A stretch of 61,426 nucleotides of DNA, filler included, from an uncultured Methanosarcinales archaeon (lineage in GTDB: Archaea > Nanobdellota > Nanobdellia > Woesearchaeales > CAYZNE01), in the NCBI GenBank assembly GCA_964405295.1. It is 18 parts of 18 records of this genome, joined end to end, with 100 filler letters (N's around TTAATTAATTAA, not from the genome) between each part and the next. Parts side by side here need not be neighbours in the genome. Positions count along the whole stretch, not along the records: positions 35,453 to 38,637 come from CAYONI010000068.1; 17 more parts are not named here. One strand, given 5' to 3'. Positions 1 through 61,426 of this stretch are shown here, one piece after another. Numbering within the stretch: the stretch's first letter is position 1; every line of letters begins with the position of its first letter. The notes under the pieces were generated by a model, which was not told the origin of the DNA, searched no databases, and saw nothing but the letters and a program-made list of their open reading frames with translations. The position numbers and the translations under genes were made by a program.

Positions 1-555
1 CATTACACTATATCCATTCGCTTCAAAAATTGATTTTATTATATCTATAACGTATTCATCTTTATATTTCTCATCAAATCCAATACACAAATCTGGAAAG
101 TCACTATCTCCAAACAATTTACTTGCGACTTTATCTAAATAACTATGACAATCTATTACAAGTAAATCATTACCTCCTAGTATTGTTTCTTCAGTATATG
201 AATCTAGTTGTTGATGGTGGGCTTCATAAAAATTATTGAGTATAAGACTAGATTTATTCTCATTGAGAGACCTAATCAAGGTGCCATCATAAACATTTGT
301 ATATATTGGACCCATTCCATACTTTGCAAAAGGTTCTAATTCTGGATTCGTAAATTTTTCTACATCACAAAAGAGTCGTGAACAATTAAATCTTACACTA
401 TGAAACTTATCATACTCAAAAATCTTATCGGTGTGTATATCACTCATTTCAATATTATACTCTTTAAGCAGATTTTGGTTTATAAGGTAATCATTAAGAT
501 ACTCATTTGGAATGAATAGTGATGAGTGTGGAATATGAAGCATGATTTTTCTCAT
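1..555 (-). CDS. N-formylglutamate amidohydrolase family protein (3'-truncated by window edge)
   Basis: Manual translation: MRKIMLHIPHSS...SRLFCDVEKF...FYEAHH...VIDCHSY...PDLCIG. HIPH and DCHS are family motifs. GGAGG RBS upstream. Confidence 0.75.
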   Translation of the reverse strand, partial: MRKIMLHIPHSSLFIPNEYLNDYLINQNLLKEYNIEMSDIHTDKIFEYDKFHSVRFNCSRLFCDVEKFTNPELEPFAKYGMGPIYTNVYDGTLIRSLNENKSSLILNNFYEAHHQQLDSYTEETILGGNDLLVIDCHSYLDKVASKLFGDSDFPDLCIGFDEKYKDEYVIDIIKSIFEANGYSVM

Positions 556-676
556 ACAAATTGCCTCCTTTTATTAAAAGTATATAATACTTTCTCTTAA
601 TAGTATCTTCCTTTGATTTTGAAAGACAACTTTACATACTTGTGTCGATGAAATTACATATTAATTAAATTAAACC

Positions 677-1321
677 CTATCCCTCATTATCAACGATGGT
701 TTTTCGTTCTGTTAATTTCGTCCCATTAAACTCAAAAAATGCAGGACCTTGATATGACCCGGATGGATTGGTGAGTCCTTTTCGATCATATATTTCTTTT
801 GTCAATGGAGACAAATACCACAATTCCTCTTCGAAAAGTACTTGTCTATGTCCAGTAACAATAGCTGTGATACCTGAATCATTGATGAAATTGACAATAT
901 CTCCATCTTTTAAGCCTTTTTTATAAAAGTCGAATCTTTCGCCCTTAGTTTTTCTACCAGACGTAGTTTTGGTTTCAACTTCAACATTATCGCCGAAAAG
1001 TTCCACTTCTGCTTCCTCGCCTAATAATTCTCTGATATCATACAAGATATCATATGCTTTTTCTGGAGCAATATTAAAAAACTCTCGTTTTTTGTTGATT
1101 CTTAAATCGGAAATTCTATCTATGCTCTGATGAATAAATTTTTCGGCTTCATTATATTTTCTGGTTTTTAATGTAGCGTATATTTCATAAGGCAATGGAA
1201 CTGCAGTATTGAAAAGTTCTCTGCTTCGAACATCAGGCATTCTTTTGCTTTTTCCGATTTTAACCCAATCTTCTCTAAAACTAGGATTGATTAATACATA
1301 TACATATCCTTTTTCATTCAT
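677..1321 (-). CDS. GIY-YIG-like (T5orf172-type) nuclease domain protein
   Basis: GYVYVLINP...VKIG, E..IH and REFF motifs; directly downstream of res. Confidence 0.8.
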   Translation of the reverse strand: MNEKGYVYVLINPSFREDWVKIGKSKRMPDVRSRELFNTAVPLPYEIYATLKTRKYNEAEKFIHQSIDRISDLRINKKREFFNIAPEKAYDILYDIRELLGEEAEVELFGDNVEVETKTTSGRKTKGERFDFYKKGLKDGDIVNFINDSGITAIVTGHRQVLFEEELWYLSPLTKEIYDRKGLTNPSGSYQGPAFFEFNGTKLTERKTIVDNEG

Positions 1322-1375
1322 ATTTTTTACCCTCCTACTATTTGTACAAATTCTATATTTAAGTGTGAATAATTA

Positions 1376-3870
1376 TCAAGTATTCTGTTTTAAACTTTTA
1401 AGTCTGTTAACTACTTCAAATTTGACTCCACTTTGAAGAACTTCAAAATGCTTTCTACCACACAATATTTTATTATTTTCACTTTCTCTAAGTTCTTCTT
1501 TCTTCTCTGAACCTTTTGTTTCAGCTACAAAATATAATTTATCTTCTCCACTTGATTGAATTACAACAATCCAATCTGGATTATAATTACCAAATGGAGT
1601 ATCAACTACAAATCTTCTAGGCAGTTTCGCATAAAGTACTACATCTTCATCATCTTCAGCATCTATAGCGAATTGTTTTTCTACTGTTGAGTCAAAAATT
1701 ACATGGTCATAAATATTTTTTTCATCAGATATATCAATCACATTTTTATCTTTATATCCAAAAAGTTCTGTATCATCAAAGACATTTTCTTGAACATAAT
1801 AATCTTCAGATTGATAATATTTCAATCCCTTAGAAAGATTTGTTTTTTTAACAGCGTTTAAAATAGAAGATACATTTTTTATAAATGATTCCGGATTATC
1901 ATAAAATTCATTAAGCCTTCCTGATTCTTTTATTATCTCTATTATTGTTGAACGCATTAAATGAGTGGCGTCCTGAAATCTTCTAATAAAATCAGGATAA
2001 ATAATCGTTTCAAATTCGTTTATATCACCAACAGAACCATATCTAGTTGTGCCTTCTTGAACTACTCCTCCTCCAGTAATGTTGAGCCTTGTTCTCTCTC
2101 TCGCAATTTTTTCTGTTACTATTTTGGGCATTGAACTGATTTTCTCGACTGCATCAGCTTTTAACTTGTGCAAGTCCATTTCAACTGAGTATAATGTTTT
2201 ATTTTTTATTCGATTCCACATATCTTTGAAAGCATCAGACAAAAATACTTTTTTGTTTATATTGACTTTTACTTTTTCATTAGCATTTTTAATTCCAATT
2301 TCACGAGATAACTTCTTAATGGTAAAGATAATCTTGTCCTGGAATAAATTATATTCATCCGGAAGTTTAAACTCATTACTTTGAATATCCATATTAAATT
2401 TATCTTCAATTTTTCCATTTGCTTTTAGGTAGTTATTATCTTTTAAAAACACAAATATTTTTGCTGAATCCTCTTGTGACAATATAAGTTCTTGTCCATA
2501 TACAGTCGTTAACTCAAGGCCAGCAAAACTGATTTTTTCAATAATTCCAAATTTATATCCTGCATCTTTTTCAAGTTCTTTTTGGAGGCTTCCAGCAAAA
2601 TCTTTATATGATTCATTAGCAACGACACTTAAAATGTTGAATTTAGGTTCATTAACACGCTCTCCATTTTGATTAACACAAATACGTAGCCCTCGCCCAA
2701 TCTTTTGTCTTTTTGTCATTGTATCTTTTGTTTCAACTAGTGTACATACTTGGAATACATTTGGATTATCCCAACCTTCTTTTAATGCTGAATGCGAAAA
2801 AATAAAGCGAAGTGGTTCACCTATACTTAAAAGGCGTTCTTTATCACGCATGATTTTCTCATAAGTTGATTCATCAGCAGCTGAATCTCCTCTAGTATCT
2901 TTTACCTTCCCTTTTTTATCAACTGAAAAGTAGCCATCATGTACTTTTTCTGGATCAAAAGATATTTTTTGGTTATACGCATCTTTTAGCCTTTTAAAAC
3001 GTCCATTTATCAACTTAATATATTCTTCTTCAAACCAAGTTGCATAAATTCCCTTTCCTGGCTGGTCTCCTTCATAAGTACGGTATTTATTTACTTGGTC
3101 AATAAAAAATAAACTTAGCACTTTGATTCCATGTTTTAAATAGGTTTCTTCTTTTTTAAGATGAAGTTCAATCGTTTCTCTAATTTGAGCTCGCTTTATA
3201 GCATCCTGATTAATCTCACCAATAGATTCTCCTTTGTTTACAGTAACTCCATTTGTAAAATAGATATAATCTATATCATCAAATGTTCCTATATCATCAA
3301 GAATATAGTTCATGTCTTTATAATAATCAACCCCGCCGGATTTTTCCCACAAATCTTCACTAGTTTTAGTTGTAACTGTTCCTTTTGAAATAGAACCATC
3401 TTTATTCAGTTTGTTTATTTCTAATTTAGCTGTATAACCATTCTTGTCATTAATTGATATTAGCTTTATATATGGCTTAGCCGTTGTTTCATCACTTTGT
3501 AGAGATGAAACTTCAATATGTTTAACTAGATTTTCTTGGTATGCATCAACTGGTGTTAATCGATACATTAAATTGTATAATTTGCGATGAGTTGCAGAAT
3601 AGCGCAAAGTACACATTGGATTTAATGACTTAATTGCTTCTTTTGCTTTTTTTGTATTATCAACTGATTGTGGTTCATCAATGATAACAATAGGATTTGT
3701 ACTAGCAATTAAGTCGATTGGTTTATTACCGCTTAGCTTATCACTAGCTCGATGAATAATATTCGCTTTTGTCTCTTTTTCAGGATCATCAAAGCTTTTT
3801 CTAAAAGCATCAATATTAATAATCATGATTTCAATATTTGAACTTGTAGCAAATGTTTGAATTTGTGTTA
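1376..3870 (-). CDS. res: Type III restriction-modification Res subunit (5'-truncated)
   Basis: IIDEPQ, RYSATH, LKEGWDNPNVFQVC and QKIGRGLR helicase motifs; C-terminal YNPDW...AETKG PD-(D/E)xK nuclease. Frame open to the contig edge. Confidence 0.9.
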
Positions 3871-3970
3871 NNNNNNNNNNNNNNNNNNNNNNNNNNNNNN
3901 NNNNNNNNNNNNNNTTAATTAATTAANNNNNNNNNNNNNNNNNNNNNNNNNNNNNNNNNNNNNNNNNNNN
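3871..3970. other. Artificial contig-joining spacer (first of 17)
   Basis: N-run + TTAATTAATTAA (stops in all six frames) + N-run. Also starts at 7728, 11397, 15055, 18519, 21939, 25347, 28718, 32044, 35353, 38638, 41917, 45192, 48467, 51724, 54979 and 58208. Confidence 0.98.
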
Positions 3971-4039
3971 AAATTGTTTCCAATTTCTATCATCTCTAAA
4001 CTTTATTAACTTTTCTAGCAACTCTCTAATCTCTTTCAT
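3971..4039 (-). CDS. MazG-like nucleotide pyrophosphohydrolase, N-terminal fragment
   Basis: MKEIRELLEKLIKFRDDRNWKQF matches the FRDxRxWxQF start of this family; AGGAG RBS; only 23 codons visible. Confidence 0.6.
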
Positions 4040-4130
4040 TTTATACACTCCTACTTATAAGTATTTCTAATATTTTTTTCGTTCTAATGTGCTTATATAA
4101 ATGTCTTTTAATCTCTACAAATATAAATGC

Positions 4131-5156
4131 TTACAATATTAAATTAACTATCTCATTCAACTTCAATGAAATTGCACTAAAATCTTTATTTAAATCTAAA
4201 CTACTAACAAATATCTTATTTCCGTCAATATTATATTCATTATCGGGGATATAGTCTTCATCTGTCCTAGCATATAACAACATTCCTAATACATCACCAG
4301 TTTTTTGTTTATCATAATTTTTTACATAGCTATAAATTTGGTACATATTCCCTGAATGTTGCGATTTAGAATTATAGTACTCCTGCATCATTTTGTTATA
4401 CATCTTGGTATCTATTATTAACACTTTATTATTTTTACTTAATGTTATATCTGTTTTCATTTTAGGTAATAAATTGTTATTTTCATCATCAATATTCCAA
4501 TCTATAAAACAAGATTTTGGAGCGTACTCTGGAAAATGTCTTTGATAATATTTTAATACAAATCTTTCATACAATTTATACAGCTTTTGATTATCCATAA
4601 AGTTAGTAACATTTGTTTTTCCTAAATCTTTATTTAGCAATAACCCATGTACAACTAAATAACAAATACTAATCAGCATTTGATAAATACGGTTATTCCT
4701 ATGATAAGATAAAGAATTCCAGTTAATATGACGAATGTCTAATGAGTCAACATCTGCGAAAAACATTATTTCTCTCTTTAATGTCTTTTTATATTTTTTA
4801 TTTACAAATTTGGATTTAATCAAATGATAACATGTTGTCTTTAAGATTTTATTAATATATGTGTTTTTGGAAAATTCATCCCGGACACAAACAACTCTTT
4901 TATTTGTAAGAGTATTTTTTTTTATTGATTCAGACAATAAAATCTTTCCTGCAATGCTTGAAGTATCATCTGTTTCTTCGATATATTCTTTACCTAGACC
5001 TCTTTTAATTAGTTGATTAACTCCTATAGATAAAATAGCCGTATACATATCTAATACATTATCAAAGTCTTCTTGTCCTAAACTAGCATAATCTTCTTTA
5101 TGCAAGACATCAAATGCGTATGCCAACATATAGTAGATGTTTTGAATATTAATCAC
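4131..5156 (-). CDS. mcrC: McrC restriction endonuclease subunit
   Basis: IQNIYYMLAYAF N-terminus; TDI...IIDTK...YQIYSY nuclease motifs; overlaps the mcrB stop. Confidence 0.9.
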   Translation of the reverse strand: MINIQNIYYMLAYAFDVLHKEDYASLGQEDFDNVLDMYTAILSIGVNQLIKRGLGKEYIEETDDTSSIAGKILLSESIKKNTLTNKRVVCVRDEFSKNTYINKILKTTCYHLIKSKFVNKKYKKTLKREIMFFADVDSLDIRHINWNSLSYHRNNRIYQMLISICYLVVHGLLLNKDLGKTNVTNFMDNQKLYKLYERFVLKYYQRHFPEYAPKSCFIDWNIDDENNNLLPKMKTDITLSKNNKVLIIDTKMYNKMMQEYYNSKSQHSGNMYQIYSYVKNYDKQKTGDVLGMLLYARTDEDYIPDNEYNIDGNKIFVSSLDLNKDFSAISLKLNEIVNLIL

Positions 5157-7272
5157 TTAACGCTCCTAACAACCTATTTGACCATTGAGTTACTTTGGGT
5201 TTTTCATCATACCAATATTCCTTTAACAGAGGTATTATTTCGTGATTAATAATAGATTTTAGTCTTTCATCACTAAAATCGCCAGTTAAACAAAAATAAC
5301 TATGTCCAACAGTAAAGCCCTCACCTAAATTATCATCTTTAGAAATCTCCACATTTAATTGTTTAATTTGGTTTATCAAATTAGAAAACTTTGCATTGTC
5401 TGACTTCGTAATAATTTCTTTAAATCCTTCTGATGTAAAGCCTGGCTCAAAATCAATAAATGCAAACCTTCTTCTTAGTGCATAATCAATCATAGCTAAT
5501 GATCTGTCAGCAGTATTCATCATACCAATAATGTATATATTTTTCGGAACGGAAAACATTTCGTCTTTATACATAAGTTTAATTGGATATCCTCTTTTAT
5601 CAGCTTCTATTAACATTAACAACTCACCAAATATCTTACTTAAATTCCCTCTATTAATTTCATCAATTATGAAAAAATATTCTTTTTCAATATCATCAGA
5701 AGCTTTTTTGCAAAAATTGTAAAATGGCCCAGATTTTAAATCAAATCCTTTTTCTACAGGACGGTATCCCATAATAAAATCTTCATAACCATAACTTTGA
5801 TGAAATTGAATCATCATAACGCGAGTATAATCTTTTTCATTCATCATAGAATATGCTATCCGCTTTGCAGCAAATGTTTTCCCTACTCCTGGTGGCCCTT
5901 GAAGTATAAGATTTTTCTTATTTCTTAATAATTCTGTTATGATATTGTATTTTTGCGATGTAACAAATACTTCACTTAAAAATTCTTCATCTGTATAAGT
6001 ATCATATTGTATATCAGGTTCTTTAACACTGTCACCTTCTAAATCATCATTAAATATGCTCTCTAAACTTTCAATATAATCTAAATATGAGGAGATATCA
6101 GTCAATGTTTTTAATACAGCATGACCTGGGTGTTCCCACTCTCCATTATGTGTCCATTTTACTTTTATAACATGTTTATATTCTTTTCTTGTATTATCAA
6201 AAAAGTACGTGTTTTCAACAATTCCTCTTCCAATAAGTATTTTTCTACCTTTCTTCACATAAATAACATCTCCAACACTGATTTCGTTTGAGAACTGCCA
6301 TAATGCCAGAGAATCATTTTTATGAGAAGTATTGTCATCATTTCTTTCTTTTAATTCCTTTGTAATTTCGCTCTTTTTCTTAAATTTTTTTAAGTCGCCT
6401 AAATTATCCCAACCAATTGCAATAATGCCTTCTTTGTAAAATTCAGACCAATATTTTGAGTTTTCTCCTGGAGAATACATCCAATATTTTCTTTGATTTT
6501 CTTCTATACTTAAAGGTTTATCTATTGAGTCCTTAATGACATCATAAGATGAAGTCAAAAAAGCTTTATCAGATAATTCTATAAAATTATTAGAACTTAT
6601 ATCCTGTTTTTTAAACAGGCCTTTAATATCACTAATTATATTCAAGTATTCCACTCCAGTTGGTGGCGTTTTAAGTTTTGTGTAATTCAGTATTATCTCT
6701 GAGTATTCATTATCTGTTTTAAGTAAATAGCTTCTGTTTGTAGAGTCAAGATTAATGTAATTATAGGGTCTAACCCAAAATAATCCCATTGTAATATTCC
6801 ATTTCACTTGTTTTTGACTCAATACAATATCATACCACTTAATAAATTCGGCTTTTGTGTCTTTATTTGGATTATCCGCATAGTTTAAAGCACATTCAAA
6901 GAAAACCCATAAATTATCAATATCATCAACTTGTCTATTTTCTTTGTATTCGAAAAACCAAGCACTTAAATTATTCAAAACCGGTATAGCATCAAATCCC
7001 GTTGGAACATTAGCTAAAACTTTAAAAGTTTTCTTTATATTTCTCAACAGCGAAAATCTATTTTCCTCTTTAATTCCCTTATTAAACGCTCCAAAGACAG
7101 TAAAAGGACATATATCATCGTATTCTTCTGCTCCTCTTTCTTTAAATGGATAATTCAATTCAATATCTTCAAAAATTTCATGCAAAAGAACAAGAAGTTC
7201 TTTCCTATTGTTTTTGTATTCCAGTAATTTATCAGCGAATTCCCTATAAAAATTTACCCAATCAATTATCAT
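5149..7272 (-). CDS. mcrB: McrB-family AAA+ GTPase with extended N-terminal region
   Basis: GPPGVGKT, IDEINRG and MNTADRS motifs. Start placed at ATG 7272 by an AAGGAG RBS. Confidence 0.9.
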   Translation of the reverse strand: MIIDWVNFYREFADKLLEYKNNRKELLVLLHEIFEDIELNYPFKERGAEEYDDICPFTVFGAFNKGIKEENRFSLLRNIKKTFKVLANVPTGFDAIPVLNNLSAWFFEYKENRQVDDIDNLWVFFECALNYADNPNKDTKAEFIKWYDIVLSQKQVKWNITMGLFWVRPYNYINLDSTNRSYLLKTDNEYSEIILNYTKLKTPPTGVEYLNIISDIKGLFKKQDISSNNFIELSDKAFLTSSYDVIKDSIDKPLSIEENQRKYWMYSPGENSKYWSEFYKEGIIAIGWDNLGDLKKFKKKSEITKELKERNDDNTSHKNDSLALWQFSNEISVGDVIYVKKGRKILIGRGIVENTYFFDNTRKEYKHVIKVKWTHNGEWEHPGHAVLKTLTDISSYLDYIESLESIFNDDLEGDSVKEPDIQYDTYTDEEFLSEVFVTSQKYNIITELLRNKKNLILQGPPGVGKTFAAKRIAYSMMNEKDYTRVMMIQFHQSYGYEDFIMGYRPVEKGFDLKSGPFYNFCKKASDDIEKEYFFIIDEINRGNLSKIFGELLMLIEADKRGYPIKLMYKDEMFSVPKNIYIIGMMNTADRSLAMIDYALRRRFAFIDFEPGFTSEGFKEIITKSDNAKFSNLINQIKQLNVEISKDDNLGEGFTVGHSYFCLTGDFSDERLKSIINHEIIPLLKEYWYDEKPKVTQWSNRLLGALSD

Positions 7273-7827
7273 ATTTTCTCCTTTAATAAATGAACTAATG
7301 AACATTCTACATATATTATAACACCTTGTTTTTATGGTATCAATACTATCATTTATAATAAATGACTATTTACTCATAACTACAAATGTTGTTTATAGTC
7401 TCTATACAATACTTTGTTTACATCCGACTTTTATTATATATATTCATATGTATATACACTATAATATTTCAGTTATACAAAAAGATGTTAATAAACACAT
7501 GTTTTACTTTGTGTCTACTAACATCTTACCAATTCACTCGATGTAACATTTTTAGTTGCAACTTGTTACTATATATATATGATATAGTTATGACCCACTG
7601 TTTATTATCCATACTAATTCACTTTTAACAGAGATATTTCTGGCGACTTTACTCTAGGCTACAAAATTGGAAAACATACAATTAAATAGTTCTTACGTAA
7701 ATCATGAATATAATAAAAATTGTATAANNNNNNNNNNNNNNNNNNNNNNNNNNNNNNNNNNNNNNNNNNNNTTAATTAATTAANNNNNNNNNNNNNNNNN
7801 NNNNNNNNNNNNNNNNNNNNNNNNNNN

Positions 7828-8628
7828 ATAGCGAATCTTATCAAAGGAAAAAAGATTGGTTCCGACGATAGATTTCCCGGAACAATCAATCTCGCCCCAA
7901 AAATAGATTCTCTGCGGTATTCTCTGACTTCTTCAGAAATTAAAAAATATCGTCAACTGGCTAAAATAGCTACGACCGAAGTGGAAGAAGTTTGTCGAAA
8001 GATTAAACCTCAAGAAAAAGAAAGCAAGATTGCCGGTAGAATTTCTGACGTTTTGCGTTCCGAAGGAATTCTACCGATTGTTCTTCTGGTTGGCTCCGAT
8101 GAGAGGATAGAGAAATTCCGCCATCCCCTCCCCACAGATAAAAGAGTAAATAAATGTGTTATGGTTGCAGGATGCGGAAGGAAATGGGGTTTGATTGTTT
8201 CCTTAACGCGTTTGGTATATTTTGGAAAAATCCCTTTGAAATTAAGAAAAAAGCATAACGCAGTAACCAGAGTAGACACGGTTCTCATTGCCAATACTCT
8301 TCCGGGAAAACCATTTGCCGGGATATTGCAAAGAGGGATAGAGACCTATCAGGAAACCGGATTTCCTGATGAATGGCAAAATCATCATCAAGGTGGTCCT
8401 ACCGGCTATCAGTCACGGGATTACAAGGCAACGTTAAAGGAGAAAAGAAAAGTTGAACCCTATCAGGCCGTGGCCTGGAATCCTTCTATCAAAGGAACAA
8501 AATCGGAAGATACCATCATTGTTTTTCCCTCTGGGCCGGAGATTATCTCTTCTACCGACTCCTGGCCTAAGATAAAGGTTCCCTATCAAGGAAAAACCTG
8601 GGAGAGACCGGATATTCTGGAGAAGTAA
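7828..8628 (+). CDS. M24-family (Xaa-Pro-like) metallopeptidase (5'-truncated)
   Basis: RHP, HHQGG.TGY, WNPS and KSEDT motifs; frame open from the contig start. Confidence 0.8.
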   Translation: MANLIKGKKIGSDDRFPGTINLAPKIDSLRYSLTSSEIKKYRQLAKIATTEVEEVCRKIKPQEKESKIAGRISDVLRSEGILPIVLLVGSDERIEKFRHPLPTDKRVNKCVMVAGCGRKWGLIVSLTRLVYFGKIPLKLRKKHNAVTRVDTVLIANTLPGKPFAGILQRGIETYQETGFPDEWQNHHQGGPTGYQSRDYKATLKEKRKVEPYQAVAWNPSIKGTKSEDTIIVFPSGPEIISSTDSWPKIKVPYQGKTWERPDILEK

Positions 8629-8629
8629 A

Positions 8630-9022
8630 ATGGAGAAATTCTTCATAGAGACAAATTCCCATACGGAATTTTTAGAGATTACATCAGAGGTTAAAGAAAT
8701 TGTAAAAAATTCAAAGGTAAAGAATGGAATTTGCTTTCTCTATGTCCCCCACACAACTGCTTCTATCTTTATTAACGAAAATGCCGACCCTTCCGTAAGA
8801 GAGGATATCGAGAATTTTCTGGAGAAATTAGTTCCCGAAAAAGGGAATTACCAACACTTGGAAGGCAATAGCGCATCTCACATAAAATCTGCCCTTCTCG
8901 GTTCATCCCTCTCTATTTTTGTTGAGGACGGTAACCTTCTTTTAGGCACCTGGCAGGGAATCTTTTTTGCCGAATTTGACGGACCAAGAAGAAGAGAAGT
9001 TTGGGTAAAGATAATTACTTAA
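8630..9022 (+). CDS. yjbQ: YjbQ / UPF0047 family protein
   Basis: HTTA, NENADP, HLEGNS.SHIK and LGTWQGIFFAEFDGPR motifs. Confidence 0.9.
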   Translation: MEKFFIETNSHTEFLEITSEVKEIVKNSKVKNGICFLYVPHTTASIFINENADPSVREDIENFLEKLVPEKGNYQHLEGNSASHIKSALLGSSLSIFVEDGNLLLGTWQGIFFAEFDGPRRREVWVKIIT

Positions 9023-9062
9023 ACATCGGGAAAACCAAAATTTTTGCTCAACGCATCATATT

Positions 9063-11156
9063 TCAGAGTGAAGATTGTTGAAGGAACCGCGTAACTTTTT
9101 CGAGTGCTTCAAGACCTCTCACAGCAAGGTCAAGATGTTTCCCCGGAAACCAGATAATTTTCTTTTTCGCAAGCGCATTATAATAGGAAAGAGTGGACTC
9201 TTTTGGAATTTCGTCATCATTTTCCACATTTATCATAAGAACTTCGGTGTTCTCCATTCTTCTCACATAACTCTGGGGTTCGAAGGGTAAAATAAGAATT
9301 TTTAACATCTCGGATGATATACCCAAAGATTGCAGAATGTCTGAAATTTTCTTTTCTTTCATAATTGCAGGCAATATCTGGCCACCACCAAGAATAAAGC
9401 ATGCTCTTCTGAAATTCCCGTCTATTCCCGCTACAAGTGCCGCGGAAAAAGCTCCAAGGCTTACTCCCACAATATCTACCTTATCTGAATTTTCCTTTCT
9501 TTTTGATAGCCAGGAGGCAACTACTCTGATATCATTTACTCCCTGAATCACCATCTTAGGAATAAGGGTCAGGTCGGAAAGCAAATCCTTCTCCTCTATT
9601 TTCCTCTCACCGTAGGAAGGCAATTTAACAAAACAGGAGTTTATTCCCTTAAGAGCAAGTTTGTAAGCAAGTAATCTGGGTATAAGCTTACTTCCTGCTA
9701 GTATATCAAGGAGAATAACGGCAGGTTTTCCGTTTTCATTGAAACTTCTGTAATAGTCGGCATAAACTATATCATTTTCTTTAAATCCTGTCTTTACAAG
9801 TGAAGGAAAGGTAAGTGCAAAGACATCAAAGTGAGAGCCTCTGTACTTGTGCTTGAGAGTGAAGCGGATGTCTCTTTTTTCAACATTAAAAAATTCAAGA
9901 TATTCTTTATGCTCATCGTAATCAAGAGAAGAAAAATTCCTTATTTCATTTGCTTTTAAGACACCTTTCACAGTTTCAGAAGGCAGTTCGGGATAATTGA
10001 GATGTGGAATTTCGGCAATGCTTTTCAGTTCTTTTTCTTCAGCCAATTTAATTTCTAACAGTTCTTTTAGGTCATACTCAAAATATTTCTGATAGCATGC
10101 CTGAAAATCAGGATTATATGATTTGTTTGCAACTGCAAGGTGCATCTTCAATTCTTCGGGAATAAAAATTGCGTTGTGGAGATTGCTCTTCATTGAAACA
10201 GGTTTTTTAATAATATCCATTACGGTTTGAAGATCAATTTTTCCATAATTTTCTTCCACTCTTTTTCTTAGAACCGGGTATCTTTTCTTTCCGGTGATAA
10301 GAATTGTATCCGGTAAAAATGGAGCCGGGAGAAGTTCGTGATTTTGACCTGGAGCATATACATCAAATTTCTCATCCGTAGCATAAATACCTCTGCCATC
10401 TTTTATTTTTCCATCACTGATAAGATAATAGTATTCACACGTCCTCGGATTGCTTTCAAAGATTCCGATTGCATCCTGAAGAGTATTCGTTTTTTCAAGG
10501 GCCATTCTTATCAGCAAAGGCATAGGAACGCCGTCCCATTTTCCGTAACCCCCGGCTCCCATTTCTCCAATAGCAATTTTTTTCTCATTCATTCCGGTCA
10601 CAGTTCCAAGAAATCCGGCAAATCCCGCGGTAATAAAACTATTGCAATTTTCCGGTTTAAAGACCATTGTTATTGCATTGTCCTGAAGACCTACTTCTGT
10701 CATATAATCAAGTATTCTGATGTGGTACATCTTGTTATCTTTTGTAACCTTCCCTTTAAGGAGTATTCCACTGCAATGAAATAATGCAGGAAAATTATTT
10801 GCAAGTTGTATTTTCTCCAGGGGGATGCCTGAACCTGCCGAAAGACCTTCCATTTCTTTTTTATATCTTTCGGGAATAAATTTTTCAGTTCTTCTCCATA
10901 CCTCTTTAATATCATTTTCTTTCCTTGCATAGATAATCATCAAAGTTGTATCTACCATTTTTTTTATTTTCTCTTTAAGGATTTTCCCGTGCTGGTAACC
11001 GATTTCATAGGGAGAACCTTCAAGAATAAGAATTTCTTTCCCTCCCTTCTCAATAAGAGCTCCTTTTCCACATCTCTCTATAATTTTTACTTCTGAGAAG
11101 AGTAAAGATGGTAAGAAAAGAAAAACGGTCAGATAAGATATAAATTTTCTACTCAT
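9063..11156 (-). CDS. Secreted C45 (Ntn) peptidase/acyltransferase fused to an alpha/beta hydrolase
   Basis: Signal peptide; GSPYEIGYQHG, HCS nucleophile, RILDY, GMNEK; C-terminal GVSLG nucleophile elbow, D and GKH. Confidence 0.75.
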   Translation of the reverse strand: MSRKFISYLTVFLFLPSLLFSEVKIIERCGKGALIEKGGKEILILEGSPYEIGYQHGKILKEKIKKMVDTTLMIIYARKENDIKEVWRRTEKFIPERYKKEMEGLSAGSGIPLEKIQLANNFPALFHCSGILLKGKVTKDNKMYHIRILDYMTEVGLQDNAITMVFKPENCNSFITAGFAGFLGTVTGMNEKKIAIGEMGAGGYGKWDGVPMPLLIRMALEKTNTLQDAIGIFESNPRTCEYYYLISDGKIKDGRGIYATDEKFDVYAPGQNHELLPAPFLPDTILITGKKRYPVLRKRVEENYGKIDLQTVMDIIKKPVSMKSNLHNAIFIPEELKMHLAVANKSYNPDFQACYQKYFEYDLKELLEIKLAEEKELKSIAEIPHLNYPELPSETVKGVLKANEIRNFSSLDYDEHKEYLEFFNVEKRDIRFTLKHKYRGSHFDVFALTFPSLVKTGFKENDIVYADYYRSFNENGKPAVILLDILAGSKLIPRLLAYKLALKGINSCFVKLPSYGERKIEEKDLLSDLTLIPKMVIQGVNDIRVVASWLSKRKENSDKVDIVGVSLGAFSAALVAGIDGNFRRACFILGGGQILPAIMKEKKISDILQSLGISSEMLKILILPFEPQSYVRRMENTEVLMINVENDDEIPKESTLSYYNALAKKKIIWFPGKHLDLAVRGLEALEKVTRFLQQSSL

Positions 11157-11185
11157 AAAACTCCTTTTTTTACTTTCCTATTCTT

Positions 11186-11396
11186 TTAACTCAATCCCAT
11201 CCTCTTTAAATTCTCTAAACTAATTCTTAAACTCTCTATTGGTGGCCGTTGGCAGATATCCTGCTCCACCAGATACCATTTAACACTCGCTTCTTGTGCC
11301 GCCTTGATAATGGCTTTCCAGTTCAGATTTCCTTCCCCTATCTCCATAAAGATTTGTTGCTTATCCTTGATTCCCATATCCTTGAGATGCAAAACA
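11186..11396 (-). CDS. Sugar phosphate isomerase/epimerase, C-terminal fragment
   Basis: HLKD...EIGEG.LNW...VEQD motifs. Confidence 0.7.
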
Positions 11397-11496
11397 NNNN
11401 NNNNNNNNNNNNNNNNNNNNNNNNNNNNNNNNNNNNNNNNTTAATTAATTAANNNNNNNNNNNNNNNNNNNNNNNNNNNNNNNNNNNNNNNNNNNN

Positions 11497-11716
11497 CTGT
11501 TGGGTATGAAATCCCTAACTCTTTTTCAATTTGTTTGATGCTTCCTTTATTCTTTATGAAAACTTCAATAAAGTATAGATGTTCTTTAGATAAGTAGTTA
11601 AATTTCGATAATTGGAATTCACCACTTATTTCAGTTCCACAGTTAACACATTTCAATTTTGTAACAATAAGATCACTCTCACATATCGGGCAAGCCCCTA
11701 TAACACTTTTAATCAT
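11497..11716 (-). CDS. DUF2089-family Zn-ribbon/HTH regulator (3'-truncated)
   Basis: CPIC...C.NCGTEISGEF...GSIKQIEKELGISYPT. Confidence 0.8.
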
Positions 11717-11726
11717 AATATTCCTC

Positions 11727-12077
11727 CTACATAATTTTTATATCGATTTTTGCATCTTGCGAGTCTACTTGAATTGCTGTATTTTTAGAATACTTAATCA
11801 ATTTTATGATTTCATTCATGTCTACATCGTCATTTTTTATAAATCTATTTGCGAATCTTAATCCAATCCTTGCAAATATAAGTGGAATGGGAATTGCAAA
11901 TAATATTCTAAGAAATGTATTAAGACCTTTTCCTTCATCAGGTATCTTTACATTCATTTTAACGAAGAATGCTCTTTTACCAGGTTTACTCTTTTTAACA
12001 GGGTATAATTTATCGAGTGCATCTTGAGCTGTTAATTCATTTCTTTCTATCTGTTCTAGAATACTAATCTGATTCAT
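11727..12077 (-). CDS. Hypothetical protein, typical DUF2089 operon partner
   Basis: 116-aa ORF with GGTG RBS and an ILE.IE..ELTA.DA N-terminus. Confidence 0.6.
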   Translation of the reverse strand: MNQISILEQIERNELTAQDALDKLYPVKKSKPGKRAFFVKMNVKIPDEGKGLNTFLRILFAIPIPLIFARIGLRFANRFIKNDDVDMNEIIKLIKYSKNTAIQVDSQDAKIDIKIM

Positions 12078-12142
12078 TATATATCACCACCATTTAGTTA
12101 ATTTTCTTAAGCTGTTTATTAACTTTCTTTAACTACACCTTA

Positions 12143-12171
12143 ATAATATTAAATTTTGGTTCATAAGTCAA
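12143..12171 (-). promoter_or_regulatory. Sigma70-type promoter
   Basis: TTGACT-17 nt-TATTAT on the minus strand, upstream of 12077. Confidence 0.5.
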
Positions 12172-12272
12172 GTGTTTTTTAAAAATAAATTAATATAATT
12201 AATAAACAAATTAAAAATATCAATTTTGTAGTTAATTATATTAACAAAATTGATATTCTTTTTTATGAAAAT

Positions 12273-12992
12273 TTATAATGATTCTAATAGTTCTTTGCAC
12301 TTTTCTATATATATAAGCTTAAATTGTTTAGAACTTACAAACTCCAATACTGCCGTTGCATCTTCTTTACTATCTAGTGCAATATGTGCAAGTGCTAGAT
12401 AGTATTCTAATTCATATATGTAAATTCTCTTTTTTTGTTGCGGAATCATTTCTAATAGTATTGCCTGTGCTTCTGAATAATTTTCTTCAAGAATATACTT
12501 CGGTATTTCAAAGAACTTAAAAGTTACATCACTGTTTTGATCTATGTATATATTTTCAAATTCTTTAAGTATTACAGTGTAACTCTCCAAATCATTATTA
12601 TTAAATGCAATTTTTAGTTTTGATCCATAATACTTTTCAATAAGATCTTGCTTATTAGACAGTAATTCTTTATCCACTAAAGCAATAGACTTACTAGCAT
12701 CTGCATAGTTTCCTATGTAAATATGTGCAAAAGCTAAATAAGTGTTATAAATCGATCCATCTTTTTTAGATTTTCTCTTGTTTATCTTATTTAAATAAGC
12801 GTTAGCATCACAAGCTGTCTTAAGCTTATAATCAAAATCATATTTAAAAATAGAATTATATGATACGAAAAAAGCTGCTGCTACAATCACAAATACTACA
12901 ATTACTGTACTTTCAAAGAAATAATCAAGTACATAATATAAGGTAATTATAGCAACCATTCTAATAACTATTTTAAATGTTTCTATGTACAT
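12273..12992 (-). CDS. Membrane protein with TPR-like helical C-terminal region
   Basis: Two N-terminal hydrophobic helices followed by helical repeats. Confidence 0.55.
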   Translation of the reverse strand: MYIETFKIVIRMVAIITLYYVLDYFFESTVIVVFVIVAAAFFVSYNSIFKYDFDYKLKTACDANAYLNKINKRKSKKDGSIYNTYLAFAHIYIGNYADASKSIALVDKELLSNKQDLIEKYYGSKLKIAFNNNDLESYTVILKEFENIYIDQNSDVTFKFFEIPKYILEENYSEAQAILLEMIPQQKKRIYIYELEYYLALAHIALDSKEDATAVLEFVSSKQFKLIYIEKCKELLESL

Positions 12993-14239
12993 TATTTTTC
13001 CTCATTTCTTCGTATTGCTTCAATCCTACTACTAACAGTAGGATGAGAATATTTTAGTTTTACATACAAAGGATGCGGAGTAAGATTAGAGAAGTTCTCT
13101 TTTACACTAACTTTCAAAGCTGTTTCAAGATGTAACCCATACCCATAACTTCTTGCAAATTCATCTGCTTGATACTCTTGTTTTCTTGATAATCCTGCCA
13201 TAAATAGTTCAATTAATATCGAAATAGGTGAAAGCAAGACACCAAATATAATTAATCCAAACCCAAAGTGCGCATCAGTAAATCCAAAAGCTTCACTAAG
13301 AATTGGTGAATTTAATGTAAACACTAATACCGCTAAGAATATAGCCATTAATACAATAGATCTAAATAATCCAAAAATCAAATCTTTGTGTTTGCTATGT
13401 CCGATTTCATGAGCAAGTATTGCAACCATTTCATCTTCAGTCAATTTATCAAGTAACGTGTCATAAAACACTACTTGTTTCATCTTCCCAAAACCTGTGA
13501 AGAATGCATTTAACTTAGTTGATCTTTTAGAAGCGTTCATAATACTGATTTTATTTACTGTATATCCTGCTTCTTTAGCAAAATCTTCAACTTTTTGTCT
13601 CAAAGTTGATTCTTCGAGCGGACTAAGTTTATTAAAAATGGGAATTATCAATTTAACATAAAAGAAATTCATAAAGAGTAAAATAGCGATTATGCTTGAT
13701 AAAGCAATAACATAAAATGATAATCCAACTTCAAATTTTTCGTATAGAGTTGTTAATAAGAACACAAATGCTCCTCCAAATATTACCATCAAAAAGAATC
13801 CTTTTATCTTATCAATAATAAATATTTTTTTAGTCTTTTTGTTAAACCCATACTTTTCCTCAATAACAAAATCATCATAATAAGAGGTTACTATACCCAC
13901 TACAAAGCTAATGGCAAAATATATTCCTAGGAATATTAAAATTTGAACATGGAAGTTACTTGATAGACTTTCAGAAACTTCTTTAAAGTAAGGAAATGCT
14001 CCAACAAATAATAAGAAAAGCATAAAAACAAAACTAATGATTGAAGTAACCATATTGAAACGAAAATTATCCATAGAATAGTCTAATTTTTTTTGATACT
14101 CATCTTTCTCATAAATATCTGATACATTTTGTGGAATAGGTTGATTACGGTTTTTGTAGTTAAGTATAGAAAGCCACAAATCAAACAAAAAAGTAAAGGT
14201 AATCAAACCAATAATAATTATAAATACTAATATTTCCAT
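12992..14239 (-). CDS. M48 Ste24-like membrane zinc protease
   Basis: NAFFTG, HEIGH, EYQAD and YSHP motifs. Start moved to ATG 14239 (GGAGG RBS). Confidence 0.9.
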   Translation of the reverse strand: MEILVFIIIIGLITFTFLFDLWLSILNYKNRNQPIPQNVSDIYEKDEYQKKLDYSMDNFRFNMVTSIISFVFMLFLLFVGAFPYFKEVSESLSSNFHVQILIFLGIYFAISFVVGIVTSYYDDFVIEEKYGFNKKTKKIFIIDKIKGFFLMVIFGGAFVFLLTTLYEKFEVGLSFYVIALSSIIAILLFMNFFYVKLIIPIFNKLSPLEESTLRQKVEDFAKEAGYTVNKISIMNASKRSTKLNAFFTGFGKMKQVVFYDTLLDKLTEDEMVAILAHEIGHSKHKDLIFGLFRSIVLMAIFLAVLVFTLNSPILSEAFGFTDAHFGFGLIIFGVLLSPISILIELFMAGLSRKQEYQADEFARSYGYGLHLETALKVSVKENFSNLTPHPLYVKLKYSHPTVSSRIEAIRRNEEK

Positions 14240-14316
14240 ATAGAAATACCTCCTTGAACACATCTATTTTATCACGATATTAAAATAATAATATCGTGAT
14301 TTGTTTTTTTATGAAT

Positions 14317-14712
14317 TTATTCTCCTATCCAAAATAATAGTTCTAGATCTCCTAAACTATATCCTTCTGCTTCAAAATCATCTAAATATGTAAAAACAAA
14401 TTCAGGACCAAATTCAATCTCGAATTCAACATAACTACCTGCTGGAACTGTAACATCTAAATCAAATCCAGCTCCCGCAATACATAATAAATCATCAGTT
14501 GTACAGACATCAAACTCCGCATATCCAACAAATTCATCCGTTTCTAATCCATTTGTGACAAAGATATCAACAAATACACTGGTATCTTCATATCTGATAT
14601 TTTCATGCACCACAGACATGATTCCATCAGCTATGAACACCTCGTCTCCTTCACATCCTGATAAAGTTGTAATTCCTAATCCCATCAATAAAAATATTAA
14701 TAATTTTTTCAT
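14317..14712 (-). CDS. Acidic lipoprotein
   Basis: MKK-hydrophobic-LSGC lipobox. Confidence 0.65.
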   Translation of the reverse strand: MKKLLIFLLMGLGITTLSGCEGDEVFIADGIMSVVHENIRYEDTSVFVDIFVTNGLETDEFVGYAEFDVCTTDDLLCIAGAGFDLDVTVPAGSYVEFEIEFGPEFVFTYLDDFEAEGYSLGDLELLFWIGE

Positions 14713-14723
14713 ATTGTTCCTCC

Positions 14724-15054
14724 TTATAGTGAACCTTTAATTTCAATAACAATATCTCTTAATTCAGCAGCTCTTTCAAAATCTAGTTTTCCAGCAGCTG
14801 AACGCATTTCTTTGTTTAGGTTAACAAGTACTTTTTCTTTTTCTCTCTTAGTCATTTCACTTAGAGTTTTACTTTCATTATCAATTTCAAGTTTAACTGA
14901 AATTGAATCTCTGATTTTCTTAATTATCGTTTTTGGAATAATATTGTGTTTTTCATTGTACTTTGTTTGGATACCTCTTCTTCTATTTGTTTCATCAATT
15001 GCATATTGCATTGCATCAGTTATTTTATCACCATACATAATAACAAGTCCATCT
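14724..15054 (-). CDS. uvrB: Excinuclease ABC subunit B, C-terminal fragment
   Basis: MY.DKIT.AM..AIDETNRRR..Q..YN and UVR domain LDFERAAELRD. Confidence 0.9.
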
Positions 15055-15303
15055 NNNNNNNNNNNNNNNNNNNNNNNNNNNNNNNNNNNNNNNNNNNNTT
15101 AATTAATTAANNNNNNNNNNNNNNNNNNNNNNNNNNNNNNNNNNNNNNNNNNNNATTTGTTTATTTTCGTATAACATAAGTCCTCCTATTTACCACAAAA
15201 CAATTAAGTCTATCACATATACGAAAAAAGTAAAGGAATATCCCCATTTAATTTCTCGATTTTTGATTATAAAAACTGTATTATCATAAATCAATTTATA
15301 TGC

Positions 15304-15334
15304 AAAAAGCAATTCAATCTGAATTGCTTTTTTT
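15304..15334. terminator. Intrinsic terminator, probably bidirectional
   Basis: AAAAAGCAATTCA-atc-TGAATTGCTTTTTTT just past the ABC permease stop. Confidence 0.7.
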
Positions 15335-15340
15335 ATCAAA

Positions 15341-17602
15341 CTATTCTACTCTTAATGCCTCAACTGGATTCTTCTTAGAAGCCATTCTTGAAGGTATAAA
15401 TCCTCCCAGGAATGTTAAGACAGTCGAGATAAGAACAAGTGCAACTAGATGTAATACATTTACTTGCGCAACACCTGTTAGAGTTTCCTCAAAGTTAGCA
15501 ACTATTAGGTTAATTGGGAAAGTTAATAAGTAAGTTATTGTTACTCCGAGTAATCCTGCAAAAACACCAATAATAACACTTTCTGCATTAAATACTCTAC
15601 TTACGTCTTTTTTACGACCACCCAGTGATCTAATAATTCCAATTTCTTTTGTTCTTTCTAATACACTAATATAGATTATTATCCCTATCATTACAGAAGA
15701 TACTATTAAAGAAATAGATGCAAATGATGATAACACTATTGAAATCATACTAATGATAGTTCCCATAGTAGAACCAATAGTAGCAGCAAGATCTAATTCT
15801 TGAATTTGATCTTCTTCTAACAATCCTACATTATAGTCACTTATAAAATCTTTTATTGTGTCTTTGTGATCAATACTATCTGTATATACATTTACCATTC
15901 TAGGTACTGTATCATTACACCCTAGGAATGATAAGCTATCAAACTTTTGTTGTATTGTGAGTGTTTCCCCTGTCATTACAGAAACATTTGATGCAGATTG
16001 TTCAACACAGATGTCAGATGCCATACTCACATTAAGCAACTCTTGCTCAAGACTATACAAATAATAAATCCCATTATCTCCACCAATGCTAATTGTATCA
16101 TCAATCATTTGAACAATACCTGTTATTGTAAGTTCTGTTCCGTTTTCAAGTACGGTGTCAAGATGAGCAAATTGAGGAATAAATAGTCCACTACTTGTAT
16201 CTTTATTAAAATAATCATTATTTTTTGCTACATAGATATGTGTTCCGATAATATCTGTGTATAAAATTGTTGAATCAGGGTCGAATCCTAAAGTTTCAAT
16301 AACAGACTTATCGACAACTTGTCCAGCTTTTACAAGTAGTGTAACCTCAAATGGCGATTGAGGGAAATGCCCACTAACAATCTCGTAATAATCTTCAAGT
16401 TCATCTTCTGGTGTTATATAACTAGAAAAATTCATGTCCCAATTATTTACAGTTGTGCTGACTCCATCATTTTCCATTAAAAGTTGTGGTTGATACCCAT
16501 AATTGTACTGAATAGTTGTATATACATCATCTTCTAATGTATCAAGATAAGTTACAAAATCCTCAGTAATAATATTCACATGAGAATAATCATCAGGATC
16601 ATACACTGTAATTTGTCCTTCTACTGATGCAGCTGGATCACTTGTATCAATTTGAACTGGTGGTCCAAACATAGCTTCGCCTTCAGTAATCATAATTGGT
16701 AATCCAACTAATTAATCACTTTCAAGATCGTCTAAAATGCCTGAAAACCCATTACTAATTGATAATACAAGTCCTACACCAATAATCCCTATACTGGAAG
16801 CTAATGCAGTAATTGTAGTTCTAAATTTCTTTGTTTTTAAATTATTGAATGATAATTTAAGTGCTGTTAAAAAGCTCATTGAAGTTTTATTTGGAAGGTA
16901 TCCACCTTCATCTTCTTCAACTCCTGTAAATTCATCATTATCTTCTATAATCTCACCATCTAATAGTTTGATTGTTCTAGAAGCATACTCTTCAGCATAT
17001 TTAGCTTCATGAGTAACCATAATTACTATTTTATCTTTTGATATTTCTTTTATAAGATCCAAAATTTCCCTAGCAGTTTTACTATCCAATGCTCCAGTAG
17101 GCTCATCAGCAAGCATGATATCAGGGTTATTTACAAGTGCTCTAGCAATAGCAACTCTTTGTTTCTCTCCACCTGAAAGAAGCGTAGGTTTTTTATTCAT
17201 GTGAAATTTAAGACCAACTCTTTCTAATACTTCCTCAGCTCTAATTCTTCTCTCAGCTTTATTTACACCTGATAACGTCATTCCAAGTTCAACATTATCA
17301 AGAACACTTAAATGGTTAATTAAGTTATAGCTTTGAAATACAAATCCAACACTATTATTTCTATAAGCATCCCAATCTTTTTCAGAAAATGATTTAGTAG
17401 AAGTTCCATTTATTACTAAATCTCCATCAGTATATCTATCAAGTCCACCAATAATATTAAGAGTAGTGGTTTTACCACACCCACTGTGTCCTAAGATAGC
17501 AACAAATTCACCTTTTCTAAACTTCAATGACACTTCATTAAGAGCTCTAAACGTCCCACTTCCAACTTTATAATCTTTACTAATCTTTTTTAATTCTAAC
17601 AT
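15341..17602 (-). pseudogene. MacB/FtsX-type fused ABC ATPase-permease interrupted by one in-frame TAA at 16712-16714
   Basis: GHSGCGKT, LSGGEKQR and ADEPT, plus TM1, then LESD*LVGLPIMITE in the same frame into the permease (ERTKEIGI.R.LG). Confidence 0.7.
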
Positions 17603-17859
17603 TAAAATCACCTCATATATAGTTATTATAACAAACTATTATTTCTATTTCAATAAATTATTTTAATTATTTTATGTTAATAAATTAATTATTTTATATT
17701 TATTCAATGACTGTATATCTATAATTATAAATTATTTTTTCACTAACATATATTATACATTTTCTAATATTTAAATACCATTCATATGGCTATATTTTGA
17801 ATAATGAATTCACTTTTTGTTAATAATTTGTTATAATTTCTATATTCAGGAGTGATAAT

Positions 17860-18396
17860 ATGCTAGTGTTAATTGGAGCAAGTGCAAGTGGTAAGACAGA
17901 AATAGCTAAAATCCTTATTAATGTCTATAAATTTAGCAAGTTAGTAACATATACTACACGTGAAATTAGAGAAAACGAAGTAAATGGAGTAGACTATCAT
18001 TTTATTAGCCAAGAAGAATTTCATCAAAAAGAATCTAATAATGGTTTTTTAGAAACCGCAGTATATAACGATACTCACTATGGTTCTCCTACTGAGGGTG
18101 CTGATTTATTCAAAGTAATTATTGTTGATCCAAAAGGAGCCAACAGTATCTATAAGAAAAAAATTCCAAATGCTGTATTCATCTATCTTGAAACAGATGA
18201 ACTAATAAGAAGAATCAGAATGTTAAATAGAGGAGATAAGTTAGTTGATGTTGAAACTAGATTTAAAGAAGATAAAAAGCATTTTAGAAAATCTAGGTTT
18301 AAACATTTAGATTACATTGTCAATACTAGTAAACATTCACTAGAAGAATTAGCTGATAAAATTAATGATCTTTATAAATCGCACATTACTATATAA
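17860..18396 (+). CDS. gmk: Guanylate kinase
   Basis: GASASGKT, TYTTR..R.NE.NGVDYHF and Y....YG motifs; extended -10 TGnTATAAT at 17829-17837. Confidence 0.85.
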   Translation: MLVLIGASASGKTEIAKILINVYKFSKLVTYTTREIRENEVNGVDYHFISQEEFHQKESNNGFLETAVYNDTHYGSPTEGADLFKVIIVDPKGANSIYKKKIPNAVFIYLETDELIRRIRMLNRGDKLVDVETRFKEDKKHFRKSRFKHLDYIVNTSKHSLEELADKINDLYKSHITI

Positions 18397-18425
18397 TAAC
18401 ACTCTCAAAAAGAGTGTTATTTTTT
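18395..18425 (+). terminator. Intrinsic terminator after gmk
   Basis: AATAACACTCT-caaaa-AGAGTGTTATT followed by a T run. Confidence 0.75.
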
Positions 18426-18618
18426 ATGCTTCTACATTGATAAGTTATAAGGAGTAAATCCAAAAAAAAAAGTTGATATATTAAATATCAACTTTAATTG
18501 TTTTACTCGTTACTTTGTNNNNNNNNNNNNNNNNNNNNNNNNNNNNNNNNNNNNNNNNNNNNTTAATTAATTAANNNNNNNNNNNNNNNNNNNNNNNNNN
18601 NNNNNNNNNNNNNNNNNN

Positions 18619-18742
18619 CTTTTAGATCAATTTTAGTTAAGAATTTTAGTGCTATTTTTGGTGAAGTAGAATATTGTTCTAATTTAGAATTTGTTTTTTT
18701 CATGACTTCGAATTCTTTTAATCTTTCAAGATTATTCATCAT
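18619..18742 (-). CDS. METTL5-like methyltransferase, N-terminal fragment
   Basis: MMNNLERLKEF...KLEQYSTSPKIA; LEQYxT is characteristic; overlaps the map stop. Confidence 0.55.
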
Positions 18743-19649
18743 CCACCATTGTTGTTATTATTGTTTTTTCACCAATCAAAAAACTATGTTCATGCTGAGA
18801 AACAATACCATTAGATCGTTCTTTTAGAGGAGCATGTTCTTGTAATATTTCAAGATTTTTTAACTCATTTAACGCAATTCTTGTTTTTGCCTTTCCTATT
18901 TTTCTTTCTAATTGGGTAGTTGAAAAAGGCACTCCTTCAAGCGAATCAATAAACTTCAAAGCTTCTCTTGCAAAAGGGTTTCTTGTTCCCTTATTCTGCT
19001 CTTTATTGAATAGTGTTGCTTCACCCTGATTAGAAACAAATCCTGCTCCTGTTGTTGCAAATGGTTCTATTGCAATCATTTCATTTTCTTCTAAAATTTC
19101 TTCTGAACCTGAATCAAAATTATGGATAGTTGGAGCATCATGAATCTCATAAACCCCTAATCCATGGCCTGATAAATTTTTAATAGAATTAAAACCAAAT
19201 GAATTTATTGTTTCTTGAATTGTTTTACCAATTTCGCCAATAGTTACTCCGGGCTTAAGTAATTTTATTGCATTTTCTAATGCTTTTTTTGAGGATTCAA
19301 CTAATTTAATTATTTCAGGATCATTTCCAAAATAAACTGTTCTTGCAGTATCTCCTATAAATCCATTAAACTCTGCACCCACATCTAATTTTATTACATC
19401 AGTCTCTTTGATAATAACATCTTCATCTTCTGTAAAACATTGATGTGCAGCAAAATTATTGAATGAAGCTTGTGCAGGAAATGCTATTCCTCCTCCTAGT
19501 TCAATTATCTTCTCTTCAACTTTGTCTAACACTGCTCTTATGGACATCCCGACTTTCATTATTTTACAACCATAGTTTAATGCTCTGCCAGCAATCTGTC
19601 CTGCTTCAATAAAAAATTCTTTTGATTCTTCATCTAATAATATTGCCAT
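18732..19649 (-). CDS. map: Type II (archaeal) methionine aminopeptidase
   Basis: AFP, KLDVG, GDTART, NLSGHG, AIEPFATTG and SQHEH motifs, plus the type II helical insert. Confidence 0.92.
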   Translation of the reverse strand: MAILLDEESKEFFIEAGQIAGRALNYGCKIMKVGMSIRAVLDKVEEKIIELGGGIAFPAQASFNNFAAHQCFTEDEDVIIKETDVIKLDVGAEFNGFIGDTARTVYFGNDPEIIKLVESSKKALENAIKLLKPGVTIGEIGKTIQETINSFGFNSIKNLSGHGLGVYEIHDAPTIHNFDSGSEEILEENEMIAIEPFATTGAGFVSNQGEATLFNKEQNKGTRNPFAREALKFIDSLEGVPFSTTQLERKIGKAKTRIALNELKNLEILQEHAPLKERSNGIVSQHEHSFLIGEKTIITTMVDDE

Positions 19650-19655
19650 TTTATC

Positions 19656-20921
19656 TTACTCCTTCTTTTTCTTAAACTTCTTGAAATATAATAACCAAGA
19701 TATATTAATAACTATCAAAATGATAACTGCCATTATTAATAAACTTATTGTTGAAGAACCCTCTCCAGATTCTTTTATTACCTGTCCTGCGATTGCAGCA
19801 GTATCACTTATCTGAATATTATCTGCATTTATTATTGCTTGGAATAACTTTTCAGAAATCTTATTTTCATAAAATAATTTAACACTAATATCATAATTTC
19901 CTATAACCATTCCTTCTGTATCCCAATATCCTGAAAGTATACCTGTGCCTAAACTCGGAATATTAATAGCAGAAGTTTTTACATTTCTTAGAGAGATTCC
20001 ACGTTCATCAAGAATATCCAGTTCTGCATAAACATCTTTTATTTCTTCATTCCAAACACTTTCGGCAATAACATCAACTTTTGCTATTTGACCTAATTTA
20101 AATTTATCAATAAGAATATCTTTTATTTTTAAATTATTACTTCCAACCATGAAAGTAGTTCTTTTTACTATTTGCTCACCATCAAAATTAATAACTGCTT
20201 CAGCATAATAAACCCCTGGATTAACTCCTGCTTTCCAATTTGCAACTATTTTTCCATCTTCTCCTGACCCAAGACTTCTTGAAGTTGTTTGGACTCTTGC
20301 AATTTCTTCATTAGTAGGGCCTTTTATTATTATTACTCCGCCAACATCATCAATATTTTCTTCTCCTTTTCCAAACAAGGATACTGCAAAAGTAATTGTT
20401 TCATCAGTATTCGCAGAACTAACATGTAAATCAGCATTAATATATTTTCCAGGATAAGGAACATCAATAAATACTTTTGCGATTACTGCAGTTGTTGCAG
20501 AAAGCATTTCATTTTCTTTCTTATCCTGCATTATTATTACTCCATTATCAGTTATTACTGTGTTACCTTCTTTTAATTCTGTTGGTAATTCAAGAATTAT
20601 TAAATCTATAGATTGACGGCCAGGAGCAAGATTTTCAGGCATGGTTAAAGTGTAACCAACAGTTTTTGCACTTTCAGACGCAGATATGTAAATAACATCT
20701 TTTTCAAAACTGATTGCATCTGCATAATCTCCTGTAGCATAAACTGCGAGTTTCAAATCTTTATTTTGACTATTTATTATTCTTAATTCTCCTGATTCTA
20801 AACCTTCACCATAATCAAATAATTTTCTTGCAGGGGTAACTCCTAATGCAGTAACAAAATTTATACTTATAACTAGCACAATCAAAATTACAAAAATTTG
20901 CATTAGTTTTTTGTTATTCAT
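19656..20921 (-). CDS. Secreted, C-terminally anchored Ig-like surface protein (DPANN-type)
   Basis: Signal peptide ending ALGVTP, beta-rich body, C-terminal TM helix and lysine tail. Confidence 0.65.
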   Translation of the reverse strand: MNNKKLMQIFVILIVLVISINFVTALGVTPARKLFDYGEGLESGELRIINSQNKDLKLAVYATGDYADAISFEKDVIYISASESAKTVGYTLTMPENLAPGRQSIDLIILELPTELKEGNTVITDNGVIIMQDKKENEMLSATTAVIAKVFIDVPYPGKYINADLHVSSANTDETITFAVSLFGKGEENIDDVGGVIIIKGPTNEEIARVQTTSRSLGSGEDGKIVANWKAGVNPGVYYAEAVINFDGEQIVKRTTFMVGSNNLKIKDILIDKFKLGQIAKVDVIAESVWNEEIKDVYAELDILDERGISLRNVKTSAINIPSLGTGILSGYWDTEGMVIGNYDISVKLFYENKISEKLFQAIINADNIQISDTAAIAGQVIKESGEGSSTISLLIMAVIILIVINISWLLYFKKFKKKKE

Positions 20922-21190
20922 TTTTTAGTTTTCCGTTTTTCGGTGCCAAAAGATTTATCTTTTGTGTTTATTGAGCGTCTTTTCTTTTTTACGCGACTAT
21001 AAACGGTCCAAATTGTTCTCTGATCTCTATTTAACAACTTAGCAATTTCTGAATACTTCAATCCTTTTTCTTGTTTTAAGTATTCAACAATAGCTTCCAG
21101 AACTGCAACATTTCTGTCTTGCAAAATTCTTAGAGGCATATCTAATATTTGTTCAGTTCTCTGTTCATTACTATTGTTTTTATTTGTCAT
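20918..21190 (-). CDS. Small HTH DNA-binding protein
   Basis: GLKYSEIAKLLNRDQRTIWTVYSR. Confidence 0.75.
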   Translation of the reverse strand: MTNKNNSNEQRTEQILDMPLRILQDRNVAVLEAIVEYLKQEKGLKYSEIAKLLNRDQRTIWTVYSRVKKKRRSINTKDKSFGTEKRKTKK

Positions 21191-21196
21191 TTGATT

Positions 21197-21937
21197 CTAT
21201 GAACTATTATAGGATCCTCCCCAATAAAATGTAATATCCCTGCTTCTGTTTCCAGGAGGTTCATCACCAGGAATTAGTAATAATAAATCTAATTCTGCAT
21301 AATTTTCAAATGGATAATAACTTAGATTCTTGATAACGTTTGCATTTGTCGCGTTTGAGAAATTTGTCCACTCAGTAACTGAATCCTCCCAAACAAATGT
21401 TGAATTGGTTTGATAATTATCTGCTTTATATTGAAAGTATTCTGTCCCTAATTCTCTTGAAAGCCAAAAATCTATTGACATATTCATATTAACTAAATCT
21501 GCGTCAACATTACCATTATTTTGGAAAACAAAAGGATCAGCATCTTCTCCTTCATCAGTATCATAATGTTGTAATAATTCTAAGGTTCCATTAAACTTCA
21601 TGGATGTATTAATTAAATCTACAATCACATATTCTGCTACAGAAAAATTAAATTCTTCAGTCCATGCAGAATAATCTGTTCCATCATATGCTCTTACTCT
21701 CCAGAAATAAGGATTTTCTCCTGATTCAAAATCAGTACATAGATCATCAGGAATAGTATAATTATTTGTTATTCCAGAATCATTAAGATTTTGATAAGAA
21801 AGATTTAAACAAATAAGATTAGTTAGATTTAATTCAAAAGTTAAATCATCTGAATCATTATCTGTGCAATTCCAAAAAAAGTTTGGTGCTCTTGTTATTA
21901 AAGTATCATTTCCATTAGTTGGAAATATTAAAATAGG
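21197..21937 (-). CDS. Surface glycoprotein C-terminal fragment with Fn3-like domain
   Basis: Frame open to the contig edge; YFWRVRAYDG..YSAW; many N-x-S/T sequons. Confidence 0.6.
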   Translation of the reverse strand, partial: PILIFPTNGNDTLITRAPNFFWNCTDNDSDDLTFELNLTNLICLNLSYQNLNDSGITNNYTIPDDLCTDFESGENPYFWRVRAYDGTDYSAWTEEFNFSVAEYVIVDLINTSMKFNGTLELLQHYDTDEGEDADPFVFQNNGNVDADLVNMNMSIDFWLSRELGTEYFQYKADNYQTNSTFVWEDSVTEWTNFSNATNANVIKNLSYYPFENYAELDLLLLIPGDEPPGNRSRDITFYWGGSYNSS

Positions 21938-22560
21938 ANNNNNNNNNNNNNNNNNNNNNNNNNNNNNNNNNNNNNNNNNNNNTTAATTAATTAANNNNNN
22001 NNNNNNNNNNNNNNNNNNNNNNNNNNNNNNNNNNNNNNCGCAAGCTAAATACTATAATACATAAAAATCGAGATTTTTCTCGATTTTTTTTTGGAATAAA
22101 TAATTTTGACTTTCGATTAGTTAACCATCATATCCTACAATCACAAGTTGCGACCTAAAATATTATATTGAACAGAATTAAGAATTGACGAATATCTTTG
22201 AATAAATTTAAGAATCCTGATTTAGCCTTAAAACTAAAAAAAGTTAAATAGACTATAGAAAATTAAGCAATATCTATCGAGGTATTGCTTAATTTTTTTT
22301 TTTGATATAAAATTTTACTATGATTATGATAGTATATTATGATATATATATATATTTATAATAACAGTAATAATAATCTTTATTAGTGCAAATTATTATT
22401 ATATATTTTGAATATATGATAAAATTAAACTTTAAAATGATGATCGGAGGAATATAAAAATGATTATATTAAATTCCATATTATTAGTGGCGATAGCGAT
22501 ACTTTGGATATTTGTCGGTATTGTCATATTATCTGACACTAAAGGGAAGGACGCATAACT

Positions 22561-22866
22561 ATGATTTTTGGGCAAATAGCATACTTATTATTTATTTTCT
22601 CCCATATTATACTTAAAGTGTTCTTGGGAGTCAGTTTGGTCATTTTAGGTATTTATATATTTTTTCTTGAAGGAAGAATATATTTTATTAAAATGAAGGT
22701 CAGAAAATTTTTTAAAAAAGACAAAGAAGAAGATTTGAAAGACTATTCTTTCGATGATTTATTAGCTGACCTAAAAATTTCTTATAACGAGAAAAAATTG
22801 AAAACGCTAAGAATTTTGTGGTATATCATTACCATATTATCTATAGTTTTGATAATTACTTATTAA
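22561..22866 (+). CDS. Small hypothetical membrane protein
   Basis: Hydrophobic 101-aa ORF immediately upstream of the InlB-repeat gene; true start uncertain. Confidence 0.5.
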   Translation: MIFGQIAYLLFIFSHIILKVFLGVSLVILGIYIFFLEGRIYFIKMKVRKFFKKDKEEDLKDYSFDDLLADLKISYNEKKLKTLRILWYIITILSIVLIITY

Positions 22867-22878
22867 TTAGGAGAATTT

Positions 22879-25346
22879 ATGAAATCTTTTAAAACAATAT
22901 TTTTTGGACTTTTCGCTATAATTTTTGGGATAATTATCTTAATTCAATTTACCTGTGATACAGTTGAAGAGATTACTTTCGGCGGTTCTAGTATTTTACT
23001 TGAGCCATATGATGGACAAATATCCACAACTGAGATTGATTATTCTATCGGAACCCCTATTTCGGATTTACCAGAGCCTACTATGGAAGGACATATTTTC
23101 GTAGGGTGGTATACAGACAAGGAATTTACAGAAGCTGTTGAACCAGGGGATGTAATTGACCGCAGATCAATCCTGTATGCTAAATATCAACTAATTGAGT
23201 TCACACTACAATTTGTTGATGGTTCGGACATTTTATCTGAAGATAAATACTTAATTGGAAGCGAAATTATTTTGCCAGATGAACCAACTAAAATGGGCTA
23301 TAGTTTTAGTGGCTGGTATACTGATGAGGATATTACAATACTTTTTGATTTAACTACAATGCCAAATATGGATGTTGTGGTTTATTCAGCGTGGAATATA
23401 AATCAATATACAATTTCATTTGATTCTAATGGCGGGAGCACCTTAGAATCAATTACTCAAGATTTCAATTCACCAATTATACAACCCGATTTTCCGATTA
23501 AGGAAGGATACTCTTTTGCGGGTTGGTTTATTGATAGTGATTTATTAATAGAGTACTTCTTCCCTACAATGCCATGGGAAGATGTTTTGTTATATGCAAA
23601 GTGGACTATAAACGAATATGAAATTAATTTCATTGAAAATGGTGGCAGTAAAGTAGATAACATTATAGATAACTATAACGAAGTAGTTACATTGCCGACT
23701 TCTCCTTTAAAATCCGGATATATTTTTAGTGGTTGGTATCTTGATAAATTACTAACTAATGAATATACATTTACGACCATTTCTGCAGATGATATATCGT
23801 TGTATGCAAAATGGATAGCTGGTTCATATACTATAACCTTTGAGACAGATAGAGGTAGTATTGTTTCTCCTATTGTACAAGACTTTGGTACTATTATAAT
23901 TATGCCTGAAGATCCAGTTAACGTTGGAAAAAATTTTGGCGGATGGTATATGGATGAAGAATTTATTAATGCTTTCATATCAAATACAATGATAGGTGAA
24001 AATATAACATTATATGCTAGATGGATAGAAAATGAATATAAGATTGAATATGTAGATTATGATGGAAGGGTAATTCAAGGAGAGAACTTTTTATATAATT
24101 TAGATATATCAAATGTAACTGATCCTAGTGATCCATCTAGAGATGGTTATACATTTACAGGTTGGAGTGTTGCTTTGCCAAGCACTATGCCTTCAGAGAA
24201 TATTCAGTTGATTGCTGAATATTCAATTAACAGTTATGCAATTGAATATTATGATTATGATGGCACTTTATTGCAAACTGAGACTTTTGAATTTGATAGT
24301 TATTTAGATACATCAAATATTCCGCTAAATCCATCAAGAATAGGATATTCATTTTCTAAATGGGATATTTTAGTGCCTTATACTATGCCTTCACAAAATG
24401 TAATAATAATAGCAGTTTATACTATTAACACATACAATCTTATTTTCTTAAATGATGATAATACTGTTTTAGATACTTTAGATTTTGAATTTGGAGCTGA
24501 CTTATCAACCGCTATTGGACCCGCAGTACCAGTAAGAGTTGGTTATATGTTTGATAGTTGGGATACTTCAATTCCAGCAATAATGCCAGCTAACAATATT
24601 ACTTTCACCGCTATTTATTCAATTTTAAAATATACAATTACTTTTGATACTAACGGAGGAAGTGTTATAAATCCGTTATTAAGTCAAGAAGGACAAGGAA
24701 TATCTGCTCCATTAGATCCAACAAAAACGGGATTTGTTTTTGATGGATGGTATGCTGATGAAGTATTAGTTACACCATTTGTCTTTTTAACAACACCACC
24801 TAGAGATATTACAATCTATGCTAAATGGATTCCAGATACATTTGTTATTAAATACCAAGACTATGATGGTACTGTTTTACAAACGACTACATTTGATTTT
24901 GGCGCAAATTTAAGTGGAGTTATATCTCCAATTGCTCCATTAAGAGCAGGATATACCTTTGCTGATTGGAATTCGGTAATTCCAACAACAATGCCGGCGA
25001 ATGATTTAATAATTAAAGCTACATATACTGTAAATAGTTATACATTAGAATATCAAGATCATGATGGAACAATAATTCAATCAAATGAATTTGATTTTGG
25101 CGCAGATTTAAGTGGATTGGCATCTCCGAGTGATCCTAATAGAATAGGATTCACATTTAATATTTGGGATACTACTTTACCTAGTTCTATGCCATCTAAC
25201 GATATTACTATAACCGCAACATATATAATTAATCAATATACAATAACCTTCAATAGTAATGGAGGTACTTTAGTAAGTTCCATTACAGATGATTATGATA
25301 CAGCAGTAATAGAACCAGCACCACCAACTAAGACAGGATATACATT
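22879..25346 (+). CDS. InlB B-repeat (Listeria-Bacteroides repeat) surface protein (3'-truncated)
   Basis: About 11 repeats of P.P.K/R.GY.F.GW...LYAKW/Y at roughly 66-70 aa spacing. Confidence 0.9.
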
Positions 25347-25446
25347 NNNNNNNNNNNNNNNNNNNNNNNNNNNNNNNNNNNNNNNNNNNNTTAATTAATT
25401 AANNNNNNNNNNNNNNNNNNNNNNNNNNNNNNNNNNNNNNNNNNNN

Positions 25447-25723
25447 ATACTGCCAGCCGCTGGTTTCTTGTCCCTGGTTTACACCCTGCCTCTTTCAGCC
25501 AGTCAAGGAAATCAAAGACGAAATCCCTGTTGCACTCCTCAAAGGTGAATCTGTCCAGTTTCAGACCTTTTGCAGTCGTGATGAATCGGGCGAAGACAGT
25601 AAGGGCATCCCTATAGGATCTGATCGTGTCAGGAGACCTCCCTAACTGGGATGGCATATGGACGTTGAGGAAATTGAATGTCATCGAAAAGAACAAGGGG
25701 ATCCGTTTATTTCTACTGTTCAT
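25447..25723 (-). CDS. RitC-type tyrosine recombinase, N-terminal fragment
   Basis: S.DTIRSYRDAL..F...FLDWL....C...TRNQRLA. Confidence 0.8.
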
Positions 25724-26675
25724 ACTCTACCACCTTTGGGATAATGGTTGCCGAAGCTTCATCTTTTTCCCGTATTACTTCAAAGATAGACTCCTTAATA
25801 TGGTAATAGTAATAGGTCTCTGAGATGCTAGAATGACCAAGATACACACTCAGATAGGGAAGCATAGCTTCTGAAACCCCCTCCTTCATCCACGTATTCA
25901 TTTTTTCTATGACTAGTGCGTGTCTCAGACTATGTACCCGTGGGGCCTTTGGAGCCATTTTTGCTGCCTTTGTGCTTTTCCAGATTCCAGCGAACATATT
26001 ATCCACCGTAGTTTTATGAATGGGAGCCTTCCCATCTATCCGAGGAAAGAACCATAGACCATCAGGGAACTTAGCCTGCATCCTTTCATCATACTTCCTA
26101 CATAGATCCGTAACATCTTGCGTCATAGGAACAAGCCTATCCTTATCCCCCTTTGAATGTATGATATGCAGCACGCCCTGCTCCAAATCCACATGCTCCC
26201 GTTTGAGATAGCAAGCCTCAGCGAGCCTGAGCCCACAACAATAATAGAGTCTGAACAACACCGAAAGCTCAATTTGTGGATATGACGCACGTATGTGGTG
26301 AAGCCTGTAGGAATCAACGGACTGGTAGATTTCCTGAATCTCCAATTTAGATGGGATATATGGAATCGATGTTGACTCCGAAGCCATCCACATGGGGATA
26401 TATGCCTCCTTACCCAAGGAAAGAAGGTAATAGCCGAACTGGCGGGTAAAAGAGACCCGTTGGTTCCTGTAGTTTATGCTTTCTGTTGGTGTCTGAATCG
26501 CCCATTCCAGGATTAGGGGTCGTGAAAGATTCCCATCGTCAAAACCATGCTCAATAATGAAGCTATCGAATCTGCTAAGTATGTACTCTTCAAATTCATA
26601 TGAGAACCCATTATCCCTTTTCTCATTGATAAAGTCCGTTAGAAAACATCCGAGTTTGCTTGTGAATATTCTCAT
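25713..26675 (-). CDS. RitB-type tyrosine recombinase
   Basis: GLR..E, SKG.K.R.VP, HSLRH and LSVYLGH....TYYY motifs. Confidence 0.88.
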   Translation of the reverse strand: MRIFTSKLGCFLTDFINEKRDNGFSYEFEEYILSRFDSFIIEHGFDDGNLSRPLILEWAIQTPTESINYRNQRVSFTRQFGYYLLSLGKEAYIPMWMASESTSIPYIPSKLEIQEIYQSVDSYRLHHIRASYPQIELSVLFRLYYCCGLRLAEACYLKREHVDLEQGVLHIIHSKGDKDRLVPMTQDVTDLCRKYDERMQAKFPDGLWFFPRIDGKAPIHKTTVDNMFAGIWKSTKAAKMAPKAPRVHSLRHALVIEKMNTWMKEGVSEAMLPYLSVYLGHSSISETYYYYHIKESIFEVIREKDEASATIIPKVVEYEQ

Positions 26676-28633
26676 AGCAACCCCCTTGCTACATCGATTC
26701 CCTCAAGTCCTATGGGGCAGAGTCGGAGATGGACAAGGTCAACAGCAAGGTAGTGATTCAGTTGGGTGAGGTCGCTCTGGCCCAGTGCTGATTTTACAAT
26801 CTGTACTCCATTTCCCGATGTGAGCAGGTCGGTTGCAAAAGATCTTCTTGTGATATGGAAACCAGGGGTAGACTTAGGAATGTCAGCCAAAGCCTTTGCC
26901 AGACATCTACTACATTTACTTCTCGAATATTTTGAGAAGGGGGACTCATGATGCAGGAATATATAGGGTAAATCTGATTTGGGTCTTCCCTTTGTAATGT
27001 ATCTATACACCAAGTTGGCAACACCCACGGGTAAAGCAGTTTCCAGAGGAACTCCTGTTTTCTTCTGGATTATTTTTACAGTGCGCTTGTTCCAGTCGAT
27101 GTCTTGCAGCTTGAGAAGTACAATATCACAAGCCCTGAGTCCGAGTTGCAGGCCCAAGGCAATGATGGCATTTTCCTTCAATTCCTCGGGAGTTTCGCAG
27201 TGGACACTTCTGGAAGTTTCGATAACTTTCCTTTCATTTTCGGATAGGACGGTCACAATTGAAACTCTAGGTGCGATTATTGTTGGGACGGCAAGCATCA
27301 TTGAGGAAGGCAGGAGGCCTTGGATTACCAGATAGCGTAGGAAAATCCTTAGTTTGCAGTTATAGGCCTGTTTCCCCTCGATGGTGCTATGTTCGTCCTG
27401 CTTGATATAGTCCTTTACCAGATTCACGCTAATGTCAGCAAAAGAATGGATACCCTTTGATTCTGCATAGATGAGAAATTTGCAGGCCGAGTTCCGGCTC
27501 ATATATAATGTCGAGGCCTCCATACCCTCTCGCTTGCGTTCCGAAAGATAGTTGCTGACGATTTTCTCTGCCCAAGCTGGGGGGATGTATTTCAATGCAC
27601 TTTGGTGATTAGAAGGAACCTCACGGGCATCAAGCTTTGCATTAGAACTCAGAAGCTCTACCAGTTGGATTGTCTTTGTCAGGGAGTAATAGAAATAGTT
27701 GCTCCATTCAGACCTATTGGCTTTTGTCCAGTCAAACAGAAGGTCACGAGAAAAACAAAGGGAGTTTGCAGATAAAAAGGCAAGGATGTCGAAGAAAGTG
27801 GTTGTGGTCGCATAATAAATGCTTTCTGAGTATCCATACTCAACAAGATAGTTGATAAGCCTACCAAGAATCTCTGGATCCAGAACGATTCCACCAGCCT
27901 GGCTCCTATTATTTTCGCTGCTTCCCGTTATTGGAATGACAAATTTAGAGGTATTATTGATCTGGACCAAGTCAATTCCAAAATATTTCCAGATTTCGTT
28001 ATCACTGACGCATACCAATGCTTTCAAGTAAAGGAACCTCAATATTTGTGGAAGATAAAATCTTTTCAGAATAGGCTTCCCTGGCCTGCTATAGTATTCA
28101 TCAAGTAAAGAAGAAGTCACTTGGCTATCTTTCAAGCAATACCCAGTTTCCTGAAAGCTTAGCAATAGAGACGATAAACCATGCTTGAAATTGTTTTTGT
28201 TGTGGTTGTCATTTGTCGTGTCAGCAAGATATTCATCAACAAGCTCTTTATGGGGTGGTTTCAGTGCATCGTACTCAAGGAAGTCTGGATATATGTATTC
28301 CCGTCGGGTGATTTTACCATTCAAGATGAAGTCATTCACCCTGAAAACCATCCTTCTGCAAACCATGTATTGGGCATATGAGAGGATTGCAAACTCCTTC
28401 GAAAGCCATTTCAAGGCTTCCTCATGGGAATACTCAATCTTCTCCCTTACCAAATAAGCTCGAAGCTCATTCAGGCATTTTCGATAGCTGCAAACACTTG
28501 TTCTGATCTTTTCGTCGCTGGAGTAATAATCCAAGACGAAACTTGTTGCTTTGTCAAACATTTCATACATAGATGGCCTCCTGACTTTTAACTGACTCCA
28601 GTATGGGGTAGTAAAGCTAGAAAGCCCATTCAT
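26672..28633 (-). CDS. RitA-type tyrosine recombinase with long N-terminal extension
   Basis: LGLRACDI, QKKTG, HITRRSFAT and LGQ......HYL motifs. Confidence 0.82.
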   Translation of the reverse strand: MNGLSSFTTPYWSQLKVRRPSMYEMFDKATSFVLDYYSSDEKIRTSVCSYRKCLNELRAYLVREKIEYSHEEALKWLSKEFAILSYAQYMVCRRMVFRVNDFILNGKITRREYIYPDFLEYDALKPPHKELVDEYLADTTNDNHNKNNFKHGLSSLLLSFQETGYCLKDSQVTSSLLDEYYSRPGKPILKRFYLPQILRFLYLKALVCVSDNEIWKYFGIDLVQINNTSKFVIPITGSSENNRSQAGGIVLDPEILGRLINYLVEYGYSESIYYATTTTFFDILAFLSANSLCFSRDLLFDWTKANRSEWSNYFYYSLTKTIQLVELLSSNAKLDAREVPSNHQSALKYIPPAWAEKIVSNYLSERKREGMEASTLYMSRNSACKFLIYAESKGIHSFADISVNLVKDYIKQDEHSTIEGKQAYNCKLRIFLRYLVIQGLLPSSMMLAVPTIIAPRVSIVTVLSENERKVIETSRSVHCETPEELKENAIIALGLQLGLRACDIVLLKLQDIDWNKRTVKIIQKKTGVPLETALPVGVANLVYRYITKGRPKSDLPYIFLHHESPFSKYSRSKCSRCLAKALADIPKSTPGFHITRRSFATDLLTSGNGVQIVKSALGQSDLTQLNHYLAVDLVHLRLCPIGLEGIDVARGLL

Positions 28634-28709
28634 TAATCCTCAACAATATGCATTAAAAACTGTAAAATAAAGCCCCAAATGGTGAATTGGGAAAATGTTG
28701 AGGATTAAT
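28632..28709. repeat. 14-bp perfect inverted repeat at the RIT end
   Basis: ATTAATCCTCAACA (28632-28645) / TGTTGAGGATTAAT (28696-28709). Confidence 0.8.
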
Positions 28710-28967
28710 AATTGTTGNNNNNNNNNNNNNNNNNNNNNNNNNNNNNNNNNNNNNNNNNNNNTTAATTAATTAANNNNNNNNNNNNNNNNNNNNNNNNNNN
28801 NNNNNNNNNNNNNNNNNACAAAAACTATCTAGATACAAAATTTTGACATCCGAAAAAGCCGTGTATATGATACGTCTCGTTGTAGTAGTTGATTGCAACT
28901 TTTTGCGATTTACTTACTCAACAAATATATATCTCATCTTAGTAAATGATAGATTCTTCTTGTTTCT

Positions 28968-30344
28968 TTATTTAGGTGTTTCTGAATCTTTTTTCTCATC
29001 AGGCAATAGTGACTGCATAAGTACACCTACAATTAGAGGTAACATCAAACCACTTATTTGGAATGATATATCACCAGTTTTAAACACATCAATACCTACA
29101 AATATATATGAGTAAGCTGGTATTAATGTTACTGCCGTTCCTAATAAAATCATAGTAGCTATGATAAGTAAGTTTTTTTGATTACTAAAATCAACCTTTG
29201 AATTTAGTAGTACCTTTAATCCGTTTAAGAATATGAAACAGTATAGCAATAAACTAAGTCCACCAAATACTGCGGTTGGAATATATGCAAGTGATGTCAG
29301 TATTGGGGTAAATGAAATGATTATGGCTAATACAGCAGCACCACCCACTACATACTTACTTGATACTCTTGATATAGCTACAGAAGCTGTACTCTCACCA
29401 TAAGTTGTTACTGGTGATGAACCTAATAATCCAGCTGTTAATGTTGCAAAGCCTTGTGCTTGTAATGTTTTATTTAGACCTGGGTCTTGCAATAAATCTC
29501 TTTTAACTGTTGCACTTAAAACTGTATGATCACCAATATGTTCTGCCATGGACACAAATGCAATAATGATAAATGGTATTATTTGAATGAATTTTACATT
29601 ACTTATATTGAACCCAGACCAAGTATTTATAATAGATTTGAATGGATTTTCAACTACAAAATTTGGCATGTCACTAAGCGTTGCTAATCCTCCACCAATA
29701 ATTAGATTAATTATAATTGCGGTAATACTCGATATAGTCAAACCAATAATTATACTGTAAGTCTTAGTTACTTTATTTCCTTTTAACACAAATAGTGTAG
29801 TAATAATAAATGTTAAAGTAGCAATTACTAATGTCAACCATTGTTCCAATGATAGTGTGTTTCCAACTGTAATAATTGAATCTAATCCATACCATGATAA
29901 AGAATAGGCAACTAATGAAATACCCAATATCATAATTATAGGTCCTACAATAACTGGTGTTAAAATGTTTTTTAACCATGAAGTTCCAGTAAACTTAACA
30001 ATGGTTCCTATAAGTATATATACTAGTCCAATCGAAATTACACCCACAATCATCAAAGTAGGGTTTCCGATTGATAGACCAAATAATAATGGAATAAATG
30101 TTCCGGAGTTACCTAAAAATACCGCAGACTTCTTTGTCCATAGAATGTAAAGAAGCGTCCCTATTCCAGCTGTCATTAAACCTAGTGCAGGATTTATTCC
30201 AATAATAATTGGAATTAGTATTGTTGCACCAAATACTGCTACTAATTGTTGTAATGACAATAACAACCATTCTATAAATGATTTTGGTTTGTCATTTATG
30301 TCATATTTCATATTATTCATGTTATCACCATCCTTAGTAACCAT
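28968..30344 (-). CDS. NCS2-family uracil/xanthine permease
   Basis: LSLQQL.A.FGATIL.P, EHIGD and TTYGES motifs; many TM helices. Confidence 0.88.
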   Translation of the reverse strand: MVTKDGDNMNNMKYDINDKPKSFIEWLLLSLQQLVAVFGATILIPIIIGINPALGLMTAGIGTLLYILWTKKSAVFLGNSGTFIPLLFGLSIGNPTLMIVGVISIGLVYILIGTIVKFTGTSWLKNILTPVIVGPIIMILGISLVAYSLSWYGLDSIITVGNTLSLEQWLTLVIATLTFIITTLFVLKGNKVTKTYSIIIGLTISSITAIIINLIIGGGLATLSDMPNFVVENPFKSIINTWSGFNISNVKFIQIIPFIIIAFVSMAEHIGDHTVLSATVKRDLLQDPGLNKTLQAQGFATLTAGLLGSSPVTTYGESTASVAISRVSSKYVVGGAAVLAIIISFTPILTSLAYIPTAVFGGLSLLLYCFIFLNGLKVLLNSKVDFSNQKNLLIIATMILLGTAVTLIPAYSYIFVGIDVFKTGDISFQISGLMLPLIVGVLMQSLLPDEKKDSETPK

Positions 30345-30656
30345 TATATTTTAACATACTCAATTAGAAAAAGGCACCATTCTATCAAATAGTGCCTAAA
30401 TATGCTATATTCCATGTTCTTCAAAGTCGTTTGTGATACGGCTCGTTGTCTTTTATGCTAAATACAAAGAAAGTTATCGAGTCATGGTTTTTCAGTCGTT
30501 TCATGAAATAATTGTTGCAAAAATATTAGGCCAAAATAAACATATATTCTTAAACCGATATAACAACCTTGATAAACTAGAAATAAGTTTAGGTTAAATT
30601 ACAAATAGTAATAAGGATATGATTTCATTTTTTAATTGGGTAGGATTTCTTTTATT

Positions 30657-31403
30657 CTATCTAATATATTCTATTATGTTTACACTTTCAGGATAGAAAG
30701 TCTTGTACGATATAGAAAAAAGATGAATTATACCTTCTTCTGAGTCTTCATATTCAGCTGTAACTGTAACAATAAAATTGTCTTCATTCAAATCATAGTT
30801 AATGATATATATGCAGTCTTCACAATATCTATTGGATCCTGTTTTATAAATATCAACAGCAATATCTAAATAATCAATACTTAAATCGCTAAACGGAAGT
30901 TCAATTTCGTAAGATCCATCGGCTTTTATTATTAACTCCTCCATCTCAGGAATTGCTATATAAAAAGCTAATTTATCAGCTACAACTGCAAAATCTGATT
31001 CTAAATTTTTAACGTCAATATTCAGAACATGTTCATGCAAAACTAAACCAGTTTCATCAACATACAATTCAATTAACTGATTTTCTTCTGCAAGATAGAC
31101 TATATCCATACCCTCAACTGATATATTTTCAGGATAATCTGTATATGTTTTGCACATAATCAGATTCTCATAATCAATAAGAATCGAATACTCAAAATGT
31201 GTCTGAGGTATTCCTGGAGGCAATGTTTCTGTGGATTCTAAAGTTACATTATAGGTGGCATCCAAGACCACATCTACTTGTTTATATCTATTGTTGTTAT
31301 TATTAAAATCAGCTACACTTTCATCAAATGGGGTTTTTGAATCACAAGATATAGATGCAAGAACAATTATTGTTATAATTAAAATATTCAAAAACTTTTT
31401 CAT
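30657..31403 (-). CDS. Hypothetical lipoprotein
   Basis: MKK-hydrophobic-SISC lipobox; acidic body. Confidence 0.65.
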   Translation of the reverse strand: MKKFLNILIITIIVLASISCDSKTPFDESVADFNNNNNRYKQVDVVLDATYNVTLESTETLPPGIPQTHFEYSILIDYENLIMCKTYTDYPENISVEGMDIVYLAEENQLIELYVDETGLVLHEHVLNIDVKNLESDFAVVADKLAFYIAIPEMEELIIKADGSYEIELPFSDLSIDYLDIAVDIYKTGSNRYCEDCIYIINYDLNEDNFIVTVTAEYEDSEEGIIHLFSISYKTFYPESVNIIEYIR

Positions 31404-31489
31404 ATTTCATCCTTTCTCGAATAGCTGATTCAAGCTTTTCATTCTCCCATGTACATTGAATAATGGATTTTCAGTCGTTTCATGCATAG

Positions 31490-31936
31490 TCAAGAAGTCA
31501 AATTAGACTTCTTTTTCTTGCTTCGATGATCCAAAATTACTCCAGTAATTAAAAATAGTAAAATTACAATAAACCATATTGGCACTACACCATAATGTAA
31601 ATGTGCATCAGCTTCTTGTTCTGCAGTTACTAATATTCCATCATTTACTAAATCTTGAATGTTTTGGATATTTATTGCCTTAATCCAATTACCAATCACT
31701 TGCCCTATAACAATACCTAGAAAACAACCCAAAGTTATAAAAGAGGCTGTGTAAGGTTTATTTAATAAAGAGAAGACAATAACAAAAACCCATGTATACA
31801 TAAATTGGTTAACAAATAGCCATCCAGCAGTATAACTTGCCAATGGTGCTCCAACACTAAAGAGATACTTACATAATATATAACCAATTAAATATATAAA
31901 CATCAAAAATATAAGTTGAAAATATTTCTTTTTCAT
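31490..31936 (-). CDS. Hypothetical membrane protein (about 4 TM)
   Basis: Hydrophobic segments; GGAG RBS. Confidence 0.65.
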   Translation of the reverse strand: MKKKYFQLIFLMFIYLIGYILCKYLFSVGAPLASYTAGWLFVNQFMYTWVFVIVFSLLNKPYTASFITLGCFLGIVIGQVIGNWIKAINIQNIQDLVNDGILVTAEQEADAHLHYGVVPIWFIVILLFLITGVILDHRSKKKKSNLTS

Positions 31937-32188
31937 ATATTCTCCATTCTATAATATTTTTCTCAATATAATTGCTTGTAAAAGTCTTAATCTGTTACAG
32001 TTATAAATTTTAAAAATTGACACATGGATTTTCAGTCGTTTCANNNNNNNNNNNNNNNNNNNNNNNNNNNNNNNNNNNNNNNNNNNNTTAATTAATTAAN
32101 NNNNNNNNNNNNNNNNNNNNNNNNNNNNNNNNNNNNNNNNNNNTTTTTATCTTTATATTTTTATTAATAAATGATATATTAAGCACAA

Positions 32189-33031
32189 ATGAAACTATCA
32201 TTAGGTAATAAAAATATTGCTTTGGGGGTAATATGTTTTATTATTCCTATCCTCCTTCTCGGTTGTGCGACAGTTCCAATCACTGGGCGCAGACAACTAT
32301 CTTTAGTTTCTCAATATCAAATGCTTTCTCTTGGTCAGGCCAGTTATGAACAAGTGCTCCATCAAGAGAAGTTATCACATGATAAAGAAAAAATAGAAAT
32401 GGTAAATCGTGTAGGAGTAAGAATAGCTGATTCCGCAGAGCAGTTCATGCGTGAAAATAGGATGCAGAGAGAATTGTCTGAGTATGATTGGCGTTTTATC
32501 TTGATTGATGATGGTGAGAATGCAAATGCTTTTTGTTTGCCTGGGGGGAAAATAGGTATCTATAGCGGCATCTTGAAATACACCCAGGATGAAGATGGTC
32601 TAGCTGTAGTAATGTCTCACGAAGTAGCTCACGCTATTGCTAATCATGGTGGAGAAAGGATGAGTCAGCTACTTCTAATACAACTTGGAGGGGCAACTTT
32701 AGCTGCCGCCATGAAGGATAAACCTCAGAAAACCCAACAGTATTTTTTACTTGCTTATGGAGTGGGAGCAAACTTAGGGGTTATGCTTCCTTATAGCAGA
32801 TTGCAGGAGACAGAAGCTGATCGTATTGGTTTAGCATTAATGACTCGTGCTGGCTATGATCCTAGAAAAGCTGTAGTTTTATGGCAACGGCTTAATAACA
32901 ATAACCAAAGTAGACCTCCCGCGTTTTTATCGACCCATCCAGCTCCTGAAAATAGAATAGAAAATATTAAAAGGCAAATACCTTATGCATTAAGGTATTA
33001 TAAACCTCAACCAATAGGTATAACTCAATAA
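32189..33031 (+). CDS. M48-family lipoprotein metallopeptidase (Oma1/BepA-like)
   Basis: LLGC lipobox, TGRRQL, NAFCLPGG, HEVAH, ETEAD and FLSTHP motifs. Confidence 0.92.
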   Translation: MKLSLGNKNIALGVICFIIPILLLGCATVPITGRRQLSLVSQYQMLSLGQASYEQVLHQEKLSHDKEKIEMVNRVGVRIADSAEQFMRENRMQRELSEYDWRFILIDDGENANAFCLPGGKIGIYSGILKYTQDEDGLAVVMSHEVAHAIANHGGERMSQLLLIQLGGATLAAAMKDKPQKTQQYFLLAYGVGANLGVMLPYSRLQETEADRIGLALMTRAGYDPRKAVVLWQRLNNNNQSRPPAFLSTHPAPENRIENIKRQIPYALRYYKPQPIGITQ

Positions 33032-34590
33032 TGAGATTAGCGGCAAAGATAATTTATGTATTTTTAGTTGTTATTCTATCGTTTCAGACTAAATGCTTTT
33101 CTGATCAGTTAATTTTAAAAGATAATACACGTTTAAGTGTTATTATTATCGATGAAAATGAATCTGAAGTTGAAGTTCTTTTAAGCTCTGGGCCTTTGAT
33201 TTACAAAAGAAGTCATATTGCAGAAATAATAAGAGCAAGTAAAGAAGAAAACGAGCAACTAAAAAGCAAATTTGAATCTATTGAGCAAAAGTATTCAGAA
33301 TTATTCTATAGTTCAACCTGGCCTAAAATCAATATCGAGAATCAGACAAAAAAAATAATAAAAACAGTAGTTATTGAAGGTTATAGTTATCTATTATATT
33401 TGCCTGCAACGTACAGCGATAATAATCCGCTACCCATAGTTTATGTGCTTGCGGATGATGAAGATCAACTAAAAAATTACATTAAGCTTTCAGAGAAGCT
33501 TCAAATAGTGATAGTTTTTATAAATACAAATAACAGGTCTAACCTGGTGAAATTAACAGGGGAAGTATATGCTGTTGTTTTAGATGTTTTTTCGAGGTTA
33601 TCTTTTGATCCGTCAGCTCAATATGTAGCTGGTATTTTTAATAACTCACAAATCGCTTTTATCATAGAGCGTTGTTTAAAAGAGCAGATTGCAGGAGTTT
33701 ATACCTGTGGAGGAGATTTGGGAGTGAGTTACAGCGATTGGTACCTGCTTAGAAGAAATTTGATGATTGCTAGAGTTTATGATTTTCGGGATAAAGCTTT
33801 GAAGAAGCAACTTGTTAATGATAAGAAGTTTCTAAGTGCTTATGATGTAATAATAAAGGACTGGGCTTTTAAAGGTAAGCGAGCTCAACCGCCGGTATCA
33901 ATAACAGAAGAAGTTTTTACATGGCTTATTGATAATAGAAAAGCGGCTCTGCAGATTGACATGCGTTTGGCTCAACAGTTAGCACTCAAATGGAGAAATG
34001 ATTATAGTCTAGGTAAGGGGTCATTAGTTTTTGAAGAATGCCTCTTGACTGAACTCAATAGTCCTTGTACTTGGCAGGCGTATAAAGCGCGAAAAATGAT
34101 AAATGAAATTCTTGCTGATTACAAAATTTTTTATAAATACAGATTAAAAAGTTTAAAATATACAAAAAAAGTTGAAAACTATTTTTGTCAAATTGCTTAT
34201 GTGTCAATTTTATCTGGGGATGTAAATAGACTAAAGTCTTCTCTGAAAGTCTTAGATAAAATAGGCTTAAGAGATCCTGTTTGGGCTGCTAATTTAACCA
34301 TAGCATTTATGATTAGCCCACATCAAAAGACGCGTAGCATTAAAACTGCATGTAGTTTATTGGAAAAATCTATATTTTATAATAAGAAAAACTCATCCTT
34401 AAAATTAATTGGTGCAGCTGTTTGTATAAAAAACGGTGATTATGAGGGAGCAAGTCGCATGCGACAAGTTATCAATAATCATGATTTAAATGCAAAAGAG
34501 AAAATAACCTTGTGTGAAATTGTAGCTTCTATAGCAGAGAGGAAAGACAAGCTTAATATGTATAATTGGAATAAATTAATGAGGTTTTAA
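33031..34590 (+). CDS. Secreted hypothetical protein with degenerate alpha/beta-hydrolase-like and helical regions
   Basis: Signal peptide; YLLYLP...PLPIV; YVAGIFN in place of GxSxG. Confidence 0.55.
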   Translation: MRLAAKIIYVFLVVILSFQTKCFSDQLILKDNTRLSVIIIDENESEVEVLLSSGPLIYKRSHIAEIIRASKEENEQLKSKFESIEQKYSELFYSSTWPKINIENQTKKIIKTVVIEGYSYLLYLPATYSDNNPLPIVYVLADDEDQLKNYIKLSEKLQIVIVFINTNNRSNLVKLTGEVYAVVLDVFSRLSFDPSAQYVAGIFNNSQIAFIIERCLKEQIAGVYTCGGDLGVSYSDWYLLRRNLMIARVYDFRDKALKKQLVNDKKFLSAYDVIIKDWAFKGKRAQPPVSITEEVFTWLIDNRKAALQIDMRLAQQLALKWRNDYSLGKGSLVFEECLLTELNSPCTWQAYKARKMINEILADYKIFYKYRLKSLKYTKKVENYFCQIAYVSILSGDVNRLKSSLKVLDKIGLRDPVWAANLTIAFMISPHQKTRSIKTACSLLEKSIFYNKKNSSLKLIGAAVCIKNGDYEGASRMRQVINNHDLNAKEKITLCEIVASIAERKDKLNMYNWNKLMRF

Positions 34591-34591
34591 G

Positions 34592-35352
34592 ATGTTAAAA
34601 TTAAGCAAGATGTTAATTATTCTATGTATAGTTGGTTTTGCCATTTGTTACTATCAAGTAAAAAAACTACCAGCCAAAAATTGTATTATATCAGAAATAT
34701 ATATCCAGCCCAGCCAGCGAGAAATAAACAAAAAGCCCTTTACGTTAAAAAGAGGAGACATTACTTATTTAATCAGGCCACTATATGATTATGAGATTTA
34801 TGGTTTGGTGGTTTCATATCACAATTCGACGAGTTGGTTTGATTATTATCACGCTTCTTGGAAAGATTCGTTAAATGTTAAGGATATTGGTTTGGTTTGG
34901 GGAGATAATTTAAAAAGCGGCATTTATAGTATGATGCGTTTTTCAAGCGGTAGTTGGACACTTTACTATAATTTTAAACCTACAGTTACGAGAGATGAAT
35001 CGAAAAAATTCAAATATAATCAATTTTCCAATAATCATCTTTTGACTCAGGATTCAGAGATAAACAAATTAATTATGAATACTAAAATTGGTGATCAGAT
35101 CTGGCTTAAAGGATATCTAGTTGAGTACGAACATAGCGGTACTTTTAAGAGAGGTACAAGTACTACTAGAAACGATAAGGGCCAAGGCGCCTGTGAAACA
35201 ATATTTGTTACAGATTATAAAATACTTAAAAAATGCAATATTTTATGGCATTATTTATATAGAGGGTTTAAATATCTCATATTTATAAGCTTGGTTGCAA
35301 TGATTATATTGTTTATAAAGGGACCTTTGTATCGACATCCAAAGACTGAAAG
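34592..35352 (+). CDS. Conserved hypothetical membrane protein (3'-truncated)
   Basis: WG.N, SNNHL, KGYLV and TSTTR.D.G.GACE motifs; N- and C-terminal TM helices. Confidence 0.65.
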
Positions 35353-35452
35353 NNNNNNNNNNNNNNNNNNNNNNNNNNNNNNNNNNNNNNNNNNNNTTAA
35401 TTAATTAANNNNNNNNNNNNNNNNNNNNNNNNNNNNNNNNNNNNNNNNNNNN

Positions 35453-35908
35453 AATCCCAGGAAGAATGACAAGGCAGTGGACATAGTGGAAAAATCAATC
35501 AAAGAGTTCGGTTTTAAGAATCCGATCGTACTGGACAAGAATAATGAAATAATAGTGGGCCACACAAGACTCAGAGCAGCCAAAAAACTCGGAATGAAGG
35601 AAGTACCGGTTATTTTCGCAGAAGAACTAACACCCGAGCAAGTAAAAGCATTCAGAATAATGGACAACAAATCAAGCGAGATAGCAAAATGGGACTTCGA
35701 TTTATTAAAAGTAGAGTTTGAAAGCATGCAAAATTTAGAGTTTACAGGATTCACGGAAGCAGAAATAGATAAGATACTTGATCCAATTGACAAAATAAGC
35801 ATGGGAAACATCGAACCAAAGCATAAAATAGAATTAGGAGATGTTTATGGTCTTGGAGCTTATATTATTAAAAACGGAAAGGAGATTGAAGTAGAAATTA
35901 TAAAATAG
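35453..35908 (+). CDS. ParB/Srx N-terminal part of a viral ParB-DNA methyltransferase (split gene, part 1)
   Basis: NPRKND..V...SIKEFGF..PI, IIVGHTR and DNK...A.WD motifs; ends LGDVYGLG plus a 16-aa tail. Confidence 0.88.
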   Translation, partial: NPRKNDKAVDIVEKSIKEFGFKNPIVLDKNNEIIVGHTRLRAAKKLGMKEVPVIFAEELTPEQVKAFRIMDNKSSEIAKWDFDLLKVEFESMQNLEFTGFTEAEIDKILDPIDKISMGNIEPKHKIELGDVYGLGAYIIKNGKEIEVEIIK

Positions 35909-35921
35909 AAAGTTTTATTAA
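35908..35921 (+). promoter_or_regulatory. Archaeal-type BRE/TATA element for the HNH gene
   Basis: GAAAGTTTTATTAA ends 21 nt before ATG 35943, consistent with a leaderless transcript. Confidence 0.45.
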
Positions 35922-35942
35922 CGTGTGGTTACACAATAGAGT

Positions 35943-36551
35943 ATGACAATTTGTGGAATTTGTGGAAAAGAAATATGGAAAGCACATTTTAATAAAAAGT
36001 ATTGTTCAGACTCCTGTAAAAAACAGGCAAGAAAAGAATCCAAATTAAAATATAAAAAATCAGAAAAAGGAAAAATATCAAATGAAAAATGGGTCAAAAG
36101 TGATAGAAGAAAAGAAAATGAATTTGGATATAGAAAGAAACCAAGATATAGAAAATTAGCAGTGATTAGGGTTAGAAAATATAATCAAAGGCATCCAGAA
36201 AAACTCAAAGAAAATCAACTCAAGGAAAAGCTAAGAAAGAGATGGCTAACTGATGAAGCACGAAAGAAAAACAGAAGATCATCAAAAAATTATATGCAAA
36301 CCCCAAAGGGAAAGCAATCGAGGAAAAATGGAAAGGCAAAAAGAAGAATGAGAGAAAAAACAGGAAAAGTAACCGCAAGAGAATGGGAAGAAAAACTCAA
36401 AGAGTTTAATCATAGTTGCGCGTATTGTGGTGCTAAAGAAAAGATAGAACAAGATCATATAATTCCATTAAGCAAAGGTGGAACACACGAAATAAAAAAC
36501 ATTCAACCCTTATGCCGAAGTTGTAATGCAAAAAAGAGTGATAAATTATGA
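35943..36551 (+). CDS. HNH (homing-type) endonuclease with N-terminal zinc finger
   Basis: CGICG...YCSDSC; basic linker; CAYCG...DHIIPLSKGG.H...N....C..CN. Confidence 0.92.
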   Translation: MTICGICGKEIWKAHFNKKYCSDSCKKQARKESKLKYKKSEKGKISNEKWVKSDRRKENEFGYRKKPRYRKLAVIRVRKYNQRHPEKLKENQLKEKLRKRWLTDEARKKNRRSSKNYMQTPKGKQSRKNGKAKRRMREKTGKVTAREWEEKLKEFNHSCAYCGAKEKIEQDHIIPLSKGGTHEIKNIQPLCRSCNAKKSDKL

Positions 36552-37402
36552 AAGTTAAAATAATAGAAACAGGAAAGATAGTGGAAATTGATAAATCAGA
36601 TTTGAAATTTAGGCATAGATTAATTTGCGGAGATTCAACAAAGGCCGAGACTTACGAAAGACTAATTCCCAAAGGAACAGACATCCAGTGTGTATTCACC
36701 GATCCGCCATACGGAGTGAGTTATTCCGGAACAAACAATCCAAACGGAAGAGACTGGTCAGTAATTGAAGGAGATGATTTGAGAGGAGACCAATTATATG
36801 ATATGTTAAAAGATTGTTTTGAGCAAGTGAATCAATATTTAATCAAGAATGGGTCTGTTTATATTTTCCACTCAAGCTCAAACCAAATAATCTTCGAAAA
36901 AGCAATGAATTATGCTGGACTACAAGTAAAACAACAATTAATCTGGCACAAACACCACATACTTGGACACTCGAACTATCACTGGTGTCATGAGCCAATT
37001 TTTTATGGATCCAGAATGAACGAGAACCCGGAATGGTTTGGAACACGGGCACAAAAGACAACCCTAAACGAAATAACCCCAGAAGAGATGACACACGAAG
37101 AATTGATAAGATTTGTAAATGCAATCAAAGAAGATTCAACAATATGGAAGATCAAGAAGGACTCATCTAAGAATTACATCCATCCAACCCAAAAACCAAC
37201 AAAACTGGCCCAGAGAGCAATGCTAAACAGTACAAAGAAAGGACAATACGTGTTGGATCCATTCGCGGGAAGCGGAAGCACACTGATGGCCTGTGAAGAA
37301 AGAAAAAGGAAATGTTTCTCAATCGAACTGGACACAACATTCTGCTCACACATAATCGAAAGATGGGAAAACTACACAGGGAAAGAGGGGGTTAAATTAT
37401 AA
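36548..37402 (+). CDS. N6/N4 DNA methyltransferase catalytic part (split gene, part 2)
   Basis: 21-aa leader, then RHRLICGDST, TDPPY, HPTQKP and DPFAGSGST. Confidence 0.9.
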   Translation: MKVKIIETGKIVEIDKSDLKFRHRLICGDSTKAETYERLIPKGTDIQCVFTDPPYGVSYSGTNNPNGRDWSVIEGDDLRGDQLYDMLKDCFEQVNQYLIKNGSVYIFHSSSNQIIFEKAMNYAGLQVKQQLIWHKHHILGHSNYHWCHEPIFYGSRMNENPEWFGTRAQKTTLNEITPEEMTHEELIRFVNAIKEDSTIWKIKKDSSKNYIHPTQKPTKLAQRAMLNSTKKGQYVLDPFAGSGSTLMACEERKRKCFSIELDTTFCSHIIERWENYTGKEGVKL

Positions 37403-37647
37403 TGGCAAATTTTAAGAAAGCAATTGAATGGTTATTGGATGGAAAAAAGATAAGAAGAGTTGAAGCATGGGCAAGATCCCCCGGAACCTATATCTTTGAA
37501 CATGAAGCAAATGGAATAATGGAATACAATGAAGATGCATATGATAATTGGGAAGAGATAGAAGGAATAGAAAATACAGGATATCCAATCATGACTGTTA
37601 ATGATTTTATTGCACACGATTGGGAAATTTTTGAGGAAGTGAAATAA
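37402..37647 (+). CDS. DUF2829 / Tad2-like protein
   Basis: NFKKAIEWLLDGKKIRR...W...YI and D..A.DWE terminal motifs. Confidence 0.6.
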   Translation: MANFKKAIEWLLDGKKIRRVEAWARSPGTYIFEHEANGIMEYNEDAYDNWEEIEGIENTGYPIMTVNDFIAHDWEIFEEVK

Positions 37648-37648
37648 G

Positions 37649-38362
37649 GTGAAAACGGTTGAGTTTTTTGCAGGGACACAATCCTTCAGCAAAATAGCAA
37701 GAGAACGCGGACACGAAACAATCTGCATTGATAATAATAAGAATTTTGGAAATGATATCTGTTTTAATATGCTTTGGAAATTAACTGATGAGATTAATCA
37801 AGCAATCCAAGAAGCAGATGTGATATGGATGTCCCCCCCTTGCACTGCATTCAGCATAGCCGCAGGAAGCACTCACTGGACACCGGAACACAAACACAAA
37901 ACAGAACAAGCAGTACTCGGAAAGAGATTATTGGATATTTGCTGGAAAATCGCAGAGACTTGCATAAAGAACAATAAGATATTCTTCATAGAAAACCCAA
38001 GGGCCAGAGCCAGGTGGTTCCTCCCAACAGATTGCAGGGAGACAATTTGGTACTGCCAATACGGAGACACAAGAGCAAAACCAACAGACATCTGGACAAA
38101 CCTCAAAGGATGGACTCCCAAAACATGCCACAATTACACAAAAGAACAAATCCAAGGATTAGAACCAAAACACTGCCAACATGAAGAAGCACCAAGAGGA
38201 TCCAAAACCGGAACACAAGGACTAAAAGGAAACAAGGATCGTTCAGAGATACCCGGAGACTTATTCAGAGAACTATTCCCATTAATAGAGACACAAATGG
38301 GCCTTAAATTGAACGAAACAGACCAAAAAGAGCCAAAAGAAGCTCCAAATGGACTAAAATAA
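37649..38362 (+). CDS. Compact phage-type C5 cytosine methyltransferase
   Basis: EFFAG, SPPC, IENP and YCQYG...KPTDIW motifs. Confidence 0.8.
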   Translation: MKTVEFFAGTQSFSKIARERGHETICIDNNKNFGNDICFNMLWKLTDEINQAIQEADVIWMSPPCTAFSIAAGSTHWTPEHKHKTEQAVLGKRLLDICWKIAETCIKNNKIFFIENPRARARWFLPTDCRETIWYCQYGDTRAKPTDIWTNLKGWTPKTCHNYTKEQIQGLEPKHCQHEEAPRGSKTGTQGLKGNKDRSEIPGDLFRELFPLIETQMGLKLNETDQKEPKEAPNGLK

Positions 38363-38442
38363 GTGCAAGATAAGACAAACTAACCAACAAATAAAATCAA
38401 TTTACACGTAAAAGTTGACTTTGTTGACAAAAACAGCATAAA

Positions 38443-38637
38443 ATGACACGAATAACAAAAACAAATTTCAAACAAGCCCTAATAAACTCTGGAGGAAATC
38501 AATCAAGAATAGCCGAAAAGATGGAAGTAACCAGGTCAGCAGTAAATATTTTTTTGAAAAGACATCCAGACATGAGGGAAGCATTGGAAGAACAAATAAA
38601 TCTTTTATACGATACAGCACAAGATTCACAAGCAATG
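38443..38637 (+). CDS. HTH protein, possible small terminase (3'-truncated)
   Basis: AL..SGGNQSRIAEKMEVTRSAV; position after the MTases. Confidence 0.5.
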
Positions 38638-38754
38638 NNNNNNNNNNNNNNNNNNNNNNNNNNNNNNNNNNNNNNNNNNNNTTAATTAATTAANNNNNNN
38701 NNNNNNNNNNNNNNNNNNNNNNNNNNNNNNNNNNNNNCTAGAGAGGAGTATTAT

Positions 38755-39018
38755 ATGGTACATTCAACCGTAAATATCAATTTCCGCATGGATGCGGAGT
38801 TGAAAAGCAACTTGGAACAAGCTTGTCGGGAGTTGGGGCTGACTCCTACTGCAGCATTTACCATCTTCGCAACAAAGGTTGCCAGAGAGAGGCGTATTCC
38901 CTTTGAAGTTGCAATTGACCCGTTTTACAGCGATGGGAACATGGCAAGACTCAGAAAGTCCATCGCACAGATGGGAGCAACCGGGGGCACTATCCACGAG
39001 GTGGAAGTTAATGATTAA
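38755..39018 (+). CDS. RelB/DinJ-family antitoxin
   Basis: NFRMD.ELK, LGL....AF.IF, RRIPF and DPFYS..N motifs. Confidence 0.9.
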   Translation: MVHSTVNINFRMDAELKSNLEQACRELGLTPTAAFTIFATKVARERRIPFEVAIDPFYSDGNMARLRKSIAQMGATGGTIHEVEVND

Positions 39019-39274
39019 AGCGTGGTCTGACGAGGCCTGGGAAGATTTTGAATACTGGACAAGACAGGACAGGAAAACCTTGAAACGGATTTTAGCGTTG
39101 CTTAAGGATATCGACCGAAACGGGTACGAGGGGATTGGAAAACCGGAAAGGCTATCTGGAGACCTTTCTGCCTATTGGAGCAGAAGGATCGATGATTGTA
39201 ACCGTCTTGTCTACCGAATAGATAAAGACATCATTCGCATTGTTCAATGTGGCTCTCACTACCGCGATAGATAA
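39011..39274 (+). CDS. yoeB: Txe/YoeB-family toxin
   Basis: True start ATG 39011 (MIKAWSDEAWEDF); GIGKPE.L, WSRRID...RLVY and HY motifs. Confidence 0.9.
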   Translation: MIKAWSDEAWEDFEYWTRQDRKTLKRILALLKDIDRNGYEGIGKPERLSGDLSAYWSRRIDDCNRLVYRIDKDIIRIVQCGSHYRDR

Positions 39275-39422
39275 TGAACAGGCAAATGATATCGGTACCA
39301 GGAAGGGCTTCCACATCTACTTCAAAAACCTTTGAAATAGGGTGGTACTGGTGGGTCTTTACGGAATAACGCCCGGCGAGTAGCAACAGGTAATTTTGCT
39401 ATTTTGTACATTGTATCTCTCC

Positions 39423-40022
39423 TCAGATTTTCTTTATTGCCTCTACAATCCATGCAGAAGCATTACGAGATTCAACCAGCAAATTCTTTTTTTCGTTGGT
39501 TGTCAGCTGCTTTTGTATTTTAGCAAGGTGGGTATCTGTTATCCGTTCCTTTCCCAATGCTTTGAGTGCCTGGATAATGAGTATGGTTTTTTCAGATATG
39601 CCGGTAATCTCCCTGTTTGCCCGATGTTTGAATTCTATAGTACTGGATCCGATCTTATACTTTCTATATGGACCGTCACTTACGAAAGACCAGCTAGCAC
39701 TTACTTGCGTAGAAAGTCCCAGCATATTGAGTGCAATATTGCCGCTCGGTGCGATAGTCCAGTTATTACTCCGAGCGAGAATTTGCGCTGTCTGGTAGAT
39801 ATCAGCGGCTTCGTATTCGTTGAGGAAAGTACTGAACACCGGTTTGTCATATACACCGTGTGCTATGCGACGGATAGTGCCATTTTCTGTAAGACGTTTG
39901 AGACTCTGACGAATGGCCGAACTGTCAGTAATATCCTGAAAATCCCGTGCTGTAAAAACTGTACCGGGTTTCTTTTGGGAAATAAGCTTGTGAATTTGTG
40001 CCATTATTGTTTTCTGTGCCAT
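39423..40022 (-). CDS. AbiEi-like (DUF6088-type) type IV antitoxin / wHTH protein
   Basis: AIRQSLKRL...G.IRRIA.GVY, ALN.LGLSTQV and SDGPYR.Y motifs; start ATG 40022. Confidence 0.8.
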   Translation of the reverse strand: MAQKTIMAQIHKLISQKKPGTVFTARDFQDITDSSAIRQSLKRLTENGTIRRIAHGVYDKPVFSTFLNEYEAADIYQTAQILARSNNWTIAPSGNIALNMLGLSTQVSASWSFVSDGPYRKYKIGSSTIEFKHRANREITGISEKTILIIQALKALGKERITDTHLAKIQKQLTTNEKKNLLVESRNASAWIVEAIKKI

Positions 40023-40359
40023 TGGTATCTCTCTTTTCTTGTCACAAGAAATATATACTTTTTGTGACAGTAAAACAAGGGGTATACTGCTGATGTAACC
40101 CAGAAAGTTGGATGTATAATTCCCAAAGGAGTGTACATCCAAAATAGTATTCAGATTGAGAGCCCCAAACCAAGTTCCAGGGTAACTTCAGGGTGAATTT
40201 GTTTCGGAACTCAGGGCTCATCACCCCCAAGCCAGTGACAGAGGTACCAGGTACCGTTTCCATACCCACATTACCCGAAAGGGTAGCCACGCATTGGCCA
40301 CCATCTCCTTGCGTACAGTATGGAAGCAAGAAGAGAAGAGCTGATCAGCCAATAGGCGC

Positions 40360-40381
40360 GTAGGGAAAGACCTTTCCCTAC
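40360..40381. repeat. GTAG-type REP-like palindrome
   Basis: GTAGGGAAAG-AC-CTTTCCCTAC with perfect 10-bp arms. Confidence 0.6.
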
Positions 40382-40411
40382 AATAAACCTATAAGAATCA
40401 CTATTTTCTTT

Positions 40412-40741
40412 ATGCATAGGATTCTGCAGAAGGCAGGCTTCAAGTCTGATAATGCTTCCAGTATTGTAGTGGGTATCTACCGCCTGACCATGAAGGCGGG
40501 TTCTGATAACTTCCGTCAGTCTTCTATCCAGGGAGTGATGAAGCGCATCAAGGCCAAGGGTATTAAGGTTGTGGTCTATGAACCCGCTCTTTCAGAAGAT
40601 GAGTTCTATGGTAGCAAGATCATCAGCGACATTGGGGAGTTTAAAAAGCTTTGCCATGTCATTGTGACCAACAGGTATTCAGAAGAGCTTCAAGACGTGT
40701 GGGATAAGGTCTATACAAGAGACCTGTACAAGAGGGATTGA
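40412..40741 (+). pseudogene. ugd: UDP-glucose 6-dehydrogenase C-terminal remnant
   Basis: VGIYRLTMK.GSDNFR.SS...KVYTRDL present; the N-terminal domains are missing although the upstream contig sequence is present. Confidence 0.8.
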
Positions 40742-40743
40742 TC

Positions 40744-41754
40744 ATGGGACTGAACAACAAAAATGGAATTGAAAGCGGAACTGTGGTGTTGGTCACTGGA
40801 GCCGCAGGATTCATAGGCTTTCACACCTCAAGGGCTCTTCTGGAGCGAGGCTGTATTGTCATCGGGTATGACAACTGCAATGACTATTACGATGTGTCAT
40901 TGAAGGATGGAAGGCTTGGAGTGTTGAAGGTGTATCCTGAATTCACCTTCATCAAGGGAGACCTGGCTGATAAGGAAGCCCTTGATGGCGTCTTCACAAG
41001 GTTCAAACCACAGATAGTGCTCAATCTTGCCGCCCAGGCCGGGGTGAGATATTCCATTGATCATCCCTATGCCTATATGCAGTCAAATCTGTTGGGTTTT
41101 CTCAATGTGCTTGAGGCATGCAGGAGCTTTGGTGTGGAGCATCTGGTCTATGCTTCCTCTTCTTCTGTCTATGGAATGAACAAGAAGGTGCCCTTCAGCA
41201 CCTCGGACAATGTTGACAGTCCTGTGTCGCTGTACGCCGCCACCAAGAAGAGCAACGAGCTGATGGCGCATTGCTACACCCATCTCTACGGATTCCCGAC
41301 CACAGGACTGCGGTTCTTCACCGTCTACGGCCCATGGGGCAGGCCTGACATGGCGTACTTCTCCTTCACCAACAAGATTGTGAAAGGTGAGCCGATCAAG
41401 ATCTTCAACAACGGTGACATGTGGCGCGATTTCACGTACATCGACGATATTGTTGAAGGCATCCTCAATATCCTTCCTAATCCACCGGTGCCGAATGAGA
41501 ATGGTGACAGGTACAAGGTCTATAACATAGGCAACAACAAGCCGGAGAAGATCATGGATTACTTCTCAGCATTGGAGAAAGCCCTTGGCATTACTGCCAA
41601 GAAGGAATTCCTTCCCATGCAGCCAGGTGATGTCTATCAGACCTATGCTGATGTGGACGATCTGATCAGGGACTTTGACTTCAAGCCATCCACACCTATT
41701 GAAGTGGGGCTGGAGAAGTTTGTGACTTGGTACAGGGAATATTTTGGGGTTTAA
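40744..41754 (+). CDS. UDP-glucuronate 4-epimerase-like NAD-dependent epimerase
   Basis: GAAGFIG, LAAQAGVRYS, YAATKK, RFFTVYGPWGRPDMA and MQPGDV motifs. Confidence 0.92.
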   Translation: MGLNNKNGIESGTVVLVTGAAGFIGFHTSRALLERGCIVIGYDNCNDYYDVSLKDGRLGVLKVYPEFTFIKGDLADKEALDGVFTRFKPQIVLNLAAQAGVRYSIDHPYAYMQSNLLGFLNVLEACRSFGVEHLVYASSSSVYGMNKKVPFSTSDNVDSPVSLYAATKKSNELMAHCYTHLYGFPTTGLRFFTVYGPWGRPDMAYFSFTNKIVKGEPIKIFNNGDMWRDFTYIDDIVEGILNILPNPPVPNENGDRYKVYNIGNNKPEKIMDYFSALEKALGITAKKEFLPMQPGDVYQTYADVDDLIRDFDFKPSTPIEVGLEKFVTWYREYFGV

Positions 41755-42016
41755 TGTGGATGGTTTACCAGAAATTCTCTTTAGCGACCAAATAAAGGGG
41801 GGAATGAAAACCATATGGTAGTTCCGTATTTGTCAGCTGCCAAGGAAGCTAAAACGCTATGGCGATAGTTGGATATTCTATTGAGTATTCTATATTGTTG
41901 CTATATACTTGATATANNNNNNNNNNNNNNNNNNNNNNNNNNNNNNNNNNNNNNNNNNNNTTAATTAATTAANNNNNNNNNNNNNNNNNNNNNNNNNNNN
42001 NNNNNNNNNNNNNNNN

Positions 42017-42106
42017 CTTAAATGATGTTACCGCTCGCAGTCGCAGTGCAACTCTACGTCGGCGAGTGCATGAGTACCACTGCTACCAAAACCCGATGAC
42101 ATCATT
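42017..42106. repeat. 90-bp structured repeat, copy 1
   Basis: Direct repeat of 43749-43838 with no indels; terminal arms AATGATGT/ACATCATT; 49-bp core 46/49 identical. Confidence 0.92.
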
Positions 42107-42236
42107 GGGTTTATTAGGGGTATTTTCTTTATGGGGGTAATTATCTGCGAATTTTTGTAGCATTAATTTTTCTAGTTTTTTGAGTTTTTCTTTCATATAA
42201 ATTAACTTTATAAAGATCATACTTCTTAATAGCCAG

Positions 42237-43694
42237 ATGGTAAATGTGTTTGAAATATTAGTTATTGTAGTTTTATTATTATCCTTAGTTAATCCTTTTC
42301 TTAAGAAGAAGATAAAAGAAAAATATGTTTTAATTTCAATATTGTTTTTTATTCTATTAGATTTATTAATTAATTCTTATCGTTGGGCAATGAGTTTAGT
42401 ATATGGTCTAGCTTTAATTCTAATAGTAATTAATTTATTTAAGTTAAAAAGTTCATCAGAAAAGGTTATAACAAAAAACCAAAAGATATTTAGAATAATT
42501 TTAACTATTATTGCAGTTCTAGTTCTAATTGCAGCAATAATTCTATTAGCTATGTTTCCCGTAGTTGATTTACCTAAGCCAACAGGTGAATATAATGTTG
42601 GAACAACTTATATGAATTTTAAAGATGATTCTCGTTTAGAAGTTTTAACTGACAATCCTGATGATTATAGAGAATTAGAAGCAAGAATATGGTATCCTAT
42701 AGATGATGTTTCATCGAATAAAGATGTTCTTTCATATAGGGAATCTTTTGAAAATTTTGGTTCTATTAATTACATGGGATCGTTTCCTTCATTTATATTT
42801 GGGCATTATAGATTGGCAAAAACAAATTCATACTTAGATGAACCTGTATCTAGTAAATTTGATTCTTATCCTGTTTTATTCTTTTCTACTGGATTTTTAT
42901 CAAGAAATGATGACTATCAATTATTTATGGAAGAATTAGCAAGTAATGGTTATATTGTCATATCTTTGAAACAATCCTATGAATCTCGCTCTGTTGTAAA
43001 ACCTAGTGGAGAGATTATTCCTTTCACTAAAGAACATGGTGATGGATATAAAAGGCATATAGATATAACCTTGCCTTTCTGGAAAAGATTCTGGGCTTCA
43101 AACAATACTGAAGAAAAAATAGCAATCTCTAAAGAAATCATCGAAAGCGACACTTTCATGGATGAAGTTTTAGATATTAGAACTAGTGACATACAATTCG
43201 TTGTTGATGAATTAGAGAAAATAGAATCTACTGAAATTTTATATGATAAATTAGATTTAGAGAATTTAGGAATTTTTGGACATTCTATGGGTGGAGCAGT
43301 TGCCGGACAAACTTGTTTTGTTGATAATAGATTCAAAGCAGGAATTAATTTAGACGGATTTCAATGGGGAGATGTAATGAGTGGAATTACTACCCAGCCT
43401 TTCATGATAGTATATAGTGAGCCATTTGCATATGCTAATGACTTTGTTCTAGATAATTATAATAATACTTTATATCAATTAGCAATTAAGGGAAGCACTC
43501 ATACAAATTTTGATGATAATATGATAGTCATGCCAATTACTAAAAAAATAGGAATGGTTGGCTCAATAGATAAGAATAGAATGCAAGAAATAAGTAATGA
43601 ATATATTGTATCTTTCTTTGATAGGTATCTTAAAAACGAAGATGTTTCATTCGCTGAGTTTGATGAAGTTGAGTTTGAAATTGTTCATTATTGA
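42237..43694 (+). CDS. Membrane-anchored PAF-acetylhydrolase-like alpha/beta hydrolase
   Basis: 4 TM, LPKPTG.Y.VG, LAS.GY.V, GHSMGG, NLDG and H.NF.D motifs; TTTATAAA about 25 nt upstream of the ATG. Confidence 0.88.
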   Translation: MVNVFEILVIVVLLLSLVNPFLKKKIKEKYVLISILFFILLDLLINSYRWAMSLVYGLALILIVINLFKLKSSSEKVITKNQKIFRIILTIIAVLVLIAAIILLAMFPVVDLPKPTGEYNVGTTYMNFKDDSRLEVLTDNPDDYRELEARIWYPIDDVSSNKDVLSYRESFENFGSINYMGSFPSFIFGHYRLAKTNSYLDEPVSSKFDSYPVLFFSTGFLSRNDDYQLFMEELASNGYIVISLKQSYESRSVVKPSGEIIPFTKEHGDGYKRHIDITLPFWKRFWASNNTEEKIAISKEIIESDTFMDEVLDIRTSDIQFVVDELEKIESTEILYDKLDLENLGIFGHSMGGAVAGQTCFVDNRFKAGINLDGFQWGDVMSGITTQPFMIVYSEPFAYANDFVLDNYNNTLYQLAIKGSTHTNFDDNMIVMPITKKIGMVGSIDKNRMQEISNEYIVSFFDRYLKNEDVSFAEFDEVEFEIVHY

Positions 43695-43748
43695 ACTATA
43701 AAAAGGATGATGGATAAATTTCTCCGAGATTCTTATAATAAGAATGAG

Positions 43749-43838
43749 CTTAAATGATGTCATTGACGATGGTCGCAGTGCAACTCTACGTCGGTGAGTG
43801 CATCAGTATCACTGCTACCATTTTGCTGTAACATCATT
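43749..43838. repeat. 90-bp structured repeat, copy 2
   Basis: Same as copy 1, offset by 1732 bp. Confidence 0.92.
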
Positions 43839-43927
43839 TGGTTTTTGGGATTATATTGCATTTTGTGGATAATTGTTTCTAATTATGTAAATAATCTTTG
43901 GTACATTTAGATTCAATTATACTTAAT

Positions 43928-45191
43928 TCATTTAAATAAATTAGATACCCAATCTTCTACTTTTTGAAAAAGATTGTATTGTTTCTCATAACTAAACTCT
44001 GCATCGGTATTTAAATCTTTTAAATTTCCTTTATAAGATAATCTTGTGACATATTTTGCATCACCTAAGTTTAGATGTTTGTTTAGTTTCTTTTTTAATT
44101 TTGAGTTTATCATTTTACTTTCTTCAACTTTTAATAGATCATTTTTATCACTAACAGGGTTATTTGTTAATACATAAACCTCAATAATACTCACACCTAA
44201 ATTTAGGCTAGAGATTTCTAATGGGTAATAAGGCTCTATTGGTTGAAACTCAAATTTTAGTGGTGTTGACATTCCTTTTTGTAGGTCTGTTATAACTTCA
44301 CATAGTCCAGCATATTTCTCATACCCTGTTTTAGTTTTTAAATAACATATAACATTATTTTTAGAAAGAGAGGATATTCCAGAATTAACAACCCTTAAAG
44401 ATGAAGTAACAGAACCATCTTTTTCTTTTAGTTCTTCAAGATTGCTTATTATATTTCTCAATTTTTTAAATTGACTTTCATGACTTGCAAATAATTCTTT
44501 CACAAAAAATAGTTTTTCTTGAGCAATATCAGATAAACTTTTTTCTTCTGCAATAGAACAAATTTTGTTAAGAAATTCATTTTTTTCTGTATTCCTATCA
44601 ACACAAGCCATATCTAAGTTCATATGATAGATATGAACATCTTTTTCATTATCATAAATACCTATTACATAGAAAGCCTTAACATTTTCTTCTTTCACTG
44701 CTCCTTTGAATATCAAAGCACCATACTCTTGCTCATCACCTATTGTTAAGATTCCATTATCTTGATATCTTTCTTTGTACTCTGGTAGAGTATAAATATA
44801 TAAAAGATTAAAGTAGTATTCAGCCTGAAGCAGTTTCTTATAACAATCTGTTTTTGCATATTCTCTATACCTATAATCCTCTTCTATTGGTGTTAGTTTA
44901 GTGTTTGTAGCTCTTTTTAAATCGTTATCAGTAACTCCCACTTCCTCTAAAAAGACATCAAGATCGCTGCAGGTTTGGTTAATTTGTTCAGATAATAATT
45001 CTTTTCTAGATTGTAAATCTGTTTTTTGTTCAGTAAGATTCTTTTTATATTTTTGTAGGTCTTCTTCTAATTCAGAAAGAACATTAGAAAATTTATTTGT
45101 CAAATCAATCTTGTTTGCAACAAAATAAAAGTTACTTTTTGCAACATATTTATCTAAAATTGGTTTTGCTTCTTCTGGAACTTTATAACCA
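43928..45191 (-). CDS. Hypothetical coiled-coil protein (5'-truncated)
   Basis: Long ORF open towards the contig edge; no recognisable motif. Confidence 0.55.
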
Positions 45192-45382
45192 NNNNNNNNN
45201 NNNNNNNNNNNNNNNNNNNNNNNNNNNNNNNNNNNTTAATTAATTAANNNNNNNNNNNNNNNNNNNNNNNNNNNNNNNNNNNNNNNNNNNNTCAACACAC
45301 TGAGAAAATTTAGAAAAGATGGGGGGTAAACGAGCGGACATGATAAGTTGACAGGTAGATATAGGAGGGATAGAGTAAGGGT

Positions 45383-45754
45383 ATGAGTAGACGAAACAGA
45401 GTTAAGGAATCGATAGACAAGTTATTTGAATCTGAGATCCGTGGGACACCGAGGTTTGCGAACATGAAGGAGGGGCAACTTGAGGAATTCCGCGGTGGAT
45501 TTTTAGACTTTGCTATAGTGAAGTTAGGGGCTGAGTTTGTACAGAGCGAGAATGTAGCGGAGCAGCTTATGATCCTGAAGGTATTACTGGATTACAGTGG
45601 CAACAAACCGAAGGTAGAGCACAGTGTATTATCGGTAGAGAATCCATATGAGGGAATGACAGAGTTAGAGATGGACATAGAGGAGAGGAGGTTATTAGGT
45701 GAACCGATCGGAACAACTAGCGAGACTGAGGAAGCTGAAGGTACAGAGGTGTAA
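45383..45754 (+). CDS. Phage hypothetical protein, possible small terminase
   Basis: Position upstream of terL; RBS present. Confidence 0.45.
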   Translation: MSRRNRVKESIDKLFESEIRGTPRFANMKEGQLEEFRGGFLDFAIVKLGAEFVQSENVAEQLMILKVLLDYSGNKPKVEHSVLSVENPYEGMTELEMDIEERRLLGEPIGTTSETEEAEGTEV

Positions 45755-47168
45755 GGAAAACTTCTGGGCATTTTGCAAGACGATATCGCCTGACTTTTAC
45801 GATGATGAAAGGCCACATCTTAAATTATTATGTGACACATTACAGGCATTTTACGAGGACAGGATCATACGGAATCCTGAAGACAAGGAGTGGAGGATAG
45901 TACCGTTTCCAATTTTTGGTGTCGAGGTCTGCGACCTATTATTTATAGAGATGCCTCCGAGGTTTGGGAAGACGAGGACTATTACGTTATGGTGTGCATG
46001 GATTTTAGGGAAGGACAATGGGTTTAAGTTCATGTATACTTCTTACAACGATGATGCAGCTGCAGACACTTCTAGGTTTGTACGTCAGTGCATCGACCAG
46101 GATAAGACAGATATAGGGAGCTTCATCTACTCCGATATATTCAATGCGAGTCTTCAGGTAGACAACAAGGCTATTAACAAGTGGGCTCTCAAGGGGCAGT
46201 ACTTCAACTTCATTGCTGCAGGGAAGGGAGGATCTGTTACAGGTAAGGGTTGTAATGCTCTTATTGTGGATGATCCTGTTAAGAATGCAGAGGAAGCACT
46301 CAACGATAACGAGAGTGAGAAGACCTGGAATTGGTATCGAGATACACTTATGTCCCGAGTAGAGGAGAAGGGTAAGATCTTGATCAACCACACACGCTGG
46401 CCACGTAAGGATCTTATTCAAAGACTCCTGGATAAATACGAGAAGGACACACGAAAACCTTACTACGAGCTTATCATGAAAGCATGGGATGGAGAGAAGA
46501 TCCTTTGCCCTGCCCTCATGTCTATGTCTACATACCTAGAGAAAGAGCGACTATTAGGTGATGAAGTCTTCCAGGCTAACTATAATCAGAACGTTTCAGA
46601 TCAGAAGGGTAGGATGTATCACAAGTTTCTCATTCAACACAAGGCTTTAGACGAGGAATCTGTAGGATATGTTGCTGCTTATTGCGACTATGCCGATGCT
46701 GGAACGGACTATATGGCTCTTATTATAGGTGCTGTTGTTGCTGGAGAGGAACATTCTATGTTCTTTGTCAAGGATGTTTTGTACACACAGACCGGGGTAG
46801 ATGAATATATAGACGAGTTCGTTACGATGCTCATTGATTATCACGTTGACTTTTTACGTGTCGAGTCTAATAATGGAGGAAAGGGCTTTGCTCAAAATGT
46901 AGAGGAGAAACTTTACAAGAGAGGTGGTGAGGCTGAGGTTGTTGCAGAGTACAACACTTCAAATAAAGAGACGAGGATCAGAACAGGAGCTAACCTTGTA
47001 CAATCTATCATGGTATATCCACCAGATTGGAAGGAACGGTGGCCTGAGTTCTCTGAACATGTTATTCAATTCCAAAGGGTAGGCAAGAACAAGTTTGATG
47101 ATGGTCCAGATGTTCTTACAATGGCTGCCGAAGACCTAGAGTATGGAGGTGTTATGATTTATGGCTAA
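45699..47168 (+). CDS. terL: Phage terminase large subunit
   Basis: MPPRFGKT, G.GGSVTG.G, IVDDPVK, TRW, ESNNGG, NKETRI and DD.PD motifs. Confidence 0.92.
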   Translation: MNRSEQLARLRKLKVQRCKENFWAFCKTISPDFYDDERPHLKLLCDTLQAFYEDRIIRNPEDKEWRIVPFPIFGVEVCDLLFIEMPPRFGKTRTITLWCAWILGKDNGFKFMYTSYNDDAAADTSRFVRQCIDQDKTDIGSFIYSDIFNASLQVDNKAINKWALKGQYFNFIAAGKGGSVTGKGCNALIVDDPVKNAEEALNDNESEKTWNWYRDTLMSRVEEKGKILINHTRWPRKDLIQRLLDKYEKDTRKPYYELIMKAWDGEKILCPALMSMSTYLEKERLLGDEVFQANYNQNVSDQKGRMYHKFLIQHKALDEESVGYVAAYCDYADAGTDYMALIIGAVVAGEEHSMFFVKDVLYTQTGVDEYIDEFVTMLIDYHVDFLRVESNNGGKGFAQNVEEKLYKRGGEAEVVAEYNTSNKETRIRTGANLVQSIMVYPPDWKERWPEFSEHVIQFQRVGKNKFDDGPDVLTMAAEDLEYGGVMIYG

Positions 47169-48345
47169 AAGAAGAAGGTTATTCGGTAGAAAAGGGATTG
47201 AGGCATTAGATGAAAGAGCTAAGATGGTTGCTGATGTAGATCCTTTTGATTTATCTACTCCTTTCCAGGGGGATCTTAATCAAGGTGGTATCAAAAACAA
47301 CGTATGGGTGAACATTTGTGTAGAGGTACTGTCTCGCTGTGTGCTTAGAGCTGATTATATCCTATCAGTTAACGGAGTCGAAGGCCCTACACCTTTCGAT
47401 ATCATCTTTGACAATTCAGGGGGTAACTCTCCAGCTAATACGACTTTCCAGAAGACAGCTATGTGGTATCACTGGGAAGGAGAGTTCTTTTGGTATTGGG
47501 AGTCAGGTTACAGGATCCCGGAAGAGGTTACTGTCCTAGATCCTAGACGATGTTTCCATTCAATTGATGGACATGGTAAAGTATCCTACTTTTTCGATGA
47601 TTTACATGGACATATGATCCCACTAACGGACCAAAACTCCCTTCATGTCATGAAACCTAACATCTACAACCCCTATCGTGGGGTCTTTCCTTTGTATTCT
47701 GTGGGAACAACGGTACTCAAACAGGACTCTCTCATCAATTCAGGCAATGTAGATGCCCTCAAGAACGGTGCAAACCCTGATGTTGTGCTGAAACATAAGC
47801 TACGAATCACAGAAAAGCAAGCAAAGGATGCTGTTCAGTACTGGAATAATGCCTATGGTAGGCAGAATGGAGGCTCAAGAGTAGCTGTTCTTGGTAGTAA
47901 TACTGATGTTATCCAGTTAAACCTGGACCTTATCAAGTATATGGAGCTATTAGATTGGAATAGAACCACGATCCTTGCAACATATGGTGTTCCTCTCAAG
48001 GTTGCGAACGCTGAGACAGGTAAGACTGCTTTGTCTGGTAAAGATTCTAACGAACAGTACCGGGCTCTCTTCAGTCAGACAGTGATCCCTACTTTAGAGT
48101 TTTGGGCTGGAGAAATTAACAGACAGTTCTTTGCACGACTCGGACACCCCAAGATCTCAGGGAAGTTTAGCCTAGCGAAGGTTGCCGAACTCCAGGAAGA
48201 TGAAAACAAGTTATCTGAACGAGAGAATGCAGATATAACAGTCGGAAAGGTAACGATTAACGAAGTAAGAGCAAGACATGGCCTAGATTCTGTGGCTTGG
48301 GGTGACTTACCACCAACAAAAAGTACCAATGGAGGTAAAGAATGA
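47161..48345 (+). CDS. Phage portal protein
   Basis: Follows terL; NP...RG..P, NGA.P, I...YGVP and TINEVR...GL motifs. Confidence 0.85.
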   Translation: MAKRRRLFGRKGIEALDERAKMVADVDPFDLSTPFQGDLNQGGIKNNVWVNICVEVLSRCVLRADYILSVNGVEGPTPFDIIFDNSGGNSPANTTFQKTAMWYHWEGEFFWYWESGYRIPEEVTVLDPRRCFHSIDGHGKVSYFFDDLHGHMIPLTDQNSLHVMKPNIYNPYRGVFPLYSVGTTVLKQDSLINSGNVDALKNGANPDVVLKHKLRITEKQAKDAVQYWNNAYGRQNGGSRVAVLGSNTDVIQLNLDLIKYMELLDWNRTTILATYGVPLKVANAETGKTALSGKDSNEQYRALFSQTVIPTLEFWAGEINRQFFARLGHPKISGKFSLAKVAELQEDENKLSERENADITVGKVTINEVRARHGLDSVAWGDLPPTKSTNGGKE

Positions 48346-48466
48346 TAGTTAAAATGCTTAAACATGCGAACAAACCAGTGTATGATATCAATGGAAGAGA
48401 GGAAGGAAGACGATTCTTTAAGGATATATCTAAGGATGGAGCTATCATCGACACCATTCAGGTAGA
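48342..48466 (+). CDS. Next head-module gene, N-terminal fragment
   Basis: ATGA overlap with the portal stop; GGAGG RBS; open to the edge. Confidence 0.5.
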
Positions 48467-48566
48467 NNNNNNNNNNNNNNNNNNNNNNNNNNNNNNNNNN
48501 NNNNNNNNNNTTAATTAATTAANNNNNNNNNNNNNNNNNNNNNNNNNNNNNNNNNNNNNNNNNNNN

Positions 48567-51500
48567 AATATTATCTGCCCAAGCCCAACCTTCCAATTCG
48601 CCTGTTCCAGAATTGTAACTAGCTACAGAGGATCCAGTGTCACTATTATTAAAAGAAAGCCAGCCAATATTATCAGACCAAGCATAACCCCCTACGTTTG
48701 CTCCGTATTCATCTTTTGGTAAAGCAGTTGTAAAATAGTCTGTTCCATCGCTCCACGAACCTTCGCTTTCACTATTATCCCAAAACTTCCATCTCTGATA
48801 ATACTTTTCTTGATTAAGATCCAAAGATGATCCACTGTAAATTACATTCAAACGATCTCCTTCATTAACTGAACAAGCTTTTTGGGTACTATCCCAGAAA
48901 GGAGAAGCCCAGCTTCCTCCATCGGCGATAATCTGTACTTCATAAAAAGAAGCAACGTCTGAAGCATCTGCATCGTCATATTCTGCACTAAGAGTTGGGC
49001 CAGAAGTTGTTACGTCCGTCGGATTAATGCCATCGTTCGCATAAATATTAAGAGGGATCATGGGCCAAGCGGTTACGAAGTAGTCTGTTCCATCGCTCCA
49101 CGAACCTTCGCTTTCACTACTATCCCAAAATTTCCATCTCTGATAATACGTTTCTTGATCAAAATCCAAAGATGATCCACTGTAAATTACATTCAAACGA
49201 TCTCCTTCATTAACTGAACAAGCTTTTTGGGTACTATCCCAGAAAGGAGAAGCCCAGCTTCCTCCATCGGCGATAATCTGTACTTCATAAAAAGAAGCAA
49301 CGTCTAAAGCATTTGCATTGTCATGTTCTGCGCTAAGAGTTGGACCAGAAGTTCTTACATCCGTCGGATTAATGACATCATTCGTATAAATATTAAGAGG
49401 AGCTCCAGTATTTTCTTCATTTATAGTAATTGTTGGTTCAAGAGAAGTATATTTGCGAACAAGCCAATCATCCATGTAACAGTACCCACCGTAATGGTCA
49501 AAACCGATTGTAAGGTTTGTCTCTGTTCTTGCAGATGTTTCAGCCACTAGTGTCCAGGTTTCGGTGGTGGTTAATTTATAATAATACTTTGCGCCAGCTG
49601 TTTTTAATACGATTTTCACATCATACCAAACACCGTCTGTGAAGGAATGCGCTGTTGCAGTCCCCGCTCCATTCTCATAATAATAAATTGTATTAGCATC
49701 AGGCACATAGAGTGCATGTGGCATGGTGCCGTAAGATGTACCAGTAGAGGTTTGCCAGCCAAACATTGTGTTTTGATAAGCGGTGCCCGTCTTCATTCTT
49801 CCCTGGAATGTTAAGCCATCAATTCTTGCAAAAGTCTCGTTAGAGTAGAAGTAGTGCGTTCCCCACGCATTCGTGGAGAGACCTGTCGTAAGGTATTCAT
49901 TTTGAGAATGCGGACCGCCACTATATCTGAATTTTATTCCATCTATTGTTGCCCCGGCAAAATCATCAAAAAACTCGAAGGTATTGTCGCCATTAGAAAT
50001 TGATTCTGCACTTGGATTCCCATAATACATATAAATTGTTTTTGTCGAAGAAGCAAGAATAGAAGGAACTTCTACCCAAAAAGTCCCGTCTTGCTCCATC
50101 CAATAATCTAAAAGGGTGCTCCCGTCAGAATCAGTAAACCTGATATCTCCATAGTCTGGGCGAACATCAGAAGCATTATATTGAGCTTGAATTTCCGGAA
50201 GAGAAAGAGCCCTATTATAAATACGGACTTCGTCAATTGTGCCATTGAAAGGATAATTAACTCCCTTATCATAACAACCTATGACTATATCATTTGTTCC
50301 CGAGACCATACTATTATTAATAGCATCTACAGTCCCGCTAGCCCATTCTTCGCCGTCAATATAAATTTTACCATTAGTGCCTTCAATAACTCCAACAATA
50401 TGATGCCACTGACTATTCGTAGGATATGCTGGAGAGTGAGCCGAGGTAATTACAGAATTTGCGTTTCCTCCGCCCCTTAAGTAAATACCACTTGTAGAGT
50501 TAAAAAATAGTTCCCATTGAGCGTTGACAGGCATTTTTGAAACTATAAATCCGCTCTGCACGAAATTAGTCGAATAAACCCAAGCACTCATTGTTATGTT
50601 AGTTGGTACGCTAATAGGATTTGAATATACATAATCATTTCCCCCATCAAAACTTAAAGCTGGACCATATTTCCCTGTTATTTCAGAAGCTCCGTTAATT
50701 TCTCCTGTATTGCTATTCCCCGAGTTATCATCTGTTGTTGGCAATCTTGTTCCAACCACAAAGAGCGTAGCATGATCTTTAGCCTCCATTTGAGGAGCAG
50801 AGATCTGTAAATACTTCCCGCTAGCCAAACCAGTCCAATGGAAGCTAAGAGAGTCGCAATCATTCGGATTATCTGTAATAATTGGATTCCAAACAACTCT
50901 TTTCCAGCCGTCGCTTGGATTTACGGTTACATAATTTGTCCATTTTCGGCCACTTTCGCTATTATTTCCCGTATAAGCTGAGATAGAAATAGTATCTTCG
51001 GTCTTGACCCATAAAGAAATAGTATAAGTCGTGCCATCTGCTTGCGGAGTATAATCTCCATAACTGTACCAATAGCCAGTGCCATCCGTGTTAGCATCTG
51101 TAAATTTAGCTACATTAGCAGTCGTTGGTCCAGAATAATTATAAGAGATATTAGAATTATATGCCTTGCTCCAGCTAGCGGCGCTTAGATCAGTATTGGT
51201 AACAACATTTGTCGTCCCTTCGTTAATTTCATTCATATGCCAACTCCCTACTAATCCATCTTCGTCATAAAGAACATCACTTGTGTCCACTTCGACCTGA
51301 TAATTAGTCAGGGCGTTAATATTGCCAGTGTTGTCAATAGCAATAGGTCGTCGATGAGCCCAGCTCTCATTATACCAAGCAGCTTCCGCTTTCTGAGAAG
51401 AAAAGGGATAAGGGATAAAACTAAAAATTAAAGTAAAAATGACTACTCCCGCTAAGAGGCGACTAGTCGATTTCCGATTGTTAAAAAAGATAGTTAACAT
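48567..51500 (-). CDS. Large secreted DUF2341 + LamG surface protein, CPR-like (3'-truncated)
   Basis: Signal peptide; W...W..R.PI.I, DIRFTD, IYMYYGN and FEFFDDF (DUF2341); F.GTIDEVRIYNRALS (LamG); GYAWS.NIGW (common in CPR surface proteins). Confidence 0.85.
48736..49400. repeat. Recent intragenic tandem duplication with a 345-bp (115-aa) period
   Basis: 48736-49055 and 49081-49400 are near-identical at DNA level. Confidence 0.9.
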
Positions 51501-51644
51501 AACTTATTTAATATTAAAAAGGTAATATCTCTAAGAAATTATAACATCCTCTTTCTATAAATAAAAGCAAAAACAAAAAAGGGATTATTTTTAAAAGCCA
51601 ATTAACTTGCAAAAACTTCCCCTTTGTTCTATATTAAATCACAT

Positions 51645-51723
51645 ATGGATAAAGCAAACATTCTTAAAGAAACACAAGAAATAATTCAACCAATCTCCCG
51701 GGGAGATTTAGTCGAGGGAATAG
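51645..51723 (+). CDS. Probable 30S ribosomal protein S1, N-terminal fragment
   Basis: MDKANILKETQEIIQPISRGDLVEGI; GD.VEG is the start of an S1 domain; very short. Confidence 0.45.
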
Positions 51724-51882
51724 NNNNNNNNNNNNNNNNNNNNNNNNNNNNNNNNNNNNNNNNNNNNTTAATTAATTAANNNNNNNNNNNNNNNNNNNNN
51801 NNNNNNNNNNNNNNNNNNNNNNNTTAGTTGTCTTTTTAAAATGAGTATAACTATTTATTAAGGGAAAGGTATTGGTTAAACT

Positions 51883-52122
51883 ATGACAATGGGAAAATAT
51901 ACAGAAGATATTAATTTTGTAATTAGAGATATAGATAGTGGAATTGTTAAAGAAGAATTTAGATCCCCAACTGCTGCAAAACAATATTTAAGAGGGATGC
52001 CTTTTGGACTTGCACAATACTATGAGATATATGATGTTAAAAACAATGAAGTTATTATGCAGGTGGAGAAGAGTTTAAACAATCGTGGTTATAAAGATAT
52101 AAGGGAGGTTAAACACAAATGA
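51883..52122 (+). CDS. Hypothetical protein (archaeal virus/plasmid)
   Basis: TATA-like TATTTATTAA about 22 nt upstream; ATGA overlap with the next gene. Confidence 0.6.
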   Translation: MTMGKYTEDINFVIRDIDSGIVKEEFRSPTAAKQYLRGMPFGLAQYYEIYDVKNNEVIMQVEKSLNNRGYKDIREVKHK

Positions 52123-52493
52123 ACGAAGAACAATTATTTAATAAACCAGTTGGAAATAAAGAGATTGAAAGACTAGGTCCTAAACCTGTGGTTGTTGATA
52201 CAGCAAGAATAGAAGAGAAAGGAACAAATAAAACTCCACTCTTAATCTTATCTGTTAAACACCCAGATCAAGAGGAAACACTAGACTTATCTAAAGCCCA
52301 ATTTATTGAGGGAACTAATGTTAAAACTGTAGGTCTTTGGATTAGCCAAGACGCAGATGAAAATATTCAGAAAGGATCTGCAGTTGCAAAACTTATGGCC
52401 TTTTATAACATTACTCAACTAGTTGAATTAAAAGATATTACTTTGCAAACTATTTTAGATGACAAGAAATATCTTTGCATAAAAGCATACTAA
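52119..52493 (+). CDS. Hypothetical protein, possibly an OB-fold ssDNA-binding protein
   Basis: Beta-rich, with GS..AKL...Y.I....EL....L....D.K.YL.IKAY pattern; lies in the replication module. Confidence 0.45.
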   Translation: MNEEQLFNKPVGNKEIERLGPKPVVVDTARIEEKGTNKTPLLILSVKHPDQEETLDLSKAQFIEGTNVKTVGLWISQDADENIQKGSAVAKLMAFYNITQLVELKDITLQTILDDKKYLCIKAY

Positions 52494-52574
52494 ATCCTGG
52501 GTAACAAGGAGATTTTTTTTTATTATTTTTAAGTTACAATCAATGTTTAAATACAAGTTAAAATTAAAGAAACT

Positions 52575-52802
52575 ATGGAACAAGAAAAAAGGAACAAGGA
52601 AAAAGCAGAATATTTTTTATTCAATGATATTAAAGCATTTATAAAAGATAAAGATAATAATTTTTATTTCTGTGATATTTTGGTTGTTGGAGAAACTCAT
52701 TTATATATTCATAATTTTGCAGGAAAAAGAGTTGGAGAGAAACAACAATTGCTTTGGATTGATATTGATCTAATTAAAGAATATAAGGAGAGAAAAGAAT
52801 AA
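52575..52802 (+). CDS. Small hypothetical protein
   Basis: TTTAAATA box upstream; stop overlaps the helicase start. Confidence 0.6.
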   Translation: MEQEKRNKEKAEYFLFNDIKAFIKDKDNNFYFCDILVVGETHLYIHNFAGKRVGEKQQLLWIDIDLIKEYKERKE

Positions 52803-54412
52803 TGATTCAAGAAATTATTCAAAAGATGGGAAAAGATTTATTCTTTAAAATTAATGAATTTTCAGATATATTAAATTTAGATTTTGAAGATGCAAAAAGT
52901 ATTCTTAATGAAGGTAAAGAAAAAGGAATTTTTATTCAAACATTAGAAAATGAATTTGCCTTCAAAGAAAATATTGCAAAAGAAGTGATGGATAATTTTG
53001 ATGTAGAAATTTCAAAAAAATATACTTTTGGGAATTTAAAAGAAAAAAGATTAAGTTTAATTGAAACACATTTAAGAGATGAAATTTTGCAAGATATGGC
53101 ATTAAAGAAAAGAGATCATGCAACTGAAAGTCTAGTTATACATATTGAAAAAAATAATTATATTTATACAACAAGAGATGATAAAAATTCTGAAATGTGG
53201 ATTTATGAAGATGGAATTTATATTCCAGAAGGTAAGTCATATGTTAAAGAATATGCAAGAAGAATTTTAGGTGCAGTTTATACTTCTCATTTTATTAATA
53301 ATGTAATTGAAAAGATTGAAACAGATACTTATATTGATTCAAATACTTTTTTTAATCAAAATATTGTGGATGAAATTCCAGTTCAAAATGGAATATTAAA
53401 TATTTATACAAGGGAACTTTCAATATTTAATCCTCGGAAAATATTTTTTAATAAATTGCCAATAACTTATGATTCTTCTTCTAAATGTCCAATGATAGAA
53501 GAACATTTTGAAACAATCCTTAAAGATAAAGAAGATGCAAAAGTTATGTTTGAATTGTTTGGTTATGCTTTATTGAAGGAAAACAAATTAGAGAAGGCAT
53601 TTATGATGGTTGGGAATGGAAGGAATGGAAAGAGCAAAACATTGGAATTAATGAAAAAATTTGTTGGAGTAAATAATTGTTCTGCATTGGCATTAAGTTC
53701 AATGAATTCAGATAGTTTTTCTTTATCTGAATTATTTGGAAGATTTGTTAATCTTGCAGGAGATTTAAGTTATACAGATTTAAAAGATACTGGAATGATT
53801 AAACAACTTATTGGAAGAGATGAAATTCAATCTAAGAGAAAATTTAAAACAGATTTGAATTTTGTTAATTATTCAAAATTAATCTTCTCAACAAATGAAC
53901 TTCCAAGAGTTTATGACTTAACGGATGGATTCTGGACTAAATGGGTTTTACTTGAATTTCCATATAAGTTTATTTCTCAAAAAGAATATGATGGTTTGCA
54001 AGAAGATCAAAGAGAGAATAAGAAAATTATGAATACAGATATTATTGAACAAATAACAACAGATAAAGAGATGTCTGGATTATTAAATAAAGCATTAGAT
54101 TCATTGAAAATTATTCTTGAAAACAAAGAATTTAGTTATTCAAAAGGAACTGATGAAGTAAAAAATTTATGGATCAGACAAAGTGATTCCTTTATGGCCT
54201 TTTGTTTTGATAAGTTAGAAGAAAGTTATGACTCAAAGGTTTCTAAAAAAGCATTAAGGAAATGTTATTTAGAATATTGTAAATTTCATAAGTTAAAATC
54301 AACTTCTGATAAATCAATTAAAATCACACTAGAAAATATGTTTGGTGCAATTGAAGTAAGATTTGGTGACACAAGTAATGGATGGGAGGGTTTTAAATTT
54401 AAGCAACTGTAA
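52802..54412 (+). CDS. D5/P4-family SF3 helicase
   Basis: D5_N-like region (NGILN), GNGRNGKS Walker A, K.L.G.D.I, IFSTNELP. Confidence 0.88.
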   Translation: MIQEIIQKMGKDLFFKINEFSDILNLDFEDAKSILNEGKEKGIFIQTLENEFAFKENIAKEVMDNFDVEISKKYTFGNLKEKRLSLIETHLRDEILQDMALKKRDHATESLVIHIEKNNYIYTTRDDKNSEMWIYEDGIYIPEGKSYVKEYARRILGAVYTSHFINNVIEKIETDTYIDSNTFFNQNIVDEIPVQNGILNIYTRELSIFNPRKIFFNKLPITYDSSSKCPMIEEHFETILKDKEDAKVMFELFGYALLKENKLEKAFMMVGNGRNGKSKTLELMKKFVGVNNCSALALSSMNSDSFSLSELFGRFVNLAGDLSYTDLKDTGMIKQLIGRDEIQSKRKFKTDLNFVNYSKLIFSTNELPRVYDLTDGFWTKWVLLEFPYKFISQKEYDGLQEDQRENKKIMNTDIIEQITTDKEMSGLLNKALDSLKIILENKEFSYSKGTDEVKNLWIRQSDSFMAFCFDKLEESYDSKVSKKALRKCYLEYCKFHKLKSTSDKSIKITLENMFGAIEVRFGDTSNGWEGFKFKQL

Positions 54413-54491
54413 GGACTGTAAGGGTTTTTTCACTCTATAGGGAATTAAAAATTTCCTATACAATGTCAAAAACCCCTACAAAGGTTACAGT
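54406..54491. repeat. Nested imperfect palindrome, candidate replication origin
   Basis: ACTGTAAGG x2; ACTGTAA/TTACAGT, TGTAAGGGTTTTT/AAAAACCCCTACA and TATAGGGAAT/ATTTCCTATA arms. Confidence 0.6.
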
Positions 54492-54550
54492 AAACCCCAA
54501 AAATCAAACAAAAAGCAAACATATATAAACTACAATAAACTAATATAAAC

Positions 54551-54682
54551 ATGAAAAAAAGATTAAAAAAATATGGTAACACTTTGATCATTAATTTTAC
54601 CAAAGAAGAACAAAAAATGTATGGATTAGTTGAAGGAGATATTATTGATGTTGAAGATATGGTTGTGGAGGCAAAAGAATGA
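54551..54682 (+). CDS. AbrB/MazE/SpoVT-like small DNA-binding protein (not in the ORF track)
   Basis: MKKRLKKYGNTLIINFTKEEQKMYGLVEGDIIDV; TATATAAA box upstream. Confidence 0.75.
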   Translation: MKKRLKKYGNTLIINFTKEEQKMYGLVEGDIIDVEDMVVEAKE

Positions 54683-54927
54683 AATCAACTATCTGCCCAG
54701 ATTGTAAAAGAATAAGAGAAGTAAAGGATGATGTTTTTATGGCCATCTGTCTGTGTGGTAATACTCTAAATTTCAATAGAAACCCAACTCTAACGAATGA
54801 ACTATCAAATTCCGACCAAGTTATTCTAAAAGACCTTTTTTCAATAGGGGTGGAGAAAGGTAAGCCAGAAACAATGGAAGAATGGTTGGATGATATTGAT
54901 ACTAAAATAAAGGTGAATTTACTATGA
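54679..54927 (+). CDS. Zinc-ribbon protein
   Basis: CPDC...C.CG. Confidence 0.6.
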   Translation: MKSTICPDCKRIREVKDDVFMAICLCGNTLNFNRNPTLTNELSNSDQVILKDLFSIGVEKGKPETMEEWLDDIDTKIKVNLL

Positions 54928-55100
54928 AAACACTAAACCTAACAAATAAAGAATTTGAAGTAATAAATAAAAGATTAGNNNNNNNNNNNNNNNNNNNNNN
55001 NNNNNNNNNNNNNNNNNNNNNNTTAATTAATTAANNNNNNNNNNNNNNNNNNNNNNNNNNNNNNNNNNNNNNNNNNNNGGGTGTTGGTTGCAATTCTAAT

Positions 55101-55265
55101 CTATTTTTCACGTTCACAGCCTTTATAATAACTATTTATCGCAATACTTAAGCCGTCAGTCATTGTTCCAGTTCTGCCGTTGGCGTGTTTATAACTACGT
55201 CCGATCTGCGCGAGCAAATCCCGTTGTTGATAGGTCAATCTAAAGTCTGTTTTCTTAGTCGCCAT
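55101..55265 (-). CDS. Small RHH-like phage protein (not in the ORF track)
   Basis: MATKKTDFRLT...54 aa; GGGGG RBS. Confidence 0.45.
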   Translation of the reverse strand: MATKKTDFRLTYQQRDLLAQIGRSYKHANGRTGTMTDGLSIAINSYYKGCEREK

Positions 55266-55307
55266 AATTCCCCCTTTTGTTTCATTGTACTATATGTCAG
55301 CACAGTG

Positions 55308-56153
55308 TCAAGACAAAAGGCAAGACACAGCGAGTTTTCCTTCTGAAATATGGTAGTCATTAAAGTCTTGTCCGTGTTTTGGCGGGTAAACTACCAGTCC
55401 ATTGACTGAATCAGAGGCCTTAATCGCCTTGTCAATCCCAATATTATCGTTGTCAGCGCAAAAAATTATCTTTACTGCTGGGAATTTCTCTCTAAGTTTT
55501 CTAGCTGCTGGCTCAAGGTTTCCAGCGTCAAACGATACCGCAACAGCTAATCCAGTGCATTCATGTAGGCTAGCTCCTGTTGCATATCCTTCACATATCA
55601 AAAGCGTATCTGTTATTTTACCAATGCTCAGATAGCATCCTTTTTTTGCAGTTCCATATAGAAACTTTTTAGATCCGTCTTCTTGTATAAACTGTAGTCC
55701 ATGAAGTACGCCGCTTGAGTCCATTACTGGTAAAACTATCGACTCTTTGTTTAATCTTGCCCTGTACGGGTTTATCCCCTTCCTTGTAACGTACTTATTA
55801 TTCATTAAACAACCGCCAGAAATAGACTTGTCCCAGATATGAACTGCCTTTTCTCTACATTCTTGCTGCGCTTGCTTTTGCTCAATCAATCGTTTAGCTT
55901 TTGCCTCATCAACTGTTTTTCTGAACAGCTTCTTATCCTCTTGAGACAACTTGCTTGAAGAGTTGAACTTAACATTTAAACCAGTTTTCCAGTGGCCGAA
56001 TGCACCGGCAATAGGTTCATCTGGATGTAGTATATACCAGCAGTTTTTTTGTCGATCATCGCTTGCTGCATATCGGTGTATTACACCATCTGCTATAATA
56101 TTGCATGGTGGTTCAAGTCCAGCATCCATCATTGCGTTGATTAATTCATCCAT
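55308..56153 (-). CDS. TOPRIM-domain primase
   Basis: LQFI..DG.K.F..G, ICEGYATG, AVSFDAGNL, CADND and DFND motifs; start ATG 56153 (GGAGG RBS). Confidence 0.88.
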   Translation of the reverse strand: MDELINAMMDAGLEPPCNIIADGVIHRYAASDDRQKNCWYILHPDEPIAGAFGHWKTGLNVKFNSSSKLSQEDKKLFRKTVDEAKAKRLIEQKQAQQECREKAVHIWDKSISGGCLMNNKYVTRKGINPYRARLNKESIVLPVMDSSGVLHGLQFIQEDGSKKFLYGTAKKGCYLSIGKITDTLLICEGYATGASLHECTGLAVAVSFDAGNLEPAARKLREKFPAVKIIFCADNDNIGIDKAIKASDSVNGLVVYPPKHGQDFNDYHISEGKLAVSCLLS

Positions 56154-56154
56154 G

Positions 56155-57648
56155 TTAGCCTCCATTTTTTTTAGCAATCGCAGCCCTTGCAGCTTGCCCA
56201 CGTATCCAAGAAAGTACTTCAACTGTTGGCTGTTGTTCTCTGCGCACTAAACCCTTTGGCCAGGTGCCAAATCTGGACCGAAACTTGTGACTATACCAAC
56301 CATCCTTGAACCCTTTTGTTCTAGCGTATGAGATAAACTGTGCATACCAATCTTGTTTTTCCTGTTTACTATGTGTTTTTTTAACTTTTTTTGTCTTGAA
56401 ACACACCTCGCCTAAATCTGCGTCAATGTATTCAACGTCTTTTGACATCCTTTTAATGTCTGGAATCGTTCCACATTGAGGACATTTTAGCTGCTTAGTG
56501 TATACCATGTCGCACATGTCACAGGTTATCGGCCTTGATTCTCTTTCTTTTCTCTCATCATTACTCGTACTGCTATTTTTCTTATCTTCGTCAAGTGTCC
56601 AGTCTGTTATCTCATCAACTGGGCCATGTTCGTAACATGCCCCTGCATGGTCGATATAAGTGCAAAATGTTTTACCTTCAGCAGGACGCATTCCTCTGCC
56701 GATTGTTTGCATATATAGCGCGAGTGATTTTGTCGGTCTTGCCATAATTACACAAGCTATTTCTGGGACGTCAACTCCCTCAGTCAAAACAGCGCAATTA
56801 CACAAGACCTGCGTGCGTCCGCTTCTGAACCTTGATATTATACCTAAACGCTCTTGTTTGTCTGTCCTGCCGTCAATATGCTCAGATGCCACGCCCACAT
56901 GGTTAAACGCCTCACAGACCGCTACAGAGTGCGCTACGGTCGTTGTAAACACTATTGTTTGTAACCCCGCTGCTATCCTTGACCAGTTTTCAACAATATC
57001 ACCAACAAGCTTAGGCTCGCGCATGACTTGATCGAGTTGTTTCTCGTTGTAGTCACCTGCTGTTATTTTAATTTTTGATAAGTCTGGCTCACTTGGTGCG
57101 TAATATTTTATCGGCACAAGGTGTCCTTGTTTTGTTAGTTCGGCTATCGTTGCAACATTTATCAACGTATCGAATAGCGTTCCCAGTCCTTTACCTGTTT
57201 TTCTGCAAGGAGTAGCTGTAAACCCAATGACTATATTCCCTCTGTGCGCCTCTATTGCTGTACCGTATGTCTCAGAAGTTGCGTGGTGTGATTCGTCAAT
57301 TATGATTATGTCTGCTTTTTGGTAGTTTATACGCTTCATCCTACTGTTTAATGTTTGTACTGTTGCTAACTCTACAAGATGCCCTCCATGATATTTTTCG
57401 CCAGATAAGATCACGCCATAATCAATATTATATTTGTCCAGGTATTCTGATATTTGAAATAATATTTCTCTCCTGTGGACAAGAAACAGGACTTTTTTAC
57501 TCTTATTGTTAGCTGATTTTATTATTGATGATAGAATCACCCCTTTGCCGCTGCCTGTCGGGCTTACAACCAATATCGACTTTTTACCATCTGAGCATGC
57601 TTGCCGTATTTTATTTAGCGCGTCTGTTTGATATCCACGTAATTGCAT
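56155..57648 (-). CDS. SF2 DEAD/DEAH-type phage helicase with C-terminal Zn finger
   Basis: LRGYQ, PTGSGK, DESHH, TATP, LTEGVD, QTIGRGMR and CDMC..CPQC motifs. Confidence 0.92.
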   Translation of the reverse strand: MQLRGYQTDALNKIRQACSDGKKSILVVSPTGSGKGVILSSIIKSANNKSKKVLFLVHRREILFQISEYLDKYNIDYGVILSGEKYHGGHLVELATVQTLNSRMKRINYQKADIIIIDESHHATSETYGTAIEAHRGNIVIGFTATPCRKTGKGLGTLFDTLINVATIAELTKQGHLVPIKYYAPSEPDLSKIKITAGDYNEKQLDQVMREPKLVGDIVENWSRIAAGLQTIVFTTTVAHSVAVCEAFNHVGVASEHIDGRTDKQERLGIISRFRSGRTQVLCNCAVLTEGVDVPEIACVIMARPTKSLALYMQTIGRGMRPAEGKTFCTYIDHAGACYEHGPVDEITDWTLDEDKKNSSTSNDERKERESRPITCDMCDMVYTKQLKCPQCGTIPDIKRMSKDVEYIDADLGEVCFKTKKVKKTHSKQEKQDWYAQFISYARTKGFKDGWYSHKFRSRFGTWPKGLVRREQQPTVEVLSWIRGQAARAAIAKKNGG

Positions 57649-57756
57649 ATATATCACTCTCTATATATAAGTTGCTGTGTATGTGTTCGCTCTATAAAGT
57701 TCTTGTATGGCGGGAGGGTATAGGGTTTAGTGCTAATGTTACTGTTAATGCTAATG

Positions 57757-57849
57757 GCTTACTTTTGCTTACTGTTTGCTTACTGTTTGCTTTAGCATAC
57801 CCCAAGCAGTGCTTACTTTTGCTTACTGTTTGCTTACTGTTGCTTACTG
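57757..57849. repeat. Iteron-like 10-11-bp tandem repeats
   Basis: GCTTACT(G)TTT units in two blocks, 57757-57792 and 57811-57849. Confidence 0.8.
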
Positions 57850-58101
57850 CTCAGTTGGCTTGTAAGCCCGCCCACCCTTTGCGCCAGCGTTTGCCTTTTG
57901 TGCTCTAAAATCTAGAGACTCTGCTATTAAATCTTTTGCGAAACAATTAGTTGTATTTTCTGGATCTGCTCGCAATAAATCAGTTGCTAACTCCATCAAC
58001 CATTCTCCGCGTTCTTCCTCCGGTACTCCCAACACGGCACACATAAAATCAGAGGCTTCAATTTTGAAGAAAAATGATTTATTCTTTTTTTTAGTTGCCA
58101 T
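57844..58101 (-). CDS. Phage replication-initiator-like N-terminal domain (apparently frameshifted)
   Basis: Ends AGAKGG just before the iteron block; lies upstream of the helicase and primase. Confidence 0.5.
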   Translation of the reverse strand: MATKKKNKSFFFKIEASDFMCAVLGVPEEERGEWLMELATDLLRADPENTTNCFAKDLIAESLDFRAQKANAGAKGGRAYKPTEQ

Positions 58102-58131
58102 GTGCTATAATCCTTTCACGCTTTGTTGTTG

Positions 58132-58157
58132 CCGCTAGTTGGCGCTAGCGGTTTTTT
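58132..58157. terminator. GC hairpin with T run
   Basis: CCGCTAG-ttggcg-CTAGCGG-TTTTTT. Confidence 0.5.
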
Positions 58158-58397
58158 ATTTATTACCCAATTCATCAACATACTTTCTAACTGTTGGATA
58201 GCTCATCNNNNNNNNNNNNNNNNNNNNNNNNNNNNNNNNNNNNNNNNNNNNTTAATTAATTAANNNNNNNNNNNNNNNNNNNNNNNNNNNNNNNNNNNNN
58301 NNNNNNNAGTTTTCTTACTGCCGAAAATCTGATGGGTGCCGTAGTTTTTACTTACTTTAATATCAATTACTGCGTAGCAGACAATATGTCCGTTAGG

Positions 58398-58480
58398 ACG
58401 AGAAAGGGGCGTTAGATTTTTTGCTTCTTTCCATGAAAATTAAAAATTTTCAGGGCACAGAAAATCTTTGATTTTCTCGT
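58398..58480. repeat. Nested imperfect intergenic palindrome
   Basis: ACGAGAAA/TTTCTCGT, AGATTTTTTG/CAGAAAATCT and TGAAAATT/AATTTTCA arms. Confidence 0.6.
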
Positions 58481-58518
58481 GTTTCTAAAAAAAGAAGATA
58501 GGGGGCATTTTGTATAAT

Positions 58519-61426
58519 TTATTTTTTTGTTCTTTTCTTATATTTCTTTTTCTTTGTTTTTTTCTTTGGAGCAATTCTTTTAAGCTCTTTAAGAATAAGA
58601 ATTAAAACAACTAAAACAGCAGTTAAGATTATCCATGTAACATAAACTTCTTTGAAAGCAAAAGAGGGTATGCTCATAGCATTAATTATTTTTGCAGGCA
58701 GTTCTTTAATTGAAATGCCTGATAAACTAAGCAATATTAAACCTAAAACAACCAAACCTAAAACTGCAATAAGAATATTTTTTGCATTTAATATTGTGTA
58801 TTCTTTTTTTGTAGCTTTCTTTTCAGGCTCTTGTTTTTTCTTAAATAATCCTTTAATAGCTTCTTTTTTCTTTACTGTGAAATAAACTAATCCAGCTAAA
58901 ACAATTAAGCCAATTAAGATATAAGGCAGGTAAGAGGGCATTGTAATAGGGGCTTTCTCTTTCTCTTCTTCTTCAGAAATTACTTTAGGGATTACTTCTT
59001 CAATTCCATTAACAACCAAAACACTATTAACTTCTTTACTTCCTTCATCAGAAGTAACTATAAATTTAATTTCATATTCTTTTGCTTCAATATCTGCATT
59101 AAATGTTATTGTAAATGTTTTTGTTTCTTCTGGCAAGATTATATTATATTTTTCAGGAGTTATTGTAAAAGAATCTAAAGGCAATCCAGAAACAATTAAT
59201 CCAACATTATTTAAATTTCCTTCTCCAATATTTTTAACTTCAATTGTTTTTTCTAATGATTCTGTTTTTATTATTTCAATTTTTTCTGGGAAATTATCTA
59301 TAATCTGTATTTTGCCTTCTTTTTCCTCAACTTCTAAAGTTGGAACTCCACCACTTCCGCCTGTTCCTGCACCGCTACCAGCTCCTGTATCTCCACCATC
59401 TTCAGCAGGGGCAGTGCTGAATGTTACAGAATCACTTGCACCAGAATTTGGTTGTGAAGAACTTGCATAACTTGTATCAACCCTTATAACCTGCAAACCA
59501 GTTGGGTATGAGCTTGGAACATTTAGTGAAACAGATTGAGTAACATTTTGTAAAGGCACTGTTTCTTTTGAGAAGGAAACTTGAGTTTCTCCAGCATTCC
59601 AGACCCCATTGTTGTCAAGGTCAACCCAGACAGTAGAAGTTGATTCTGTTGGAACTTCACCTTCATCTTTTAAAATAACAGAACATACTAAATTTTGTCC
59701 TACATAACCTGAATCAGGGCATTCTAAATAAACTTTGTAAGGACCGCCTGTTGCTATCCTGAATTGTGCTGAACGTGAAGCTGAAACTCCTTGATAAGAA
59801 GATACCATATGAACAGTATACATTCCTGTTGTGGGAGTTGCACTTATTGATTTGCTGTAAGTCCAGATATGGTCAGAGCCCTCTGTGAATTGTGGCTTTG
59901 TTGCAGTTTGCCAGATATTATCATTTGGGTCATAAATTGTTATGTTAATTGTATCTGGAGTTATATAAGAACCATTTTGTGTTGTAAATGTTGCTTCAAT
60001 TAAAGCTTCTTCATTTGCATATCTTGGTGAGCCTGCAATTAGGGCTGAAATTGAAAATAAATTTAAGCAGGAAATAGTTGTATTAATTGCTGTTGTTAAT
60101 GTTAAAATATCTCCTGTATCTGTTTTTATATTATTAAGCAAAGTGCATATAGTTGAATTTGGATTTATAGAGCATTGGTGCAATTCTTCCAAGTCATCAA
60201 CTTCTAATAAGATGGTTGAAACAGTTGAATTAATTGCCTCTGTTGTTATGTTGATATGCTCTGTTAAGGTTATCAAATAAGTTAGGTTTGAATTTATCTC
60301 GCCCACTCTATTTTGAGTGTATTGATGTTCTCCAAATAAAGTGTTATTGTTTTCATCATCAGCAGGATTTCCAATATAAGTTAAAGTTTGCTGGGTGTTG
60401 TTCCAAGTTAAATTTAGTTTTGTGTAAACTGTGTTTTGCAGATAATCATAATTGTTTTGTGTTGTTGTGTTTATTTCTGTTAATCTATTTGTAATATCAT
60501 TATCTAAATAATCATCAATTTCATTTGTAGTAAAATTAATTTCTGTTAATCTTGTTGTGATTTCTCCATCTAAATAAGTGTCAATTTCGTTTGTTGTTGA
60601 ATTAATTTCAGTTAATCTTGTTATAACCCCTGTCATATTTTCTTGTGTTGCTACATTGTTTCTTACCCAAGTTACATCATTCTGAACATTATCTATTTTA
60701 GTTTGTAAGCTTGAATTAATGCTTGTTAAATCAGAACTAATTGAATTTACCGTATTGTTGATTGTTGTTAATCTTGAAAAAGTTTCTGTCATATTAGTTT
60801 GAGTTGCTACATTACTAACTAACCAATTCGTATCTGAAAGTATTGTAGAAATATTTGATTGAAGAGCAACATTATTAATTAACCAAGTTATATTATTTTG
60901 AATATTATCTATTTTAGTTTGCAGGCTTGAATTAATGCTTGTTAAATCAGAGCTTATTGAATTTATAGTATCATTAATTGTTGTTAATCTGCTAAATGTT
61001 TCTGTTATGTTTTCCTGTGTGGCGACATTACTAACTAACCAGTTTGTATCTGAAAGAATTGCAGAAATGTTTTCTTGAGTTGCCATTTCAGAATAAATTG
61101 TATTAACTGTTGTGTTTATGCTGTTTAGATAAGTGCATAATTCTGAATTTGCTGGATTAGAGCAATCTGTCTGGGTTTTGATAGAACTAACAGTTGAGTT
61201 TATTGTGTCTAATTTTGAATTAATTAAAGTAATGTTTGTTTGTGTTGCTACATTATTTATCAGCCAAGTTATATTAGTCTGCATATTTGATAAGGCAGAA
61301 GCTTTTGCCATGTCGCTGTAAATTTCTCCAGTTCTTATGTAGGTTGCATTAGAGATATTGTAAAGCTGTTCTGCTGTGTAAGTTCCCCATTTTGTTAATA
61401 GGTTTTGGGTGTCTGTGTAAATGTTT
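58519..61426 (-). CDS. Large DPANN-type surface glycoprotein with coiled-coil-like repeats, Ig/CARDB-like domains and three C-terminal TM helices (5'-truncated)
   Basis: W(L/V)..NVATQ repeats, dense N-x-S/T sequons, Gly linker, VKNIGE.NL..V, TM helices and a lysine-rich tail. Confidence 0.75.
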   Translation of the reverse strand, partial: NIYTDTQNLLTKWGTYTAEQLYNISNATYIRTGEIYSDMAKASALSNMQTNITWLINNVATQTNITLINSKLDTINSTVSSIKTQTDCSNPANSELCTYLNSINTTVNTIYSEMATQENISAILSDTNWLVSNVATQENITETFSRLTTINDTINSISSDLTSINSSLQTKIDNIQNNITWLINNVALQSNISTILSDTNWLVSNVATQTNMTETFSRLTTINNTVNSISSDLTSINSSLQTKIDNVQNDVTWVRNNVATQENMTGVITRLTEINSTTNEIDTYLDGEITTRLTEINFTTNEIDDYLDNDITNRLTEINTTTQNNYDYLQNTVYTKLNLTWNNTQQTLTYIGNPADDENNNTLFGEHQYTQNRVGEINSNLTYLITLTEHINITTEAINSTVSTILLEVDDLEELHQCSINPNSTICTLLNNIKTDTGDILTLTTAINTTISCLNLFSISALIAGSPRYANEEALIEATFTTQNGSYITPDTINITIYDPNDNIWQTATKPQFTEGSDHIWTYSKSISATPTTGMYTVHMVSSYQGVSASRSAQFRIATGGPYKVYLECPDSGYVGQNLVCSVILKDEGEVPTESTSTVWVDLDNNGVWNAGETQVSFSKETVPLQNVTQSVSLNVPSSYPTGLQVIRVDTSYASSSQPNSGASDSVTFSTAPAEDGGDTGAGSGAGTGGSGGVPTLEVEEKEGKIQIIDNFPEKIEIIKTESLEKTIEVKNIGEGNLNNVGLIVSGLPLDSFTITPEKYNIILPEETKTFTITFNADIEAKEYEIKFIVTSDEGSKEVNSVLVVNGIEEVIPKVISEEEEKEKAPITMPSYLPYILIGLIVLAGLVYFTVKKKEAIKGLFKKKQEPEKKATKKEYTILNAKNILIAVLGLVVLGLILLSLSGISIKELPAKIINAMSIPSFAFKEVYVTWIILTAVLVVLILILKELKRIAPKKKTKKKKYKKRTKK

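Follow-up and report, generated by a model that had tools for sequence, protein, structure and literature searches.

The gene for an HNH endonuclease described here, together with the tail-coding DNA at one of its ends and the leader-coding DNA at the other, almost certainly constitutes a mobile cassette, and the host gene in which it lies is, judging from its ParB_N and N6_N4_Mtase domains with DPPY and FxGxG motifs, a viral ParB–N6/N4 DNA methyltransferase. Tail and leader are very probably translated and under selection, and the structural models suggest that the two peptides probably mediate association of the ParB and methyltransferase halves of the enzyme. A bolder reading, which we advance tentatively and place a little below an even chance, is that the cassette may be a portable two-piece folding module, two β-hairpins that close into a small SH3-like unit across the turn of a host β-hairpin. 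With it a homing endonuclease would need neither intron nor intein to enter a gene, would do no harm in splitting it, and would bring one and the same clasp to methyltransferases with as little as 36% identity; once the nuclease had decayed, the clasp would stay as a permanent gene fission or, fused in frame, as a new inserted domain.

The window (the whole stretch of DNA analysed, 61,426 nt) consists of short contigs strung together with 17 spacers (N..TTAATTAATTAA..N), and the contig carrying the split gene is only 35453..38637 of it. All features discussed lie on the + strand. Part 1 (35453..35908) ends in ...KHKIELGDVYGLG followed by AYIIKNGKEIEVEIIK and a stop codon; its 5′ truncation is a contig end and not biology, the full-length counterpart being P0121 (170 aa). 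The native portion of part 1 (35453..35857) comprises the ParB N-terminal domain (Pfam ParB_N, E 1.5e-7), a linker and the strand ...KIELGDVYGLG, and is ~86% identical in DNA to L002, an allele without the interruption. It is followed by the cassette-borne tail of 16 aa, AYIIKNGKEIEVEIIK, with its stop codon (35858..35908; stop at 35906..35908), by a 34-nt spacer (35909..35942), which is the only non-coding DNA in the insert, and by the free-standing HNH endonuclease gene (202 aa; 35943..36551) in a frame unlike that of the host gene. The terminal ~48 nt of the HNH ORF (36503..36551) include an SD-like GAGTGA (36536..36541) and an ATGA in which the ATG of part 2, at 36548, overlaps the HNH stop. 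Part 2 (36548..37402) starts with the 21-aa cassette-borne leader (36548..36610), MKVKIIETGKIVEIDKSDLKF, which runs into RHRLICGDS, and its native portion (36611..37402) is an N6/N4 DNA methyltransferase from (R)HRLICGDS onwards (N6_N4_Mtase, PF01555, E 6.9e-32) with TDPPYG and FAGSGST; the fold of a fused relative matches β-class methyltransferases such as CcrM (E 2.9e-14). The arrangement proposed in the initial annotation, a motif cut in two by an insert made of tail, HNH gene and leader, is thus reproduced: GDVYGLG and (R)HRLICGDS, contiguous in uninterrupted homologues, stand apart here by a net insert of 753 nt, a multiple of 3. The Pfam domains stop before the cut and resume after it, which places the cut at the ParB/methyltransferase boundary. 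Since the host frame stops after 16 extra codons and restarts 21 codons before HRL, the enzyme should be made as two polypeptides; the two parts share one frame at the study locus and differ in frame in L001 and L006, and the common frame is, from this comparison, a matter of chance.

The HNH catalytic domain lies in its own ORF (PF01844, E 7.6e-14; score 52 bits, cut-off 21.4), with a CxxC zinc motif N-terminally and the HNH motif C-terminally, and PHROG HNH families match it (best phrog_8660, E 8.8e-17); among cultured phages, none of the 402 matching records covers at least 80% of the query. The spacer, which is kept in L001 and deleted in L006, contains TTTTATTA (35913..35920), 23–30 nt ahead of the HNH ATG and possibly a candidate archaeal TATA-like box. 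A sigma-70 scan gave no site ahead of the HNH gene, the genome bin being archaeal and archaeal promoters lying outside such a scan; searches of the bin found no SSU rRNA. A small hairpin in the spacer is not significant (z −1.5).

The case for mobility is built on alleles with and without the insert. Uninterrupted homologues read ...GDIYQLGDHRLICGDS unbroken in 102 of 110 classified methyltransferase domains, all of them without the peptides; P0002/P0003 have 87–90% amino acid identity to part 2 and no insert, and L002 has none either. Further insert-free alleles came from the metagenomes: in run X1 a contig of 1013 nt bridges 35841 and 36614 by 19 letters that read ..LYQLGD, and coexists with a cassette-bearing contig, and the same cassette-free joint (35841 to 36614) occurs in run X3. 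Contigs of runs X3 and X4 carry an HNH-deleted joint (35906 to 36497), so that cassette-free and HNH-deleted forms are found as contigs within the same metagenome runs. Presence or absence at one precise site among close alleles is the pattern of a homing cassette. The split layout recurs on the independent contigs L001, L006 and L090, and tail-bearing part-1 proteins make up 7 of 120 among the matches listed. When the split/fused state is mapped onto a tree of these 110 domains, five changes are required, at least four of them forced by the starred branches.

Moreover, the element is more alike than its surroundings, as would be left by recent lateral transfer or co-conversion. A metagenome scan based on the HNH protein returned only two loci with a 100% identical HNH protein, L091, which has 99.96% DNA identity to the study locus, and L090, whose host gene is a divergent allele. 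Between L090 and the study locus all 138 mismatches (in 1671 aligned nt) fall outside a mismatch-free tract of 752 nt (35831..36582) that takes in the tail, the HNH gene and 35 nt at the start of the leader, and the flanks of this tract are 72–98% identical per 50-nt bin. In L001 the HNH protein has 90% amino acid identity to that of the study locus, more than the host gene (78%). The tail DNA of L090 is identical to that of the study locus; in L001 and L006 it is nearly so. In L006 the methyltransferase body is only 36% identical, and yet it has tail and leader in common with the study locus (20 of 21 leader residues are identical) with the motif position unchanged; the HNH ORF between the two peptides is reduced to its last ~48 nt, and the HNH-deleted insert leaves ~160 nt in all. 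Tail and leader therefore belong to the mobile insert and not to the host gene, as had been supposed.

Evidence that the peptides are maintained as protein comes from diverged copies, which are the tails of P0129, P0130 and P0138 and the leaders of P0083 and P0082. The tail pattern Y-I-x-x-[ND]-G-...-[DE]-V-E-[IV]-[IL] is kept in P0129, P0130, P0138 and P0082, in which part 1 is 53–57% identical, and the leader pattern V-[KR]-I-x-E-T-[GN]-x-I-x-E-[IV] in P0083 and P0082; both peptides are also retained in HNH-deleted derivatives (L006, and the X3 and X4 joints). Across the leader and the residue before HRL, study locus and L090 have five of six differences at third codon positions (four synonymous codons, two conservative changes), which also speaks for constraint. 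The DNA-level support for selection is thin: the tails of study locus and L001 differ at two synonymous and two non-synonymous codons, and the four DNA copies hold too few differences for a dN/dS of the peptides. The initial annotation had called for the same peptide pair in other host genes, and this was borne out to the extent that it occurs in the 36%-identical methyltransferase, the hosts found being ParB-methyltransferases only. When tail and leader were sought as DNA patterns, exact as well as degenerate, these matched only two IMG/VR contigs, both already known loci, and gave no match in the species-representative genomes (genome_contigs). A part-1 profile search of 1.84 billion representatives, dominated by ordinary ParB domains, returned one tail-bearing protein among its best 150 (P0241, which ends like L006 part 1). 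The idea that tail and leader are decayed target duplications, the tail resembling the downstream strand and the leader the upstream one, was dropped, few residues being alike and the ~41% of nucleotides alike by eye being in AT-rich DNA; a supposed split ParB-methyltransferase of Acidithiobacillus phage AcaML1 is actually two tandem full-length genes.

Association of the halves was addressed by structural modelling of part 2 with part 1 residues 110–151 (native strand and tail). The complex scored 0.85, 0.85 and 0.87 against 0.00 for the best of three controls, a result to be read with the alignments having included fused homologues and with tail, leader and native hairpin modelled jointly; 116 of 157 solved complexes and 2 of 215 mismatched pairs attain the score mark, counts that apply roughly, own alignments having been used. 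At least 91% of contacts are common to the runs, and the partner pLDDT is at least 75. In these models the LG/HRL strand pair is restored and the tail is paired with the leader, both as had been anticipated: H23–C27 contact D130–L134, K20/F21 contact A136/Y137, and part-2 residues 1–7 contact tail residues 145–150. Docking of the native hairpin is to be expected for any cut at the LG/HRL site. The notion of a non-covalent clasp is hence upheld as a predicted complex, the binding itself being a matter of model confidence. As to the SH3/Tudor-like barrel first envisaged, AF2 of the fused protein P0082 gives a confident five-strand β unit (155–162, 168–173, 176–179, 185–187 and 194–201; pLDDT 87–96), and the structural leads from this unit to SH3-like biotin-ligase C-terminal domains are weak; ESM Atlas feature matches are all below 0.9.

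Much of the same material bears on what else the peptides might be. In AF2 of part 2 alone, the leader has a pLDDT of 51–54, the next three 10-residue blocks 91–97 and the whole model a mean of 86.4; the methyltransferase body is thus confident by itself, as it should be if the ParB and methyltransferase halves worked singly and the peptides served to cap β-edges, stabilize fragments or carry translation signals. We regard this as unlikely, considering that the leader, of low confidence alone, is ordered in the fused form, that the complex model passes with tail–leader contacts and that a purposeless tail would hardly hold its pattern at 53–57% host identity, although the cut does lie at a domain boundary, methyltransferase-only proteins are common and ParB-only proteins are many (83–265 aa). 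Stand-alone N6_N4 methyltransferases (PF01555) are indeed known. P0082, in which both peptides are compatible as one unit, also argues against such autonomy. It is uninterrupted, with the peptides fused in frame via a GN turn (1 of 120 among the proteins listed), and is the sole uninterrupted homologue among those classified to carry them; the initial annotation had held that uninterrupted homologues with both peptides as a native insertion would speak against it, and formally there is this one. We infer that P0082 is a derivative by HNH loss. Read the other way round, P0082, with its confident fold, would represent a subfamily of ParB-methyltransferases to which a ~38-aa β insertion separating LG from HRL is native. 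The HNH gene would have entered the middle turn of this insertion and its halves would have moved by co-conversion, so that the peptides would still clasp but would not be an invention of the element. The placement of P0082 as sister of the split form P0083 (support 97) would suit this history, which we nonetheless consider improbable, and somewhat more so than autonomy of the halves: the fused form is one of 110 domains against five split rows in at least three separate places, HNH-deleted derivatives show decay from full cassette to remnant, and the peptides today move with the cassette into hosts without them. A region search with P0082 residues 150–205 gave only P0082 itself, under a word filter too strict for the result to bear on how rare fused forms are.

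A spliced element restoring a continuous protein, either a group I intron that carries an HNH ORF or an intein, degenerate or split, we judge very improbable, in agreement with the initial annotation, which had favoured neither. Phage group I introns, and some inteins too, commonly carry HNH ORFs, and some inteins begin with Ala, as the tail does here. The insert is also a multiple of 3 with the halves in one frame at the study locus; the frames, however, differ in L001 and L006, Rfam has no match at E ≤ 1 in 35300–37500, L001 or L006 (a novel core would be outside its reach), and there are only 34 nt of non-coding DNA, the HNH-deleted form leaving only ~160 nt in all. No Hint/intein family match was found, and tail and leader total 37 aa, far under the ~130 aa or more of Hint-domain blocks. 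The leader ends in F, followed by R-H, so that F or R precedes HRL and R or H stands at +1, in place of Asn and Cys/Ser/Thr; the peptides, further, are conserved as protein. Just as improbable is a dead gene, that is, a dispensable methyltransferase inactivated by the insertion, with the peptides as chance read-through. Phage methyltransferases are often dispensable, as stated for the ShiLan methylase in the available part of its description (PMC11855218), and against this stand open frames and catalytic motifs kept in both halves on four independent contigs, a part 2 start codon and SD-like site that survive HNH deletion, and peptide patterns that persist at 53–57% host identity.

In our main reading, the mobile HNH cassette sits in the turn of a conserved β-hairpin, GDxYxLG/HRLxCGDS, at the ParB/methyltransferase boundary. 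If it behaves as other free-standing HNH homing endonucleases do, the nuclease would cut cassette-free alleles at or near the motif-coding DNA, and repair off a cassette-bearing genome would copy in the entire cassette. The host frame, as the DNA shows, closes after 16 codons and reopens 21 codons ahead of HRL to give two polypeptides, part 2 starting at the ATG that overlaps the HNH stop, with the SD-like site within the HNH 3′ end. Tail and leader are predicted to be β-hairpins that form one small β unit with the native hairpin, the putative strand pairs being tail AYI with leader LKF, tail IEVEII with leader KVKIIE, and DVYGL with HRLIC; this unit would keep the ParB and methyltransferase halves together without RNA or protein splicing. 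Where the HNH gene has decayed the peptides persist, as in the HNH-deleted split form L006, and the in-frame fused P0082 would be a further derivative.

Finally, several known systems resemble the locus in part. In Aeromonas phage Aeh1 the order is reportedly nrdA-a, mobE, nrdA-b, as described by Friedrich et al. in 2007. The available part of Crona et al. (2011; PMC3045599) reports the tails that arose when mobE inserted to be essential to the split NrdA of Aeh1, so that element-derived tails reassembling an HNH-split gene are already known, with one earlier experimental demonstration in another phage enzyme; the statement in the initial annotation that no element-borne adaptor of this kind had been described has accordingly to be withdrawn. 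As far as that source goes, in both systems a free-standing HNH-family endonuclease gene splits the host gene between adjacent β-strands and overlaps the downstream half, there is neither RNA nor protein splicing, and, from the sequence here, two separately translated ORFs flank the endonuclease gene. Aeh1 represents a single transposition, whereas here the cassette moves between alleles and into a 36%-identical methyltransferase; the Aeh1 tails are described there as oppositely charged and dispensable for the a/b heterodimer and promote dimerization of heterodimers, whereas the tails here are β-hairpins predicted to fold together with the native hairpin as one unit. Derivatives with the HNH gene deleted, or with the peptides fused in frame, also occur in nature here, unlike in Aeh1 as far as described. 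The T4 gene 39/mobA/gene 60 arrangement likewise has an enzyme gene split by an endonuclease gene, with tail-like extensions whose role is called speculative in the available part of PMC3045599; the T4 element has a 50-nt translational bypass, of which there is no sign at the study locus.

Split-intein fractured genes, in the available account of Dassa et al. (2009; PMC2677866), also have a two-piece host gene, an endonuclease gene between the pieces and extra end peptides that associate (here, by prediction). The ends there are split-intein halves that ligate exteins; no ligation is expected here, since the ends total 37 aa, lack intein blocks and have a residue other than Cys/Ser/Thr at +1. 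ShiLan (Arsenault et al., 2025, PMC11855218; Gosselin et al., 2023, PMC9957025), as presented in the available parts of these papers, shares with our locus an out-of-frame HNH gene in a conserved site of a phage DNA methylase, a disjunct distribution with the element less diverged than the host gene, and an insert that is neither intron nor intein and is thought to stay clear of the enzyme. In ShiLan the methylase frame continues through the insert, with no stop, to give a 202-aa loop; here there is no such in-frame read-through, the host frame stopping after 16 codons and restarting to give two proteins with dedicated end peptides. The likeness drawn here is one of layout, and the word ‘ParB’ occurs in neither PMC11855218 nor PMC9957025. 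Set beside these systems, the locus would be the second after Aeh1 and one easier to test: its tails are short, structured according to the models and conserved, they demonstrably move from one host gene to another along with the endonuclease gene, and every stage of the life cycle can be seen in nature, from the empty site and the full cassette to the split left by nuclease deletion and the in-frame fusion. If the peptides do clasp, they would provide a natural, minimal, splicing-free protein-reassembly tag and would document how invasion by a selfish element can lead to gene fission or domain insertion, and, if the folding-module reading is true, selfish nucleases would have a general route to the creation of split genes and domain insertions.

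The split ParB-methyltransferase locus is carried by a 3185-nt contig (35453..38637). The window strings together 3-4 kb contigs through 17 spacers of N letters flanking TTAATTAATTAA (e.g. 35397..35408 and 38682..38693) and, since it is concatenated in this way, genes either side of a spacer are not true neighbours. Re-reading of the layout, together with the domain matches, confirmed the locus as the initial annotation described it. Part 1, the ParB half (35453..35908, ParB_N match), has its 5' end cut by the contig end and terminates in ...KHKIELGDVYGLG, the tail AYIIKNGKEIEVEIIK and a stop; a spacer of 34 nt, the sole non-coding DNA of the insert, separates it from an HNH gene in a different frame (35943..36551; 202 aa; PF01844, E 7.6e-14). 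Part 2, the methyltransferase half (36548..37402; N6_N4_Mtase, E 6.9e-32), begins at an ATG overlapping the HNH stop, its N-end being the leader MKVKIIETGKIVEIDKSDLKF and then RHRLICGDS. Directly 3' lies an 81-aa ORF (37402..37647), whose match to the Tad2-like domain of Thoeris anti-defence is at threshold (PF11195, E 2.5e-5; 25.1 bits, cut-off 25) and which has no PHROG match and no counterpart in L002 (the contig with an uninterrupted allele) or L090 (another cassette-bearing contig). The gene that follows, C5-cytosine-methyltransferase-like (37649..38362; phrog_757, E 1.4e-24), is also the downstream gene of the uninterrupted allele in L002. Many ORFs in the window (37380..37405) and on L001 and L006, two further contigs with the cassette or its remnant, end in GVKL or EVKL before the stop, because the G-rich ribosome-binding site and overlapping start of the next gene sit in the last codons of the upstream one, which gives chains of translationally coupled genes. 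The tie of this viral contig to bin G000 (1.27 Mb, 98 contigs, 96.8% complete) is through binning only; the bin contains a two-repeat TBP gene (L099/L100) and no sigma-70 region 2, and so is a small archaeal genome; no SSU rRNA was found in it.

Insert-free alleles, a check proposed in the initial annotation, are present. Among full-length homologues the best two, P0002 and P0003 (421 aa; encoded on L002; 87-90% identity to part 2), read ...KIELGDIYQLGDHRLICGDS without a break, and 102 of the 110 classified methyltransferase domains have a contiguous, peptide-free junction. Among public-run contigs aligned onto the split-locus region, one of 1013 nt from metagenome run X1, which also yielded a cassette-bearing contig, is an empty site: in it 35841 and 36614 are separated by 19 letters, read ..LYQLGD, and the same joint occurs in run X3. 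Compared with the window (35453..37200), the X1 contig is a mosaic, with 12/587 differences downstream of the site and 62/389 upstream, an inequality that places a break of exchange at the cassette site.

Sequence comparison argues firmly that the insert moves as one unit, peptides included. The HNH protein of L090 is 100% identical to that of the window, and there are no mismatches over 35831..36582 (752 nt), all 138 mismatches (1671 nt aligned) falling outside it, in flanks of 72-98% identity per 50-nt bin. In L001 the tail (14/16 residues), HNH protein (90% aa) and leader (19/21 residues) match those of the window, in a host gene only 78% identical; here a further ORF of 138 aa, showing weak zinc-ribbon hits, stands between HNH gene and leader (3281..3697). 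L001 also holds an uninterrupted ParB-methyltransferase paralogue (2..886), followed by a different HNH ORF (921..1577). The gene in L006 is a different ParB-methyltransferase (36% identity to the window over the methyltransferase body) cut at the same LG/HRL point; its tail DNA equals that of L001 except for the stop codon, its leader equals that of the window at 20/21 residues, and the 49 nt separating its two genes align with the terminal ~48 nt of the window HNH ORF, SD-like site and ATGA overlap included, indicating that an HNH gene once stood there and was later deleted. The split/fused state requires five changes on a maximum-likelihood tree of methyltransferase domains, and well-supported branches force at least four of them; in this tree the window and L090 cluster with the uninterrupted P0002/P0003 (support 96), and L006, on a very long branch, is of unsure placement. 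Joints in run contigs at 35906->36497 (X3, X4), 35893->36517 and 35907->36331 (both X3) resemble deletions of the HNH gene in which the two peptides are retained; taken alone they are weak, some being short-sided and aligned at 85% likeness, and the first is independently present in L006.

The element is very probably neither an intron nor an intein, in keeping with the lack of hallmarks reported initially. Rfam (E<=1) gave no match at any of three loci (window region, L001, L006), the insert's non-coding DNA amounts to 34 nt, and the HNH-deleted form retains about 160 nt in all; there is no Hint match, the two peptides together comprise 37 aa, and the leader's last residue is F, followed by R-H. 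The frames of the two halves differ in L001 and L006, so that their common frame in the window is incidental.

Tail and leader look to be under selection. Tails GLGAYIEQNGTQLDVEILE, GLSPYIEVDGKKLDVEVIE and GLGPYIEMDGKIYDVEIL are kept by P0129, P0130 and P0138, at 53-57% part-1 identity to the window; these are among seven tail-bearing part-1 proteins in the 120 matches listed, and leaders are kept in P0004 and P0083. Over the leader and the residue before HRL, 5/6 differences between window and L090 fall at third codon positions, a small DNA sample, so that the reading rests mainly on protein patterns. Separately, P0182, P0208, P0302 and many ParB-only proteins stop just past GDxYxLG with other, zinc-ribbon-like tails (...LGKWVICKKCGKKH..., ...LGAYTVCPHCKERNDVD, ...LGKHxIECPKCxHKFERK), and may represent other split families at the same site.

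The split-clasp mechanism put forward initially, in which tail and leader would rejoin the host protein non-covalently, is supported, though unproven, by comparative and modelling evidence. Complexes predicted for part 2 (50-row alignment) with part 1 residues 110-151 scored 0.85, 0.85 and 0.87 (best control 0.00), a mark of 0.85 being reached by 116/157 solved complexes and 2/215 mismatched pairs (rough counts, own alignments used); docking of the native hairpin would be expected after any cut at this point, and the alignment included fused relatives. Runs agreed in at least 91% of contacts, with partner pLDDT of at least 75. As proposed, the model restores the native DVYGL/HRLIC pairing and extends it by tail AY with leader KF, part-2 residues 1-7 lying against tail residues 145-150; in AF2 models of part 2 alone the leader has pLDDT 51-54. 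Fold matches cover the methyltransferase only, with no solved ParB-methyltransferase among them.

The initial annotation held that an uninterrupted homologue containing both peptides would refute its reading, and one exists: P0082 (469 aa, on four contigs), whose junction reads GDIYGLS-PYIERNGQKDVEII-GN-TVRIKETNEIIEIDQKEIKFK-HKLMCADS. Its equivalent residues form five strands in the predicted structure (pLDDT 87-96), and the Atlas model of this stretch has weak structural look-alikes in biotin-ligase clusters (41-51 residues, TM 0.50-0.57). BPL_C, an SH3-like barrel family, is listed by three of these clusters; this possible resemblance is a lead only. The HNH gene could instead have invaded a mini-domain that was native to proteins of the P0082 type, but we consider this direction improbable. 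The junction occurs in 1/110 classified domains, a split form, P0083, is the sister of P0082 on the tree (support 97), further stages of decay are observed directly, and the GN turn falls exactly where the last tail strand is modelled to pair with the first leader strand; we therefore read P0082 as a derivative that has lost HNH gene, stop and restart in frame. Whichever direction gave rise to P0082, the peptides travel with the cassette today.

Finally, a tblastn table can mimic a split gene, as it does for the Gp24/Gp25 pair of Acidithiobacillus phage AcaML1 (L098, 16791..19606 of the record), a candidate rejected because these are two full-length tandem ParB-methyltransferase genes. The literature searched describes no split ParB-methyltransferase whose extra peptides come from a cassette; the novelty first claimed was nonetheless overstated, since the principle of element-derived tails reassembling an HNH-split gene is already published for nrdA and mobE of Aeromonas phage Aeh1 (PMC3045599). 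The ShiLan element, too, is an out-of-frame HNH gene inside an actinophage methylase; it is neither intron nor intein, and translation in the host frame runs through it (PMC11855218). The Aeh1 authors call the tails a "molecular antidote to fragmentation" and expect further cases (PMC3045599).
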